Assembly (NCBI GenBank): GCA_041660605.1
Contig: JBAZWB010000001.1
Location: 201,295 to 265,294 of the forward strand
Source of the DNA: Patescibacteria group bacterium
GTDB taxonomy: Bacteria; Patescibacteriota; Patescibacteriia; UBA10025; JAHIVO01
Length of the DNA: 64,000 nucleotides
Direction: 5' to 3'
Program-made: the position numbers and the translations under genes
Part shown: piece by piece, positions 1-64,000 of the stretch
Position numbering within the stretch: the stretch's first letter is position 1
Layout: each line of letters opens with the position of its first letter
The notes under the pieces: model-generated
The model's database searches: none
Told to the model about the DNA's origin: nothing
Seen by the model: the letters and a program-made list of their open reading frames with translations, nothing else

Positions 1-1292
1 TCAAAGAAGATGATATTTTCCTGGCCGGCCTGACAATCAAGAAAGACAGGAGTGTCGGCTATATCGATCGTTTCCGCCACCGGCTGATGTTCCCGATCTG
101 GGATATCCACGGCAATGTCATTGGCTTCGGCGGCCGCTGGCTGGGCGCGGAAAACGACAAAATGGCCAAATACATAAATACTCCGCAAACCGATATTTAT
201 AATAAAAGCCAGGTCCTTTACGGCATTGATAAAGCCAGGCAGGAAATAAAAAAGCAGAAATTGGCCGTCATAGTTGAGGGATATATGGATTGCCTGGCTT
301 CACATCAGGCTGGGGTAATAAACGTGGTCGCTTCTTCCGGCACAGCCCTGACGCTGGAACAGGTGAAATTGCTGAAGCGTTATACTACCAATCTGGCTTT
401 TGCCTTTGACCAGGATCTGGCCGGCGACAGCGCCGCCAAGCGCGGCATTGAGATCGCCTGGCAGGAGGAAATGAACACAAAAATAATTCAGCTGCCGCAG
501 GGCAAGGATCCCGATGAATTGCTGAAAATTGAACCAGCCGCCTGGCCCCGGGCGATTGTTCAGGCCCAATCCGTTATGGAATATTATTTTCAGAAGACTT
601 TTTCCAAGCTGGATCTGAAAAGCGTGGACAATAAAAAAGAAACTGCCCGGATATTACTGCCGGTAATCGCCAAGCTGTCCGATACTATAGAGCAGTCGCA
701 TTATGTCCAAAAATTGGCGGGCCTGCTGAACGTTGAGGAAAGCGTCATCAGGGATAAGCTGAAAAGAATGCAGCTGCAGAAGTCCGGTAAAGCCGACCAG
801 CAGGCAAGCGAACCCGCATACCAGTCTAAAGACCGCTTCATCGCTTTGTCGGAAAATATCATCGGTACGGTGCTGAAAGATAATGAAAAATTTGATGTCA
901 TCGCTGAGCAGCTGCTGCCAGAGCATGTGCCGCTGGAAAAACTAAGCAGGCTTTACAAATTGATGCTAATTTATTATACTAAAAATCAAGCTTTCAACTA
1001 CAAAGAATTTATATCCTCAATACCACAGGCGGACAAGGAACTGGCTACTTATGCGGAGATCTTATCATTAAAGGCCGAACAGGATAACGGTGAGGCCAGT
1101 GAAGATTTTGTTATCCAGGAGATCCGTTCCGGCGTCCACCAAGTGGCGAGAAACCACCTCCAAAAGTCCCTCAAGGGCATAGAGGAGGCTCTGCGTCAGG
1201 CTGAGAAAAGCAATAATAAGCAAAAAGCCGAGCAACTGAACCGCGATTTTTCCGATAAAATCAGCGAGCTCAAACAGCTTGATAATGAGTAA
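1..1292 (+). CDS. dnaG: DNA primase DnaG, C-terminal portion (5' end lies upstream of the window)
   Basis: Frame 3 is open from the window edge. It contains a TOPRIM-like segment '[26 protein letters not shown]' and '[16 protein letters not shown]', and lies directly upstream of rpoD in the classic dnaG-rpoD arrangement. Confidence 0.8.
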
Positions 1293-1306
1293 TATTTTTA
1301 TATAGA

Positions 1307-2518
1307 ATGATGCACAAAAAAATAAAAAAGAAAATAAAGAAGCGAAAAACAACGGCAAAAAGAGACCCCGCTAAAAAAACGCCAAGAAAAAAGAAGAACA
1401 CCGGCAGAAAAACAGAAGTTTCGCCTGTTATCAAACCCATTGATCAGGAAAAAATAAAACGCCTCATTACCAAGGGCCATTCCCGTGGATTTTTAACGGA
1501 AACTGAAATTTTATATAATTTCCCGGATTTAGAGGAATATGTCCCGGAGTTTGAGGCTTTTCTGGACAGACTGGAGTCAGTCGGCGTACAGGTTATCGAG
1601 GGTGCAGGTCATTTTCTGCAAACCGAGCCGGTAAAAGAGGTGAAACCCACCAGGAAGACCGTTGATAAGCGCCGTCTGGATTTGTCCGATATTTCCAATG
1701 ATTCCATACAGATGTATCTGCGTGAAATCGGTAAAGTTCCGCTGTTATCAGGCGATGAAGAACTGCAGCTGGCTAAAAGGAAGGAAAAAGGCGATGTGGA
1801 AGCTCAGCAGAAGCTGGTGGAAGCAAACTTACGCCTGGTCGTTTCCATTGCCAAGAAATTTACCGGCCGTTCGCTGTCTTTATTAGATTTGATCCAGGAG
1901 GGAAATATCGGGTTGTTCCGGGCTGTGGAAAAATTTGATTATCGTAAGGGTTATAAATTTTCCACTTACGCCACCTGGTGGATCCGCCAGGCCATCACCC
2001 GCGCGCTGGCCGACCAGTCCAGGACCATCAGGATTCCGGTGCATATGGTGGAGACGATCAATAAATTCCAGCAGGTAGAGCGGCAATTGATACAGGATCT
2101 GGGACGCGAACCGATGCCCGAGGAAATTGCCGCGGAAATGGACGAACCGGTAGAAAAGATTTATCATATAATGAAAATATCTCAGGATACGGTTTCCCTG
2201 GAGACTTCCGTCGGCGACAGCGATGACGAGGATTCCGTGCTGAGCGATTTCATAGAAGACGTAAAAACCGTAACGCCTGACCGGGTAGCGGCCATGCAGT
2301 TGCTGAAAGATCATGTCCGTGATATTATCAGGCAATTGTCGCCGCGAGAGCAGAAAATACTGGAAATGCGCTTCGGGCTGACTGACGGCGTTTCCCATAC
2401 GCTGGAGGAAGTCGGACAGGAATTCGGCGTGACCCGCGAACGCATCCGCCAGATTGAGGCCAAGGCTCTGGAAAAGATAGAAGACCATCAGGGCATGAGG
2501 AAATTGAAGGACTACTAA
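1307..2518 (+). CDS. rpoD: RNA polymerase primary sigma factor (sigma-70/RpoD)
   Basis: Region 2 '[40 protein letters not shown]', region 1.2 '[16 protein letters not shown]' and a region 4 HTH '[20 protein letters not shown]'. Confidence 0.9.
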
Positions 2519-2524
2519 TACATT

Positions 2525-2556
2525 CGGGAAACCCTTTTTGAGAAAAAGTGTTTCCC
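2525..2556 (+). terminator. Long near-perfect hairpin just after the rpoD stop (cgggaaac-cctttttgagaaaaagt-gtttcccg), with no clear U-tract
   Basis: Inverted repeat read directly from the sequence 7 nt after the rpoD stop. Confidence 0.35.
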
Positions 2557-2733
2557 GGCACCTTTCGTAAAAAAGTCAGAGTGTTCGCGAACTTCAGGAC
2601 CTGGCCGAAGGCCACCCAAAGTTCGCTCACAGATTTGAAAAGTAGATTATACTGCTCGCCTTGGGACCCCTGCTAGAGGCAGGCAAGCGTGAGCTCACGA
2701 TCAATAGGGTTTTAATTAATTATCTACAACATT

Positions 2734-3159
2734 ATGACAAGTCCGGAATATAATCAGGGTCCCGGAGAGCCAAGGGATGAAAGATCTGAGGCGGTTCGGG
2801 CGTCGAATCTCATAAAACGACTGGAAAGATCAAAGATGTTTCCTGCCAATTATTATCGTGATTCTTATCATAGGAAAGATAATTTATCCGTAGCCCTTCA
2901 AAAGTCGACTGAAATATTGCTTAGGGCGCTTGAAGACGAAGACTGGGATTTTATAGATATGCACATAACAGGTGCGCTGGCGCGCGGGTTCGATGATCAA
3001 GGGAAAATGAGCTGGATCCAAAAAAGAGAGTACAGGCAAGTAGTACTGGAACCAATGGTTGCCTATGTTGAAGCCGCGGTAGAGGATGGAACGCTTGAGC
3101 AAGAAAAAGGCGAGGCAATAAAACAAAGCATTAATAGCATTTTTAATAGAGTGAATTAA
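2734..3159 (+). CDS. Hypothetical protein (141 aa)
   Basis: Intact ORF; no recognisable motif. Confidence 0.4.
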   Translation: MTSPEYNQGPGEPRDERSEAVRASNLIKRLERSKMFPANYYRDSYHRKDNLSVALQKSTEILLRALEDEDWDFIDMHITGALARGFDDQGKMSWIQKREYRQVVLEPMVAYVEAAVEDGTLEQEKGEAIKQSINSIFNRVN

Positions 3160-3201
3160 TTATTGCTGGAAGCTTATTGGTCAGCAGTAGATTGATTGGA
3201 A

Positions 3202-3242
3202 AAATAAGTAATTTAACAATTCAATACGCATCAGCCCGCCCG
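3202..3242. repeat. 41-bp direct repeat copy A (aaataagtaatttaacaattcaatacgcatcagcccgcccg)
   Basis: Identical over 40 of 41 nt to copy B at 5499..5539. A 15-nt core (cgcatcagcccgcc) recurs inverted near 6044..6059. Confidence 0.7.
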
Positions 3243-3322
3243 CAACGACTTCGTCGTGCGAAGTCGGGCGAATTGCCAGGTGACCTGTTTCTCTCATAAT
3301 CTAATCCATAACTAAGATATTT

Positions 3323-4426
3323 ATGGAATCACAATTTGGAACAAATACTACGACTTTTTACATTATCCTACCAATTCTAGTCATTGCCGCGGTGGCCATT
3401 GTGTGGTTCGTTTTAAAACTGAAAATGACACCATGGCAAAGAGTAGCGATCACGGTAGGGAGCCTCTTTGCTTTTCTTGGATTCGCAGTGGTTGTACTGG
3501 GTGTGTATTATCAGGTTAATGAGCCGTTTGCCAGCTCGTTTAAATTTTACGCCTTTACGGCATTTGCTCCGGATCAGCGCGATCCCTTTACCGAGCACAG
3601 CGAAACTCAGTCCGTGCTGATGATGCGCACGGTCGGATTTAGTGATGGGGAAGTACGGACGCAATATCATCCGAATCCATACGCTCCTACGATTACCTAT
3701 TTGTTTGTGCCGGGTAAATTTATCACAGCAAATCTTCAAGATAACGTATTAACCTATTTTATCAATAAAGAAGAAGCGGTAGAGAACACTTCACTCTGGT
3801 GGGCGTTGACCAAAGACATGCAGACGATGACATCCGATGCGGCCAATCAGGATCTAGCAACCACTCAGTATCTCGATCTCGGGCATGATTTTTCAAGCCA
3901 AGTGCCGACCGGATGGAAACTGGAAGGCTCGGAGTCAGATGCCATAAACACTGTAAAATTCGGATCACCGGCTGAACGATATAACTTCATTCCCAACACA
4001 GAAAGTATGGATTCAAATGATATGTATACCGGTCCCTTTATTAGCACCTCCTCATTTACCATTGACAGCAGATTGTCGGCTCGTGATGTAGCCAATCTGA
4101 TTCAGGATAGTTCGTCTGCAGACAAGATAGACAATGGCACTGACGAGTGTATATTCTCTGCCGATGTTAGCGTTACCGGTATCGGATATTATGCGTATCT
4201 ATCTGACAATACAGATCTTACGCAATGCGCAGACCAGGGAACTGAAATCGGCAAAAGCATGACACTGGTCCTCAAGAACGAAGGGGATGATCGAGCGGTA
4301 ACGGTGGCGCTTACAGCTAAAAATGATTCAGAGTTTGACGCAGCTTATTATAGTCTTCGTGAGTTTGTAAATTTGATGAATTTGGATAATACTTTATTTC
4401 AATTAAGTCAATTTGGTGCGTCCTAA
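3323..4426 (+). CDS. Hypothetical membrane-anchored/secreted protein (367 aa, two N-terminal TM helices)
   Basis: Hydrophobic N-terminal stretches 'FYIILPILVIAAVAIVWFVL' and 'GSLFAFLGFAVVVLGVYY'. The gene is AT-rich and lies inside the repeat-flanked cassette. Confidence 0.45.
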   Translation: MESQFGTNTTTFYIILPILVIAAVAIVWFVLKLKMTPWQRVAITVGSLFAFLGFAVVVLGVYYQVNEPFASSFKFYAFTAFAPDQRDPFTEHSETQSVLMMRTVGFSDGEVRTQYHPNPYAPTITYLFVPGKFITANLQDNVLTYFINKEEAVENTSLWWALTKDMQTMTSDAANQDLATTQYLDLGHDFSSQVPTGWKLEGSESDAINTVKFGSPAERYNFIPNTESMDSNDMYTGPFISTSSFTIDSRLSARDVANLIQDSSSADKIDNGTDECIFSADVSVTGIGYYAYLSDNTDLTQCADQGTEIGKSMTLVLKNEGDDRAVTVALTAKNDSEFDAAYYSLREFVNLMNLDNTLFQLSQFGAS

Positions 4427-4587
4427 TTTAAGGTGCAGAGAATATATTCTCAAGAAAAAAAGCTATAATAATGGGGTTTTATAAAAGTGAAAATATGTTT
4501 CCCATCAGCATATATCAATTAGACGCGAACGTTCAGATGAGTTATTATCAATATTACAATCAGTATAGTTAAACATAAAATCGTACA

Positions 4588-5253
4588 TTGACTAATAATA
4601 CTCTTATGAAAATAAAATACCTTTTAATCCTAGTAGCCGTGGTAATTGTTTCTGCCGCATTATATGTTTTTGTAATTCTGCCCAATAACGAGGATGGCGC
4701 TACCGATGATAGTCAAGCAAATGGCAATAGTAATTCATCTTTATCAATGACAACTTATCAAAATGATGAGTATCGTTTTACTTTAAGCTATCCATCTGGC
4801 TGGCGGCACAACTCAGTTGATACCAGTGATGCGGCCAGCGGTCCGTATTTTCCGTTTGTATCAATGGCCTTGGAAGAATTTGGATCTGATGATGTTAAAC
4901 AGTCAAAAATTCCTTTCACGGAAAATGATCAACGAATTCATTTTGGTATTGAAGTATATGAGATACCAGAAGAATATTCATCCGAAGGCCTAAAAAGTGA
5001 GTTGGGGTATACTAATACTAATACAAGAGCTAATATATATAAGGGCATGTTTGGTAATTATAGAGCTTTGGTAATGGTGATAGACGATACCAACCATGAA
5101 ATAGAATCAGCTCGCATGTTTAGCCAAAGCTATTTGATACAAAAAAATAGCCTGTGGTATAAAGTTAGTGTTACTGCTCGTCGAGAATCAGTGATAAATG
5201 AAAACAGTACTCTAATTAAGCAAATAGAAAATTCATTTAGGATACTAGAATGA
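4588..5253 (+). CDS. Hypothetical secreted protein with an N-terminal signal anchor (221 aa)
   Basis: N-terminal 'LLILVAVVIVSAALYVFVIL' followed by an AT-rich coding region. Confidence 0.45.
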   Translation: MTNNTLMKIKYLLILVAVVIVSAALYVFVILPNNEDGATDDSQANGNSNSSLSMTTYQNDEYRFTLSYPSGWRHNSVDTSDAASGPYFPFVSMALEEFGSDDVKQSKIPFTENDQRIHFGIEVYEIPEEYSSEGLKSELGYTNTNTRANIYKGMFGNYRALVMVIDDTNHEIESARMFSQSYLIQKNSLWYKVSVTARRESVINENSTLIKQIENSFRILE

Positions 5254-5296
5254 ATAGTATATAGGGTGCGGTATTGACGCGCGTCGTGTTGAATTA

Positions 5297-5485
5297 ATGG
5301 GCGACAATGATTTATCTATCGGTACTTTTTTCATTGATCCACAGGGTAATTATTATAATTTCAACATCGAAATTTTTCCACCCACTTTAGCTGGTGAAAC
5401 AATTGGCACTCATTCGCAGGCGTATCTTGATTCTGTCCGTGATACCTATGATAGTATTATTGAGAGTTTCAAGTTTATAAATTGA
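5297..5485 (+). CDS. Small hypothetical protein (62 aa)
   Basis: ORF only. Confidence 0.25.
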   Translation: MGDNDLSIGTFFIDPQGNYYNFNIEIFPPTLAGETIGTHSQAYLDSVRDTYDSIIESFKFIN

Positions 5486-5498
5486 TACTCTTTAAATA

Positions 5499-5539
5499 AA
5501 ATAAGCAATTTAACAATTCAATACGCATCAGCCCGCCCG
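5499..5539. repeat. 41-bp direct repeat copy B
   Basis: Matches 3202..3242. It lies about 95 nt upstream of tRNA-Asn. Confidence 0.7.
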
Positions 5540-5634
5540 ATACGCTTCGCTAAAGCAACGCGGGGCAAGCAATGGCCCCGCTAGTCAGCGGGGTAAATGC
5601 CGCAACCAAAATATTTTAAATTAAAATACTCTCC

Positions 5635-5706
5635 TCCGCGATAGCTCAATGGTAGAGCAACCGGCTGTTAACCGGTAGGCTGTCGGTTCGAATCCGACTC
5701 GCGGAG
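5635..5706 (+). tRNA. tRNA-Asn (anticodon GTT)
   Basis: Hand-folded cloverleaf: acceptor TCCGCGA/TCGCGGA, D arm GCTC-AATGGTA-GAGC, anticodon arm ACCGG-CTGTTAA-CCGGT, T arm GTCGG-TTCGAAT-CCGAC and discriminator G. No CCA is encoded. The 5' end resembles E. coli tRNA-Asn (UCCUCUG...). Confidence 0.8.
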
Positions 5707-5802
5707 GAGAGTATTTTTTGTTTTAAATGGGCTGCCTGCCCCGCCGAATGGCGGGGTTAACCCCGTATCACAGTTCACTTCGTTCACTGTTCACGGGGCA
5801 AG

Positions 5803-5820
5803 CCGGTAGGCTGTCGGTTC
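5803..5820 (+). repeat. 18-nt duplicate of the tRNA-Asn 3' half (ccggtaggctgtcggttc; original at 5672..5689)
   Basis: Exact 18-nt direct repeat read from the sequence, about 115 nt downstream of the tRNA copy. Confidence 0.7.
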
Positions 5821-6211
5821 TCCCGCCATAAAATTATTTAATTAATAATGAAGGCGGGATCCGCCTCCCTTCGGGTCTGAGCCCCTCAGGGTCGAAGACT
5901 GGCGGAGAATCTTGAGATCAAAAATATAATCAAATGACGAAATCCCGCCGCAAGGCGGGGCGACTCGCCCCGATAGAAATCGGAGATTTCGTACGGGGCT
6001 CGCGGAGTTAGGTGCCTGCCCGCTTTACATTGCAAAAGCAAGGCAGGCGGGCTGATGCGGGGCATGGAGACAATGGAACCTAGCTAGAAGTAATAAACCA
6101 CTGCCTGTCGTGTGGTAATTTTGTAATTTCTAATAGGATTGATTTTTAGCATAAATAATGGGATAATGTCAGCACTGGTTAAGAATCCTATTTTTATTTT
6201 TTATTTATAAT

Positions 6212-6964
6212 ATGTCCCAATACTACAACCCCCAGCGAAAACGCAATCTCTACGACCCAAAAAGTCCGGCTGTGTTCCGGCTTAGCCGTTCGCAAATTGA
6301 TTTATTTTTGAATTGTCAGCGCTGTTTCTATCTTGACCGGCGGCTTGGGGTTGGCCGGCCGCCTGGCTATCCCTTTACGCTGAATTCAGCGGTTGATGAA
6401 CTTTTGAAGCGTGAGTTTGATATTCATCGTGCAAATGGCACGAAACACCCGTTGCAGAAAAAATACGGCATAGACGCCGTTCCGCTGGCGCATGAAAAAA
6501 TGGACGAATGGCGCGACGCCTTGCGGCATGGCATTGCTTTTCATCACGACCGCACAAATTTTTTAATTACCGGCGGCATTGATGATGTCTGGGTCAGGCC
6601 AAACGGCGAATTAATCATCGTTGATTACAAGGCCACATCAAAAAAAGAAGAAGTGAATCTTGATGCTGACTGGCAGATCGGGTACAAGCGGCAGATGGAA
6701 GTCTATCAATGGCTCTTCCGGCAAAACAGGTTTAAGGTTTCCAAAACAGGATACTTCGTCTACTGCAATGGCAACAGCGATGCCAAAGCTTTTGACGGGA
6801 AACTGGAATTTGACGTAAAAGTAATCCCATATGAGGGTGATGATTCATGGGTAGAGCAGGCAATTATTGACGCTCACGCTTGCCTGAATGGCAATAAAAT
6901 TCCCAGGGCTGGCCAGGATTGCGATTATTGCAGTTATATCGCGGCAATAAACAGTAAAAGTTGA
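6212..6964 (+). CDS. PD-(D/E)XK nuclease of the Cas4/RecB-like family with a 4-Cys cluster
   Basis: N-terminal 'SRSQIDLFLNCQRCFYL' (Cas4/AddB-type S.S...C..C), motif 'IIVDYKATS' (hhDYK), 'KRQMEVYQWLF' (Q..Y) and a C-terminal 'CDYCSY'. Confidence 0.6.
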   Translation: MSQYYNPQRKRNLYDPKSPAVFRLSRSQIDLFLNCQRCFYLDRRLGVGRPPGYPFTLNSAVDELLKREFDIHRANGTKHPLQKKYGIDAVPLAHEKMDEWRDALRHGIAFHHDRTNFLITGGIDDVWVRPNGELIIVDYKATSKKEEVNLDADWQIGYKRQMEVYQWLFRQNRFKVSKTGYFVYCNGNSDAKAFDGKLEFDVKVIPYEGDDSWVEQAIIDAHACLNGNKIPRAGQDCDYCSYIAAINSKS

Positions 6965-8349
6965 TGAGACAGGCAGAAGCTTTGGAAATACTAAAAATGG
7001 GGCATAATGTGTTTTTAACCGGCCCGGCAGGCAGCGGCAAGACTTTTTTGTTGAATAAATATATTGGTTATTTAAAGAAAAATAAAGTTGAAATGGCGAT
7101 TACCGCTTCGACAGGGCTGGCGGCTACCCATTTAAACGGCCGGACCATCCATTCCTGGTGCGGCATGGGAATCAGCCAGAGCCTGGATGACGCGCAAATT
7201 AATCATTTGAAAAAAAAGAAACATTTAAATTCAAGCATCAGGCAGGCCAAGGTTTTGATAATAGACGAGATCTCCATGCTTAACGCCAAGCGCCTGGATC
7301 TGGTTAATGCTATTTGCCAGGCTTTCCGGCAGGATGCCAGGCCGTTTGGCGGGATTCAAGTAATTTTTTGCGGAGATTTTTTTCAGCTCCCACCGGTAAC
7401 CAGGAACGAAGATGAAGATGGACGTTTTGTCATTGAGTCGGAGATATGGGGCAATATGGATATAAAGATTTGCTATCTTGAGGAGCAGCACCGGCAAGCA
7501 GACAGGCGGTTTCTGAAAGTATTGAATGATATCAGGTCTAACCAAGTCACGCCCGGTACTGTAAATATTTTGAAAACAAGATTTAATAAGCCGATAGAAA
7601 ATAAAATAAGGCCGACCAAATTATATACGCACAACCATAGCGTTGACGCCGAGAATTTTTCTGAATTAGACAAACTAGAGGGGGCAGAGGTGCCTTATGA
7701 AATGCGCTCTGAGGGCGTACAGCACCTGGTCAAAAGCCTCAAGGACAGCTACTGCCTGGCTCCCGAGACCCTGAAGCTGAAAATTAACGCGGTGGTCATG
7801 TTTGTTAAGAATAATTTTACCAAGGGGTATATCAACGGCACTTTGGGCAGGGTAACGGGATTTGACGGAGAAAGCGGCTTTCCCGTCGTAGAAACGATTT
7901 CCGGCGATAAAATCATCGCCTCTCCCGAAAAGTGGGGCATAGAAGACAATGGCAGCGTTATCGCCTCAGTTATCCAGGTGCCGCTCAGGCTGGCCTGGGC
8001 TATCACGGTCCATAAAAGCCAGGGGATGAGCCTGGATTGCGCGGAAATGGATTTAAGCAAAACATTTGAATACGGCATGGGTTACGTTGCCTTATCCAGA
8101 GTAAAAGCATTGTCAGGCATAAAATTGTCAGGCCTAAACGATTTGGCATTAAAAGTAAATCAAAAAATCGTTGATCTGGATAAAGATTTTTTCAGGATGT
8201 CGCAGAAGCTATTGAAAGGATTAAAGACATTAAGCAAGAAAGAAAAGAAGGATAGGCAGAAGAAATTTATACAAAATAACAGGATTACTGACGACGTGCT
8301 GTATAATTTCAGAACGGAAAGCGCAACAGTCGATGATATTCCATTTTAA
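6961..8349 (+). CDS. Pif1-family SF1B DNA helicase
   Basis: Walker A 'GPAGSGKTF', 'ITASTGLAATHL', 'TIHSWCG', Walker B 'LIIDEISML', the Pif1 signature 'DFFQLPPV' and 'VHKSQGMSLD'. The start overlaps the nuclease stop by 4 nt. Confidence 0.8.
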   Translation: MMRQAEALEILKMGHNVFLTGPAGSGKTFLLNKYIGYLKKNKVEMAITASTGLAATHLNGRTIHSWCGMGISQSLDDAQINHLKKKKHLNSSIRQAKVLIIDEISMLNAKRLDLVNAICQAFRQDARPFGGIQVIFCGDFFQLPPVTRNEDEDGRFVIESEIWGNMDIKICYLEEQHRQADRRFLKVLNDIRSNQVTPGTVNILKTRFNKPIENKIRPTKLYTHNHSVDAENFSELDKLEGAEVPYEMRSEGVQHLVKSLKDSYCLAPETLKLKINAVVMFVKNNFTKGYINGTLGRVTGFDGESGFPVVETISGDKIIASPEKWGIEDNGSVIASVIQVPLRLAWAITVHKSQGMSLDCAEMDLSKTFEYGMGYVALSRVKALSGIKLSGLNDLALKVNQKIVDLDKDFFRMSQKLLKGLKTLSKKEKKDRQKKFIQNNRITDDVLYNFRTESATVDDIPF

Positions 8350-8424
8350 TAATTTTATAAAACGGCATATAATTATTATTCAGAATACAGCCTGGCCGTA
8401 TAATTTAAATAAAGACACCCTCAC

Positions 8425-9897
8425 ATGACCAATGATACCGTAGTCCTTCGCTTTTCCGACGTCACCTTCGCCTACGAGCACGGCAAGAAATTGCTCGACG
8501 AAGCGAATTTTTCCGTCCGCGCCGGCAGCCGCATCACCCTGATGGGCCAGAATGGGGCGGGCAAGAGCTCAATTTTTAAGCTTATTATCGGTGAGCTGGA
8601 GCCGACCGACGGCCGTTTGTCGCGCACCCCGCCGGAGGCCAGCGTCGCTATCGCCCGCCAGGTAATGCCGAAGGAAGCGCTTGAGCTGACCGTGCGGGCT
8701 TACTTTGCCAGCGCTTTTCCCGCAGTGCAGTATAACCTGGATAAGCTGATCAAGGGAGTGTTTGATATCGTCCATTTGGCGCTACCGCTTGACAGGACAA
8801 TCCGTCAGCTTTCCGGCGGTCAGCAGGCGCGGCTGCTCCTGGCGCACGCCCTGATCCAGAATCCGGATATCCTCCTGCTCGACGAACCGACCAACAACCT
8901 CGACCAGTATGGCATTGACCATCTGACTGAGTTCCTCGTCTTGTATGAAAAAACATGCCTGGTCATTTCCCACGACGCCGATTTCCTGAACGCCTTTTCT
9001 GACGGCGTACTCTATCTGGATGCGCGCACCCAGAAGGTTGAGCAATATACCGGCAACTATACTGACGTTGTCGAGGAAATCACCCGGCGGATTGAGCGGG
9101 AGAATTACCAAAATGCCCGGATGCAGCGGCAGATCAAGGAAAAGCGTGCGCAAGCCGAAGTATTTGCCCATAAAGGCGGGAAGCTGCGCGGCGTAGCCAA
9201 GCGGATGCGCGAGGCGGCGGAAGAGGCGGAAGAGAGCATCGTCAGCGTCCGCCAGGAAGACAGAACGATACGGGATTTTTCCATTCCCTGCCAGGAATTC
9301 AGCCCCCACTTCGGCGGAACCATCGTGCAGCTGCAGGCGGCGACGGTTGTTCGCGACCACCAGCCAGTGGAGAAAAAATTAGACGTCACGATCCGCAAGG
9401 GCAATCACGTCGTCATTGCCGGACCGAACGGCATCGGCAAGAGCACGTTGCTGGCAAAAATCGCCGGCGGGTCTTCGGATCACGCCAAGGTTGCGCCGGA
9501 GGCTGCCATCGGGTACTATCAGCAGGATTTCGGAAATCTTGACGGCGACCAGATCGCCTTCGACGCCTTGCGGGCGGTCATGACGGCTGATGACGAGCAG
9601 TTGCTCCGGTCGACTGCCGCGGGGTTCCTGCTTGACGGCGGGCTGCTGGCCCGGCCGATCCGGGCGCTGTCCGAAGGGCAGAAAGGCCTCCTGTCGTTCT
9701 GCCGGTTTGTATTGCAAAAGCCCGGCTTGCTCATCCTTGACGAGCCGACCAATCACATAAATTTCCGGCACCTGCCGGTCCTGGCCCGGGCGCTGGACGG
9801 GTACCGCGGCGCGCTGATCATGGTTTCTCACATCCCTGAATTTGTCAGTCAGATCAGGATTGATACGGTAGTGGATCTGGAACAGGCGTCGGTTTAG
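8425..9897 (+). CDS. ABC-F family ATPase (tandem NBDs with an arginine-rich linker; translation-factor type)
   Basis: Two Walker A motifs ('GQNGAGKSS', 'GPNGIGKST'), two signature motifs ('LSGGQQARL', 'LSEGQKGLL'), linker 'RRIERENYQNARMQRQIKEKRAQAE' and no TM domain. Confidence 0.8.
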   Translation: MTNDTVVLRFSDVTFAYEHGKKLLDEANFSVRAGSRITLMGQNGAGKSSIFKLIIGELEPTDGRLSRTPPEASVAIARQVMPKEALELTVRAYFASAFPAVQYNLDKLIKGVFDIVHLALPLDRTIRQLSGGQQARLLLAHALIQNPDILLLDEPTNNLDQYGIDHLTEFLVLYEKTCLVISHDADFLNAFSDGVLYLDARTQKVEQYTGNYTDVVEEITRRIERENYQNARMQRQIKEKRAQAEVFAHKGGKLRGVAKRMREAAEEAEESIVSVRQEDRTIRDFSIPCQEFSPHFGGTIVQLQAATVVRDHQPVEKKLDVTIRKGNHVVIAGPNGIGKSTLLAKIAGGSSDHAKVAPEAAIGYYQQDFGNLDGDQIAFDALRAVMTADDEQLLRSTAAGFLLDGGLLARPIRALSEGQKGLLSFCRFVLQKPGLLILDEPTNHINFRHLPVLARALDGYRGALIMVSHIPEFVSQIRIDTVVDLEQASV

Positions 9898-10093
9898 CAG
9901 AGGATGAATTTTTTCTGATAAAATTGGCCGATATTTGACTATTTTCAGGAAATCAACTATAATACCCAACATCATGAAATACTCATTTTTTGTTTTACGC
10001 GATAATTTAAAACAGCACCAACCGGCGTGATTGTCTTATAATTTTTTCACATTAGCCTCCCGCCGACTAAGCGGGATTTTTTAGATAAATAAT

Positions 10094-11854
10094 ATGAAAG
10101 CGAATACCAGGGAAACCATAAATATCTATTGGCAAAGCGTCTGGAAATACAAGACGAGCCTTTTGTTTTCACTGGTGGCGATTATCAGCGCCTCGATTCT
10201 GAATGTCATTACGCCTCTATATTATAAAAAATTCATTGACAGCCTGGCGGGCGGAACCGGACAGGACTCAATTGTTAAAACCCTGATTTCCATCCTGATT
10301 ATTATCGCCATCGTGCGCCTGGCACAGTGGGTCTGCTGGCGCATCGCCACTTTTACGGCCAATTATTTTGAGTCAAAAGCCATGACTGACCTGACTGACA
10401 GTTGCTTCGCATTCCTTCATAAGCATTCATTCGGATTTTTCAATGATAATTTTGTCGGTTCCCTGGTCAAGAAAGTCAAATGGTTCGGCCGGTCGTTTGA
10501 AGTCATCGCCGACCGCCTGTTATGGAACCTCCTGCCGCTGGTGGTGAACATTGCCGTGATAGCCATCATTCTTTTCAAGCGCAGCAGCGGGCTGGGCTTC
10601 GGAGTGGTAGCCTGGGTGATAGTCTTTTTAATCATCAATAGTTTATTCGTCAGATATAAGCTGAAATACGATCTCAAGCGGAGTTTAGCCGAAACTAAAA
10701 CAACGGGCTTCCTGTCCGATTCAGTCGCCAATCACAGCACGGTTAAGCTTTTCGGCGGCTATGGCCGTGAAATCAGCGGTTTTGCCGGCCTTAACGAAAA
10801 GCTCCGCCGTTTAAGGAAATTAACCTGGGATTTAGGATCATTGTTCGAGGCGGTGCAGGGATTATTAATGACTTTTTTGGAAGTAGCGATCTTCTATTTT
10901 GCCATCGGCTTGTGGAAAAAAGGCCTGCTGACCATCGGGGATTTTGTTTTGATCCAGGTTTATCTGATAAACATTTTTGAGCGCGTCTGGGATTTCGGCA
11001 AGTTTATCAGGCAGATATATGAGGGTTTAGCGGACGCAGATGAAATGACGGAGATTCTCCAGACGCCGCTGGAGGTGCAGGATGCCCATGGGGCGAAAGA
11101 ATTAACAGTGACCAGCGGGCAGATAAATTTTAGCGCTGTAGATTTCTGCTACCGGCAGACGCGTGAAATTTTCAACGGATTCAACCTGGATATAAAATCG
11201 CATGAGCGCGTGGCCATCGTCGGTTCTTCGGGCGCCGGGAAAACCACACTGGTAAAGATGCTCCTGCGCCTGCATGACATTTCCTCCGGTGCGATCCTGA
11301 TCGACGGCCAGGATGTGGCCAGGGTAACCCAGGAAAGCCTGCACCGCAATATCGGCCTGGTACCCCAGGATCCGATCCTTTTTCACCGCAGCCTGATGGA
11401 AAATATCCGTTATGGCCGTCCGGAAGCGACAGACGACGAGGTTATCGTGGCAGCCAGAGCGGCACATTGCCATGAATTTATTTCTTCAATTCCCGAAGGC
11501 TATAATACATTTGTCGGCGAACGGGGCGTTAAATTATCCAGCGGCGAACGCCAGCGGGTGGCCATTGCCCGGGCGATTCTCTATAACGCGCCGATTCTTA
11601 TTCTGGATGAAGCGACCTCCAGCCTTGACTCTGAATCGGAACGGCTGATCCAGGACGCGCTGGAGGCATTAATGACAGGGAAAACGGTTATCGCCATTGC
11701 CCACCGCCTCTCAACTATTAAAAAAATGGACCGCATCATCGTAATTGAGAAAGGGAAAATTTCAGAAGAGGGATCTCATGCGTCGCTTTTGCGGAACCAG
11801 GCAGGAGCTTACCGGCACCTCTGGAAATTGCAGGCCGGTGGGTTTATCCAGTAA
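10094..11854 (+). CDS. ABC transporter, fused permease/ATPase (type I exporter)
   Basis: N-terminal 6-TM domain; NBD with 'GSSGAGKTT', 'LSSGERQRVAIARA' and 'ILILDEATS'. Confidence 0.85.
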   Translation: MKANTRETINIYWQSVWKYKTSLLFSLVAIISASILNVITPLYYKKFIDSLAGGTGQDSIVKTLISILIIIAIVRLAQWVCWRIATFTANYFESKAMTDLTDSCFAFLHKHSFGFFNDNFVGSLVKKVKWFGRSFEVIADRLLWNLLPLVVNIAVIAIILFKRSSGLGFGVVAWVIVFLIINSLFVRYKLKYDLKRSLAETKTTGFLSDSVANHSTVKLFGGYGREISGFAGLNEKLRRLRKLTWDLGSLFEAVQGLLMTFLEVAIFYFAIGLWKKGLLTIGDFVLIQVYLINIFERVWDFGKFIRQIYEGLADADEMTEILQTPLEVQDAHGAKELTVTSGQINFSAVDFCYRQTREIFNGFNLDIKSHERVAIVGSSGAGKTTLVKMLLRLHDISSGAILIDGQDVARVTQESLHRNIGLVPQDPILFHRSLMENIRYGRPEATDDEVIVAARAAHCHEFISSIPEGYNTFVGERGVKLSSGERQRVAIARAILYNAPILILDEATSSLDSESERLIQDALEALMTGKTVIAIAHRLSTIKKMDRIIVIEKGKISEEGSHASLLRNQAGAYRHLWKLQAGGFIQ

Positions 11855-11975
11855 TCATTGGCAGCTGAAATAGAGCCAGAGCTGCTATAGTTAAGTCCAC
11901 CTGAAAGAGGGTTGACTCCGTTTGCGTATCTGCTAGAATGTATATCATACATTTCTTACAAGTAGGATAAATATT

Positions 11976-12215
11976 ATGACACCACAAACAAATCACGCAT
12001 TTTATGGGACTACTACCCTGGGAGAGAAAGGACAGGTAGTCATCCCCGCCGGAGCCCGGGAAGCCTTGAAGCTGGGAAAAGGCGAGAAGCTTCTGGTTTT
12101 TTCCATGGGGCATGGCATGCTGGCGCTGGCTAAGCTTGAACACCTGGCTAAATTTGAAAAGCATATGACAGAAAAGCTGGAGGCCATCCGTCAGGCAGTC
12201 AAATCAGTAAAATAA
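11976..12215 (+). CDS. AbrB/SpoVT-like swapped-hairpin DNA-binding protein (79 aa)
   Basis: 'GTTTLGEKGQVVIPAGAREALKLGKGEKLLVF' resembles the AbrB/MazE fold signature. It lies between ABC exporter genes. Confidence 0.4.
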   Translation: MTPQTNHAFYGTTTLGEKGQVVIPAGAREALKLGKGEKLLVFSMGHGMLALAKLEHLAKFEKHMTEKLEAIRQAVKSVK

Positions 12216-12219
12216 ACCT

Positions 12220-13995
12220 ATGAAGCATTTGTTTAAATATTTTAAACCTTATCTTTGGCAATTTTTAATATTGCTGGTCATGGTCTATCTGATGGTGCTG
12301 GCGACACTGGCACTGCCGGACTATATGGCCATCATCATCAATAAGGGGATTGTGGCTGAGGATATGTCCGTGGTCTGGCACAACGGGTGGATCATGCTTT
12401 TATTCGCGCTCGGCGCTGCCGCGGCCAGCGTGGTGATCGGCTGGCTAGCCTCGCGCATCGCGGCCGGTTTTTCCCGGGATATCCGGGAGGCGACTTTCAA
12501 GAAGGTAGAAAGTTTTTCTTTGCATGAATTCAATACCTTTTCCACGGCCTCGCTGATTACCCGCTCAACCAACGACGTCCAGCAGATACAGATGGTATTG
12601 ACAATCCTTTTACGCATGGCCTTGATGGCGCCGATCATGGGCGTCTGGGCGATCATCAGGGCTTACCAGAATGCACCCTCCATGACCTGGTTAATGGGCT
12701 TGGCGGTCGGCGTTTTAATTGCTATAATTGTCATTTTATTTACTATTGCCATCCCGCGGTTCAAGAAACTGCAAAAGCTGGTTGACCGCCTGAATCTGGT
12801 CAGCCGTGAAATCCTGACCGGCTTGCGCGTGATCCGCGCTTTTAACCGCGAACCGGTTGAAGAAAAAAAGTTTGACAGCGCCAACGTCGAATTGACCAGA
12901 ATCAATTTATTCGTAAACCGCATTCTGGTGATCATGCAACCGGTGATGATATTAATCATGAATCTGACGACTCTGGCCGTCATCTGGTACGGCGCCCATC
13001 TTGTTGACCTGGGAAATTTGCAGATCGGGCAGATGCTGGCCTTCATGCAGTACGCCATGCAGGCAATTTTTGCTTTTCTTCTGATTACCATGGTTTTCAT
13101 CATGGTGCCGCGCGCCGCCGTTTCCGCTGACCGGATCGGCGAAGTGCTGGCCACCGAGGCGACCATCAAAGACCCTGAAAAGCCGGCTGACGTTTCCTCG
13201 GCACACGGCGGCCAGGTGGAATTCAAACACGTCAGCTACAGTTATGCCGGGGCGGATGAACCTGTTTTGAATGACATCTCTTTTACCGCCTGGCCCGGCC
13301 AGACCACCGCCATTGTCGGCAGTACCGGCAGCGGCAAGTCTACGCTGATAAATTTAATCCCCAGGTTTTATGACGTCAGCGCCGGCGAGGTTAAAATCGA
13401 TAATATTGATATCCGGAAAATGAGGATGGAAGACGTGAATGCCAAGATCGGCTACGTGCCGCAAAAAGGCGTTTTATTTTCCGGCACCATTGAGAGTAAT
13501 CTTAAATATGGCGCGCCCCAGGCTTCAAATGATGAAGTAAAACAAGCAGCGGAAATCGCCCAGGCTAAAGATTTCATCGAAAAATTAAATGGAAAATACC
13601 AGGCCGGAATTTCGCAGGGCGGCGCCAACGTGTCTGGCGGGCAAAAACAGCGCCTGGCCATTGCCCGGGCGATCATGCGCCAGCCCGAAATTTACATCTT
13701 TGACGACAGTTTTTCCTCTTTGGATTTCACCACGGACGCGAAATTACGGCAGGCTCTGTCCGCGGCTATAAAAAATAAAACAGTTATCATCGTGGCCCAG
13801 CGCATCAGCACCATCATGAACGCGGAAAAAATCATCGTGCTGGATGAAGGCCGGATAGTCGGGCAGGGAACGCATAATGAACTGATTAAGTCATGCGCGG
13901 TTTACCGGGAAATTGCCTCTTCTCAATTGTCCGAAGAAGAATTAAAAAGTCATCCCGGACGCACGGGGCGGCTGGTAAAGGAGGCGACCACATGA
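12220..13995 (+). CDS. ABC transporter, fused permease/ATPase (exporter; probable heterodimer partner of the next gene)
   Basis: TM domain plus NBD with 'GSTGSGKST', 'VSGGQKQRLAIARA' and 'IYIFDDSFS'. Confidence 0.85.
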   Translation: MKHLFKYFKPYLWQFLILLVMVYLMVLATLALPDYMAIIINKGIVAEDMSVVWHNGWIMLLFALGAAAASVVIGWLASRIAAGFSRDIREATFKKVESFSLHEFNTFSTASLITRSTNDVQQIQMVLTILLRMALMAPIMGVWAIIRAYQNAPSMTWLMGLAVGVLIAIIVILFTIAIPRFKKLQKLVDRLNLVSREILTGLRVIRAFNREPVEEKKFDSANVELTRINLFVNRILVIMQPVMILIMNLTTLAVIWYGAHLVDLGNLQIGQMLAFMQYAMQAIFAFLLITMVFIMVPRAAVSADRIGEVLATEATIKDPEKPADVSSAHGGQVEFKHVSYSYAGADEPVLNDISFTAWPGQTTAIVGSTGSGKSTLINLIPRFYDVSAGEVKIDNIDIRKMRMEDVNAKIGYVPQKGVLFSGTIESNLKYGAPQASNDEVKQAAEIAQAKDFIEKLNGKYQAGISQGGANVSGGQKQRLAIARAIMRQPEIYIFDDSFSSLDFTTDAKLRQALSAAIKNKTVIIVAQRISTIMNAEKIIVLDEGRIVGQGTHNELIKSCAVYREIASSQLSEEELKSHPGRTGRLVKEATT

Positions 13996-16034
13996 ATAAA
14001 TCCACCAAAAAAACTCCACCGCAGCAGAATTTAGACTCTTCGGCTAAACCGCCGCCAATCGGTCCGATGGGCCGTGGCAGTCCTATGGGCATGATGATGC
14101 CTTTCCAGAAAGCCAAGAATTTCAAAAAGACGATGAAACAGCTCGGCGGTTACCTCAAACCTTTTTGGCTGTCATTAACCGTGGTTGTTTTCTTTACCAT
14201 CGCCAGTACGGCCTTTGCCATTGCCAGCCCGAAAATCCTCGGCCAGATGACCAACCAGGTAGTCGATGATTTTGTCCACCGCACTGCCTATGACCAGCTG
14301 GCGGGGAATCTTCCGCCAGGCACGCCATTACCGGCCGGCACCACTGGCGCTGACCTCTTAAACAAATTGCCGCCGTCTGTCACGGAAAAAATCCCCTCGG
14401 CCGCCCGCAGCAGCATTGCCAATCTTGACCTGTCCAAGCGCCCGGATTTTGACTATCAAAAATTAATGAGTATCGCTATCGTGCTGCTGGCACTGTACGG
14501 TTTTAGCGCCATCTTCAGCTATATCCAGAGCTGGATCATGACAAATGTCACGCAGAAAATCACTTACCAGTTTCGCCAGGAAATTTCCACCAAGATCGGG
14601 CGCCTGCCGCTGAAATATTTCGACCAGACGACCCATGGCGAAGTGCTGAGCCGGATAACAAATGACGTGGATACAGTCAGCCAGACCCTGAACCAATCCC
14701 TGACCCAGATTATCACCTCGGTCACCATGATTATCGGCATTTTAGCCATGATGCTGTCCATCAGTTGGCAAATGACGCTGGTCGCCATTGTCACCCTGCC
14801 CTTGAGTTTCGGCCTGATCGGCCTGGTGGTGAAACGCTCCCAGCGATATTTCAAATTGCAGCAGGACACGCTCGGCCACCTCAATGGCCATATCGAGGAA
14901 ATGTACGGCGGGCATATTGTCATGAAAGTGTTTAACGGCCAAGCCCGCTCCCTGGCCACCTTTTCCAAACATAACGCGGAATTATACGGCAGCGCCTGGC
15001 GTTCGCAATTCCTCTCCGGCCTGCTGTTCCCGATCCTGAATTTTGTGGGAAATATCGGCTATGTCGGCGTGACGGTGCTGGGCGGGTACCTGGCCATCCA
15101 GGGCCGCATTAATATTGGCGACATCCAGGCTTTTATCCAGTACGTCAGCCAGTTTAACCAGCCGATAGTCCAGACCGCCAACGTGGCGAATATCCTGCAG
15201 TCCACCGCCGCTGCCGCAGAAAGGGTTTTTGAGTTTTTGGCAGAACCAGAGGAATCTCCTGATCCAGAGTCTGCCAAAGCGCTGGTCAGCGTACACGGCA
15301 AAGTTGAATTTGACCATGTGCATTTCGGCTATAGTCCGGATAAAACCATTATCCATGACTTTACCGCCAAAATCGAGCCTGGCCAACGCGTGGCCATAGT
15401 CGGACCGACCGGCGCCGGCAAGACAACTATGGTTAATTTGCTAATGCGGTTTTATGACATCAACAGCGGCGTGATAAAAGTTGACGGCGTTGACATACAC
15501 TCTATGAAACGCTCTGATGTCCGGAAACTTTTTGGCATGGTTTTGCAGGATACCTGGCTTTTCAACGGCACTATCCGGGAAAATCTGGCTTATGGCAAGC
15601 CCGAGGCCACTGACGAGGAAGTTTTTGAAGCAGCCAAGGCCGCTCATGTTGATCATTTCATTCACTCATTGCCGCACGGCTACGATATGGTACTTGATGA
15701 GGAAACCAATAATATTTCCCAGGGTGAAAAGCAATTGCTGACTATTGCCCGCGCCATGCTGATCAAGACGCCGATGCTTATCCTTGACGAGGCCACCAGT
15801 TCTGTTGATACCCGTACGGAAGTATTGATCCAGAAAGCTATGGAGCGCCTGATGAAAGGCAAAACCAGCTTTGTCATTGCTCACCGGCTTTCCACCATCA
15901 GGAATGCCGATTTGATCCTCGTCATGCGCGACGGAAACATCGTTGAGCAGGGGAAACACCATGAGCTGCTGGAAAAAAACGGTTTTTACGCTTCGCTCTA
16001 CAACAGCCAGTTTACGGCACCGGTATCTGCCTAA
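13992..16034 (+). CDS. ABC transporter, fused permease/ATPase (exporter)
   Basis: ATG at 13992 overlaps the upstream stop. TM domain plus NBD with 'GPTGAGKTT', 'ISQGEKQLLTIARA' and 'ILDEATSSVD'. Confidence 0.85.
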   Translation: MNKSTKKTPPQQNLDSSAKPPPIGPMGRGSPMGMMMPFQKAKNFKKTMKQLGGYLKPFWLSLTVVVFFTIASTAFAIASPKILGQMTNQVVDDFVHRTAYDQLAGNLPPGTPLPAGTTGADLLNKLPPSVTEKIPSAARSSIANLDLSKRPDFDYQKLMSIAIVLLALYGFSAIFSYIQSWIMTNVTQKITYQFRQEISTKIGRLPLKYFDQTTHGEVLSRITNDVDTVSQTLNQSLTQIITSVTMIIGILAMMLSISWQMTLVAIVTLPLSFGLIGLVVKRSQRYFKLQQDTLGHLNGHIEEMYGGHIVMKVFNGQARSLATFSKHNAELYGSAWRSQFLSGLLFPILNFVGNIGYVGVTVLGGYLAIQGRINIGDIQAFIQYVSQFNQPIVQTANVANILQSTAAAAERVFEFLAEPEESPDPESAKALVSVHGKVEFDHVHFGYSPDKTIIHDFTAKIEPGQRVAIVGPTGAGKTTMVNLLMRFYDINSGVIKVDGVDIHSMKRSDVRKLFGMVLQDTWLFNGTIRENLAYGKPEATDEEVFEAAKAAHVDHFIHSLPHGYDMVLDEETNNISQGEKQLLTIARAMLIKTPMLILDEATSSVDTRTEVLIQKAMERLMKGKTSFVIAHRLSTIRNADLILVMRDGNIVEQGKHHELLEKNGFYASLYNSQFTAPVSA

Positions 16035-16076
16035 GATAAAAAATTTAGGCGATAATTTACTTATTAGCGAATAAAA

Positions 16077-16967
16077 ATGAACTGGATTTTCGTCGCTTTA
16101 CTAGAACCGATTTTTCATGCTTTTGCCAATATTTTGGACAGCAACCTGGCCAATCGCCTGTTTAAAAACGCCTGGCTGCTGTCGCTGATTATAACCGTTG
16201 CCGTAACGATTTTTACGCCTTTTGTCTGGCTGCTGGATCCGCCAAAGTTTTTCCCGTTGCACCTGCTACCGTATTTCATCATCGTGGGAGCTATCGAGCT
16301 GTTGTACGTGTATCCTTATTTTAAAGCCTTGCAGGGCGACGATACTTCAGTAGCTACTTCATTATTCTCCTTGGGCAAGATATTGGTACCGATACTCGCG
16401 TTTTTTCTGATAGGCGAGACGTTGCGTCCCGTGCAGTACGCCGGTTTTTTACTGATAATCGCGGCCTCAGTCGCACTGACCTTCAATCCAAAGGCCCGGC
16501 TTTGGTTTAACCGGACATTTTTTTACATCTTATTGTCTTCGGCGCTACTGGCAGTGGAAGTCGTTATTTTTAAATATATTTTTACGCAAGTAAGCTGGGG
16601 TACGGGTTATGTCTGGACGGTGGTAATTGCCAGCGCCATAGCATTAGCGGCTTTACTGCCACAACTTAGGCGTACGGATACAAGGCAGGAACTGGTGGCG
16701 CTGAAAAAAAATTACTGGCTGATTTTGCTGGTGGGAGGCGCGAGTTTTTTAGGCAATATCGGCTTCAGTTACGCCATTTTCGCGGTGCCGGCCACGGTCT
16801 CGCGGAGCATAGATTCTTTCCAGCCGTTTTTTGTCCTCTTATATGCGATACTTTTCAAGCGCTATTTCCCTCTGGCCTTCAAAGAATCAACCAATAGGCG
16901 GAGCTTGATAAAAAAGATTGTCCTTTTCGCTGTAATGGTGATTGGGGTGATTTTAACGGTAAGATAA
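16077..16967 (+). CDS. Polytopic membrane protein, possibly a DMT/EamA-like permease (296 aa, about 10 TM)
   Basis: Hydrophobicity pattern only; size and two-halves organisation fit the DMT superfamily. Confidence 0.35.
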   Translation: MNWIFVALLEPIFHAFANILDSNLANRLFKNAWLLSLIITVAVTIFTPFVWLLDPPKFFPLHLLPYFIIVGAIELLYVYPYFKALQGDDTSVATSLFSLGKILVPILAFFLIGETLRPVQYAGFLLIIAASVALTFNPKARLWFNRTFFYILLSSALLAVEVVIFKYIFTQVSWGTGYVWTVVIASAIALAALLPQLRRTDTRQELVALKKNYWLILLVGGASFLGNIGFSYAIFAVPATVSRSIDSFQPFFVLLYAILFKRYFPLAFKESTNRRSLIKKIVLFAVMVIGVILTVR

Positions 16968-17088
16968 TTTTTTAAGGATTTTAAACCGGCAAGTTGAAAC
17001 ATTTCCTAGGACAAAGGGTTACAGCGGCCCTGAAGTTGCGCCATTAAGGCAGTAGCGTTAAATAATAATTGTGTGCTAATGTATATCC

Positions 17089-18345
17089 ATGACTAACATT
17101 CCAACAACTCCCGGCTTTTCCGGCCTGGGCATCGCTCCGAGCCTGCTTGACGCGCTTGACCGCCTGCATTTTACCGAACCGACGCCGGTGCAGCGCCGTT
17201 CCATACCCATTGCCATTGAGGGACAGGACCTGATTGCCATTGCCCAAACCGGCACCGGCAAGACCATGGCTTTCGGTATTCCCATGATCCAGCGCCTGGC
17301 CCAGGTAAAAGGCCGCGGCTTGATAATCTTGCCAACACGAGAATTAGCCATACAGGTTGACGAAGCTTTGCAGACAATTGGCCATGCTTTAGGTTTGCGA
17401 ACGGCGGTATTAATCGGCGGGGCGCCGATGGGGAAGCAAAAGCAGAGCCTGCAGAGGAAACCGCACGCGATCATTGCCACGCCAGGCAGATTGCTCGACC
17501 ATATGGAGCAGAGGACGATTTCATTGAATGACGTTACAATTTTAATATTGGATGAAGCGGACAGGATGCTGGATATGGGCTTTGCTCCGCAGATCAAGAA
17601 AATATTAGCCGAAGTGCCGAAGAAACGGCAGACTATGCTTTTCTCAGCCACCATGCCGAAGGCGATCGTAGAAATCGCGCATAAATATATGGCCGTGCCT
17701 ATTCACGTAGAAATCGCGCCATCCGGCACAGCCGTAGAAAAAGTTACCCAGGAAGTTTTTTTCCTTAATAAAGAGGCAAAACCGCAGCTGCTGGAAAAAC
17801 TTCTGAAAGAGCACCTCGGTTCAGTTTTAGTTTTTGTCAGAACCAAGCATATGGCCAGGAAACTCACCCGCCGCGTATCGGATATGGGCCACACTGCCGC
17901 GGAGATTCATTCTAACCGGAGCCTGGGCCAGCGCCGCGCGGCTTTGGACGGTTTTAAATCCGGGAAGTTCCGCGTATTAATAGCTACGGATATTGCGGCC
18001 CGGGGGATTGACGTTACCGGCATTGAACTGGTTGTGAATTTTGATTTGCCATCCACGGCTGATGATTATATCCACCGGATCGGGCGGACGGCTCGCGCCG
18101 GACGCCAGGGCATGGCAATTTCCTTTGCCACTTTTGACCAGCGCGGCGATATCAGAAGCATTGAGCGGCTGTTGCGCAAGTCTTTGCCAGTGCGGCAATT
18201 GCCAAATCTGCCCGCCGCGCGGCATTTCACTGATCCGGGAGAGGCGCCGCGACAGTTTTTTAGCCGCCGGAGGCAGGGTAGTTCGCAGCCGGGCGGGAGA
18301 TTTCAGCGCCGGCGGGGGTTTAGCAGTTCGCGGCGCAGATACTAG
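17089..18345 (+). CDS. DEAD-box ATP-dependent RNA helicase with an RG-rich C-terminal tail
   Basis: Q motif 'FTEPTPVQRRSIP', 'AQTGTGKT', 'PTRELA', 'DEAD' ('ILDEADRML'), 'SAT' and 'HRIGRTARAG'. Confidence 0.9.
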   Translation: MTNIPTTPGFSGLGIAPSLLDALDRLHFTEPTPVQRRSIPIAIEGQDLIAIAQTGTGKTMAFGIPMIQRLAQVKGRGLIILPTRELAIQVDEALQTIGHALGLRTAVLIGGAPMGKQKQSLQRKPHAIIATPGRLLDHMEQRTISLNDVTILILDEADRMLDMGFAPQIKKILAEVPKKRQTMLFSATMPKAIVEIAHKYMAVPIHVEIAPSGTAVEKVTQEVFFLNKEAKPQLLEKLLKEHLGSVLVFVRTKHMARKLTRRVSDMGHTAAEIHSNRSLGQRRAALDGFKSGKFRVLIATDIAARGIDVTGIELVVNFDLPSTADDYIHRIGRTARAGRQGMAISFATFDQRGDIRSIERLLRKSLPVRQLPNLPAARHFTDPGEAPRQFFSRRRQGSSQPGGRFQRRRGFSSSRRRY

Positions 18346-18432
18346 GCACTCTTGCATTTTCGTCATATATTTGCTATCATCTTACCAATACCCGGTCCTT
18401 TGAGAGGACAGTTTTAATATCCAAAAAATTAT

Positions 18433-18465
18433 ATGGAAATAAGAAATATTGCTATCATTGCGCAC
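18433..18465 (+). repeat. 33-bp near-duplicate of the typA start (atggaaataagaaatattgctatcattgcgcac versus 18537..18569)
   Basis: 30 of 33 nt identical. It opens a 34-codon uORF whose TAA overlaps the typA ATG (taATGg). Confidence 0.6.
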
Positions 18466-18536
18466 CCTTCGACTTCGTCCCTCAATTCCATTCGGGACTT
18501 CGCTCAGGGCAGGTTACAATCTAATATACATTCATA

Positions 18537-20318
18537 ATGGAAATACGGAATATTGCTATCATTGCGCATGTTGATCACGGGAAAACATTGCTGACCGATT
18601 CGATCTTACGCCAAACCGGCATGGTCACCGATGAAAGCGTCAGCATGGATTCCAATGCCCTGGAAAAAGAGCGCGGCATTACGATTTATTCAAAAAATAC
18701 CTCGGTCTTTTATCGCGGGACAAAAATTAACATTGTTGATACTCCCGGGCACGCGGATTTCGGCTCAGAAGTGGAGCGCGTGCTGCGTTCAATTGACAGC
18801 GTGCTTCTGGTCGTTGACGCGCAGGAAGGCCCCATGCCTCAGACCCGTTTCGTGCTGAAAAAATCCCTGGAGCTTGGATTAAAACCAATTGTGGTTATAA
18901 ATAAAATAGATAAACCGGCAGCTAATCCGGATCTGGCGCAGGAAGAAGTCTATGAGCTTTTCCTGGATCTGGGCGCTAATGACGAGCAGCTTGATTTTAC
19001 CGTTGTTTACGCGGTCGGACGCGACGGCATTGCCAAATTAAATTTAGCTGACGAGTCAAAAGATCTGACTCCGCTTCTGGATACTATTTTATTAAAAGTC
19101 CGTCCGGCGCTGGCTGATGTAAATGCGCCATTCCGTTTCCAGCCTTTCAACCTGGCTTATGATAATTTTTTAGGCCGTCTGGCAATCGGCAGGATGTATG
19201 AGGGCACGCTTAAAAACGGCCAACCTGCTGTTTTAAAATCAACCAACGGCACGGTTCAGAACGGCAAAATTACCAAGCTATTTTCCTTCAAAGGAATGCA
19301 GCGGCAATCTGTTGAAGAAGCGTATGCCGGCGACATTGTCATGGTGGCCGGGTTTCCGGAAATTGATATTGGCGATACGATCTGCCAGAGTGCAGAACAA
19401 GCGGCTTTACCAGCCATTACCATTGATGAGCCGACTATTTCCCTGAATTTTTTAGTGAATAATTCGCCGTTTGGCGGACGCGAGGGGACCTACGTGACCA
19501 GCCGGCAATTGCGTGAGCGTTTGAAAAAGGAGCTAGAGGTTAATGTCGGCCTGAGGATAGATTTTTCGCATGACTCATTCAAAGTCTATGGCCGGGGCGA
19601 GCTGCATATCTCCATTCTGCTGGAAAATATGCGGCGCGAAGGCTATGAAATGCAGGTTTCCCAGCCGCAGGTAATTATCAAGGAAATTGACGGCCACAAG
19701 CAGGAGCCGTTTGAAGAGGTGACGGTTGACGTGCCCGAAGCCCTGTCCGGTCCGGTCATTGAAAAACTGGGAAAACGCAAGGGCGTAATGGAAAATATGA
19801 AGAATGAAGCTGGCCAGGCCCGGATGATTTTTTCCATACCCACGCGCGGTTTGCTCGGCTATCGCAGCGAATTTATCGTGGATACAAAAGGCGAGGGCAT
19901 CCTCTGCTCGCGCTTTATCGGATTCCGCCCGTATGCCGGCGAATTTAAGAAACGCGATGTCGGCTCGATGATTTCCATGATTACCGGCAAAGCGCTCGGT
20001 TATTCATTGAATGGTCTGCAGGAGCGCGGAACATTATATATTTTGCCGGCCACGGAAGTGTATGAGGGCATGGTCATTGGCAATACCTCCAAAGGAATTG
20101 ATATGGCCGTGAATCCTATCAAAGGCAAGCGCCTGACCAATATGCGCGCTTCCGGAACCGATGACGCCATCCAACTGGCACCGCCGATTGCTTTAACTAT
20201 CGAACGCGGGTTGGAAATCATGGCGGAGGACGAGTATCTGGAGATCACGCCAAAAAGCGTTCGTCTGCGCAAACAGTTTCTGACAGAACTGGAACGAAAC
20301 AGGACCAGGCGGAAGTAG
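18537..20318 (+). CDS. typA: Translational GTPase TypA/BipA
   Basis: '[14 protein letters not shown]', '[19 protein letters not shown]', 'NKIDK' and EF-G-like C-terminal domains; 593 aa. Confidence 0.9.
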
Positions 20319-20444
20319 GTTGGGTCTTATAGTATAAAATAGATACTGCAAGTAAGGTTTAAACTAACTTATAGTTTGTTTTACGAAAAAAGAAGCTTGC
20401 TTGATATCCCGGCAAAACCGAATCTGGAAAAATAATTGAAAAAG

Positions 20445-20475
20445 ATTAATGTGAATTGGTATAAGTAGGGATTAA
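20445..20475. repeat. 31-nt imperfect direct repeat, copy 1 (attaatgtgaattggtataagtagggattaa)
   Basis: 27 of 31 nt match copy 2 at 22231..22261. The two copies flank the DUF4143 ATPase gene. Confidence 0.55.
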
Positions 20476-20766
20476 AAAATATTAACGCGGGATTACCTCT
20501 GATTGGTGATGCTGAATTTTTTAGTTTGACCAGTCTGGGGCTAACCTTTATTATACGTTCAATTTCTACTCTCAATGTATAGAGGCACCTTAACCTCAGT
20601 GGTTTACTTTGCTTAAAAACAATAAGGATTACCGCTTCGCAGCATCTTTAGTAAATATGGTGAAAACGCCTTTATTACCGGCCTAAAGAGGACACTTGAC
20701 TTTTCTATATCAGTAGAGTAATATAGTAAGTGATGTTACTATATCAGCTTAAAAAGATAGAAAAAT

Positions 20767-22200
20767 ATGGAAGAAATTCTTAAATATGTTCAAAACCAAC
20801 TTGTTCAGGCGCCTTTCCGTCTTAGATCCTACATCCAGGATGAGCAAGGTAAAAAATATCCCCAAAGAAATATTTACGTTAAAATCGATAAGTACTTTTT
20901 GGATTTTTTGCATAATCCAAGCGCTCGAGACCGCTGGATTGTAATTCCGGGACTCCGTGGCGTTGGTAAAACCACAATTCTCGCACAGCTTTTTTTAAAC
21001 CACTATCAAGAAGCTGGCGATCGGAGAATGCTTTATGTCTCATTAGATGAAGTTGTAAATGTAATTGGCTCGTCGCTGAAAGATGTCCTGAGTGCATATG
21101 AAAAAATAATTGGTGAAAGTTTTGAAAAGCTCACAAGACCGGTTTTTATTTTTATTGATGAAGCACAATATGATCCTAAGTGGGCATCGGTATTAAAGTC
21201 GGTGTATGACCGGTCAAATAAAGTCTTTGTTGCATGTAGCGGTTCATCGGCCGTTTCCCTGCAGACTAACCCTGATGTTATCCGGCGATCCATTTTCGAA
21301 AAGCTCTTCCCGACCAGCTTTTCTGAATTCTTAATGATTCGTGACAATAAGTTTCCGGTTACGGGTCTTAAGAAAAACATAAAAGACGCTTTATTCAACG
21401 CCGACTCCGCTAAAGACGCTTATGAAAAGCTAAAAAGATGCGAACAAAGCGTAGTGAGCGCCTGGTCATCTATAGATCGCCATTATGTTGATGAATATTT
21501 AAAAATCGGCACTTTACCGTTTGCTATCCGGATTAAAGACGAAGTACGAGTGTACCAAACCATTACTTTGTTATTAGATAAAGTAATCAATCAAGACGTG
21601 CAGGGCTTGGGTCGTTTTGATACCAAAACACTCGTCCATATCAAAAGGGTATTGTTTTTGTTAGCCGAATCCGACGTGGTGAGTATTCAAAAACTCGCCA
21701 AGACGCTTGGGACCAGCATAAACACTATTTCTAATATTCTTGAAGTGTTGGAGCAGGCGGAGTTGCTGATTCGCATTATGCCTTATGGTTCGAATGCAAA
21801 AAAAGTCAGGAAGCCGTCACGCTATCAATTCATGTCTAGCGCAATGCGCTCGGCATTTCTTTCCGTTGCCGGCAACGAACAGATTTTTGCCGGTCAGAAA
21901 GGCCGGCTTATGGAGGATATCGTCGCGATGACCTTGTATCGGGAATTCGTAGCCAATAGCCGCGGTGCATTAAATTATGACAGTTCAAGAGCTGGCGCTG
22001 ATTTCATTCTGACCATTGCCGGTAAAAATATTATTCCAATTGAAGTTGGCATGGGTGAAAAGCTGGGCACGCAAGTGCGAAGCACGATGAAAAAAGTCGG
22101 ATCAGCCAGGTATGGCGTAGTAATTTGCCGTAACACGCTCACATTGCTAGAGGATGCGAATGTAGTTAAAGTCCCACTGGATTTCTTTCTCTTAATATAA
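20767..22200 (+). CDS. AAA+ superfamily ATPase of the COG1373 / DUF4143 type
   Basis: Walker A 'IPGLRGVGKTT', Walker B 'IFIDEAQY'; C-terminal region typical of DUF4143 proteins. Confidence 0.6.
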   Translation: MEEILKYVQNQLVQAPFRLRSYIQDEQGKKYPQRNIYVKIDKYFLDFLHNPSARDRWIVIPGLRGVGKTTILAQLFLNHYQEAGDRRMLYVSLDEVVNVIGSSLKDVLSAYEKIIGESFEKLTRPVFIFIDEAQYDPKWASVLKSVYDRSNKVFVACSGSSAVSLQTNPDVIRRSIFEKLFPTSFSEFLMIRDNKFPVTGLKKNIKDALFNADSAKDAYEKLKRCEQSVVSAWSSIDRHYVDEYLKIGTLPFAIRIKDEVRVYQTITLLLDKVINQDVQGLGRFDTKTLVHIKRVLFLLAESDVVSIQKLAKTLGTSINTISNILEVLEQAELLIRIMPYGSNAKKVRKPSRYQFMSSAMRSAFLSVAGNEQIFAGQKGRLMEDIVAMTLYREFVANSRGALNYDSSRAGADFILTIAGKNIIPIEVGMGEKLGTQVRSTMKKVGSARYGVVICRNTLTLLEDANVVKVPLDFFLLI

Positions 22201-22230
22201 GCAGGTATTACTAAAATAGGCATGAAAAAA

Positions 22231-22261
22231 ATTAATCCTGATTGGTATAAATAGGGATTAA
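22231..22261. repeat. 31-nt imperfect direct repeat, copy 2 (attaatcctgattggtataaatagggattaa)
   Basis: See copy 1. Confidence 0.55.
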
Positions 22262-22280
22262 TTTTAGTATTGATAGGTCG

Positions 22281-22625
22281 CTACTGAAGGGCGTCAAAGC
22301 ATTTGGCACAGAAATATTTTTTTGTGCCGGTTTTTGATTCTCCCAGGTACGCCTGGCTGCCTTTCGCTATCTCGTTATGGCAGCGCTCGCAGGCCGTGTC
22401 CTTGGCGAGGATGATTTTCTGGTAGTGCAGCATGTTACCGCTGCTTTTTTCCTCGTTACCGAAAATATCCTGTTTAATGTCTTTGAAAATTTCGTAACTG
22501 TCGTTCAGCGTTTTTCTCACCAGGCTGGATAAAGATTCGCTTTCTTCTTTCGCTTTGGCTTTCAGCTTGCGGTAGGTTTCTTTGGAAACCCGGATGTTGA
22601 TAATGTATTCCTTGTTGTTGTCCAT
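22281..22625 (-). CDS. Small protein with an N-terminal ribbon-helix-helix-like segment and a C-terminal CxxC...CxxC zinc ribbon (114 aa)
   Basis: 'INIRVSKETYRKLKAKAKEESESLSSLVRKTL' followed by 'CERCH...CAKC'. Confidence 0.4.
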   Translation of the reverse strand: MDNNKEYIINIRVSKETYRKLKAKAKEESESLSSLVRKTLNDSYEIFKDIKQDIFGNEEKSSGNMLHYQKIILAKDTACERCHNEIAKGSQAYLGESKTGTKKYFCAKCFDALQ

Positions 22626-22660
22626 ATTATTTATATTAATGATTTAATGTTGCAGTTGTG

Positions 22661-24079
22661 TTATTTTTGTTGGGTGCCGTCAAACGGCGTTTTTACCGCG
22701 GCGGCAATGCGTGAGAGCGCAGCCAGCGGATTTTCCAGAAAACTGACGATCATTTCCGGCGTCCGTCCGGCTTCCCGGCTGAGAGCATAAGCCAGCCGCA
22801 GCCAGTCGCCGTTGGTTATGTTTTTAATGGTTTCCTTGATAGCCTGCCTTTTTAGCTCCACTCCGACTATGTCCAAGGTGGTCTGCTCCGGCAGGTAGGT
22901 GCGGGCCAAGCCGTCCAGCACCAGGTTGGTCCGGCCGAAAGTCGTTAAAAAAAGTGGAAATTTTATCCTGTGCTTGATCATTATTTTGGTAAATTCCATG
23001 AACCAGAAGCCCAGGCCCTCGTTCTGCGATTGCTCCAGGTAAATTTCCAGGTCTGGTTTTAATGTGGCGGCATATTTCCCGTAGCTGACGCCGGTCATCT
23101 GCGTGGCGATTCTGACGGTTCTTTCTATGTCTCTCAGATAAACGGCGATGATGAGGCTTTTGCACATCTCTATTTCCTTTCTGGACAATTCGGATACCAG
23201 GCCGCAATCGATGTTGGCGACGTCGCCGTGCGGCAGTGCCATGACGTTGGAAAGGTGTGGATCTCCCTGGAACAGGTAAGTGGGAATGTCGTCGCGGAAC
23301 CAGTTGCGCATGGCCGCGTTAATGTAGGTTTTCAGGCTTTTCTCAATGTCGTAGTCGGGGTTGGCCAGGATCTCGTCTTTCCGGCTCATGGGTATGCCGT
23401 CAACAAAATCCATGACCACGACGTTTTCCGTACACAGATTTTCGTGCGGCGCCATGAAGACTCCCTTGCCCAGGTCGCTGCGAAAATTAACGGCTCCGAA
23501 ATCGTACTGCTCCCTGATCCTCCTCATGTTCTTCGCCTCCAGGACGAAGTTCAGGTCTTGCCTGATCCAGCTTTCAAACTGGCCGACCAGCTCAGTGATC
23601 TGCACGTGGCGCAGGGTAGGGGAGAACAGGGCAGCGACGCGTGACAGTATTTTTAATATTTTTATGTCCTCGAGGAATTTATCATCAACGCCCGGACGTT
23701 TGACTTTAACGGCCACCACCGAGCCATCCGGCAGTACGGCTTTGTGAACCTGGCTGACCGAGGCTGAACCCAGAGGCACGGCTTCAAGCACGCGAAAAAC
23801 TTCGCGCCAGGGGCGTCCGTATTCTTTTTTAATAATTTCTACGATGTTGTTAAATTCAATCGGCTTGACCCGGTCCAGCAGTTCCTGCAATGATTCGCAG
23901 TCTTTCCGGGAAAGCAAATCATACCTCATGGAAAGGATCTGGCCGATTTTGATGAACGTCAGTCCCAGTTCCTCAAAGGCTATCTTCAGGCGCCTGCCGA
24001 AGTTTTGTCGGCGCGCAGAAGTGAATCCGTAAAAAACGGTATATTTGGATAATATCCAACAGATTTGGATTATTCGCAT
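22661..24079 (-). CDS. ABC1/UbiB-family atypical protein kinase
   Basis: 'PLGSASVSQVHKAVLPDGSVVAVKVKRPG' (ABC1 glycine-rich loop region) and 'DPHLSNVM'; 472 aa. Confidence 0.7.
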   Translation of the reverse strand: MRIIQICWILSKYTVFYGFTSARRQNFGRRLKIAFEELGLTFIKIGQILSMRYDLLSRKDCESLQELLDRVKPIEFNNIVEIIKKEYGRPWREVFRVLEAVPLGSASVSQVHKAVLPDGSVVAVKVKRPGVDDKFLEDIKILKILSRVAALFSPTLRHVQITELVGQFESWIRQDLNFVLEAKNMRRIREQYDFGAVNFRSDLGKGVFMAPHENLCTENVVVMDFVDGIPMSRKDEILANPDYDIEKSLKTYINAAMRNWFRDDIPTYLFQGDPHLSNVMALPHGDVANIDCGLVSELSRKEIEMCKSLIIAVYLRDIERTVRIATQMTGVSYGKYAATLKPDLEIYLEQSQNEGLGFWFMEFTKIMIKHRIKFPLFLTTFGRTNLVLDGLARTYLPEQTTLDIVGVELKRQAIKETIKNITNGDWLRLAYALSREAGRTPEMIVSFLENPLAALSRIAAAVKTPFDGTQQK

Positions 24080-24313
24080 ATAGTTAAAATTTGTATTACA
24101 ATTGTATTACAAATGTTTATGCAAGTCAAGCTATATTCTGCAGTACAAGAAAAACATCCTCAACTAAAGACTGGTCTACCTCCTGGTGGGGGGTTAATGG
24201 TTGAATGATTTCCTTCAGAGCTTGCAAAAATACTGAATCTTAGCTAAAATCTAAGTGTTTTTTACGTTTGATCGAGGTTTCAACAAACAACTACCATATT
24301 ATAAAATCGCTAA

Positions 24314-24332
24314 GTAAGGTTTGAATCCTTAC
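24314..24332 (+). promoter_or_regulatory. Perfect 6-bp stem hairpin (gtaagg-tttgaat-ccttac) about 35 nt upstream of the KAP NTPase ATG
   Basis: Inverted repeat read from the sequence. Confidence 0.3.
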
Positions 24333-24366
24333 ATTTTTGCTTCAGGTTATACATTTTCTTAAAATA

Positions 24367-27300
24367 ATGAAGACAATATTTAAGCCAATTCCCATAATGA
24401 GCTTGAACACCCATTTATTGATGATAGTGCTTGGTATTGTTGTATCAGAGGTTTTGTATTTGTCACATACAATTTCGCTGCCGATCAGCCACCGAATAAT
24501 AGAAGGGGGGCATGAATATTTATCACCCATTTTAATCAGCTTAGGTATTTTATTGCTTCTTTTCTACTTAGTTAAAAGGGATTTTTTTAAAAGATCAATT
24601 ATTATATTAAAAAGTGGACGATGGGAATTATTAATCCCAATTGCTTTTGGAATTATTATCAGTGTGTCCTTTGGTGGGGTTGGTACGAAAATATATTCCG
24701 CAATTGCATCGTCACTCAACATCTTCCAGCTAATTATTTTTACTTCACTACCCTTCATTGTCGTACTTCTGATTCTTTTGAGTGGTCTAAATGAATATAT
24801 TTGGCACTATAAAAGGGGAAATCAAACTGCACCATTCTTTATTAGTGATGAGGAAAAAGAGGAACTAGAGGATGATCAGCTAGGGTATTCTAAACTTTCA
24901 GAAAAATTCGCTGACAGAATATTAAACCGAGGATCAGTAGATAGCTTGGTTTTTGGTATTGACGCTCCTTGGGGAGTTGGGAAGTCTACCTTCATTAATT
25001 TTTGTATACAATATTGGAAAAAGTCCGAAAACACACAACCAATTATCTATAAATTCAATCCCATCAGGTATGAAGATAAAAATAAACTCATAGAGAAGTT
25101 TGTGGATGGGTTAATCCGAAGTATTCAGAAAGAGATATTTTTGCCAGAAATCAAACCCCTTCTATCCAGGTATACGTATTTATTTAGAAAAACAAAGGCT
25201 ACCTTCTCTTTTTTTGGTATTAATGTCGAATTGTTTTCTAGTGGATACACAGCGGATGACGCATTAGAGGATCTGAAATTGGTACTTAACGGATTTAATA
25301 GAAAAATAATTATTATTGTTGATGACTTGGATAGACTTAACTTTTCTACCATTAAAGATGTTCTATTTGCAATAAATAAGAGTTTTGCACTACCCAATAT
25401 CTCATATGTTTTATGTTATGATACGGCAAACATTAATGCCTTAGAAAAAGAAAAACCTGAAATTGAGAAAATAAGTGAGTTTTTTGAAAAATTTGTAAAC
25501 ATTAAAATAAATCTTTATATTGATAGCGATAAACTCAAAAACTTTATTTCCGAAAGTCAAATCTCTCTTCAAAGTCATAACCCCCAAGTAGACCCCCTTC
25601 TTGTCGGGCAAGCAATGGGGGGGCTAAAAGACATTTTCAACTCAAACGAATACTATAATTATTCACCTTTCATTGGAGATATTAGAAAGTTAAAGCGATT
25701 AATGAATACCGTGATGTTATTGGAAATAGAAAAAACTGATTTTAAAAATAGTGACTTCAACAAAGAAGACCTGGCCCACCTTTTACTCCTATATATTAAT
25801 TACCCAAATATATTTAGAAAAGTATACTACACAGAGACACAGGGAAGAAGAGGATTCTTTTCTGCAGTAACCCCATTTGATATGGCAGACTACCCTAAGG
25901 AAAATGGAAGATCGCCATTTGATGAAAAAGAATTTAAAAATTCTATAAAGTATACAGAGTATATTAAAAGTCTATCATCCATTGAACAACGATTCTTGTT
26001 AAATAAAATTTTTAATGTGGCTGCAAGGCTTCCAAGTGGGGCACGAATTGATGGGATTACGGAAGAGATAAAAAAATCTTATGCATGCTTTAATGGCAGC
26101 CCCTTTTCAGGTAGTGGGAACAACTTGGAAGAGTATCTTAACCTTATTGTTAACCAGTCTAAACCACAAAAAGAAATTCAATATAGATTTTACTTAAATA
26201 AGATCAATGAAATTAAACAAGGAACGCCAATTGATCGGATACTAGCAGAACAAGAATTCGCAATCGAAAAAGGCGAAATGTGCCAGGAGCATCTTTGGAG
26301 AGCAATTCTTAACAGCCTATACGAATTTAACGGAGAAACAGGAAGGCAATTAATAACGTATGTTTTGACGAATATCCACCATTATTCATTCTTTACCAAT
26401 AAAAAGATTGGAGTCGGTTTTAGGGACGACTTAAGTTTATACCTGGTAAAAATGCTAGACACTGATGGCTGGGTTGACCAAAACGGTGGTCATCGTAGGA
26501 ATGACAACAACAATATCAAAGAGATTGCTGAATGGGTCTTTGGTGAGGGAAGGCATGCCAATGATGGAGTTATTCAGACGCTATCCAGTGAAGACAGGGG
26601 CGTGCTCGGGCTTTACGATTTACTTTGTTTTAGACTCTTTTGTAGCGCCGATCGGGGCGGAGATATTTTTAATGTAAGTCGAGCCATCGCATTGCATGGG
26701 GATCCTAAAGCTCCAACTGATGGCCCAACAAAGGACATTGCAGTTGAGGAAATGAGAGAAATTTCGCAGAAGGTATTTCAAATTTTCAACAAACAATATA
26801 TAGACACAAATACTAATATACTTAAACAAATTGACGAACTAAAGCTATCAGATATTACGGGTAGATACGATAGTCTTATACAAACAAAGATCCAGGCTGG
26901 GGAGATTGAAGATGTTGATGCCACAGTTGGTCGTCACATAACCCAGATAAAATCCTTTACTGTCTATCAGTTGGGTAATTCCGAAATTTTTTCGGGTATT
27001 GGTTGTGGTTATTATGACCCAGAAGGACAAGACGATGACCAGGGGATAAAAAAACTCATCAATGACTACCTATTTAATATTTGTTTTAACCCAAGCTTTG
27101 ATAGTGAAAATTATAAGAGGTTTTTGGATTATTTGCTTATTCATTTTGCTAATGTATCTGAACGTGACGGGCATGGGTATATCCCCCATATCAATGAATT
27201 CACCAAAGTTTTAATAAAAGAGAGGCTGGCCCAGTATTGGACTAACAACAATATTGCGATCAAAGAACTGAATCTTACTCAACAAGATAAAAAAATTTAC

Positions 27301-27375
27301 CAAGCCAATTATGTTGCCAATTATAATACTGATTTACAACTAGTGTTTAATGAACTTGATAAGCTTCTTGTTTAG
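24367..27375 (+). CDS. KAP-family P-loop NTPase with an N-terminal 4-TM module and a long helical C-terminal region
   Basis: KAP hallmark Walker A 'GIDAPWGVGKSTF' (G.WG.GKS.F), Walker B 'IIIVDDLDRLN' (hhhhDDLDR) and a KAP-type N-terminus 'DQLGYSKLSEKFADRI'. The gene is AT-rich. The first in-frame ATG is at 24367; the track ORF begins with TTG at 24337. Confidence 0.7.
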   Translation: MKTIFKPIPIMSLNTHLLMIVLGIVVSEVLYLSHTISLPISHRIIEGGHEYLSPILISLGILLLLFYLVKRDFFKRSIIILKSGRWELLIPIAFGIIISVSFGGVGTKIYSAIASSLNIFQLIIFTSLPFIVVLLILLSGLNEYIWHYKRGNQTAPFFISDEEKEELEDDQLGYSKLSEKFADRILNRGSVDSLVFGIDAPWGVGKSTFINFCIQYWKKSENTQPIIYKFNPIRYEDKNKLIEKFVDGLIRSIQKEIFLPEIKPLLSRYTYLFRKTKATFSFFGINVELFSSGYTADDALEDLKLVLNGFNRKIIIIVDDLDRLNFSTIKDVLFAINKSFALPNISYVLCYDTANINALEKEKPEIEKISEFFEKFVNIKINLYIDSDKLKNFISESQISLQSHNPQVDPLLVGQAMGGLKDIFNSNEYYNYSPFIGDIRKLKRLMNTVMLLEIEKTDFKNSDFNKEDLAHLLLLYINYPNIFRKVYYTETQGRRGFFSAVTPFDMADYPKENGRSPFDEKEFKNSIKYTEYIKSLSSIEQRFLLNKIFNVAARLPSGARIDGITEEIKKSYACFNGSPFSGSGNNLEEYLNLIVNQSKPQKEIQYRFYLNKINEIKQGTPIDRILAEQEFAIEKGEMCQEHLWRAILNSLYEFNGETGRQLITYVLTNIHHYSFFTNKKIGVGFRDDLSLYLVKMLDTDGWVDQNGGHRRNDNNNIKEIAEWVFGEGRHANDGVIQTLSSEDRGVLGLYDLLCFRLFCSADRGGDIFNVSRAIALHGDPKAPTDGPTKDIAVEEMREISQKVFQIFNKQYIDTNTNILKQIDELKLSDITGRYDSLIQTKIQAGEIEDVDATVGRHITQIKSFTVYQLGNSEIFSGIGCGYYDPEGQDDDQGIKKLINDYLFNICFNPSFDSENYKRFLDYLLIHFANVSERDGHGYIPHINEFTKVLIKERLAQYWTNNNIAIKELNLTQQDKKIYQANYVANYNTDLQLVFNELDKLLV

Positions 27376-27589
27376 CTGAAAGTTTTAGGAGATACCAGAA
27401 AGGTGGGCTAGTGTTCTCATAAACTTATGAAGTAGCTCAAAAGTGAGTTTTGAGTGATCAGGACGTACCAATAAGTAAAACCATTTAATTATGGAAAGTG
27501 ATTTTTTTGTGCCTAGATTATTATTCCCCTTGACACCCACCTCACCCTGTGATATCATAGTGATATCATTATAATTAACCAATAAAAAC

Positions 27590-28459
27590 ATGACTTCCGA
27601 ACGCGTAACTATGCACCAGCCAGGCATTAAAATGGCTGTGATATTGTTCATTTTACTTGTAATTTGGGTGGGCATATTAATGTGGGCGGGCGTGGCTGAA
27701 AACCCCGTCGTTATAACCGTCGCTACTATTTTAATGCTAGCAACGCTGTTTTGCTGCCGCGGGTTTATCATTGTCAATCCGAACCAAGCGGTAGTGGTCC
27801 AGCTTTTCGGCAAGTATGTCGGCTCCGTCAAGCAGAACGGTTTTTGGTGGGTGAATCCGTTTACCAACCGTAAAATGTTTTCACTCCGAATACACAATTT
27901 CGAAACCGGCAAACTGAAAGTCAATGACCATGACGGCAATCCCATTGAAATCGCGGCCGTGGTTGTCTGGAACGTAATGGATACGGCCGAAGCGGCTTTT
28001 AACGTGGAGGATTACAAAGATTTCGTGCGTGTGCAGAGCGAATCGGCCGTGCGCAATCTGGCCACCTCATTTCCTTATGACGCCCATGATGATGGGAAGC
28101 AATCTCTCCGAAGCAATACCAATGAGATTGCCGGCGAGCTGAAAAAAGAAATTCAGGATCGTTTGTCCAAGGCCGGCATTGAAGTGATAGAGGCGCGCAT
28201 CAGCCACCTGGCTTACGCGCCGGAAATAGCCAGCGCCATGTTAAGGCGGCAGCAGGCGAATGCCATCATCGCCGCGCGACAGCTGATTGTCAAAGGCGCG
28301 GTCAGCATGGTGGAAATGGCGCTGCAGCAGCTGGAAGAATCGAAGATGGTCAAGCTGGATGACGAGAGAAAAGCTTCTATGGTTTCCAATTTACTGGTAG
28401 TCCTGACCAGCGACCGTGACGCGCAGCCAGTGGTCAATACCGGCTCGCTTTACCAATAA
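27590..28459 (+). CDS. SPFH/band-7 (stomatin/prohibitin-like) membrane protein
   Basis: N-terminal TM, then '[33 protein letters not shown]...' and coiled-coil regions typical of the SPFH domain. Confidence 0.7.
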
Positions 28460-28461
28460 TA

Positions 28462-28626
28462 ATGACGGAAAAAAATAAATCAAAACGTTTTCTGCTGCGG
28501 CTGGATGCAGAGGTCTACGATTCCCTGCAGCGGCTGGCGCGCGACGAGTTCCGCAGCGTCAACGGTTTGATTGAATGGATGATTGCGGATGCGTTGAGGA
28601 AGAGGGGACGGTTTAAGAGTAGGTAG
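28462..28626 (+). CDS. Small Arc/MetJ-type ribbon-helix-helix protein (54 aa; absent from the ORF track because it is under 60 aa)
   Basis: 'KRFLLRLDAEVYDSLQRLARDEFRSVNGLIEWMI'. The start is 3 nt after the SPFH stop. Confidence 0.45.
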   Translation: MTEKNKSKRFLLRLDAEVYDSLQRLARDEFRSVNGLIEWMIADALRKRGRFKSR

Positions 28627-28714
28627 TAAGTTGTAAGTAGTGTGTTGTTGGTTGTAGGTGGTAGGTAGCTCTGAGCGAAGGCCCCTGCCTGCGCTCCAAT
28701 CCAAATATAAAAAG

Positions 28715-28743
28715 ACGTCCGTATAAAAAAGCGGGCGTTTTTT
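28715..28743 (+). terminator. Rho-independent terminator-like hairpin plus T-run (acgtccg...cgggcgtttttt)
   Basis: Imperfect 7-bp stem followed by T6. Confidence 0.35.
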
Positions 28744-29129
28744 AAATTGTAAAATATTCACTTTATAATATTACCAGGTCAAGGGTTAGGTAGCTCTTGA
28801 CATTTCCAAATCCTGATGCTAGTATATTAAGAATAAAAAATGATGCTCAAAAATTGAGATGGAGTTAATGAAATGTTTCCTGACAGCGGATTTAATGAAG
28901 TACTTTCCCGGCTACGGAATAAGGTACAGCCAGAAACCTCTTCTCGCGGTCCTGCCACTGCACAGGAAAGTCAGAATGTCCGAGAGGGCTTCCAACTTTT
29001 TGCTCTTTATCTTATTGAGGTGATCGATGGAACAGGCGTTGTAGTAAGTTAGTGGATATTATCCAATAACAAAACTAAACGTCAGCGGGCAAGGTTACTT
29101 GGCCGCTTTTTTGAATAGCAAAAGCAGGT

Positions 29130-29158
29130 TTGACAAAGACCTTTTTTTAAGCTATAAT
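29130..29158 (+). promoter_or_regulatory. Consensus sigma-70 promoter (TTGACA-17-TATAAT) upstream of the glycoside hydrolase gene
   Basis: Exact hexamers with a 17-nt spacer, about 35 nt before the 29191 ATG. Confidence 0.5.
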
Positions 29159-29190
29159 TAGGTAAGAATATTTACAAAACCAAAACAAAA

Positions 29191-31014
29191 ATGATTAAGA
29201 CTATAATTAATTTTCGGGCGCCAGCCATATATGCTTTTATTGCAGCGCCGATATTTTTTATATTTTTAATGATTGCCCCACACGCACAAGCCGCTACCGG
29301 TGAAGAGGGCGTTTTTGGCGTAAATGTCGGATTAGAATTGCGTTACCAGCAAAATGAGGAAGAAACGGCAATTGATAAAATCAATAGCCTGAATATCAAA
29401 TGGGTGCGCGAAGAATTCAACTGGAACGTGATCGAACCCTCTGAAGGCGTCTATGACTGGAATGGCTTTGGCAGGATAATGGGGCAATACGACCAGGCCG
29501 GAATAAATGTCCTCGGAGTCCTGGCCTATAGCGCCGATTGGGCTTCTACGGCTCCGGATGACATTACGACAAATAGAGACAAATATGCTCCGCAAACCGA
29601 GGCCTGGGCAAGCTTTGTTACCGCGGTAGTCAGCCGCTATCCGGAAATAAAATACTGGGAAGTATGGAATGAGCCGAATCATTCAGCTTTTTTAATAGCC
29701 GATGATCCGGTCACGGAGTATAAAAATATTCTTCAGACGGCCTCGCAGGCGATCCGTTCCGCCAATACTTCCGCCAAGGTTGTGACCGGAGGCTTGTCCG
29801 GCTCTGACTCCGATTTTATCCGGCGCCTGTACTGGAGCGGGGCCAATGAATATTTTGACATTATCGCCATCCATCCCTACCGGTCTAACAACGGCTTGGG
29901 AATTTACGCTCCGGAAGAGAAGCAATTCGGCCTTAACAGCCTGGTCAATGATATTTACGTGATGAGAAGCATGATCAGGGCTTATGATCCCACCCCTGCG
30001 CCCATCTGGATCACGGAACTCGGCTGGTCAACTTACACCGGCGGCGTTTCCGAGGCCGCCCAGGCAAACTATCTGCAAAGGAGTTTCCTCCAGAGCCGCA
30101 TGTATCCGCAGGTAGAAAAAATCTTCTGGTACAATCTGCGGGACGATGAAGAGGCGGACAGCCAGGATAAAAATTTCGGCCTTTTTGATTACAACTGGAG
30201 GGAAAAACAGTCTGCCCGTGGCCTCAGGCAGTTAGCCACCTCGTACCCGTCATTAGCCGTCCAGGAAGACAGCGAATTATTCGACAAGCCGATCGAGGAA
30301 TTCCTGAATCCGGAACGCATTTCCGTGGAGTCGTATGATAACGGCAAACTGACGGGCAAGCAATCGGTAGCCAGACGTCCTGATATCAAAGCTGTCCGGG
30401 GCAAGGGCAGCGTGGGATTCCACTATGAATTCGCCAACAACGACGCCGCGCAATACAGAAAAATTATAATTCAGGGGATACCTTATTCCTGGTATGATAC
30501 GTTTGACCTCTGGTTATGGAGCGACGGCGGTATCCAGCCTGTCCGCTTCCGGATGAAAGACTCCACCGGCGAAATATTCCAGGTAAATGTGGGTTATACA
30601 GGCTACGGCTGGACAAGATTGAACCTCTCATTAAAAGATATTGAAAATAATTTTGTCTCCTGGGGAGGCAACGCCGACAAAAAGGTTGATTTTCCGGCAA
30701 CCTTAGACAGCATTATTATTGAAAAAAATCCAGAATCGCCAATTTTTTCTGGAGATATAGTCTTGAGCCGATTCACTTACCGCCGGCTTAGCCAGGCTTA
30801 CAGCCTCCGCTTCCAGCAAGCCGGCCGGAACATCTGGTCATTCTGGAAACAAAGCGGCCTGCCGGAAGTGGCCACGACTTATACTCCGCTGGACCGCCCG
30901 ATGAGCATGTGGAACCTGCGCGATACCGGCTTCCGCAATTTGCTGATTGTTGATATGCCGGTCCGCGATGTCATTATGTTCGGTCTGGAGGAGCAGCCGA
31001 TATTTATACAATAA
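29191..31014 (+). CDS. Secreted glycoside hydrolase, clan GH-A type (GH5/GH39-like TIM barrel) with a C-terminal accessory domain
   Basis: Signal/TM N-terminus; 'EVWNEPN' (acid/base Glu in NEP) and 'ITELGWS' (nucleophile Glu) with the spacing typical of clan GH-A. Confidence 0.55.
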   Translation: MIKTIINFRAPAIYAFIAAPIFFIFLMIAPHAQAATGEEGVFGVNVGLELRYQQNEEETAIDKINSLNIKWVREEFNWNVIEPSEGVYDWNGFGRIMGQYDQAGINVLGVLAYSADWASTAPDDITTNRDKYAPQTEAWASFVTAVVSRYPEIKYWEVWNEPNHSAFLIADDPVTEYKNILQTASQAIRSANTSAKVVTGGLSGSDSDFIRRLYWSGANEYFDIIAIHPYRSNNGLGIYAPEEKQFGLNSLVNDIYVMRSMIRAYDPTPAPIWITELGWSTYTGGVSEAAQANYLQRSFLQSRMYPQVEKIFWYNLRDDEEADSQDKNFGLFDYNWREKQSARGLRQLATSYPSLAVQEDSELFDKPIEEFLNPERISVESYDNGKLTGKQSVARRPDIKAVRGKGSVGFHYEFANNDAAQYRKIIIQGIPYSWYDTFDLWLWSDGGIQPVRFRMKDSTGEIFQVNVGYTGYGWTRLNLSLKDIENNFVSWGGNADKKVDFPATLDSIIIEKNPESPIFSGDIVLSRFTYRRLSQAYSLRFQQAGRNIWSFWKQSGLPEVATTYTPLDRPMSMWNLRDTGFRNLLIVDMPVRDVIMFGLEEQPIFIQ

Positions 31015-31129
31015 TTTAATAAATTATCTTTTAGAATTTTTAAGGCGCCTGTGGCCGGATAAGCAGGGCGTGCTTTTTTGTAAATGCAAGTCACTTGCAT
31101 TTAATCATGGTTAATATTATAATACTGTC

Positions 31130-31519
31130 ATGGAAAACGAGGCTAACAAAATAATCAAGCAGGCAGGCCTGAAAATAACCCCTGGCCGGGTAGCTATATT
31201 AGGATATTTAATTAATACTGAAAATCCGGTATCAGCTGAAGCGATTTTTAAACAATTAGATAGGAAGTTTGATTTAGTGACAATTTACCGAAATCTCGCT
31301 TCATTTGCCGAAAAAGGGATTGTTTTCCAGGAAGCGATCGACCGGTCGGATCGCTATTATTATGCCAAAGCAGAACACCACCACATAGTCTGCCGCTCGT
31401 GCCATACGGTGGCTTGCGTACCCTGCACGCATGTCTTAAAAAAAGTCAACAATTTTACCAAGGTTACCCACCAGTTTATTCTCCGGGGCTTGTGCGCGAA
31501 ATGCAGCGCCAAGCAGTAA
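31130..31519 (+). CDS. Fur-family metalloregulator, likely Zur given the adjacent znuABC
   Basis: 'PGRVAILGYL', 'VTIYRNLASFAEKGIV' and 'HHHIVCRSCHTVACVPCTH'. Confidence 0.7.
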   Translation: MENEANKIIKQAGLKITPGRVAILGYLINTENPVSAEAIFKQLDRKFDLVTIYRNLASFAEKGIVFQEAIDRSDRYYYAKAEHHHIVCRSCHTVACVPCTHVLKKVNNFTKVTHQFILRGLCAKCSAKQ

Positions 31520-31540
31520 TGATTTATTTTAATTATTCCA

Positions 31541-32464
31541 ATGAATAAAAAAGCGGCACTTTTCTTAATAATAGTTTTTTTGCTGGCCGGCGGGGTGATT
31601 TATTTCAAACAGCGGGGGAGCAACAGCGTTAATAATTCGCAAACGCAAAAAGTTGTCGTGGCGGCCACGATTTTTCCTTTATCTGACATTACCAGGCAGA
31701 TCGGCGGTGATTTAATTGAAGTAAAAAATATCCTGCCATCGGGAGCCAGTCCGCATACTTTTGAACTGCGGCCATCGGATATCGCCGGGCTGCGGTCAGC
31801 TAAAATAATATTTGCCATTGGCAACAACCTTGATTCTTGGGTGGATGAGGCGGTGCAAAACAGCAGCCAGGCCCGTCTGGTGTCGGTTGACCAGGGCGTG
31901 CAGCTGAAAAATTTTCCTCCGCTAGACGCTTCCCTAGAATCAAGCGAGGCCGGCGGCATTGATCCGCACTACTGGCTGTCAATTATCAATGCCCGTTTGA
32001 TCGCCCGCACCATTACTGATAATTTAATTGCACTACAGCCGGAAAATGCGGATGAATTCAATAATAATTTAAAACAATATCAAGGGGAATTAGATTCGTT
32101 GGAAACGGAAATGAAAGGTTTGTTATCAGATAAGAGGATAGGTGATTTGATCGTTTTCCATGAATCATGGGCGTATTTTGCCGATGAATTCGGCCTGACT
32201 ATTGCTGGCGTGTTTGAGCCGCGGCCGGGCCAGGAACCCACGCCGAAATATCTGCAGGCGCTTTATAAATCAGCCAAAGATCATAATGTCAAAGTTGTTT
32301 TCACTGAGCCTCAGCTGGCTTCGGATTTGATCAATCCATTTGTGCAGGATTTGGGCTTAAGCATCTCCACCCTTGACCCGTTGGGCGGCAGCGGGCAGCG
32401 CGACAGCTATATCAATATGATGCGATACAATGCCCGGGAAATTCATAATGCTTTTATAAAATAA
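31541..32464 (+). CDS. Metal ABC transporter substrate-binding protein (ZnuA/TroA family)
   Basis: Signal anchor, 'IDPHYWLS', and an operon position with ZnuC and ZnuB. Confidence 0.7.
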   Translation: MNKKAALFLIIVFLLAGGVIYFKQRGSNSVNNSQTQKVVVAATIFPLSDITRQIGGDLIEVKNILPSGASPHTFELRPSDIAGLRSAKIIFAIGNNLDSWVDEAVQNSSQARLVSVDQGVQLKNFPPLDASLESSEAGGIDPHYWLSIINARLIARTITDNLIALQPENADEFNNNLKQYQGELDSLETEMKGLLSDKRIGDLIVFHESWAYFADEFGLTIAGVFEPRPGQEPTPKYLQALYKSAKDHNVKVVFTEPQLASDLINPFVQDLGLSISTLDPLGGSGQRDSYINMMRYNAREIHNAFIK

Positions 32465-33183
32465 TGAACGACAAACCAAAAATTTTAGAAATGGAAAAAG
32501 TCAGCGTCACGCTGGGCGGCGCCGTGATTGTCAATAATATCAGCGCGGTCGTGGAGCAGGGCGAGGTGCTGGCGATTATCGGGCCAAACGGCGCCGGCAA
32601 GACCACGCTGGTCAAAGCCATTCTCGGCTTCCTGCCTTTCACCGGCAGGATCCGGTTGTTCGGACAGGGACCGCAAAAAAGCCTGCAGCGCGTGGGATAT
32701 GTGCCCCAGCGCTTCAGCTTTGACAAAAGCTTTCCCATTACCGTCAGGGAATTTATCCGTTTTTCCATGCACCAGAAGGATCCGAAAAGGCTGGAGCATT
32801 CATTATGGGAAGTGGAAATGGTATCACATCAAGACAAGCTTTTAGGAGATCTATCGGGTGGCCAGCTGCAGAGAGTTTTAATCGCGCGGGCGCTGGTTAA
32901 TAAGCCGGAAATATTATTTTTAGACGAGCCGACAGCCGGGATCGATCTGGGAGGAGAAAAGGATTTTTATCAGATCATGCAGCACCAGAATATTAAACAT
33001 CACCTGACCATCATTATGATTTCCCATGAAGTGAATATGGTTTATACCTATGCTACGCAGGTTTTGTGTTTAAATAAGGATTTATTCTGCTTCGGCCGGC
33101 CGAAAGAAGCGATCACGCAGGAAGTTTTGAAACAATTATACAGCGAGCGGGTGAAAATCACTCCGCATCATCATTCGCAGTAA
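32464..33183 (+). CDS. Metal ABC transporter ATPase (ZnuC-like)
   Basis: 'GPNGAGKTTL', 'LSGGQLQRVLIARAL' and 'LFLDEPTAGID'. Confidence 0.8.
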   Translation: MNDKPKILEMEKVSVTLGGAVIVNNISAVVEQGEVLAIIGPNGAGKTTLVKAILGFLPFTGRIRLFGQGPQKSLQRVGYVPQRFSFDKSFPITVREFIRFSMHQKDPKRLEHSLWEVEMVSHQDKLLGDLSGGQLQRVLIARALVNKPEILFLDEPTAGIDLGGEKDFYQIMQHQNIKHHLTIIMISHEVNMVYTYATQVLCLNKDLFCFGRPKEAITQEVLKQLYSERVKITPHHHSQ

Positions 33184-33188
33184 AAAAT

Positions 33189-34004
33189 ATGGAGTTAATA
33201 GAAATAATAAAATTGCCATTTATGCAGCGCGCGTTAATAGCCGGCGTACTGCTGGCGGCTTTGCTGGCACTGCTCGGTATTTTCGTGATGCTGAAGAAAA
33301 TGGCTTTTTTCGCCGATGGCATTGCCCATGCCTCGCTGGCCGGCGTGGCCGTGGGGATTTTATTTTCCTGGAGCCCGCTGGGCGTGGCCCTCGCTGTCAG
33401 CGTCATATTTTCCCTGATCGTTTATTACCTGGAAACCAAGCACCATCTGGCATCAGACACCACTATCGGCATAATTTTCACTACTGGCATGGCTCTGGGC
33501 GTAATATTGCTAAGCTTTTCTCCGGGCTATCAGCCGGAGCTGATCAGTTTTCTATTCGGCAATGTTTTGAGCGTCAGCAATGGCGAGCTCTGGCTGATAA
33601 TGATCGTCAGTGTCGTGGCTTACGCTTTTATCCTTAAATATTTAAAAAGCCTGACGCTGATGACTATGGACGTGGAAATGGCCAGACTGACGGGAGCCAG
33701 GATAAATATTTTACAGCCGGCACTTTATGTTATCCTGGCAGTGGCGGTGGTGCTGGGCATCAAAGTGTTGGGTATTATTTTAGTCAGCGGCCTGCTAATC
33801 ATCCCGGTGGCGGTGGCCCGCCTTTTTTCCAGCTCCTTCCGGCAGTTTTCCATCTGGGGCATTGTCATGGCAGAGACGATGGTTGTTTTGGGAATTATCT
33901 TTTCCTATTTATTTGATCTGCCGACCGGGCCGGCGATTATTTTAACGGGTTCAATAATGTTCGTTATCGGCATTGGCATGTCTTTTTTCGGGAAGAAACG
34001 ATAA
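33189..34004 (+). CDS. Metal ABC transporter permease (ZnuB-like)
   Basis: 8-TM ABC-3 type permease pattern. Confidence 0.7.
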   Translation: MELIEIIKLPFMQRALIAGVLLAALLALLGIFVMLKKMAFFADGIAHASLAGVAVGILFSWSPLGVALAVSVIFSLIVYYLETKHHLASDTTIGIIFTTGMALGVILLSFSPGYQPELISFLFGNVLSVSNGELWLIMIVSVVAYAFILKYLKSLTLMTMDVEMARLTGARINILQPALYVILAVAVVLGIKVLGIILVSGLLIIPVAVARLFSSSFRQFSIWGIVMAETMVVLGIIFSYLFDLPTGPAIILTGSIMFVIGIGMSFFGKKR

Positions 34005-34107
34005 GGGTTAGTCCACCCAGCAGAGCAACCTGCCCGCCATAGCTCCGCTAGGAGCGGCAGGCGGGGCTCTGCACCTACACATATTAAATAGTGCTATAAT
34101 TAAATAT

Positions 34108-34920
34108 ATGGAATTCAAATACGCCATTAAAAACGGCGAATTAATTGAAAAAGAAAAAGCCAATGTCTCTATTTACAATAAGCCGTATTTTTTTGATTTT
34201 TGCGTTTATTCAAACATAAAAGTAGTGCAGGGGAAAATGTTCATGCCGGAAGTGGAGATCGACCGTTTGTTTGCTTCCGCGGGGATCATCGGCCTGCAGC
34301 ATCCATTTGCCAAAGAAAAAATCAGGCAGTGGGTTAGTCAGTTGATTGAGAAAAATAATATTACCGACGCCTTAATCAGGCTTTTACTAATTGGTCCAGA
34401 TAAGGAAAACGAAGCTTTGCTGTTTTTATTTCCCGTTGGCCTGACTTTTTACCGCAAAGAATGGTATAAGGACGGCGCTAAATTAATAACTTTTCACGGC
34501 GAGCGTTTCATGCCTACGGCCAAGGTAAAAAGCCTGTTCATGTCTTATATGGGTTACAGCCGGGCACAGGAGCAGGGAGCTTATGACGCGCTTTTAATTG
34601 ACCGCGACGGAAATATTACCGAGGGCACGCGCTCCAGTTTTTTTGTGATCAAAGGCGACGTTTTAATCGCACCGCCGGCTGAAAAAGTGCTGGTCGGCGC
34701 CACTCGCACTATACTGATGAAAATCGCGCCGAAGATTTTAAAAGTTAAAGAGGCGGACATTCCCCTGGCGGAAATTAAAAATTTTGATGAATATTTTGTG
34801 ACTGGCACTTCAGTCAAGATCATGCCGGTGCGGCAGATTGACGATATTTTGCTGATTAATAAAGCCAGCGAAAAGATTAAGCAATTAAGCCAGACTTTTA
34901 GGGAATATTGCGCTAACTAG
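34108..34920 (+). CDS. Class IV (fold-type IV) aminotransferase / aminodeoxychorismate-lyase-like protein
   Basis: 'EGTRSSFFVIKGDVLIAPP' and 'YFVTGTSVKIMPV' motifs. Confidence 0.5.
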   Translation: MEFKYAIKNGELIEKEKANVSIYNKPYFFDFCVYSNIKVVQGKMFMPEVEIDRLFASAGIIGLQHPFAKEKIRQWVSQLIEKNNITDALIRLLLIGPDKENEALLFLFPVGLTFYRKEWYKDGAKLITFHGERFMPTAKVKSLFMSYMGYSRAQEQGAYDALLIDRDGNITEGTRSSFFVIKGDVLIAPPAEKVLVGATRTILMKIAPKILKVKEADIPLAEIKNFDEYFVTGTSVKIMPVRQIDDILLINKASEKIKQLSQTFREYCAN

Positions 34921-34944
34921 TTATTAAATAGAAAAATAAATGTT

Positions 34945-35715
34945 ATGTGGGTACATGAAAATGTGGCAATAATTTTGTTAGCGCTCATTTCTGGCTTGAC
35001 CACTATCATCGGCGTTTGGTTAGCTTACATTATCCACAGATTCCAGAAATTAATCGTGGCCGGCATTGGTTTTTCCACCGGCATAATGGTTTTAATATCG
35101 GTATTTGATTTAATTCCCGAATCCGCCGGTCAACTCGGGCTGTTAAGAACACTGCTCTTTGCTGCTGGTGGCGCGACGTTTTCTGCATTAATGAACCTGG
35201 CTATTCCTCACATGCATCTGATAAAAGAGCACGTGCGGCAACAAAATGGCAAACGCTTAGGAAATTTATCAATAACTGCCGCGTATTTAATTGCTTTTGG
35301 ATTAATCTTACACGATGTGCCCGAGGGATTTGCCATGGCTAATTCATACATCCATACCGCCTCATTGGGAATATTAGTGGCTATAGCCATCGCCTTGCAT
35401 AATATTCCGGAAGAGTTTGCTATGGCTTTGCCAATGATTGCCATGGGAAAAAGCCGAAAATTTTTATTTAGATTGGCGGTCATTTCTGGACTGGCTGAGC
35501 CGGTTGGCGCTGTTTTAGGTTTACTGGCGGCAAATTGGTTCACGGGAATAAATCATTTTTTACTGGCTTTCACGGCTGGCATTATGCTTTTTATTGCCTT
35601 GCATGAATTATGGCCAATGGCTTTGAAATACAAAAAATATGACTGCTTAATTTATGGGATTATGGCCAGTTTAGTAGTTTTTATCGTGTTACACGCAGCC
35701 ATACCAAGCCATTAA
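34945..35715 (+). CDS. ZIP-family divalent metal transporter (ZupT-like)
   Basis: Two 'H(D/N)xPEGFAMA' motifs ('LHDVPEGFAMA', 'LHNIPEEFAMA'); 8 TM. Confidence 0.7.
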   Translation: MWVHENVAIILLALISGLTTIIGVWLAYIIHRFQKLIVAGIGFSTGIMVLISVFDLIPESAGQLGLLRTLLFAAGGATFSALMNLAIPHMHLIKEHVRQQNGKRLGNLSITAAYLIAFGLILHDVPEGFAMANSYIHTASLGILVAIAIALHNIPEEFAMALPMIAMGKSRKFLFRLAVISGLAEPVGAVLGLLAANWFTGINHFLLAFTAGIMLFIALHELWPMALKYKKYDCLIYGIMASLVVFIVLHAAIPSH

Positions 35716-35855
35716 ACAAGTATTTCAAAAACTTGACATTCTAACCTGTCAGGAGTATGTTTAGTTATGGGTATATATTCATAATGTTGATAAGTTAAAT
35801 AATATGTTTTTGGCGAGTATAGGTAATATCAGGCTAATAATTTGTTATTAAAAAT

Positions 35856-36113
35856 ATGCCATATTTTGAAAAAGAAGGACAACTACGGCAAAAAACACTG
35901 GATATGGAGCGCGCCTCCAGATCATTGCGCGAAGAGCTGGAAGCGGTTGATTACTACCAGGAGCGGGTTGACGCGACTAAAGATGAGGAGTTAAAAAAGA
36001 TATTGGCTCACAACCGCGATGAGGAAAAAGAGCACGCGGCCATGTTGATTGAATGGATGCGGAAAAACGATCCGACTTTTGACAAGGAGTTTTCTGAACA
36101 TGATAAAGTGTAG
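35856..36113 (+). CDS. Small ferritin-like protein resembling encapsulated-ferritin (EncFtn)
   Basis: 'ELEAVDYYQERVDA...ILAHNRDEEKEHAAMLIEWMRKND' closely matches the EncFtn metal-site region as I recall it. There is no C-terminal cargo peptide and no shell gene nearby. Confidence 0.4.
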   Translation: MPYFEKEGQLRQKTLDMERASRSLREELEAVDYYQERVDATKDEELKKILAHNRDEEKEHAAMLIEWMRKNDPTFDKEFSEHDKV

Positions 36114-36298
36114 CGAAGAATTTTTAATTTCTAAATCCTAATTTCTAGACAATATCTAATGTATAAAATTCTAATGTTCCAAACAGTGCAAATAAATAAG
36201 TCTATAATTTAGAACATTTGAATTTGGAATTTATTTAGGATTTCGTACTTCGAATTTTTTTAAAGGTCGTTTTAATCAATAAATAAGGAAATAAATTT

Positions 36299-36601
36299 AT
36301 GCCAAGGAAAAATGGGCAAGGTCCTGTCTGGGGCGGCGGCCCGGGTGCTGGTTGGGGCGCTGGTCCGTGTGGAGCTGGTAGAGGCGCGCGCGGCGGGTTG
36401 GGTAGGGGTTTCGGACGGGGCAAAGGCTGCGGCCTGGGCTGGGGCTTCATACCTGGCCGTATGTATGACGGCTATAACTACGGTTACCAGCTAAGCAAAG
36501 ACGAGGAGCTGAAAATGATGGAAGATGAGGAAGCGGCATTAAAAGAAGAATTGGAGGCTTTGCAAAAAGCCAAACAACAGCTGCAATCTGTGAAAAAATA
36601 A
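36299..36601 (+). CDS. Gly/Arg-rich small protein with a C-terminal coiled coil, DUF5320-like
   Basis: 'MPRKNGQGPVWGGGPGAGWG...GRGFGRGKGCGLGWG' then 'EELKMMEDEEAALKEELEALQK'. Confidence 0.4.
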   Translation: MPRKNGQGPVWGGGPGAGWGAGPCGAGRGARGGLGRGFGRGKGCGLGWGFIPGRMYDGYNYGYQLSKDEELKMMEDEEAALKEELEALQKAKQQLQSVKK

Positions 36602-36694
36602 GGTAGTCCCGCTTATAATAACACTAAGGTTGGGCTAAAGAATATGAATTACAGCGGGACTATCCAGCCCAACTATATTGATGAAGAATAATTT

Positions 36695-36970
36695 ATGCCA
36701 AGACCGAGATTAAGAAGAAAGCTGTGCATCAACCCCGACGTATTTTATTTCAAACCACGGGGCGTGCCCTTAAACCAATTGAAAGTAATATCAGTTACCA
36801 GGGAAGAGCTGGAGGCTTTTTGGCTGGTAGATGTAAAAGGATACGAGCAAACCAGAGCGGCCCGGCATATGGGGACTTCACAGAGCACGATACAGCGCAT
36901 CCTTCAGTCGGCAAGAAAAAAAACAGCTCAAGCTCTTATCGAAGGCAAGGCGGTTGCTATTGAAAAATAA
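36695..36970 (+). CDS. DUF134/UPF0251 family predicted DNA-binding protein
   Basis: 'MPRPRLRRK...YFKPRGVPL...LEAFWLVDVKGYEQTRAARHMGTSQSTIQRIL'. Confidence 0.55.
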   Translation: MPRPRLRRKLCINPDVFYFKPRGVPLNQLKVISVTREELEAFWLVDVKGYEQTRAARHMGTSQSTIQRILQSARKKTAQALIEGKAVAIEK

Positions 36971-37060
36971 TAGGATATCAGATGTAAGTAATATTTTCGC
37001 AGAATCAGTTTTTATTTGTGTTAATGTAAGTTTGATCGGGTATTAAAAGGCGTTAGATTC

Positions 37061-38233
37061 ATGAATAAACCATATTTTTTTAAAATTTTATTTTTTGGTT
37101 TGCTTATAGTGCCTGTGATGGTCTCCTTTTCAGATGGCGCTAAAGCCCAGACAGGCGAGGAGACGTTTAATGCCCGCGTGGCTGAAGTCTTGGAGCAAAA
37201 AACCGTCCCTTCAGAGGATGGCGCTCCTATTATTCAGCAAAAACTTAAATTAAAGGGTTTGTCCGGCAGTTGGGACGATAAGGAGATTATTTTTGACGGT
37301 ACGCAGCACGAAGTAATCTCCGCCAGCACTTATCAGGTGGGCGATAAGGTCATGGTTAATAGTTCCAAAGACGCGGATGGCAATGACGTGTTTTACGTCA
37401 CAGACTACGTCCGGCAGGGCGCGATCTACTGGCTGGCAGCATTATTCGCCTTGGTCGTGGTCGCTGTCGGCAGACTGAAAGGATTCCGGGCATTAATTGT
37501 TTTAATACTGACATTCTTGGTAATTCTGAAATTCATTGTTCCTAGAATCCTGGCAGGCAACAGCCCTTTATTTATCAGCATCGTCGGTTCATTATTTATT
37601 CTGGTTGTATCCGTCTATATCACCGAGGGATTTAAGCGCACCTCCACGGTGGCTGTTTTTTCAATATTCATCGCTTTAGTCATAACCGGACTTTTGTCCG
37701 TGTGGTTTACGGCTTTGACAAAATTAACCGGATTCGCCAGCGATGAGGCGATTTATTTGATGGGGCTAGCAGGCCAAAATATCAATGTTCAGGGATTGCT
37801 TTTAGCTGGCATTATTATAGGCGCACTTGGTGTTCTGGATGACGTAATTATTTCTCAGGTAATATTAGTAAAAGAATTAAAGCAAGCTAATTTACGGCTA
37901 TCTAACAGGCAGGTTTTTAGCCAAGCCATGAAAGTCGGTGTTTCCCATATGAGTGCCATGGTCAATACTTTATTTTTAGCTTATGCCGGGGCGGCCTTAC
38001 CACTGCTGATTTTATTCAGCGTCAAGGAACCGCCATTTTTAACTTTCAGTCAGGTTTTAAATAATGAAATAGTGGCCACGGAAATTGTCAGGACTTTGAC
38101 CGGCAGTGTCGGCTTGGTATTAGCTATGCCGATTGCCACCATACTGGCGGTATTTTTTATTTCAGCAAGTCATCAAACTCCAATTACACAAGAAAAAACT
38201 GTTCGAGATTATCAATCAGAATTGGAAAAATAG
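37061..38233 (+). CDS. YibE/F-like polytopic membrane protein with an N-terminal extracytoplasmic domain
   Basis: Signal peptide, about a 120-aa soluble domain, then 7 TM with a 'GVLDDVIIS' motif. Confidence 0.35.
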   Translation: MNKPYFFKILFFGLLIVPVMVSFSDGAKAQTGEETFNARVAEVLEQKTVPSEDGAPIIQQKLKLKGLSGSWDDKEIIFDGTQHEVISASTYQVGDKVMVNSSKDADGNDVFYVTDYVRQGAIYWLAALFALVVVAVGRLKGFRALIVLILTFLVILKFIVPRILAGNSPLFISIVGSLFILVVSVYITEGFKRTSTVAVFSIFIALVITGLLSVWFTALTKLTGFASDEAIYLMGLAGQNINVQGLLLAGIIIGALGVLDDVIISQVILVKELKQANLRLSNRQVFSQAMKVGVSHMSAMVNTLFLAYAGAALPLLILFSVKEPPFLTFSQVLNNEIVATEIVRTLTGSVGLVLAMPIATILAVFFISASHQTPITQEKTVRDYQSELEK

Positions 38234-38243
38234 CCATAATAAA

Positions 38244-38648
38244 ATGCAAAAACAACACGCACAAAAAAGTCTACTATTCATCGTCATAATTCCTGTAATT
38301 ATTATTTTATTTGGAATTGCTTTAGGTTTTTATTATTCATCATTGTCCGTACACCATCCGCAGAAAAATAAACAATCATGCGAAAGCGTTGGCGGAGAAT
38401 GGTCTGGTGATCAAAATAAATGTCTTTTGGCAAATAAAAAAGCCGGTGAAACTTGTACTGACGGAGCCCAATGCGAAAGCGGGATTTGCTTTCCACCGAC
38501 TTTAACTGACGAACAAAAAATTACGCTTGCTAAGGAGCCAATAAAAAATATAATCGGAATATGCTATTCGGATAATTTTCCAACTGGCTGCATCAAGCAG
38601 GTAATTATGGGCACAATTTCAAAAGAATCAATGTGCTTAGATGATTAA
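38244..38648 (+). CDS. Small Cys-rich secreted protein (134 aa)
   Basis: N-terminal TM followed by 8 Cys in the mature part. Confidence 0.35.
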   Translation: MQKQHAQKSLLFIVIIPVIIILFGIALGFYYSSLSVHHPQKNKQSCESVGGEWSGDQNKCLLANKKAGETCTDGAQCESGICFPPTLTDEQKITLAKEPIKNIIGICYSDNFPTGCIKQVIMGTISKESMCLDD

Positions 38649-38657
38649 ATTTAAACT

Positions 38658-39758
38658 ATGAAAAAGATTCTCAATAAAAAAAGTTTTTTTGCATCATTAG
38701 GCTGCTTAGTGCTGATCGTTACCGCTTTATTTTTATTTATGGCTCCCTCCAAAGCCCAGACTAAGCCGGGAATGATCCTGTATTTTGGCCAGGGATGTCC
38801 CCACTGCGCCGTTGTAGAGCAATATATCCAGGATAATAAACTTGACGATACCTTTTCCATCATTCGCAAAGAAGTATATTCCAATTCGCAAAATGCCCAG
38901 GAACTCACTCAATATTTTATAGAAAATAATGTGCCGTCCGAGCAACAAGGAGTTCCATTTGCCGTAATTAGCGGCCATTATTATGTCGGCGATGGACCAA
39001 TTATTTCCGCTCTGGAGAATCCATCTAATCAGATTACCCGGCCAGTGCCGACCAACACAAACGCAGCGCAGACACCAACGACAACGGAAAAACACCTGAA
39101 CTTTTTAATCGTTACCGGAGCGGCGTTGGTTGACGCGATTAACCCGTGCGAATTCGCTGTCTTGATAATACTTATGGCTACGGTACTGGCTGCCAGCCAT
39201 CGCCGACGCGCCTTACTGTCAGGTCTGTTGTTTTCGTTGGCTGTTTACATTTCATATTTAGCGATGGGGCTAGGTCTTTTTTCGGCTATTGCGGCTGTTG
39301 GCGTGACGTCTTGGATCCAGCGAGTAGCTGGCGGATTAGCCGTCGTACTTGGTCTGTTCAACCTCAAAGACGCCATTTGGTATGGCAAAGGATTTTTATT
39401 GGAAGTGCCTTTCAGTTGGCGACCGCGCATGAAAAGGCTGTTGCAATCCGTGACTAATCCATTCGCCGCGCTGTTGATTGGATTCGTGGTCAGCCTGTTC
39501 CTGCTGCCCTGCACCTCCGGACCGTACATCGTCATCGTTGGCATGCTGGGTAAGGAATCGACGTTCTCCCAGGCCTTGTGGTGGCTTATCTATTACAACC
39601 TCATTTTCATCCTGCCAATGTTAACAATAACTTTTGCTGTATTTTTTGGGTTTAAACCGGAATCCCTTGAGTCCATTCGGCAGAAACGCCTGCGACTGCT
39701 GCACGCTGTAGCGGGCATACTATTATTGGCTTTAGGCATTTACCTGGTCGTCTATTAA
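38658..39758 (+). CDS. Thioredoxin-like domain fused to a CcdA/DsbD-type thiol:disulfide transmembrane electron transporter
   Basis: N-terminal 'GQGCPHCAVVEQY' (CxxC). The TM region has the paired Cys typical of CcdA ('INPCEFAV', 'LLPCTSGPY'). Confidence 0.65.
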   Translation: MKKILNKKSFFASLGCLVLIVTALFLFMAPSKAQTKPGMILYFGQGCPHCAVVEQYIQDNKLDDTFSIIRKEVYSNSQNAQELTQYFIENNVPSEQQGVPFAVISGHYYVGDGPIISALENPSNQITRPVPTNTNAAQTPTTTEKHLNFLIVTGAALVDAINPCEFAVLIILMATVLAASHRRRALLSGLLFSLAVYISYLAMGLGLFSAIAAVGVTSWIQRVAGGLAVVLGLFNLKDAIWYGKGFLLEVPFSWRPRMKRLLQSVTNPFAALLIGFVVSLFLLPCTSGPYIVIVGMLGKESTFSQALWWLIYYNLIFILPMLTITFAVFFGFKPESLESIRQKRLRLLHAVAGILLLALGIYLVVY

Positions 39759-39781
39759 ATAATAATTTAAATAAAAGAATT

Positions 39782-40150
39782 ATGGCTTGTTTCATCGCTC
39801 CGACAACCGCGGCAATTATTGTGACAGTTGCCAGGAAAAAAATTCCGCCTTATTATCACATTAAATGGCTTCTCGCCTTGCTCTGGGGCGGAGTAGCCTG
39901 GCTCATACCGGAACACATCTACCATGGAGAAGTAGTGTTCTATCCGCCTTTCTTTACCGCTGGTCTTCATGGAATAATCCCGGAAGTTCTTCAGGTTGGC
40001 ATTCCTATGACCATTGCCGTGATTATTGTCTGGCTGGTCTTGGTGGCTGCAGCAACTTTTTTCAAGGAAAAAAAATTCCAGCTGCGTTTTGTTCATCTTA
40101 TGGTCGTCGGAGCAGTGATTATGATTTTTGTAGATAAAATATTCGCATAA
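39782..40150 (+). CDS. Small membrane protein (122 aa)
   Basis: Three hydrophobic helices. Confidence 0.3.
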   Translation: MACFIAPTTAAIIVTVARKKIPPYYHIKWLLALLWGGVAWLIPEHIYHGEVVFYPPFFTAGLHGIIPEVLQVGIPMTIAVIIVWLVLVAAATFFKEKKFQLRFVHLMVVGAVIMIFVDKIFA

Positions 40151-40261
40151 TAACCCGCCAATCATATTGGGCAATGTATTTGATACTTATTCTTCCACCG
40201 GACTGGGCATCTAGTCCTTTTATTGATTTTTTTATGAAAGATATCAGCTTAAATAAGCGTA

Positions 40262-40657
40262 TTGATGAGTGAAGTTAAGGCATTAATTCTAATAATTATG
40301 AGGATAAGAAAGTTTCTAATTTTTCCCGCCGTTTTGGCAAGTCTTTTAATACCCGTGGCTGCCCTGGCTTTTGTTGATAACGACTTTAGCCGGCGTGGTA
40401 ATATGATGTCCGGCGGTTTTGACGGGGGGTGGTTGATGATGATATTATTCTGGATTTTATTGATCGGCGCTATTGCCCTGTCGGTAAAATGGATGTACGG
40501 CGCGGGTTCAATGAAAAAAGAGCAAATGGAGAAAAAGATGATTTCAGGCAAGATTTCGGATAAAGCCATGGATATTCTCAGGGAAAGATTTGCCCGTGGC
40601 GAGATAGGCGAGGAAGAATTTGAAAAAAGGAAAAACAAGCTGGCCAGCGGGCAGTAG
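40262..40657 (+). CDS. Membrane protein with a C-terminal SHOCT domain
   Basis: 'ILRERFARGEIGEEEFEKRKNKL' matches the SHOCT consensus. Confidence 0.5.
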   Translation: MMSEVKALILIIMRIRKFLIFPAVLASLLIPVAALAFVDNDFSRRGNMMSGGFDGGWLMMILFWILLIGAIALSVKWMYGAGSMKKEQMEKKMISGKISDKAMDILRERFARGEIGEEEFEKRKNKLASGQ

Positions 40658-40852
40658 GCAAATATATTTTATAAAGTAAAAAATTTACCCATACTTTTAT
40701 AGTGGCGAGTGTTTTTAAATTATTATGAAGAACAGTCAAATAATAAATGAAAGTGACGTTAGCTTTTTAGCTAACTTTCGTATAAAATGAAAGGCAGGCG
40801 CGTATTTTTGCGTAGTAATGGACAACTGGCGTTTTAAAAGCTGTATAAATTT

Positions 40853-41842
40853 ATGAAACAATTGAGAGCAAAAATATTAAATATCAGAGCGATCAGCCCG
40901 ACGGCTGTTGAAATATCCATGGTCAGGGCCAATGGACGGAATTTTTTCGGATTCCTGCCCGGCCAGTACGCGACTCTGAGCTTTCCCGGGCACGACCGGC
41001 TGCGCGGGGAAAGGTCTTTTTCCATTACCAGCGCGCCTGAGGATCTCTCGACCTTGAGATTCGGCATCCGCATCTACGGGAGATATACCAGAGCCCTGCT
41101 AAATCTCCGGCCAGGCGACCCGGCTTTGGTAGCCGGCCCTTTCGGGCAATTCACTTTTGTCCCGGCCCGAGACGAGTCAGCCGTATTTCTCGCCGGCGGC
41201 ATCGGCATCACGCCTTTTCTCAGCATGATCCAGTCAGCTGCCAACCAGCGTTTGCCGAATAAACTTAATCTTTTTTACAGCGTAAAGACGTTGTCTGACG
41301 CTCCATATATCCAGGAACTGCAGGAGCTGGGAAAGATAAATCCTGCTTTACGCACTGTATTTGCGGTGAGCAATGACGAGGTGACCGGTAAGGACGGCAG
41401 TTTTGTGCGCGGGCGGATCAGCCGGGATCTGATCGCGGAAAAACTTGAGGGAGATTATCTCAACCGCACGTATTTCATCTGCGGCCCGCCGCCTTTTATG
41501 AAATCCATGAAAGAAATACTGGGTTCGCTGGGAGTGCCGTCTTTTGAATTAAAAAGCGAGCGCTTCGGCGTCGGTTCGTCCGCTTTTATAGAACGCGGCA
41601 CCCCGGTGCCGAAATATATTTTTGCCGCCTGGGGAGTGACGGCTATGATTCTGCTGGGCGTGGTTATCAGGGTGGAAAGCCTCAGGCGGGCTAATGCCCA
41701 GACCGCTAACACTGTCCCCTCAACACAGGTTAATACCAATGCCAGCCCTTCCATTTCAAACAATCAAAATAGTAACAGTACCAATATCCAGCAGACCTCG
41801 CCCGCGCCGGTCAGGCCTATTCCCCGCACAGCGGTTTCATAA
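40853..41842 (+). CDS. FNR-like FAD/NAD(P)H oxidoreductase with a C-terminal TM helix and an S/N/Q/T-rich tail
   Basis: 'FLPGQYATL', 'RSFSITS' (RxYS), 'GPFGQF', 'LAGGIGITPFLSM' and 'ICGPPPFMKSM'. Confidence 0.75.
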   Translation: MKQLRAKILNIRAISPTAVEISMVRANGRNFFGFLPGQYATLSFPGHDRLRGERSFSITSAPEDLSTLRFGIRIYGRYTRALLNLRPGDPALVAGPFGQFTFVPARDESAVFLAGGIGITPFLSMIQSAANQRLPNKLNLFYSVKTLSDAPYIQELQELGKINPALRTVFAVSNDEVTGKDGSFVRGRISRDLIAEKLEGDYLNRTYFICGPPPFMKSMKEILGSLGVPSFELKSERFGVGSSAFIERGTPVPKYIFAAWGVTAMILLGVVIRVESLRRANAQTANTVPSTQVNTNASPSISNNQNSNSTNIQQTSPAPVRPIPRTAVS

Positions 41843-41859
41843 AAAATTTACTGTCAATT

Positions 41860-42810
41860 ATGCAAGAAAAAATCCAGACTTTTACCGGCAATTTTTTCGC
41901 CTTAAATACCACGATTGAGGGCGGTTTTCGGACTAAACAGGATTTAGCCAAGGATTTGTGGCGGCTGGTCAGCCGGGAGGTTAAAAAATTCGAACAAAGA
42001 TTCAGCCGTTTTCTGCCTGATTCGGAGCTGTCGCGCGTGAACAAAAATGCCGGCAAGAGAGTAAAGGTCAGCCGGGAATTTTTTGATTTGCTCAGAGCCG
42101 CCCAGCGCATCTGGTCGGCCACCAGCGGATTGATCGACCCGACCATCGGCCGCGCGCTGGCAGACGCCGGTTACGACGCCTCATTCGAGCTGCTGGAGAA
42201 AAAAAATCGGGTTAATAGATTGCCAGGCAGCTTCAAAGCTGTTACGCTGGCCGATTTGTCCGTTGATAAATCAGCCAGCACCGTTAAAATGCCGGAAGGC
42301 GTGAGCCTGGATTTCGGCGGCCTGGGAAAAGGCTATCTGCTTGATCAATTAGCCGGGAAGATAGAAAAAAGTACGGAAGATTACTGGTTGTCTCTCGGCG
42401 GCGATCTGATCATCTCCGGCACAGATGAGATGAATCAAGCCTGGCCGGTTAATGTCCAGAATCCGGCCGTGCCTGAACTAGATTTGTTCCAGCTACGGCC
42501 GGTCAGCGGCCGCTGGGGCATAGCCACCTCAGGCACCACGAAAAGACGCGGAGAAAGATCGGGAGTGCCGTGGCATCATATTATTAACCCGCGCACCGGC
42601 CGTCCGGCGGACACAGATTTATGCGCAGTAACGGTTCTGGCCGAGACAGCCCTGGAAGCGGACGCTTTTGCCAAGGTAGTATTGCTGCGCGGATCCCGTG
42701 ACGGCCTGAACTGGGCCAGGCATCAGCACCAGGTGGAGGCCTTAGCCATTACCAATGACGGCAAAGTGAAGGCTACGCAGCGCATGAAATCATATATTAT
42801 ACGTTTATGA
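41860..42810 (+). CDS. apbE: FAD:protein FMN transferase (ApbE)
   Basis: 'SRFLPDSELSRVN', 'IATSGTTKRRGE' and 'HHIINPRTG'. Confidence 0.85.
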   Translation: MQEKIQTFTGNFFALNTTIEGGFRTKQDLAKDLWRLVSREVKKFEQRFSRFLPDSELSRVNKNAGKRVKVSREFFDLLRAAQRIWSATSGLIDPTIGRALADAGYDASFELLEKKNRVNRLPGSFKAVTLADLSVDKSASTVKMPEGVSLDFGGLGKGYLLDQLAGKIEKSTEDYWLSLGGDLIISGTDEMNQAWPVNVQNPAVPELDLFQLRPVSGRWGIATSGTTKRRGERSGVPWHHIINPRTGRPADTDLCAVTVLAETALEADAFAKVVLLRGSRDGLNWARHQHQVEALAITNDGKVKATQRMKSYIIRL

Positions 42811-43580
42811 AATTAAAGATATTATTATTTGCAGGTTTATTGGCTTTGCTCTTGCCTTTGCATGCGCACGCGGCCTCCGTGCTGGCGGAAGAATCAGAGC
42901 GTGATGATTTTGAGCAGGAAGATGTTCAAGCGCCAATTCAGGCTGTTCCCCTGAATACGCAGAATAATGCCGTTAACGCACCCGGCAGTACAGTGAATTC
43001 AAATACCGCACCGGCGCCTGCCATATCCAGTTCCTTTCCCTGGGCTTGGACAGTTACGCGTTCTGCCGGTATCGCCTCATATTTATTACTGGGAATTTTA
43101 ACCATCTCCGGCATTTTATTGAGCACGGGTTTATTTTTCCGTATTTTTGATCCGGCTACCGCCTGGTCGATACATCGGGCGATCGCTTCGGTTCTGCTGG
43201 TGTCCGTTTTGCTTCATGTCGGCGCCCTGCTCTTTGACCATTTTATCGGCCTGCATATTTTGGACGTACTAGTGCCTTTTGTCTCTTCATACCGCCCGGC
43301 GCTGGTGGCTCTGGGCATAGCCGGTTTTTACTTATTATTGTTATTGCTGATCACCTCGCTATACACCATGACTAAGCATCCACGTTTTTGGAGGATTGTG
43401 CATTATTCGGGTTTTATAATGTTTTCTGCGATTTTTGTGCATGGCCTGCTGATCGGCACTGACATGAAGCTTGCCTGGATAAAAGCAATTTACTGGATTA
43501 TGGCTGTTCTGGTCTTGGCCGCCGTTATTTACCGTCTGTGGTGGAGACATCGCGGACCCCAGCTGGATATTGGCAATTAA
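42807..43580 (+). CDS. Ferric-reductase-domain (FRD; NOX/MsrQ-like) di-heme transmembrane protein
   Basis: His pairs in TM helices, 'HVGALLFDHFIGLH' and 'HYSGFIMFSAIFVHG' (H-x13-H); 4-bp overlap with apbE. Confidence 0.5.
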   Translation: MKLKILLFAGLLALLLPLHAHAASVLAEESERDDFEQEDVQAPIQAVPLNTQNNAVNAPGSTVNSNTAPAPAISSSFPWAWTVTRSAGIASYLLLGILTISGILLSTGLFFRIFDPATAWSIHRAIASVLLVSVLLHVGALLFDHFIGLHILDVLVPFVSSYRPALVALGIAGFYLLLLLLITSLYTMTKHPRFWRIVHYSGFIMFSAIFVHGLLIGTDMKLAWIKAIYWIMAVLVLAAVIYRLWWRHRGPQLDIGN

Positions 43581-43722
43581 TTAAAAAAAATATAACCAGC
43601 CGGCAGAAGGCTGTATAGTTTTTTTGTATTTCAAATATCTACCGGCTGCCTTGACAATCCAATCGGTTTGGATTTATAGTGTTTGTTAATGGTACCTTTT
43701 AACGCTTTTTGGAGGATGAAAA

Positions 43723-43965
43723 ATGTGCCATACCGAAGATCCAACCGCCAAAGAGGTGCTGGATAATAATCTTCATCAGATTGAAGAAGCGCTGGGTGAT
43801 GATAACCGTTATTTTGCCAATCAATACTATCAAGAGCATTTTAGTCGCAACACCGAAAATGATACGGAAGTGATTTTATACTACATAAATAACGGCGGAG
43901 CCAAGGGGCATCGTCAGCGTATGGAGGAGAGGTTATCTGCAGAACAACCGCCTACGGGCGAATGA
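43723..43965 (+). CDS. Small hypothetical protein (80 aa)
   Basis: ORF only. Confidence 0.25.
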   Translation: MCHTEDPTAKEVLDNNLHQIEEALGDDNRYFANQYYQEHFSRNTENDTEVILYYINNGGAKGHRQRMEERLSAEQPPTGE

Positions 43966-44106
43966 CGGGGGAGCGAGAATTGAAGCCTGCTCTCCCCTTT
44001 TTTTATTCAAATTTTTTTAATGCCTGAAACTCATCAGCGAAGGGTTGCTTACTTCGGTTATTGGGTTTAAAATTGAGATGATGATTATTAATTAATATGC
44101 AATTTT

Positions 44107-44418
44107 ATGTTTTTCCGGCGACCGTTAAAAGCTACTCCAGCCAAGCATTATACTTATTTAATCGCGGCGACTATCCTGGGTGTTTTTTTAAGTTTGCTGG
44201 CGCATATAATTATTGAAACAAACTATTTGCGCTGGGCGCAGGATGCCGGCCGGAAAATCGTCTGGTACGGTGGCTGCTCGCTGCATCCCCTGATTCAGAT
44301 CGGCCTGCTGGTCGTCGGCGCGGCCGGCGGGTTCTTAATAGGGCGGCTGTGGTGGCGCTGGCTGTATATTGATCATCGGTGGGGGAAAAAGCCGGATAGT
44401 GACGTAAAGGGCAAATAG
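44107..44418 (+). CDS. Small membrane protein (103 aa)
   Basis: Two TM helices. Confidence 0.3.
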   Translation: MFFRRPLKATPAKHYTYLIAATILGVFLSLLAHIIIETNYLRWAQDAGRKIVWYGGCSLHPLIQIGLLVVGAAGGFLIGRLWWRWLYIDHRWGKKPDSDVKGK

Positions 44419-44586
44419 TGAAATTATTTATAATCACCCATCAGACAGCTTTACAAAATATTCAAGCGGCAAGCGAGGGCTTGCCGCAACCCGATTAGAA
44501 AACCAATACAAAAATTATTATGAGAATGTTTGATTTTTGGCAGATTATGAGCTAAAATTCATTTATAATAGGCTAAAATAAATAAC

Positions 44587-47500
44587 ATGAAAAAAACACT
44601 AATAATTGGCGTGGCCGCGGCAGTTGTGATTGCCGGCGGTATTTTTGCGGTGGTCTTCATCAATCAACCGGAGAAAACTCCGGTAAAAAACAACCGGACT
44701 GTGCCGGTTATTTATACCCAGGCAGACAATCAATTCACGCTGAAAGCGGACAAAGCCGATGCCCTGGGCGTGGAATCGGACAGCACTTTTACTCTCTCCA
44801 CCAAAGAGCCGGTGAGCGCAGATTTGATCAAGGGCAACCTGGCAGTTGAGCCGAAAATCGCCTATAAGGTGCAGTCGTCTGACAGCAATACTTTCAGCAT
44901 CACTCCTGAATCCGCGCTGGAAAAAAACACTGTTTATACTTTTTCCGTCGTGGCGCAAGCAGAAGGCGCGGCTACCAAGCGGGAATACCAGTGGGCTTAT
45001 CAGATTAAGGATAATTTTAAAATTACCGGCACCCTGCCCAGGGACAAAACCGCCAACATCCCTCAGAATACCGGGATTGAAATAATTTTTTCCCACGAAA
45101 ATTACACTGACTTTGAGAATTTCATTACTATCACCCCGCAAGTCAGCGGCAGATTTGAACAGCACCGCAAGACTTTAGCCTTCGTCCCGGATAGCCTGGC
45201 ACCCGGCACGCTTTATACTGTTTTGGTGAAGAAAGGCCTGCCTTTGTCCGGTAGCAGCGATACTCTGGCGGAGGACTACAGTTTTCAGTTTGAAACCGAC
45301 ACTCAGCAGGCTCCCCAGGGAGGCCTGTCGTTCAGCAAAGATTTTTTTGAATATCCCTCCAATGAAGCGCCGATCCTGACAATGCAGCAATATAGCGATA
45401 ATCCGGGTGAGGTGCAGGTGGAAGCTTTTAAATATCCAACCTTTGAAGCTTTTGCTGAAGCCGTGAAAAGCCTGGACGCAGTGCCGTATTGGGCTTATTA
45501 TGCCAGGCGCAACAGTTCTTATTCCACTGACGGTTTGATTTCAGCAGTTACCTTCCAGGCTGAGGTAAAGCAGTCGGATTACCAGCGATACATCGAATTT
45601 CCTGAACAGCTGAGCACTGGCCAATATTTAATCCAGATTACCAGGGATAATAATACCGCTCAGGCTTTTCTGCAGGTGGGCAATCTGACGGCCAGCTATC
45701 AGGGCGGCAAAGAAAATTCATTCATCTGGGCGCACAGCCTGGACACCCAGAAACCAGCGTCGGGTACGACTGTTTCCTTTTCGCACGATAGACAGTTCAC
45801 TGCCAAGACAGACAAGGAAGGCCTGGCGGAATTTGCCAGTCCCGCGTTAACTACTGACGAGAGCGAAGGCCTGACCAGCACTTATTATTTCACACTTGAT
45901 AATAACGGCGAAAAATTATTACTGCCGGTGGTAAATCACTATGGCACGTGGATGAGTTCAACTGCGTCAGAAGACTATTGGTCTTATTTATATACGAACC
46001 GGACGTTGTATTCGCCGACGGACAGCATTAAATTCTGGGGCGTTATTAAATCCCGCAGCGATAAACAGGAAGCCCAGGAGCTGCAGGTAAGGTTAGTCAG
46101 CTACGGGTATTATTATAATGAAGATTCAAATCCGATCATTGACCAGAAAACTCTGCCAGTTTCTTCATTTGGCACGTTTACCGGATCATTCGACTATGCC
46201 AACCTGAACCCTGGCGGTTATTCGATACAGGTTTTGGCCGGTGGAGAGGAAATCCTGAGCACCTGGGTGGATGTCGCCACCTACACCAAGCCGCCGTACA
46301 AGATTGAAGTAACGACGGAGAAGAAGGCGATTTTTGAAGGAGAGGATGCGGTCTTCAATATTAAATCAGCGTTTTTTGACGGCACTCCGGTGGCTAATCT
46401 GGACCTGGAATATACCGGCGCGCTCGGCAGCGGACAGGTAAAAACCGACGTTAACGGCCAGGCGCAGGTAACCTTGCAGTCAAGCTACACTAACGCCGGT
46501 TATTATCCGAATTATGCATATTTTTCCATTCATCCGGTCAAATCGGAGATCTCGGAAATAAGCACGGACGCGAACATTTACACTTTTGGGCCGCACTACG
46601 ACCTGCAATCCACCATAGACAATGACGGGCTGGTGTCCGGCAGCGTGCATCAGGTTGACCTGGCTTCCATCAATAAGGAAGGCGGAGACTTCAAATGGGA
46701 ATATCAGGGCGATCCGGTAGCCAATTTGAATCTGGGAATAAAAATTTACCGCGAGTATTACACCAAAACAGAAACCGGAACTTTTTATGATTTTATCAAT
46801 AAGAAAACCAATAAGACCTATAACTACGATTTCCATTCTGATTTTACCAAGGAGTCCACGGCTGTCAGTGATAAGGATGGCAAGTTCACTTACGATTTTA
46901 AAGCGGAGACTAATGATAACTATAAAATTGAAATTACCGCTACGGACGCTGAGGGGCGCCAGGCGAAGAGTTACGCGTATTATTACCAGGGACCGCGATT
47001 CTACGGCTATAATTCGGGGTATGATAATTATTATCTTATAACTTCGCAGGTAGCGGAGACGGAGAACCAGCCCGTGTATCAGCCGGGGCAGGATATTACC
47101 CTGAATTTCAACAAAAACGAAGAGCTTCTCGCCGGTGCAGACCAGAAAAATTTCGTTTATTTCAAGGCGCAGAAAAATTTCTTCGACATAGAAGTTTCCA
47201 AAAATCCGACAATAGAATTCAAATATAAGGATTCCTACGCGCCAAATATTTACGCCTATGGAATTTATTTTGACGGCCGCAGCTATCACCTGACCGATTC
47301 CCTGAACATGAAATACGACACCAGCCTGAAGAAATTAAATATTGACATTCAGCAGGATAAAAAGTTCTACCGTCCGGGCGAAAAGGTGACCATGAATTTA
47401 AATGTGACTGATAAAGATAAAAGACCAGTGCGGGCGGAAGTCAACATTTCCGCCATTGATGAAGCTTTGGCCGCCATTCAATGGGAAAATCCCATCAACA

Positions 47501-49845
47501 TATTGAGCACGCTTTACCAGAATCTGCCGACGCCGCTGGCTTTCGTATACCAAAGCTATGATAAAGCCCTGACTGCCAATGCGGAGGGCGGCGGCTGTTT
47601 CACCGGTGAGACGGAAATTCTCATGTCAGACGGCAGTAAAAAGAACATTGCAGATATTAAAATCGGCGATGAAGTGCTGACCAGGCGTTCGCCGCAGAGC
47701 GATGAGATGGCCGCGGCCAAAGTCACAAATAAGCTGGTGCACATGGTTGATTCTTATCTGACGATCAACGGGTTTCTCAATGTCACCCCGGAGCATATAG
47801 TTTATTTGAATGGTGATTGGCAGACAATCGGAACGGCGAAAATCGGCGATGAGCTCATGGATTATTCGGGCAATAAAATTGTCATTGAATCCATTGTCGC
47901 TCATCATCTGCCCACTGCCGTTTATAATTTGAAAATCCAGAATTACCATACTTTCATCGCCGACGGCATCTATGTGCACAATGAAAAGGGCGGCGGCCGG
48001 GAAAATTTCCAGGATATCGCTTATTTCGGCTCTGCGGAAACCGGCAGCGACGGCCAGGCTACTGTCCAATTCACCTTGCCGGATAACGTTACTTCCTGGC
48101 AGACCGCCGTTCACGCTTTAACCAAGGATCTGCAGGCAGACGCAACCCAGACAGCGGTCATCTCCACTTTGCCTTTCTTCGTTGATGTTTCCGCTTCTGC
48201 CAATTATCTGGTAGGCGATAAGCCGACCGTTAAATTAAGGAGCTTCGGCACAGGATTAAAAACCGGAGAAAATGTCATATATGACATAACTTACCCAGGC
48301 TTCAGCGAGGAGACCCAGACATTGCAGGGCGGAGCCGCGGATCCGGTGGAATTTACGCTTCCGGATTTTGCCGAAGGCGACCATTCGATCAAGGTCAAAG
48401 CCCACCAGGGCAATTCGGAAGATACGGTTACCAAAAAAATTATGTACCGCACTTCCAATATCACCACGGGGGTGACACGGCATTATCTGCTAGCGCCGCA
48501 GGTGCAGATAGAAGGCAGCAGCGCCGGCCGCACTAATCTGACGTTTGTCAGCGAGGACAGGGGGCAATATTATAATTACCTTAAATATTTGTCCTTCGCC
48601 GGCAGCGACAGGGTTGACCAGAAAGTCGCTAATTTTGCTTCCGCAAGTTTATTGAACCAATATTTCGGGGAAAATAACACGGCCGAAGCGATCAACTTCA
48701 CTGATTATCAGGTCGGGGAAGGGGGATTGTCATTACTGCCTTATTCTTCCGCAGATTTATTGTTAACTGCCAAAGCCATGGAAATGGCCGGCGACCAGTT
48801 TGACACCCAATTGGCGAAAAGCTATTTCCGGGGAATTCTGGATAATAAATCCAGCAATATAGATGAAGTCGCTTACGCGCTTTTTGGCCTGGCTAATCTG
48901 CATGAACCGGTACTGACTGACATTAATTTATTAATCGACAATAATGAAGTACCACCGGAGCTGATGCTCTACCTGGCCAGGGCCGTCTCCAACCTGGGCG
49001 CCACCGAATACGCCGCCACTCTGCTACAGCAGGTAATTAACGACCATGGCGTGCAGTCCGATCCTTATCTAAAAATAGATCTGGGCACCACGCAGGATGA
49101 CAATACTGAATACACCTATCAGGCGGCAATTTTGGCAGCGGCGGTTTCATCCGACCAGGCAGGCAAGCTTTTTGACTATGCTCAGGAAAATCCCGCCCGC
49201 GATCAGCTTAATGTTTTAGACGAGCTGGCTTACATTAAAACCAGCCTGCCTCTTTTGACAGACAATAAGGTCAGTTTTTCCTATACTTTGGGAGCTGAAA
49301 CTAAACCCATAGAATTAACCAACAATCAGGCACTGACGGTTTCCGTCACTCCGGAGCAGCTGCAGCAAATAACATTCAGCGCGATTGACGGCCAGGTTGG
49401 CGTGATCGCCTCTTATCAGCAGGCGGCTGATTGGCGTCAGCTGCCAACGGATAATTTAGTATCAGTCAAAAGGGAGTATCTGGTTAACGGCCAGGCCGTC
49501 ACGAAGTTCAATGAAAGCGATATTGTGCAGATAAACCTGACTCCCACTATCGCCGAAAAAGCGCTGGATAATGAATATCAGCTGACTGACTATCTGCCGG
49601 CAGGTCTGAAACTGCTGACCAATATTACTTCGCGCGGATTGGATTATGACCAGCAGCTGGGCTTCCCTTACGAGGTCAACGGTCAGGCGGTTAAATTCTG
49701 GACCGGCAAACCGGCCAAGGCATTCCACTATTACGCGATAGTCGTAGGCAAAGGCCAATATAAGGCTGAACCGGCGGAGATCCAGGGCTTTGTCGCCAAG
49801 GACAGCAGGAATTTCAGCCAGGCACTGGATATCACTATCAATTAA
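44587..49845 (+). CDS. Giant secreted multidomain protein with alpha-2-macroglobulin/MG-domain-like architecture and an embedded Hint (intein-like) domain
   Basis: Signal anchor; repeated beta-rich domains; 'FTLPDNVTSWQ' resembling the A2M 'PDSITTW' motif; helical TED-like C-terminal region with no CxEQ. The Hint domain has blocks 'CFTGETEIL', 'TPEHIVYL', 'VYNLKIQNYHTFIADG' and 'IYVHN'. Confidence 0.55.
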   Translation: MKKTLIIGVAAAVVIAGGIFAVVFINQPEKTPVKNNRTVPVIYTQADNQFTLKADKADALGVESDSTFTLSTKEPVSADLIKGNLAVEPKIAYKVQSSDSNTFSITPESALEKNTVYTFSVVAQAEGAATKREYQWAYQIKDNFKITGTLPRDKTANIPQNTGIEIIFSHENYTDFENFITITPQVSGRFEQHRKTLAFVPDSLAPGTLYTVLVKKGLPLSGSSDTLAEDYSFQFETDTQQAPQGGLSFSKDFFEYPSNEAPILTMQQYSDNPGEVQVEAFKYPTFEAFAEAVKSLDAVPYWAYYARRNSSYSTDGLISAVTFQAEVKQSDYQRYIEFPEQLSTGQYLIQITRDNNTAQAFLQVGNLTASYQGGKENSFIWAHSLDTQKPASGTTVSFSHDRQFTAKTDKEGLAEFASPALTTDESEGLTSTYYFTLDNNGEKLLLPVVNHYGTWMSSTASEDYWSYLYTNRTLYSPTDSIKFWGVIKSRSDKQEAQELQVRLVSYGYYYNEDSNPIIDQKTLPVSSFGTFTGSFDYANLNPGGYSIQVLAGGEEILSTWVDVATYTKPPYKIEVTTEKKAIFEGEDAVFNIKSAFFDGTPVANLDLEYTGALGSGQVKTDVNGQAQVTLQSSYTNAGYYPNYAYFSIHPVKSEISEISTDANIYTFGPHYDLQSTIDNDGLVSGSVHQVDLASINKEGGDFKWEYQGDPVANLNLGIKIYREYYTKTETGTFYDFINKKTNKTYNYDFHSDFTKESTAVSDKDGKFTYDFKAETNDNYKIEITATDAEGRQAKSYAYYYQGPRFYGYNSGYDNYYLITSQVAETENQPVYQPGQDITLNFNKNEELLAGADQKNFVYFKAQKNFFDIEVSKNPTIEFKYKDSYAPNIYAYGIYFDGRSYHLTDSLNMKYDTSLKKLNIDIQQDKKFYRPGEKVTMNLNVTDKDKRPVRAEVNISAIDEALAAIQWENPINILSTLYQNLPTPLAFVYQSYDKALTANAEGGGCFTGETEILMSDGSKKNIADIKIGDEVLTRRSPQSDEMAAAKVTNKLVHMVDSYLTINGFLNVTPEHIVYLNGDWQTIGTAKIGDELMDYSGNKIVIESIVAHHLPTAVYNLKIQNYHTFIADGIYVHNEKGGGRENFQDIAYFGSAETGSDGQATVQFTLPDNVTSWQTAVHALTKDLQADATQTAVISTLPFFVDVSASANYLVGDKPTVKLRSFGTGLKTGENVIYDITYPGFSEETQTLQGGAADPVEFTLPDFAEGDHSIKVKAHQGNSEDTVTKKIMYRTSNITTGVTRHYLLAPQVQIEGSSAGRTNLTFVSEDRGQYYNYLKYLSFAGSDRVDQKVANFASASLLNQYFGENNTAEAINFTDYQVGEGGLSLLPYSSADLLLTAKAMEMAGDQFDTQLAKSYFRGILDNKSSNIDEVAYALFGLANLHEPVLTDINLLIDNNEVPPELMLYLARAVSNLGATEYAATLLQQVINDHGVQSDPYLKIDLGTTQDDNTEYTYQAAILAAAVSSDQAGKLFDYAQENPARDQLNVLDELAYIKTSLPLLTDNKVSFSYTLGAETKPIELTNNQALTVSVTPEQLQQITFSAIDGQVGVIASYQQAADWRQLPTDNLVSVKREYLVNGQAVTKFNESDIVQINLTPTIAEKALDNEYQLTDYLPAGLKLLTNITSRGLDYDQQLGFPYEVNGQAVKFWTGKPAKAFHYYAIVVGKGQYKAEPAEIQGFVAKDSRNFSQALDITIN
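47596..47982 (+). other. Hint/BIL domain (Cys1 to terminal Asn; 129 aa) inside the 44587..49845 protein
   Basis: Intein blocks A, B, F and G are recognisable. It is flanked by GGG on both sides ('AEGGG|C...VHN|EKGGG'); the +1 residue is Glu. Confidence 0.65.
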
Positions 49846-49846
49846 A

Positions 49847-50767
49847 ATGAGAAAGAAATTCTTAATTTACTGCGGCCTTGTTTTTGCTGTCTTCGTGGCC
49901 GGTGCTGTCGGCTGGCATTTTAGCTCGGCAAAAATTAGGATGGATTCTGCAAATGATAATGCCCCGGCTTTAAAAGGCGCTGTAACTTTGGAAGTGAAAT
50001 ACTTCTATCAGCACCAGTTTGATTTATCCGTTCAAAAAGCGGAGAAAATGGAAAATAATTTTCCTGCGGCACCCATTCGCGGAGGCATTTTTCCCCATGA
50101 CATTACCCAGGGGCAGTTTATCGCGCATTTCTTCCAGGCGCTGGCCAAACAAAAACCTGAGCGCATTATAATTATCGGGCCCAACCACTTTGAGCTTAGC
50201 GGCAGCAATGTTATCACCACGCGCGCCAATTGGCAGACCGAATACGGTTTAGTCAAATCCGACCAGATGGCAGTCGCAAGGCTGTTGGAAAAGAGCGCTA
50301 TTACGCAAAACGACGATGTTGCCGCCAACGAGCATTCAATGGCGGCGATCATGCCTTTTGTTTCTTATTACTTGTCGGAGGCCACGGTTGTACCGATTAT
50401 ACTGAAGTCAGAAATCAATTTACAGGATATAAACGTCCTTTCAGACTTGATAAACGAAATTTCTGATAGCAAAACGGTGGTTGTCGCCTCGGTTGATTTT
50501 TCCCATTATCTTTCCGCCGCCCAGGCAGAACGAAATGACCAGGAAACGCTGGAAATGCTGCGGACTCTGGATTATAAAAAAATAATGTCATTCGGCCCCA
50601 GATTCAATGACTACGTTGATTCTCCGCCATCCATCGCTCTGCTGCTATATTGGCTGTCAGAAAATAATATAAAAGGATTCAGCCTGATAAATCACGCGAA
50701 TTCAGGAATATTGTCCGGCAATACGGCTGCCCCGACCACCAGCTATTTTGAGGCAGTTTATTTTTAA
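49847..50767 (+). CDS. MEMO1-family protein (AmmeMemoRadiSam system protein B-like) with an N-terminal TM anchor
   Basis: 'IIIGPNHF', 'NEHSMAAIMPFVSYY' and 'SVDFSHY' match Memo motifs. Confidence 0.5.
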   Translation: MRKKFLIYCGLVFAVFVAGAVGWHFSSAKIRMDSANDNAPALKGAVTLEVKYFYQHQFDLSVQKAEKMENNFPAAPIRGGIFPHDITQGQFIAHFFQALAKQKPERIIIIGPNHFELSGSNVITTRANWQTEYGLVKSDQMAVARLLEKSAITQNDDVAANEHSMAAIMPFVSYYLSEATVVPIILKSEINLQDINVLSDLINEISDSKTVVVASVDFSHYLSAAQAERNDQETLEMLRTLDYKKIMSFGPRFNDYVDSPPSIALLLYWLSENNIKGFSLINHANSGILSGNTAAPTTSYFEAVYF

Positions 50768-50823
50768 TTATTACCAGTAGATAGGATGTATGGCGGCTTT
50801 ATTTTTCTAATTATAATCTTCAT

Positions 50824-51375
50824 ATGAAAGGTGCGACACATGCCGCTATCGGAGCAAATATGGCCTGGGTGCCGCTGTTATTCGGATTAACAGTTCAACC
50901 CTGGTTTACTATTGTCGGAGCGTTTGCCGCGCTCTTGCCGGATCTGGATGCCTCTGAATCAAAAATAAAAAATATTACGCTTGGCGGCAGAGTGGCTGGG
51001 ATCAAGGTCGGCTTCAAACCCCTGGCTCCGCTGGCCATGATCCTGTCCGGCATTTTCGGGCACCGCGGGGCTTTGCACTCGCTGTCTTTTGTTATTTTGG
51101 TAGCAATAGGTGCTGGTTTTCTGATTCCTCATTTTACTCTGTCATTATGGCTAGTGGTGGTTTTTGGTTATCTCAGCCATCTAATACTGGATAGCCTGAC
51201 CAAGTCAGGTGTGGAATTTTTCTGGCCCTATAAAAAGAATTTTGGGCTGTTACCGCATTGGCTGCGTCTGCACACCGGGGGTTTCTTTGATTATTTAATA
51301 ATGCTGATAGGATTTGCCGGCGTGATTTTATTTTTATATTATAATTTCAGCAATGTCCCTCTTCCATTGTTCTGA
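50824..51375 (+). CDS. Membrane-bound metal-dependent hydrolase (YdjM/DUF457-like)
   Basis: 'MKGATHAAIGA...LLPDLD' and 4 TM. Confidence 0.45.
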   Translation: MKGATHAAIGANMAWVPLLFGLTVQPWFTIVGAFAALLPDLDASESKIKNITLGGRVAGIKVGFKPLAPLAMILSGIFGHRGALHSLSFVILVAIGAGFLIPHFTLSLWLVVVFGYLSHLILDSLTKSGVEFFWPYKKNFGLLPHWLRLHTGGFFDYLIMLIGFAGVILFLYYNFSNVPLPLF

Positions 51376-51566
51376 TTGACACATTTGTTTATTTTTACTA
51401 AGTTTACGCCATTAGATCATTCATTTACAGTCGGAGGGAGACTCAGTGGCAACATTAGGCTTTCAATTTGCGTATTTGTCAGGCGGACGCCTTATCTGAC
51501 CTTGGCCAAGGACGAGTGGCTGACGTAATCAGCTTCCTTAACCTGGTTAAGGGAAAGGAGGCGTCT

Positions 51567-51632
51567 ATGTCACGTGAAAACGGTGGCAGCTCTGATAGCA
51601 GCCGTTCATTCGGCGCTGGTTCAGATTGCTGA
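51567..51632 (+). CDS. Possible 21-aa small ORF (MSRENGGSSDSSRSFGAGSDC) with a strong SD
   Basis: 'aaggagg' 6 nt upstream of the ATG; the intrinsic terminator lies about 25 nt downstream. Confidence 0.2.
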   Translation: MSRENGGSSDSSRSFGAGSDC

Positions 51633-51655
51633 TCGCCAGTCTGATGTAATGTCGC

Positions 51656-51693
51656 GAGGCGGAGCAGAGTGAGACTGCACCGCCTCTTTTTTT
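51656..51693 (+). terminator. Rho-independent terminator (gaggcggagcag-agtgaga-ctgcaccgcctc + T7)
   Basis: 12-bp stem with one mismatch plus TTTTTTT. Confidence 0.6.
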
Positions 51694-51730
51694 ATTGCAG
51701 TATGATTTTTACAGTTTACCCATTGACAAA

Positions 51731-51758
51731 ATAATAAATTCTGTTAAAATGGTCTGTT
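51731..51758 (+). promoter_or_regulatory. Sigma-70-like promoter (TTGACA-16-TAAAAT) upstream of 51853
   Basis: Hexamers read from the sequence. Confidence 0.35.
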
Positions 51759-51852
51759 GCTTATAATCATATTAATATTGGTTATTTGCTAGATTGGATT
51801 GAACCTTTGACACTGAATTAGTAAACACGAACGTATACCAAGAGGAGTTATT

Positions 51853-52791
51853 ATGCGCAGAGGGTTTCTGTTTGTTCCAGTTGTGCTTGCAATACTTTTT
51901 TGCATAGCCATTATTTCTCTGTCCGTAATGGAGAGAACCTACAGAGTTGTCAGTCGTGATCAGCTGCTTGCTGAGGAGGTCGGCTATTCTTTGCCATCCT
52001 TTGGCCAGCAGTACTTTTGGGTGACTTACAATTACCCAAACAACTATTTTGCGGATACCGTTTTCATTGACTCGACTTCGAGTACTCATCTCTCGATCGT
52101 TAAGACCTACTCAATGAACAAGCTGCCGAATCAATTTACGGGGCTTATCTTTGACGGTGGAGTGCTTGTTAATCCGCCACACGATTCCAACCGGTATTAT
52201 TTCCAACTCGGCGACAGCAACTGGGCGTGGCTGCCAGCATTTGCGGTAACGAGTGACCCTCGCTTGACGCGACGCTGGCAAAAGATGGTAGATAGCCTGA
52301 TGGTATGGAAAAATCAAATGAGCTTGTATGATTTCGTAGGAAAAGCGGCTTGTACCTTGCCCCTGCCCGCAATGGTGACAGATACGATTGTAGAGCACAT
52401 CTGCCGTACCGTTGATCTACCTAAGCCATACCGGCCAAAGGATCTGATTAAGTCCCATGAGGTTTACAGAATCATGTCGGCCTATACTGCGCCAGCCCTG
52501 AATTATCAGAAAGGAAGGATTCGCGCCCAGCTTGCCGGCCACGAGATTACCAGGGACAGCCTGTCTACTATCCGTGCCGGTGATACATTGGTACAGTATT
52601 ACCATCATTTCCTGCCGATGGTGGATCAGCCGCTGGTGATGGTTGTGGAACAGGCATATGGCGACAGTTTGGCGCTAAGAACGGTCGCTCCAGTCTTTGG
52701 CGACCTGTTCCCGTATACAACGGTCGATACATGGTTTTCTCGTTTTGAGAGCAATTTGGAGTATCTTGCTCTAAGGCGAGCCGCAATTTAG
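51853..52791 (+). CDS. Hypothetical protein with an N-terminal TM anchor (312 aa)
   Basis: ORF plus hydrophobic N-terminus. Confidence 0.4.
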   Translation: MRRGFLFVPVVLAILFCIAIISLSVMERTYRVVSRDQLLAEEVGYSLPSFGQQYFWVTYNYPNNYFADTVFIDSTSSTHLSIVKTYSMNKLPNQFTGLIFDGGVLVNPPHDSNRYYFQLGDSNWAWLPAFAVTSDPRLTRRWQKMVDSLMVWKNQMSLYDFVGKAACTLPLPAMVTDTIVEHICRTVDLPKPYRPKDLIKSHEVYRIMSAYTAPALNYQKGRIRAQLAGHEITRDSLSTIRAGDTLVQYYHHFLPMVDQPLVMVVEQAYGDSLALRTVAPVFGDLFPYTTVDTWFSRFESNLEYLALRRAAI

Positions 52792-52922
52792 CTCTTTGTT
52801 TCTTCAGGCAAATATCAGTAATGTAATTACAAGCTGTACAGCCTTCTGTACAGCTTTTTTTGTTGACAATTTATTTATCAGCAGATAAACTAAAAGTTAA
52901 TAATCCAATATTTATTAATTTT

Positions 52923-53162
52923 ATGCCAGGAAAAAAGAATAAAACAACAAAAAAATCACCCAAGTCAAAGAAGATAAGCAAAAATATTTTGATCGGCGAA
53001 TTGCTTGAAAAATATCCCAAATCATTTGAAATATTGTCCAAGCACGGGTTTCACTGTATAGGCTGTTCAGTTTCTCCATACGAATCGCTGGCGGCCGGAG
53101 CGGCAGTGCATGGCATTCCCGTTGAGCCGCTGATTGAGGAATTAAATAAATCAATCAAATAG
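52923..53162 (+). CDS. DUF1858-like (hybrid-cluster-protein-associated redox disulfide) small protein with a Lys-rich N-terminus
   Basis: 'LLEKYPKSFEILSKHGFHCIGC...ESLAAGAAVHGI'. Confidence 0.4.
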   Translation: MPGKKNKTTKKSPKSKKISKNILIGELLEKYPKSFEILSKHGFHCIGCSVSPYESLAAGAAVHGIPVEPLIEELNKSIK

Positions 53163-53268
53163 TTTTTTCTGGCCAGCCAGTTTGGTTGCTGGATTTTTTT
53201 GTTTTCATTGAATTAAACCAAAAAATCGGTTATAATCTATAATGAAAGTTTAAAGTTATTTATCCAAT

Positions 53269-54774
53269 ATGTCTTTTTATCTTAAGGCACGCAAGCTGGA
53301 CATCTCCTCAGGCGGCCAGCCCTGGGTGATAGTCCTCCAGGAACAGGAAGCGCGGTCTTTTGGCGTGGTCATGGGCGATCTGATAGAAATACGCTGGGGC
53401 CGGCAGAGAGCTATGGTCGTAGCCTATTATACCCGGCGCAAAGTCCAGCGCGGAGAGATCGGTTTTTTCCGCGAAATCTGGAAATACCGGCACGTGGCCA
53501 CCGGAGAGGCTGTGTCCATAAAAGTGCTGTCCCGTCCGCCGTCAATCGAGGCCATACGCAAGAAATTATTGGGCCAACCGATTACTTACCCGGAGATGCA
53601 TGCCATTATCAGCGATATAGTCCAGCATAAACTAGGCAGCGTGGAAATAACTTATTTCGTCGCTTCCAGCTTTATCAAGGATTTTTCTGATGAGGAGCTT
53701 TTTTATATGACTAAGGCTATGGCCGATACCGGCGAAACGCTGAAAATGCCGAGTAAAATTGTGGCTGACAAGCATTCTGTCGGCGGGGTGGCCGGCAATC
53801 GCACTACCATGGTGGTCATCCCCATTGTCGCCTCATACGGCGTCTGCATTCCCAAGACTTCCTCGCGGGCCATAACCTCGCCGGCCGGCACAGCCGATAC
53901 CATGGAGGTGCTGGCGCCGGTTTCCCTGCCAATAAAAAAGGTGGAACAGATTATCAAGGATATCAAGTGCTGTCTGATCTGGGGAGGCAGTTTTCGCCTG
54001 GCGCCGGCGGATGATTATATTATCCGCGTGCAGCATTCTATGGCCATTGAGCCGTTTGATAAGATGGTCGTCAGCATCATGTCGAAGAAGATCGCCATGG
54101 GCGTGACGCATCTGGTGGTTGATCTGCCCTACGGCCCGACGGTGAAGATTCAGAGCCGGCGCGATGCCCTGGAAGTAAAAAGAAAATTTCAATATCTGGC
54201 CAGGCGGTTTGGCATAAAGATAGAAGTGGTGCTGACGGAAACTAAGGAACCAGTGGGGCGGGGCATCGGCCCATCCCTGGAAGCACGGGATGTTTTGCGC
54301 GTCCTGCAGCAGAAAGATTATCGTCCGGCAGATCTGGCCAATAAGTCAATCAAACTTTCCGGCAAGCTGCTGGAACTGGTGGGCAAAGCGAAAAAAGGCA
54401 AAGGCCATATGCTGGCCGCAGAAGCTCTGGCTTCGGGCCGTGCCTGGAAAAAAATGCAGGAGATCATCAAAGCCCAGGGCGGCAAGCCCAACATTGATTC
54501 CGAAGATCTGACCATGGCGGCCATCCGGCACCGGTTTCACGCTCCGCACGCTGGACGCGTGGTCAGCATTGATGATAAAATGGTTGATCAGATAGCCCGT
54601 ACGCTTGGAGCGCCACACGAGAAATTAGCCGGAATCTACATCAATAAAAGAATAGGACAGAAAGTCCGCAAAGGTGAGCGACTTTTCACGCTCTACGCGC
54701 AGAATAAGGACCGCATTGATATGGCTTTGGCCGCTTTAAGGAAGAAATGGATATTTGATATTAAGAAAATTTAA
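53269..54774 (+). CDS. AMP phosphorylase (archaeal-type, thymidine-phosphorylase family with an N-terminal extension)
   Basis: 'SRAITSPAGTADTME' and 'KHSVGGVAGN', with an additional N-terminal domain of roughly 90 aa; 501 aa. Confidence 0.6.
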   Translation: MSFYLKARKLDISSGGQPWVIVLQEQEARSFGVVMGDLIEIRWGRQRAMVVAYYTRRKVQRGEIGFFREIWKYRHVATGEAVSIKVLSRPPSIEAIRKKLLGQPITYPEMHAIISDIVQHKLGSVEITYFVASSFIKDFSDEELFYMTKAMADTGETLKMPSKIVADKHSVGGVAGNRTTMVVIPIVASYGVCIPKTSSRAITSPAGTADTMEVLAPVSLPIKKVEQIIKDIKCCLIWGGSFRLAPADDYIIRVQHSMAIEPFDKMVVSIMSKKIAMGVTHLVVDLPYGPTVKIQSRRDALEVKRKFQYLARRFGIKIEVVLTETKEPVGRGIGPSLEARDVLRVLQQKDYRPADLANKSIKLSGKLLELVGKAKKGKGHMLAAEALASGRAWKKMQEIIKAQGGKPNIDSEDLTMAAIRHRFHAPHAGRVVSIDDKMVDQIARTLGAPHEKLAGIYINKRIGQKVRKGERLFTLYAQNKDRIDMALAALRKKWIFDIKKI

Positions 54775-54780
54775 AAAATT

Positions 54781-54969
54781 ATGAAAAAACCAATTGTAAA
54801 TAAAGAATTATGCAGCGGCTGCGGCACGTGCGTCGCCCTGTGCCCAGACGCTTTTGAGCTGGATGAAGACGGTAAATCCCGCGTCATTGAACAGAGCGAT
54901 TATATTGATTTACCGATCCAGGAATGCATCGATAGCTGCCCGCAGCAAGCGATCAGCTGGAGCGAATAA
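54781..54969 (+). CDS. Small single-cluster ferredoxin
   Basis: 'CSGCGTCVALCP ... CIDSCP'. Confidence 0.7.
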   Translation: MKKPIVNKELCSGCGTCVALCPDAFELDEDGKSRVIEQSDYIDLPIQECIDSCPQQAISWSE

Positions 54970-55115
54970 AAAGAATTAGTAATAAAAATGCGCTTTTTAA
55001 CTGGGGCGCATTTGTGTTTAACCAAATATTGGCTCCGTCCGTTCATAGAATATTAATTATCGTAGCTGTATAATTAGCTAAGTGTAACGAAAAATAAGCC
55101 GTAACGATATAATAA

Positions 55116-55676
55116 TTGAACATGCTTCAAGAAGGGGAAATCCAAAAATTGGTTGCCCGGGCGCAGTCAGGCCGGTCTGACAGCATATCAGGGATATATG
55201 AGGTTTTTAAAGACCGGATTTATCGCTTTTTTTTATTCCGTTCGGAAAACAGGGAAACAGCGGAAGATCTGACCCAGAGCGTATTTCTTGAAATGATTCG
55301 CTCCCTCCCACGATATAAGGAACAGAGCAACGCGAAATTTTCTACCTGGCTTTTCCAGATCGCCAGATTCAGATTGATAGATTATTACCGCAAAGCCAGG
55401 AAAAAGGTTAATTTAGACGACCTGGAAGGCGAAAGGCACCCCTCCCTGACAACAGAGCCAGAGGAAGTGGCAATAGATACCCGTTATGAAGCAGCGAGAA
55501 AGATTTTGAAAGAATTACCGGAAAAATACCAAACCGTTATTCATCTGACGATTATTGAGGAATTCAGCCTGGCCGAAACTGCAAAAATAATGTCAATCAC
55601 TATAATCAATGTCAGGGTCCTGAAATTCCGGGCGTTAAAAAAGATTCGTTTAATAATGGAACAAGATGAAAAATAA
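55116..55676 (+). CDS. ECF (sigma-24-type) RNA polymerase sigma factor
   Basis: Region 2 'DLTQSVFLEMI...WLFQIARFRLIDYYRKARK' and a region 4 HTH 'FSLAETAKIMSITI'. Confidence 0.8.
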   Translation: MNMLQEGEIQKLVARAQSGRSDSISGIYEVFKDRIYRFFLFRSENRETAEDLTQSVFLEMIRSLPRYKEQSNAKFSTWLFQIARFRLIDYYRKARKKVNLDDLEGERHPSLTTEPEEVAIDTRYEAARKILKELPEKYQTVIHLTIIEEFSLAETAKIMSITIINVRVLKFRALKKIRLIMEQDEK

Positions 55677-56793
55677 CATTACCAATGAGGAAATAAAAAA
55701 AATATTAGAGTCAGTGAACAATATCCGCCTGGACCAGGCGCCTGCTCAGCGTATAAAAGGTGTTTTGCTGAGCCAGTTTGAAAATCTGGAAAATCAGGGG
55801 GATCTAAAAAATAATCACTTTAACGAAAATAGAAAAGTTTCAATATTTAATTCATTAATGTTAAAACCCATGATACCAATTTTAATCGCTCTTATCATTT
55901 TTGCCGGAACGACCGGTACAGTCGTGGCTGCAGAAAACTCAAAACCCGGAGATGCATTATTCGGAGTTGAAAGGGCCTGGGAGCAGACACAGCTTAATTT
56001 TTCCCTGAGTGATGAGGCTAAGGCGGAGCGCTGGCTGAAAATCGCCCAGGAGAGAGAGCAGGAGCAAAAAGCTCTCTTGATCAGTAATCAAACTGATGAA
56101 GCTAATACCGCCGAAGGTATTGCCAGTAATGCGCTGCAGAATGCCCAGGAAGTAATTGCCCGCGTCAAGGCAAAGCATGAAGAGAACGGCCGTGAGCAGG
56201 CCTCGGAGTCATTGAATAAGGTTGAGCATAAACTGCAGGAACTAAGCGACCGTTTTGAAGAAAGGAAGCGCGAGCAGACCGAGCGGCGGCTGGAGAATGA
56301 GTTTGGCAGCACCGATCTGGAGGTAGAAGTAGAGGATGGACAAGCACGGATTAATTTGGAAGCGGGAGGCAAAAAATATGAATACTCCCTTGAAACTTCC
56401 GACACCCAGGAAATTGTTGACTCAATACAAGAAAAAACAGGCATCAGCACCGAAGATGTCAGGACGCTCATAAAAATTGACAACCATAGTAACAGCGATA
56501 ACAGCAGCGATAATGCAGCCAATGATGAGAGCAATACAAACCAGTCACCTGATTCTGTTGATGGCAGCCAGGGCGACGACAGTGCGGATGACAGCAGCCA
56601 GAATATAAATGACGATTCCTCGGGTCAGGATCAGCCGGATTCTGAAAACACCAACAGCAATGAAAATATAAATGATGATCAAGGCGATAATGGGACGGAA
56701 GATAGCGCTAATGAAAACGAGAACAGAAATACCAACCAGGGACAGCAACAGAACAGCGAGGATGAGGTAACTGAAGGACAAAGCAGAGATTAA
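55666..56793 (+). CDS. Putative membrane anti-sigma factor with a coiled-coil ectodomain and a D/S/N-rich acidic tail
   Basis: Overlaps the sigma gene by 11 nt; single TM 'IPILIALIIFAGTTGTVVA'. Confidence 0.4.
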   Translation: MKNNITNEEIKKILESVNNIRLDQAPAQRIKGVLLSQFENLENQGDLKNNHFNENRKVSIFNSLMLKPMIPILIALIIFAGTTGTVVAAENSKPGDALFGVERAWEQTQLNFSLSDEAKAERWLKIAQEREQEQKALLISNQTDEANTAEGIASNALQNAQEVIARVKAKHEENGREQASESLNKVEHKLQELSDRFEERKREQTERRLENEFGSTDLEVEVEDGQARINLEAGGKKYEYSLETSDTQEIVDSIQEKTGISTEDVRTLIKIDNHSNSDNSSDNAANDESNTNQSPDSVDGSQGDDSADDSSQNINDDSSGQDQPDSENTNSNENINDDQGDNGTEDSANENENRNTNQGQQQNSEDEVTEGQSRD

Positions 56794-56872
56794 TCCAACA
56801 TTACAATTAACATAAAGCCGCTCAAAGATATTGGGCGGTTTTATTATATATATCAATATTCATCGTTAGCCT

Positions 56873-56901
56873 TTGACATATTAAATGTAGGGGATTATAA
56901 T
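56873..56901 (+). promoter_or_regulatory. Consensus sigma-70 promoter (TTGACA-17-TATAAT) upstream of the fur-suf operon
   Basis: Exact hexamers read from the sequence. Confidence 0.5.
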
Positions 56902-56939
56902 ACTTATTGATAATAATTACTAATAAGGATTAATAATAT

Positions 56940-57503
56940 ATGACAAATAAATCAGTTAAAACAAGCAAAAAGGACAAGGACTTCCGCCTGACTAAGCAAA
57001 GAATAGTCATTTTAGAGCAGGTCAGGAGGGATGATTCTCATCCGACTGCCAATGCTATTTATTCCGCGGTCAGGACAAAATATCCCCAAATCAGTTTTGG
57101 CACGGTTTACAGGAACTTAAACTTTTTAACCGAGCACGGATTGCTGAAGGAATGCGTGATAGATAAAAAATCCCGCTATGAAGCCAGAGTGGATTCGCAC
57201 GTGCACTTCGTCTGCGAAGAATGCCACAGTATCATGGACATGGACAGCCAGCAGGATGATCAATTGATCCGCGAACTGCAGAATTTAGCTTCCAGCAAGA
57301 AGTTCATGATCCGCTCGGAAAATTATGAGATCCGGGGTGTTTGTAAAAACTGCCAGAAAACCGCCCTGCCGAAAAAAGCCGTACCGGAGCTCTTCTGCAT
57401 CGCCTGCGGCAGCCTGCTGGAAGATCTGGAGAAAGAAGCGCCGGTCTGCCGGGAATGCTGCTTCCAGATAAACTGCAGCTATTATCCCAAAGCAAATAAG
57501 TAA
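56940..57503 (+). CDS. Fur-family regulator with a Cys-rich C-terminal extension
   Basis: 'TANAIYSAVRTKYPQISFGTVYRNLNFLTEHGLL' and 'HVHFVCEECHSIMDMD'; extra 'CKNC...CIAC...CREC'. Confidence 0.7.
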   Translation: MTNKSVKTSKKDKDFRLTKQRIVILEQVRRDDSHPTANAIYSAVRTKYPQISFGTVYRNLNFLTEHGLLKECVIDKKSRYEARVDSHVHFVCEECHSIMDMDSQQDDQLIRELQNLASSKKFMIRSENYEIRGVCKNCQKTALPKKAVPELFCIACGSLLEDLEKEAPVCRECCFQINCSYYPKANK

Positions 57504-57511
57504 TTAAAAAT

Positions 57512-58270
57512 ATGAACCAGCTGCAAATAAAAAATCTGCACGTCGCCATTGAGGGCAAGGAAATTCTGAAAGGCGTTAATCTGACGATAAAAGACGGAGA
57601 GACGCAGGCCTTAATGGGGCCAAATGGTTCTGGAAAATCCACGCTAGCTTCAACTATCATGGGGCATCCAAATTTCCACGTTACCAAAGGCTCAATTTTT
57701 TTATACGGCCAACGTTTGAATAAATTAAAACCAGACGAGCGCGCGAAAAAGGGGATTTTCCTGTCTTTCCAGAACCCCATTGAGGTGGCTGGCCTTTCGA
57801 TCAAGCATTTCCTGCGGGCGGCATTCAATAATCTTAATCCCGAGTCAAAACTGTCCCCGTTTGAATTTGAAAAATTATTCGAGGAAAAAATCAAACTCCT
57901 GAAGATAAATAAAAATTTCGGCGGGAGATCGCTAAACGAAGGCTTTTCCGGCGGGGAAAGGAAAAAACTGGAAATACTGCAAATGGCCATTTTGCAGCCT
58001 TGTTTAGTTATCCTGGATGAAGCCGATTCCGGGCTGGACATTGACGCCTTAAGAGACGTTACCCAGGCTATTAACCGCCTTAAAAAAGCTAAGAAAGCCG
58101 GCAAGAATAGAATGAGCGTTTTATTGATAACCCATTACAACAGGATTTTAAAATATATAAAACCTGACAAAGTGCATATTTTGATGCACGGCCGGGTGGT
58201 TAAATCGGGAGGGCGCCAGCTGGCCACCCAGGTGGAGAAGAGAGGATATGATTGGCTGGGTTCAAAATAA
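57512..58270 (+). CDS. sufC: Fe-S cluster assembly ATPase SufC
   Basis: 'GPNGSGKST', 'FSGGERKKLEILQ' and 'ILDEADSGLD'. Confidence 0.9.
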   Translation: MNQLQIKNLHVAIEGKEILKGVNLTIKDGETQALMGPNGSGKSTLASTIMGHPNFHVTKGSIFLYGQRLNKLKPDERAKKGIFLSFQNPIEVAGLSIKHFLRAAFNNLNPESKLSPFEFEKLFEEKIKLLKINKNFGGRSLNEGFSGGERKKLEILQMAILQPCLVILDEADSGLDIDALRDVTQAINRLKKAKKAGKNRMSVLLITHYNRILKYIKPDKVHILMHGRVVKSGGRQLATQVEKRGYDWLGSK

Positions 58271-58273
58271 TTT

Positions 58274-59674
58274 ATGAAAGTAAATCTGCAACAACTTAAC
58301 AGGCAGGCGCAAAAGGAAAAACCGGACGAGATGGATTATTTTCATACTTCGGCCAAAGGCCTGACGGATAAGACAGTCAAGGAGATTTCTCATTATAAAA
58401 ACGAACCAGCGTGGATGCAGGAGGAAAGATTCAGGGCTTACCAGACTTTTTTGAGGCAGCCAATGCCGGCCTGGGGTCCGGATTTGTCAAAAATTGATTT
58501 TAATGACCTGTATTATTATTTGCGGCCGACCGGCCAGACAGCCCGTTCCTGGTCGGAAGTGCCTGAAGCAATCCGCCATACTTATGACCGACTGGGCTTG
58601 CCTGAGGCAGAGAAGAAATACCTGGGAGGCGTCATGGCGCAATACGAGTCTGACGCGGTGTATCACAGTGTGCAGAAAAAGCTGGAAAAAAAGGGAGTAA
58701 TTTTTACCGATATGGATACCGGATTGCGGCGTTATCCGGAAATTGTCAGGAAATATTTTTCTACGGTTGTGCCCGCTGGAGACAATAAGTTTGCCGCCCT
58801 GAACACCGCGGTTTGGTCCGGAGGCAGCCTGTTATACATACCAGCCGGAGTAAAAGTGGAATTTCCTTTGCAGGCATATTTCCGCATCAACGCCGAGAAA
58901 GTCGGCCAGTTTGAGCGTACTTTGATAATCGCCGAGCCGGGCAGTTTCGTGCATTACGTGGAGGGCTGCACCGCGCCGGTTTATTCTACTGGGTCATTGC
59001 ACGCGGCAGTGGTGGAAATAATAGTAAAGCCGGGAGCCCGCGTGCGCTATACGACGGTGCAGAACTGGTCAAAAAACGTTTACAATATAGTAACCAAAAG
59101 GGCTTTTGTTATGGAAGAAGGCGTGATGGAATGGGTGGATGGTAATCTAGGCAGCAAAGTAACGATGAAATATCCTTCCGTCTATTTGCTTGGCAGGAAG
59201 GCCAGAGGAGAGGTCCTATCCATTGCTTTTGCCGGCTCGGGCCAGCACCAGGATGCTGGCGGCAAGGCCATTCATGGCGCGCCGGAAACATCCTCGTCAA
59301 TTATTTCCAAGTCAGTCTCCCGCGGCAGCGGCCGCACTTCTTACCGCGGCCTGGTGCGCGTAGCCAAGGGTATGGCCGGCTGCAGATCAAACGTCGTCTG
59401 CGACGCCCTGCTGATGAACAAAAATTCGCGTTCTGACACTTATCCCACGATGGATATCAGGGAAAGCGCCACCCGCGTGAGCCATGAGGCGACGGTCGGC
59501 AGGGTGGGCGAAGAGCAATTGTTTTATTTAATGAGCCGCGGCTTGTCCGAACAGGAGGCGATGTCTATGATTATCTCCGGCTTCATTGAGCCGATTGCCC
59601 GGCAGCTGCCGGTGGAATTCGCCGCTGAACTGAATAAATTAATTGAGCTGGAAATGGGAGGCAGGGTAGGTTAA
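58274..59674 (+). CDS. sufB: Fe-S cluster assembly scaffold SufB
   Basis: 466 aa with SufB-typical repeat-helix core; follows sufC. Confidence 0.85.
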   Translation: MKVNLQQLNRQAQKEKPDEMDYFHTSAKGLTDKTVKEISHYKNEPAWMQEERFRAYQTFLRQPMPAWGPDLSKIDFNDLYYYLRPTGQTARSWSEVPEAIRHTYDRLGLPEAEKKYLGGVMAQYESDAVYHSVQKKLEKKGVIFTDMDTGLRRYPEIVRKYFSTVVPAGDNKFAALNTAVWSGGSLLYIPAGVKVEFPLQAYFRINAEKVGQFERTLIIAEPGSFVHYVEGCTAPVYSTGSLHAAVVEIIVKPGARVRYTTVQNWSKNVYNIVTKRAFVMEEGVMEWVDGNLGSKVTMKYPSVYLLGRKARGEVLSIAFAGSGQHQDAGGKAIHGAPETSSSIISKSVSRGSGRTSYRGLVRVAKGMAGCRSNVVCDALLMNKNSRSDTYPTMDIRESATRVSHEATVGRVGEEQLFYLMSRGLSEQEAMSMIISGFIEPIARQLPVEFAAELNKLIELEMGGRVG

Positions 59675-59685
59675 ATATAAAAAAT

Positions 59686-60378
59686 ATGAAAAAGCTGATC
59701 ATAAAAAAAGACCGAACCATTGAGCTGGAAAAAGTGGAAAAACCCGGCGGCATTAATATAGTCATTCAGCCGGGCGTAAAAGGGAATTTGATCTTTCGCG
59801 GCGGCCTGGAAGAGGCCATAGTCACGGTGATGAGGGGCGCGGTGTTTAATTTATTCTGCTTAATGACCGACTTAGACAGTGATGACAGTAAGATAGTCAT
59901 CAATTTAATAGAACCATTGGCGCAGGCTCATGTTCATGGAATTTTTCACGGCCAGCAGGAAGATAAGCATTTTTTTAATATTATCATGCATCACCAGGCA
60001 AAAGAGACCAAGGGTGATATAATTATAAAAGGTGTGTATGAAAATATGTCCAGAGGCTCATTTTCCGGATTGATAAAGATTGATAAAGCGTCACAGAAAG
60101 CCGTCTCGCATTTTTCCGATGAAATCCTCCTGTCCGATGAAGCCATAGCTTTATCAGTGCCGACGCTGGAAATTTCCGCCAACGACGTCAGGGCTTCCCA
60201 CCGGTCCACTACCAGCCAGATTGACGAGGAGCAGCTGTTTTATCTGGCTTCGCGCGGATTAAATCAGCAGCAGGCCCGGCAGATGATCATCAAGGGATTT
60301 TTTAAATCAATTACCGACAAATTACCCGTTAATATAAAGAATAAATTTTATGCGCAAACAGCTGGGGCAGAATATTAA
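59686..60378 (+). CDS. SufD-like (SufBD family), short form
   Basis: C-terminal region parallels SufB ('EEQLFYLASRGL'). Confidence 0.6.
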   Translation: MKKLIIKKDRTIELEKVEKPGGINIVIQPGVKGNLIFRGGLEEAIVTVMRGAVFNLFCLMTDLDSDDSKIVINLIEPLAQAHVHGIFHGQQEDKHFFNIIMHHQAKETKGDIIIKGVYENMSRGSFSGLIKIDKASQKAVSHFSDEILLSDEAIALSVPTLEISANDVRASHRSTTSQIDEEQLFYLASRGLNQQQARQMIIKGFFKSITDKLPVNIKNKFYAQTAGAEY

Positions 60379-61576
60379 AAAGGACTTCCCGATTTTCAAA
60401 AATAATCCGGGATTGGTTTTTCTGGATTCCGGCGCCAGTGCCCAGAAGCCGCAGGCGGTGATCCGGGCCATTACCGATTGTTACGAAAAATATTACGCCA
60501 ATGTGCACCGCGGTATTTATAAATTATCGGAAAAGTCTTCAGCCGCCTATGAAAGCGTGCGTGCCAAGGCGGCCGGTTTTATCAACGCCGGCAGCGAGAA
60601 ACGCATAGTTTTTACGCGTAATACGACAGAAAGCATCAATTTAGTAGCTTATACCTGGGGCCGGCAGAATATCCGGGCTGGCGATGAAATTTTGCTCACC
60701 GAAATGGAGCATCACGCCAATATGCTGCCCTGGCGGGTTTTGGCCAAAGAAAAAAAAGCCAGCGTTAAATACTGGCCTATTAATCAGGAGGGCCGGCTGG
60801 ATTTGAATGAACTTGATAAGCTGCTGACCAAAAAAACTAAACTAGTGGCGTTTACGCAGATGTCCAATGTTTTGGGCACGATTAATCCGGCGAAAGAGAT
60901 TATAAAAAAAATCAGGAGCCAGGGCAGCGCTTTGGTTTTAATTGACGGAGCGCAGTCAGTTCCGCATTTTTCCGTTGACGTACGGGATTTGGATGCAGAT
61001 TTTTATGTTTTTTCCTCGCATAAAATGTGCGGTCCGACCGGCGTGGGCGTTTTGTACGCTAAGGATGAAATTCTGGAAAAAATGAATCCATTTCTATATG
61101 GCGGTGATATGATTGCCAATGTAACTTTGCAGGAAATGGAGTGGAGCGAAGTACCGGCAAAATTCGAGGCAGGGACGCCGGCCATTGCCGAGGTAATCGG
61201 TTTTGGCGCGGCTATCGATTATTTGCAGGATATCGGCATGGACAATGTCTTTAAATATGAAGAAGAAATGGTTAAAGCCGGACTGAGGGCATTATTATCA
61301 GTAGAGGGATTGAAACTTTTCGGCCCGCACGAGCCGGAGGCTCGCGGCGCGGTCTTTGCCTTCGAAATTCCCGGTGTGCATCCGCATGATGCCGCCTCCA
61401 TTTTTGACGAGCAGAACATCGCGGTCCGCGCCGGACATCACTGCGCCCAGCCCCTACATCAGAAACTGGGGATCCCGGCCAGTCTCCGCGCCAGTTTTTA
61501 CCTCTACAACACTTTAGAAGATTTAAATAAATTAATCAGCGGCATTAAAAAAGCCCAGGAAATTTTTGGCCTATGA
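60350..61576 (+). CDS. sufS: Cysteine desulfurase SufS
   Basis: PLP-Lys 'FSSHKMCGPTGVGVL' and 'RAGHHCAQP'. Confidence 0.9.
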   Translation: MRKQLGQNIKKDFPIFKNNPGLVFLDSGASAQKPQAVIRAITDCYEKYYANVHRGIYKLSEKSSAAYESVRAKAAGFINAGSEKRIVFTRNTTESINLVAYTWGRQNIRAGDEILLTEMEHHANMLPWRVLAKEKKASVKYWPINQEGRLDLNELDKLLTKKTKLVAFTQMSNVLGTINPAKEIIKKIRSQGSALVLIDGAQSVPHFSVDVRDLDADFYVFSSHKMCGPTGVGVLYAKDEILEKMNPFLYGGDMIANVTLQEMEWSEVPAKFEAGTPAIAEVIGFGAAIDYLQDIGMDNVFKYEEEMVKAGLRALLSVEGLKLFGPHEPEARGAVFAFEIPGVHPHDAASIFDEQNIAVRAGHHCAQPLHQKLGIPASLRASFYLYNTLEDLNKLISGIKKAQEIFGL

Positions 61577-61959
61577 CCTACGACATGTACAGAGAAATAA
61601 TCATTGACCATTATAAGGATCCGCATAATTTCGGTATTATTAAGGACGCCGATAAATCAGCCAATAAAAAAAATCCGCTGTGCGGCGATGAAATGCAGAT
61701 CACCGTCAAGCTGGACAAAAAGAAAAAAATTTCCGACATAAAATTCACCGGGGCCGGGTGCAGCGTGTCGCGGGCTGGGGGATCGATTTTGACAGATATT
61801 GTGAAAGGCAAGCGGATCAGTGAGTTAAAAAAATATACTGACCGCCAATTCATCCAGGATATGGGCGTGCCTATAACCCCAGCCAGAAAAAAATGCGCCT
61901 TATTATCCCTGGAAACGCTGAGAAAAGCCCTGAATATCACTAAACCAAGCGTAAAATAG
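61573..61959 (+). CDS. sufU: SufU/IscU-like sulfur acceptor
   Basis: 'IIDHYKDPHNFG', 'CGDEM' and 'GAGCSVS'. Confidence 0.8.
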   Translation: MTYDMYREIIIDHYKDPHNFGIIKDADKSANKKNPLCGDEMQITVKLDKKKKISDIKFTGAGCSVSRAGGSILTDIVKGKRISELKKYTDRQFIQDMGVPITPARKKCALLSLETLRKALNITKPSVK

Positions 61960-62041
61960 CCGTTTTAATTAATCATATCTTAATTATTAAATGGTATTTT
62001 TAATGCATAAGAAAGTGTTAATTTACTAAGGAAATAATATT

Positions 62042-62656
62042 ATGAATAAGAAATTTACTACACCTGATTTGCCCTACGGTTACGACGCTCTCGAGCCATA
62101 TATTGACGAAGCGACCATGAAAATTCATCATGACAAGCATCATGTTGCTTATACGACTAAACTTAATGCGGCAGTGGAAAAGCATCCCGAGCTTTTTGCC
62201 AAAGACCCAGTTGATTTATTAAAAGATTTAAATTCAGTACCCGAAGATATCAGGCTGGCAGTGCGAAATAACGGCGGCGGCCACGTTAATCACATGTTGT
62301 ATTGGGAGGTGATGGGCCCTGACGCCGGCGGCGAACCTGAGGGAAAACTGCTGGAGGCCATTAAAAATGGATTTGGCGGTTTTGAGAAGTTTCAGGAGCT
62401 ATTTGAGGATGCAGCCACGACGCAGTTCGGTTCCGGCTGGGCCTGGCTCTCGGTTGAAATGGGAAAATTAGTGATTGAAAAAACATCCAATCAGGATACG
62501 CCCCTTTCTGCCGGTCGCTTGCCGATACTGGCGCTGGATGTCTGGGAGCATGCGTATTACCTGAAATATCAGAACAAGCGGCCGGAATACATAAAAGCTT
62601 TCTGGAATGTGATAAATTGGGAGTCAGTCGGAGACAAGTATGATTCATTTATATAA
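62042..62656 (+). CDS. Fe/Mn-family superoxide dismutase
   Basis: 'HHDKHHVAY' and 'DVWEHAYYL'. Confidence 0.9.
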
Positions 62657-62678
62657 TCTCAGCATTAAAAATAATTCT

Positions 62679-63170
62679 ATGATAAACAAAAAAGTTGAAA
62701 AAGCCATAAACGGGCAAATCCAAGCCGAGCTTTATTCGTCATATCTTTATCTGGCAATGTCGGCGTATTGCACTTCGCTGAATTTCAAAGGCTTTGCCAA
62801 ATGGCTGAAAGTTCAGGCCGGCGAAGAGATAAAACATGCGATGAAGTTCTATGATTTTCTGCATGACCGCAGCGGGCAGGTTGAACTGCTGGCTTTGCAA
62901 AAACCGCCGGTAAATTTCACTTCTCCAACCAAGGTCTTCCAGCAGGCGTATGGCCATGAAAAGAAAATTACCGGCATGATAAATGGCTTGTATGAACTGG
63001 CAAAACAGGAAAAGGACTACGCTTTTGAGGAATTCTTGCACTGGTTTCTGGATGAACAGGTAGAAGAGGAAGCGCAGACTTATGAAGTAGCCAGCGTCTT
63101 GGAGAAAATCGGCGAAAAAGGCAGCGGCATCTGGATGCTTGACCATCAGCTGGGTGAACGAAAAGAGTAG
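62679..63170 (+). CDS. Ferritin (non-heme, Ftn-like)
   Basis: 'ELYSSYLYLAMS', 'EEIKHAMKFYDF' and 'EEFLHWFLDEQVEEE'. ATG at 62679. Confidence 0.8.
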   Translation: MINKKVEKAINGQIQAELYSSYLYLAMSAYCTSLNFKGFAKWLKVQAGEEIKHAMKFYDFLHDRSGQVELLALQKPPVNFTSPTKVFQQAYGHEKKITGMINGLYELAKQEKDYAFEEFLHWFLDEQVEEEAQTYEVASVLEKIGEKGSGIWMLDHQLGERKE

Positions 63171-63255
63171 CAGGAGCAGCAAGTCCGCTTATTAATAATT
63201 AACACAGCATGTGCTATAATTAGCGCGTGCTGTTTAGCATTAACGGAAATAAATT

Positions 63256-63465
63256 ATGAAAATAAAATTACTGAAAGATAAGTGTATTTCTGCCGGTACC
63301 TGCGTAGCTATTGCTCCGGATGTGTTTGAGCTTGATGGTGATGGCAAGGTAAGCCTGAAAAACCCCACTGGCGCTGATGACGCGACTATCCTGGATGCCG
63401 CAAAATCCTGCCCGACGCAGGCTATTGAAATTTATGATGATGAGGATAAAAGAATATTTCCTTGA
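63256..63465 (+). CDS. Small ferredoxin
   Basis: 'CISAGTCVAIAP...CPTQAI'. Confidence 0.65.
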   Translation: MKIKLLKDKCISAGTCVAIAPDVFELDGDGKVSLKNPTGADDATILDAAKSCPTQAIEIYDDEDKRIFP

Positions 63466-63473
63466 TAAAAATT

Positions 63474-64000
63474 ATGGAGAATAATTCTCTCGCACCAGAC
63501 GGCGGCAGCCCGGCGCCAGTTGGCAAGAAAAAAACCAGAAAAATAATAATCATCGCGGCACTATTGGCACTGTTTTTTTTGGCCGCCTATTTTTTTTCCC
63601 TGATACGTAAGAATATAAATAATCTTAATGGCAGCAGTAACGGCAATACTAACACGCCTACCATTGAAACAAGCGACGATCCGTATGCAGGCAATCCTGA
63701 TGCTAAGGTGGTGATAGTTGAATTTGGGGATTTCGAGTGCCCCTATTGCTTCCAGTCATTTCCGGTAGTCAGAGAGCTGATAGCGGAATATAAAGATCAA
63801 ATAAAATTTATTTATCGCGATTTCCCCTTAGCCGCTTCTCACGCCCATGCGGAAATGGCCGCCGAAGCCGCCGAATGCGCGCACGAGCAGGGTAAATTCT
63901 GGGAAATGCATGATAAGCTCTTTATTAACCAGCAGAACCTAGAGAATTCCGATTTAAAAATTTATGCCCGGGAGATCGGGTTGAACGCGAATGTTTTCGA
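63474..64000 (+). CDS. DsbA-family thiol:disulfide oxidoreductase (secreted; 3' end beyond the window)
   Basis: TM anchor; 'EFGDFECPYCFQ' (CPYC). It has no stop within the window, so it is absent from the ORF track. Confidence 0.6.
   Translation, partial: MENNSLAPDGGSPAPVGKKKTRKIIIIAALLALFFLAAYFFSLIRKNINNLNGSSNGNTNTPTIETSDDPYAGNPDAKVVIVEFGDFECPYCFQSFPVVRELIAEYKDQIKFIYRDFPLAASHAHAEMAAEAAECAHEQGKFWEMHDKLFINQQNLENSDLKIYAREIGLNANVF

Follow-up and report, generated by a model that had tools for sequence, protein, structure and literature searches.

Why does a giant alpha-2-macroglobulin (A2M)-like surface protein of an ultrasmall Patescibacteria group bacterium carry an intein-like Hint domain where members of its superfamily carry the segment to be cut by a protease? 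The question is raised by a gene at positions 44587..49845 (+) of the window, that is, of the whole 64,000-nucleotide stretch of DNA that was analysed. To our knowledge, an outside protease is needed for the cut at the bait or ANA domain in A2M, in complement C3/C4/C5 and in insect TEPs alike. The reading favoured here, to which a probability of roughly 0.55 is assigned, is that the cleavable moiety of this protein is a folded, self-cleaving Hint domain instead of an unstructured protease bait, and that its cleavage would be protease-independent.

Architecture of the host protein

The open reading frame 44587..49845 (+), taken from the ORF list and its translation, encodes 1752 amino acids and has a 100% identical record (P0001) from a Patescibacteria MAG. 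The protein starts with an N-terminal signal anchor, MKKTLIIGVAAAVVIAGGIFAVVFINQ (44587..44667, +), whose hydrophobic part (aa 5-25) was read off the sequence itself and which has neither a lipobox Cys nor a cytoplasmic extension. Pfam searches recovered a series of N-terminal Ig/MG-like domains (45016..46254, +) comprising Big_5 (aa 144-237), bMG3 (aa 367-425) and MG2 (aa 467-556), the A2M bait-region domain A2M_BRD (PF07703, aa 827-962, 47065..47472, +, 52.2 bits) and MG7 (Pfam 'A2M', PF00207, aa 1148-1216, 48028..48234, +, 30.6 bits). The motif LPDNVTSWQ (aa 1164-1172, nt 48076..48102), which a preliminary description had likened to an A2M motif, lies inside the MG7 match and is conserved across the family as LPDN.T(S/T)W.

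An AlphaFold2 model covering aa 553-1752 (mean pLDDT 85.3) displays the domain order of the A2M superfamily, with MG domains, a beta-rich BRD of high pLDDT, MG7, CUB, TED and a C-terminal MG domain. In the PDB, Foldseek matches it best to the native form of ECAM (5A42, E 1e-46) and to the A2M of Salmonella (4U48, 6e-45), and 50/50 of the matches listed are A2M, C3, C5, TEP or CD109 proteins. ECAM is also recovered by the family HMM (E 1.6e-39), at an identity of only about 13% according to Foldseek. Both Pfam (MG2, bMG3, A2M_BRD, A2M) and Foldseek thus bear out the A2M-like layout first read from the sequence, and the flanks of the Hint domain match A2M-family models, TED excepted. The C-terminus had been described as TED-like: the segment aa 1323-1556 (48553..49254, +), delimited from AF2 secondary structure and alignment, is indeed helical in the model, and the Pfam search returned no TED match anywhere in the 1752-aa protein. 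The C-terminal MG domain (MG8 / CTMG-like, about aa 1625-1751, 49459..49839, +) is a beta domain in the model; in the family HMM alignment it falls on the C-terminus of ECAM (E 2.3e-16), and some homologues match Pfam bMG10 there. The protein is a membrane-anchored, extracytoplasmic member of the A2M superfamily.

Insertion of the Hint domain at the bait position

The Hint domain (aa 1004-1132, 47596..47982, +) occupies the bait position of this A2M-like protein. In Pfam order it stands between BRD and MG7, and when the family HMM is aligned to E. coli ECAM the insertion point maps to G949/D950, which is inside the ECAM bait region, residues 923-963 (PMC4498604). Five segments of the AF2 model have pLDDT <50; two of them are the linkers flanking the Hint domain (aa 985-1003 and 1133-1136), and the others are the first ten residues of the model and the loops aa 802-811 and 823-826. 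The Hint domain itself is well folded in the model (block pLDDT 78-93), and with a disordered linker on either side it sits on a body that resembles ECAM. The linker that precedes it (...NAEGGG, aa 985-1003, 47539..47595, +), delimited by pLDDT <50 and the ECAM alignment, can be aligned to the bait of ECAM as far as residue G949. This linker is what is left of a bait-like segment, and it ends at the predicted N-terminal scissile junction, Gly1003|Cys1004. In Hint-less homologues the corresponding linker reads GAE(K/Q)GG-EGG..R, so that the Hint domain interrupts a Gly-rich linker cleanly.

In the A2M superfamily the cleavable moiety, either a bait or a structured ANA domain, sits between LNK/BRD and the alpha'NT-MG6/7 segment, and the trigger runs C-terminally via alpha'NT, in which R732 and F735 are conserved (PMC9352918). 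The putative slot of this moiety is filled here by the disordered linkers and the Hint domain. Directly after it, alignments place the C-terminal junction and an alpha'NT-like segment, E1133 KGGG R1138 EN F1141 Q D1143 (47983..48027, +), and family alignments show R1138-x-x-F1141-x-D1143 to be invariant or nearly so.

Class of the Hint domain

The domain is complete, with 129 aa, and its coordinates (nt 47596..47982) agree exactly with those originally proposed, from CFTGETEIL (aa 1004-1012, nt 47596..47622) to IYVHN (aa 1128-1132, nt 47968..47982). PT-HINT (PF07591) scores 54.7 bits in Pfam against a cut-off of 27.7, intein_Cterm (NCBIfam) matches aa 1112-1132, and the Vint, Hint and Hom_end_hint models of Pfam begin at aa 1003/1004, matches to the Hint/Vint models being weak and partial. 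All class-1 intein blocks are present, with Cys1004 in block A, T1067-x-x-H1070 in block B, VYN 1112-1114 and H1121-T1122 in block F, and H1131-N1132 in block G; no homing endonuclease blocks were found in the 129 residues by Pfam or by matching to solved structures. The closest solved structure is the Clostridium thermocellum BIL domain 2LWY (E 1.6e-9). Other solved relatives are the Hint domains of ADP-ribosyltransferase toxins (6TMM, 6Y75), RecA and other mini-inteins match more weakly, and secreted multi-domain proteins, RHS proteins among them, also contain close relatives of the domain.

The GGG linkers noticed on both sides and the Glu at +1 are as first described (AEGGG| before, |EKGGG after, +1 being Glu1133). 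Cys1, TxxH, VYN and the terminal HN are invariant in 117/117 full-length homologues; conservation of Cys1 and HN among 50%-identity cluster representatives is partly by construction, as a regex selected them, and 41 homologues picked by alignment show the same catalytic residues. At -1 Gly is found in 116/117 homologues and at -2 in 110/117, the Lys at +2 after the domain is conserved, and the +1 residue is D, E, Q, A, N, S or G (Cys 0, Thr 0, Ser 5/117). A canonical class 1 intein was rejected on this +1 position, and an intein-like insertion in a conserved functional site was rejected because the domain sits in a Gly-rich disordered linker and has no endonuclease. Also rejected was a Hedgehog-type Hog domain: no sterol- or adduct-recognition region follows the Hint domain, and with MG7 starting 15 residues past it there is no room for one.

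Judged by its sequence, then, the domain is a BIL-type (A-type-like) autoprocessing domain and not a canonical intein, as had been suspected, 2LWY being its nearest solved relative. BIL domains without a +1 nucleophile yield mostly cleaved products (PMC7664689, PMC7765530), and self-cleavage is the chemistry to be expected of this one.

Distribution and conservation of the fusion

A survey for the same fusion found it in at least 156 species genomes, the named ones almost all Patescibacteria. Among the top 150 cluster representatives at 50% identity, 84-87 have the Hint domain, and Hint-less sister proteins occur in Firmicutes. Across the 117 full-length homologues the Hint domain has a median of 47% identity to that of the query, as against 30% for the scaffold, and Hint identity stays near 45% even where that of the scaffold drops to 18%. 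The A2M-Hint fusion is an old, conserved family. A small, endonuclease-free domain in a dispensable flexible loop that is yet widely retained speaks for function rather than parasitism. A literature search found no published account of a Hint domain in an A2M bait, in agreement with the suggestion that the fusion was undescribed, and the conserved design appears to be new to the literature.

Proposed self-cleavage at the bait

Building on the architecture, the insertion site, the catalytic-residue conservation, the family distribution and the synteny, we infer the occurrence of cleavage, its dominant products and its effect on the scaffold as follows. The protein would be exported and then fold. 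An N-S acyl shift by Cys1004 would turn the Gly1003|Cys1004 bond into a thioester, to be resolved mainly through hydrolysis, and cyclisation of Asn1132 would break the HN|E bond. Three products are predicted: a membrane-anchored N-terminal chain with the MG domains and BRD (aa 1-1003), a free Hint domain of 14 kDa, and a C-terminal chain (aa 1133-1752) with the alpha'NT-like R-x-x-F segment, MG7, CUB, the TED-like domain and MG8. The new N-terminus would lie 5 residues before the conserved R-x-x-F, and its release should trigger or license an A2M-type conformational change. A foreign protease would be unnecessary, and the logic would be the same as that of the removal of ANA/C3a from complement C3 by furin and convertase. 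With no thioester in the TED-like domain, a conformational or structural output is expected rather than covalent tagging; possible outputs are two-chain maturation, trapping or signalling.

The invariance of the residues for the N-S acyl shift and Asn cyclisation in 117 homologues supports such self-cleavage, as does the protection of the thiol, Cys1004 being the sole cysteine among the 1752 residues (its equivalent is also the sole cysteine in 12/19 of the closest homologues). Against it, the 19-residue linker before the Hint domain could serve as an ordinary protease bait, in which case the role of the Hint domain would be different. In the CxEQ-bearing relatives described below, constitutive cleavage would also use up the thioester soon after export, so that self-cleavage is sensible only if it proceeds slowly or under certain conditions, or if the protein is meant to fire by itself. 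A spliced single-chain product is possible as well, since low-yield ligation of the flanks also occurs in A-type BIL domains.

In a splicing scenario the Hint domain would be excised and the flanks religated by aminolysis as in A-type BILs, giving a normal single-chain A2M with a short GGG-EKGGG bait; the Hint domain would have ridden along as a passenger, either tolerated or with a conditional regulating effect. The class-1 intein blocks are all in place, the predicted junction AEGGG-EKGGGR is close to the Hint-less linker AE(K/Q)GG-EGG..R, and 2LWY is cited as a BIL domain used in ligation without nucleophilic side chains (PMC7664689). We nevertheless regard splicing as unlikely. Were ligation important, a nucleophile at +1 should have been selected for, yet Cys and Thr never occur there and Ser does so in only 5/117 homologues; one mutation to a +1 nucleophile makes BILs splice efficiently, and their products are mainly cleaved (PMC7664689). 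Moreover, an endonuclease-free passenger in a dispensable loop should be easily lost, whereas this one is retained and is more conserved than its host.

Neighbouring genes

Genes around the A2M-Hint gene encode, by Pfam, ApbE, a small membrane protein, a Memo-like protein and YdjM; general Pfam annotation of the neighbours recognised none that were Mag-like. The Memo-like protein (49847..50767, +; Pfam Memo, E 1e-33) has an N-terminal membrane/signal segment, and its gene starts 2 bp past the A2M-Hint stop codon. Of 73 informative loci, 46 have a Memo-like gene as the next gene downstream in the same orientation, thioester-bearing loci included; it is a conserved partner gene of A2M-Hint.

An ECF sigma gene, confirmed by Pfam, lies directly upstream, a few bp from the A2M-Hint start, in 42/81 loci, and exactly these sigma-coupled proteins carry a basic cytoplasmic extension of 43-114 aa before the TM helix. 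This arrangement, found in half of the loci, suggests that A2M-Hint acts as an anti-sigma factor or a sensor. The window also contains an ECF sigma-70 factor (55116..55676, +; Pfam Sigma70_r2 and r4), not adjacent to the A2M-Hint gene, in which 80/178 residues are identical to those of the A2M-adjacent sigma factor of locus L002. The product of 55666..56793 (+) is probably a separate anti-sigma-like membrane protein, with a cytoplasmic N-terminus, a TM helix and DUF5667 (Pfam); its N-terminus weakly resembles the extension of the L002 A2M-Hint protein (z = 6.2, with 0/300 shuffles reaching the score).

These observations could be taken further, to a family whose main function is the regulation of ECF sigma factors, as anti-sigma factors whose ectodomain is A2M-like. 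Autoproteolysis by the Hint domain would then be a priming 'site-1' cut; once the C-terminal chain is lost or captured, intramembrane proteolysis would follow and set the sigma factor free. The window's copy would be a derivative minus the cytoplasmic anti-sigma part. The coupling of sigma gene and extension and the resemblances to L002 favour this, and autoproteolytic anti-sigma factors are known in RsgI (PMC10328401) and, by an N-O acyl shift, in FecR/FoxR (PMC12036975, PMC9249621). As the primary role it is quite unlikely, however: the extension matches no known anti-sigma domain in Pfam, the coupling is missing in about half of the loci, and the window's own protein starts straight at its TM helix with no sigma gene beside it. 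It is, in addition, compatible with the self-cleavage explanation and does not exclude it.

The thioester

The CxEQ motif is absent from the whole 1752-aa protein, as had been noticed; a motif search was negative, and SDRVDQ (aa 1340-1345, nt 48604..48621) aligns with the YGCLEQ of ECAM. The preliminary description had proposed that a thioester formed by the Hint N-S acyl shift replaces the one that is missing. This proposal found no support. CxEQ is also missing from the Hint-less sister proteins of Firmicutes, so that its loss is independent of the Hint domain, and a second, more divergent A2M subfamily with the same Hint domain at the same site keeps YGC(V/T/I)EQT, aligned with the ECAM thioester, in at least 24 cluster representatives and 3 genome loci. 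The Hint domain thus tracks the bait or cleavable position and not the absence of a thioester. Thioester-bearing Hint-A2Ms have 2-4 cysteines per protein in total.

The same findings weigh on a scheme of thioester transfer, in which the Gly1003-Cys1004 thioester would be resolved by a nucleophile of a target, such as a protease lysine, a cell-wall amine or a host-surface group, leaving the membrane-anchored N-fragment covalently linked to that target in Hedgehog-like fashion, in place of a TED thioester. Its chemistry is established in Hedgehog Hint domains (PMC7664689, PMC7765530), the G|CF junction is conserved in the 117 homologues, Cys1004 is the only cysteine of a query without CxEQ, and Patescibacteria are described as epibionts that need adhesion (PMC10633639). 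Transfer is still very unlikely: CxEQ is missing with or without the Hint domain, its retention in Hint-bearing representatives indicates that the Hint domain is no substitute, no sterol-recognition-like or adduct-recruiting region comes after the Hint domain, MG7 starting within 15 residues, and the strictly conserved terminal HN points to a C-terminal cleavage that pure transfer would not need.

Finally, release of the C-terminal part as a polymorphic toxin, or a Hint domain persisting as an inactive structural remnant, is most improbable: the NCBI name ('polymorphic toxin-type HINT domain-containing protein'), the top Pfam model PT-HINT and the relatives in RHS and other secreted multi-domain proteins and in ADP-ribosyltransferase toxins (6TMM, 6Y75) suggest the former, but the 620 residues after the Hint domain are MG7, CUB, TED-like and MG8, with homology to ECAM and Hint-less A2Ms all the way along, and so not a variable toxin, the downstream gene is Memo-like and conserved and not an immunity gene, and the idea of an inactive remnant is contradicted by catalytic residues that are invariant in 117 homologues over deep divergence.

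Implications of a proposed self-cleaving bait

An A2M carrying its own scissor at the bait would represent a new activation logic for the superfamily, and a natural experiment on cleavage-triggered conformational change, the mechanism of which is still actively studied (PMC9352918). For the intein/Hint field it would be a rare BIL-type domain fixed at a single site of a conserved scaffold, whose strong purifying selection across a whole bacterial radiation indicates a domesticated function and not parasitism or toxin release. In Patescibacteria, where mechanisms of host attachment and sensing are mostly unknown, A2M-Hint is widespread, large and surface-exposed, and the conserved set of ECF sigma, A2M-Hint and Memo-like genes makes specific genetic tests feasible. 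The fusion also suggests a path to engineered, protease-independent, self-triggering A2M-type traps.

A broader version of self-cleavage, possible if doubtful as a whole, is that A2M-Hint proteins are self-firing members of the A2M/complement group, in which the Hint domain replaces the activating protease, leaves like C3a/ANA and frees alpha'NT. Thioester-bearing relatives would then expose their TED thioester autonomously and bond covalently to the nearest surface, either their own cell wall or the host cell of the epibiont. In sigma-coupled relatives the cut would be a site-1 event, defining a new class of anti-sigma factors with A2M ectodomains, and the downstream Memo-like protein would be an extracytoplasmic partner controlling or using the reaction.

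Comparison with known systems

ECAM/YfhM, SaA2M and MagD/YfaS share with A2M-Hint the fold and the order of multiple MG domains, BRD, MG7, CUB, TED and C-terminal MG, and bacterial A2Ms are likewise membrane-anchored and extracytoplasmic. They are divided into type I and a thioester-less type II (PMC5764988), the latter encoded in mag/yfa-type multi-gene operons. The window's protein is without CxEQ like type II (the MagD/YfaS class) and unlike type I (ECAM/SaA2M), from which it also differs in having a signal-anchor helix and no lipoprotein anchor. It departs from bacterial A2Ms in the folded 129-aa Hint domain that fills its bait, and from E. coli yfhM-pbpC in having no PbpC neighbour; its family's conserved neighbours are a Memo-like gene and, in many genomes, an ECF sigma gene.

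With A-type BIL domains (C. thermocellum BIL4, 2LWY) the Hint domain has in common Cys1, TxxH, VYN...HT and the terminal HN, as well as the lack of a +1 nucleophile and of an endonuclease and a secreted, non-essential host protein. The places reported for BIL and PT-HINT domains are hypervariable regions and positions directly ahead of a C-terminal toxin domain (PMC7765530), whereas the one described here is found at one fixed homologous site, inherited with a conserved scaffold across a whole bacterial radiation; it scores as PF07591, yet it is accompanied by neither a variable toxin nor an immunity gene. Class 1 mini-inteins have the same Hint fold, with the same blocks A, B, F and G. In class 1 inteins a Cys, Ser or Thr at +1 enables transesterification and ligation, the insertion is at a conserved functional site in a conserved and often essential protein, and a homing endonuclease is frequent. 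A2M-Hint differs in the absence of Cys or Thr at +1, in its exported host and in a site that is not a conserved one of an essential protein.

RsgI and FecR/FoxR are single-pass membrane proteins encoded right after an ECF sigma gene, as A2M-Hint is in 42/81 loci, and they undergo self-cleavage in the extracytoplasmic part through a reaction of the acyl-shift type (PMC10328401, PMC12036975). The autoproteolytic module and ectodomain of A2M-Hint are unrelated to theirs, no anti-sigma domain is recognisable in it, and the window's copy has neither the cytoplasmic part nor the adjacent sigma gene.

Complement C3, C4 and C5 also carry a small folded domain at the bait position with a conserved R-x-x-F directly after it; the N-side of ANA is cut at maturation, and the C-side cut frees alpha'NT (R..F) and brings about the conformational change (PMC9352918). 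The Hint and ANA folds are unrelated, and no thioester would be exposed afterwards in the window's protein. The cuts made there by furin and convertase would, in A2M-Hint, be made by the inserted Hint domain itself.

A Hint domain at the bait position of an A2M-like protein

The ORF at 44587..49845 of the forward strand encodes a protein of 1752 amino acids (ORF list and translation), identical to protein P0001 of a Patescibacteria MAG, which the NCBI pipeline names 'polymorphic toxin-type HINT domain-containing protein'. Pfam models detected Big_5 (aa 144-237), bMG3 (aa 367-425), MG2 (aa 467-556), the alpha-2-macroglobulin (A2M) bait-region domain (aa 827-962) and the 'A2M' (MG7) domain (aa 1148-1216), all on the forward strand, together with a Hint domain (aa 1004-1132, nt 47596..47982, +) recognized by PT-HINT (54.7 bits, cut-off 27.7). 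Models for Hint, Vint and Hom_end_hint start at aa 1003/1004, and an NCBIfam intein C-terminal splicing motif spans aa 1112-1132 (+). An AlphaFold2 model of aa 553-1752, built from 43 homologues (mean pLDDT 85.3, pTM 0.67), has the domain order BRD, MG7, CUB, helical TED-like, CUB and C-terminal MG. Foldseek comparison with the PDB recovered first native E. coli A2M (ECAM; 5A42, E 1e-46) and Salmonella A2M (SaA2M; 4U48), followed by A2ML1, C3/C4/C5, TEP1 and CD109. The A2M-like nature proposed in the preliminary description is thus borne out by the Pfam domains and the matches to ECAM and SaA2M, and the protein belongs to the A2M superfamily. The thioester motif CxEQ, already reported as missing, occurs nowhere in the 1752 residues; SDRVDQ (aa 1340-1345) aligns with YGCLEQ of ECAM.

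Three independent lines agree that the Hint occupies the A2M bait position, where the same description had placed it. Pfam locates the domain between the bait-region domain and MG7. Alignment of the family HMM to ECAM of strain MG1655 puts the insertion point between G949 and D950; in ECAM, bait residues R923-L942 are disordered once cleaved, and R956, G958 and N963 are still termed 'cleaved bait region' (PMC4498604). In the AlphaFold2 model the Hint is well folded and flanked by linkers of pLDDT <50, at aa 985-1003 and at aa 1133-1136; apart from these, just the first ten residues of the model and the loops at aa 802-811 and 823-826 score so low. Its coordinates were exact as first given, from CFTGETEIL at Cys1004 (nt 47596) to IYVHN ending at Asn1132 (nt 47982), with Glu at +1 and the flanks AEGGG and EKGGG. 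Alignment also indicates a clean insertion, Hint-less homologues reading GAE(K/Q)GG-EGG..R.F.D and Hint-bearing ones AEGGG, the Hint (C...VHN) and then EKGGGR.F.D.

Type of Hint domain and proposed self-excision

[quoted passage not shown] The class-1 splicing blocks are complete (Cys1, T-x-x-H as VTPEH, VYN...HT and VHN), the +1 residue is non-nucleophilic and the size of the domain leaves no space for a homing endonuclease. BIL domains have no +1 nucleophile and mainly undergo N- and C-cleavage, one mutation being enough to make them splice efficiently (PMC7664689); those of A-type have a conserved C-terminal His-Asn and reside in non-conserved secreted proteins (PMC7765530). By every sequence criterion the inserted domain is A-type-BIL-like: it fits the sequence definitions of A-type BIL and of Pfam PT-HINT, but neither that of a class-1 intein nor, by its context, that of a pretoxin Hint. 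The initial assignment to BIL-type domains rather than splicing inteins stands, on the match to 2LWY and the non-nucleophilic +1 residue.

Proteins of the A2M superfamily have a 'cleavable moiety' that is an unstructured bait in some and, in complement factors, a folded domain, ANA, whose N-terminal side is cut by furin; the conformational trigger runs C-terminally through alpha'NT, where R732 and F735 are conserved (PMC9352918). An invariant R1138-x-x-F1141-x-D1143 starts 6 residues past the terminal Asn of the Hint. Given this motif right behind the Hint, as in alpha'NT, we infer from the observed architecture and conservation that the domain would act as a self-excising equivalent of ANA, with a probability of roughly 0.55 for such cleavage and its consequence. 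N-S acyl shift and hydrolysis would cut between G1003 and C1004, and cyclisation of Asn1132 would cut between N1132 and E1133, releasing a free 14-kDa Hint and leaving a membrane-anchored N-terminal chain and a C-terminal chain with a freed alpha'NT-like end. Because the window protein has no thioester, the outcome there would be two-chain maturation and/or an A2M-type rearrangement; in CxEQ-bearing relatives, cleavage would additionally arm the thioester with no need of a foreign protease.

Alternatively, the flanks might be spliced at low yield or conditionally. The complete blocks speak for this. Against it, a single mutation would make a BIL domain splice efficiently, yet across 117 full-length members the +1 residue is D, E, Q, A, N, S or G, with no Cys or Thr in any of them, which makes splicing of this kind unlikely. 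On the same observation, and since the domain falls outside the class-1 definition, a true splicing intein is rejected.

Gene neighbourhood

Synteny was compared over 81 loci, consisting of the 80 best genome loci and the window. In 46 of the 73 loci with sufficient downstream DNA, the next gene in the same orientation is Memo-like (Pfam PF01875), its product having an N-terminal membrane/signal segment, and in most of them it begins 0-7 bp after the A2M-Hint stop; in the window it spans 49847..50767 (+) and starts 2 bp after the stop. Three thioester-bearing loci share this downstream gene, and some copies are fused to PGA_cap (PF09587) in proteins of ~600 aa. We know of no description of an A2M whose partner is an extracytoplasmic Memo.

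In 42 of the 81 loci (e.g. L002, L011, L012, L015-L020) the gene of an ECF sigma-70 factor ends at or within a few bp of the A2M-Hint start codon, in places overlapping it, and it is exactly in these loci that the A2M-Hint protein has a basic N-terminal extension of 43-114 aa before the TM helix. These short extensions comprise at least three groups with little sequence resemblance to one another and gave no Pfam match to an anti-sigma domain. Sigma gene, predicted cytoplasmic extension and TM helix together make an anti-sigma-factor-like layout. Autoproteolytic anti-sigma factors have precedents in RsgI (PMC10328401) and in FecR/FoxR, where autoproteolysis proceeds by an N-O acyl shift (PMC12036975, PMC9249621). 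A primarily signalling role of the family, which this layout favours and which would be compatible with self-excision, is nonetheless unlikely, the window gene itself having neither the extension nor an adjacent sigma gene.

The window does encode an ECF sigma factor elsewhere (55116..55676, +), with 80 of 178 residues identical to the A2M-adjacent sigma of locus L002. The next gene (55666..56793, +), whose start overlaps the sigma gene, encodes a 375-aa membrane protein with DUF5667 and a tail that is acidic and rich in Asn, Asp and Ser; the N-terminus of this protein is weakly similar to the extension of the L002 A2M-Hint protein (z = 6.2). These similarities suggest that the anti-sigma module split off from the A2M-Hint gene in the window lineage, and the sigma/DUF5667 pair may derive by fission from an ancestral sigma/anti-sigma(A2M-Hint) pair. 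Upstream of the A2M-Hint gene, three consecutive genes (40853..43580, +) resemble an extracytoplasmic flavin/redox module. They encode an oxidoreductase of the FAD/NAD-binding type that ends in a membrane segment, an ApbE flavin transferase and a membrane protein similar to cytochrome b561. A 100-aa ORF at 36299..36601 (+) is extremely Gly-rich, with recurring GxG/GRG/GWG motifs ahead of an acidic tail of coiled-coil-like character.

Conservation of the Hint domain

Among the 117 full-length members, C1, F2, the block-A Thr, the block-B T..H, the block-F V-x-N and T..A, and V-H-N are invariant or nearly so. As a caveat, the Hint of 84 representatives was located by a pattern requiring Cys and HN, though none was without the pattern; the same residues were found in 41 homologues picked by alignment and not by pattern. 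Position -1 is Gly in 116/117 proteins, as it is at the Hedgehog site, where Gly precedes CF. Position +2 is Lys in 109/117 (aa 1134 in the window protein, nt 47986..47988); aligned Hint-less homologues have no Lys at the corresponding place of the linker, and tandem-Hint proteins have Lys at +1. This Lys may belong to the Hint unit, serve as a general base or supply the amine nucleophile of an isopeptide-type ligation. Hedgehog-like transfer of the N-terminal fragment to a nucleophile, for which the shared Gly before CF speaks, is considered quite unlikely. Release of a polymorphic toxin, suggested by the pipeline name and the toxin Hints among the structural matches, and an inactive, degenerate remnant are both very improbable and were rejected, the former as the domain falls outside the definition of a pretoxin Hint in context and the latter on its catalytic positions.

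The Hint is also better conserved than its scaffold, with a median identity to the query of 47% versus 30%, and remains near 45% where the scaffold falls to 18%. Cys1004 is the sole cysteine of the 1752 residues, and 12 of the 19 closest homologues are likewise single-cysteine proteins, as would be expected if a free catalytic thiol must survive outside the cell. An endonuclease-free element of 129 aa in a dispensable flexible loop would be easily lost if it were a parasite; its retention therefore argues for a function of the Hint and not for mere parasitism.

Distribution and inheritance

A word-indexed protein search recovered 41 Hint-bearing homologues, with identity down to ~30%; the named ones come from Patescibacteria, Parcubacteria or Magasanikbacteria MAGs, and three are labelled only '[bacterium]'. 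Hint-less homologues are ~130 aa shorter, and those named belong to Firmicutes (Tepidanaerobacteraceae, Peptococcaceae, Dehalobacter, Vallitalea, Thermoclostridium). Exhaustive phmmer with the Hint alone gave 6264 matches at E ≤ 0.001, and among the top 150 cluster representatives (50% identity) 84 to 87 belong to the A2M family and carry the Hint at this position. When one genome per species was scanned, a relative turned up in at least 156 genomes. Nearly every named lineage in the best 80 loci belongs to the Patescibacteria (CPR): Parcu-, Kerfeld-, Nomura-, Uhr-, Magasanik-, Falkow-, Portnoy-, Peregrini-, Peri-, Gracili-, Collier-, Levy-, Dojka- and Saccharibacteria, the last of these being the label of loci L024, L047 and L072. 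About 20 MAGs are otherwise labelled, as Gammaproteobacteria, Pseudomonadales, Flavobacteriales, Nanoarchaeia or WOR-1 (including L003, L008, L009, L015, L017, L025, L032, L037 and L038). Their orthologues match the query at up to 60% identity across the 249 aa of the Hint region, some of these loci, such as L003, also have the downstream Memo-like gene, and the non-Patescibacteria labels of these third-party MAGs are probably unreliable. The A2M-Hint protein is a conserved family, not a one-off.

Hint and scaffold identity are weakly correlated overall (Spearman 0.21), since Hint identity saturates near 45%; in close pairs it climbs with that of the scaffold. Where the scaffolds are distant (<20%), the Hints are never near-identical, reaching 61% at most, and recent horizontal transfer of the Hint by 'homing' between A2M genes is rejected on this ground. 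Vertical inheritance is favoured, and an ancient transfer is possible. The closest non-A2M relatives of the Hint (P0103-P0141, e.g. P0106, P0112, P0133, P0238) include proteins with 2-12 tandem Hint matches, joined head to tail in P0106 by VHN-KG-CF alone; other close Hints are C-terminal in RHS-repeat, CBM-rich and shufflon/pilin-like proteins.

Thioester-bearing relatives

The preliminary description had proposed that the Hint thioester substitutes for the missing TED thioester. Comparison of homologues does not support this idea, as CxEQ is absent from all Hint-less sister proteins as well, and the same Hint occurs at the same site in a second, divergent A2M subfamily that includes thioester-bearing proteins. 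This subfamily has the hallmark DTAYWNP...LPDNLTTW and family-HMM scores of 200-430 bits, versus 978-1909 for full-length proteins of the subfamily to which the query belongs. YP(Y/F)GC(V/T/I)EQT, in exact alignment with YPYGCLEQT of ECAM, is retained by at least 24 representatives of the divergent subfamily (including P0129, P0152, P0190, P0224 and P0247), which have only 2-4 cysteines in total. Thioester and Hint also co-occur at genome loci L069, L075 and L078, with exactly two cysteines each. The Gammaproteobacteria labels of these three MAGs, the sole basis for the phylum of the CxEQ-bearing members, look unreliable; the one named cluster member, P0136/P0253 of Candidatus Parcubacteria, is CxEQ-less. 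Since the Hint is present with and without a thioester, it goes with the bait position.

Comparison with known A2M types

Full-text literature searches turned up no A2M described as carrying a Hint, intein or BIL domain, in agreement with the first impression that the fusion is undescribed; it appears only under automatic database names. The SaA2M structure is cited in one Patescibacteria paper, solely within a list of adhesion-type domains, and neither A2M nor Hint is mentioned in the Cell 2023 genetics paper. For a specialist in A2M/complement or in inteins the fusion would be surprising, and the self-excision hypothesis is directly testable. The window protein differs from type I bacterial A2M in that it lacks a thioester, a lipobox and a pbpC neighbour. 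It resembles type II A2M in being thioester-less; as to a Mag-type operon, Pfam models applied to the neighbouring genes recognised no Mag-like ones. Set against both types, it joins two known modules at a mechanistically telling position, a combination kept across a bacterial radiation.
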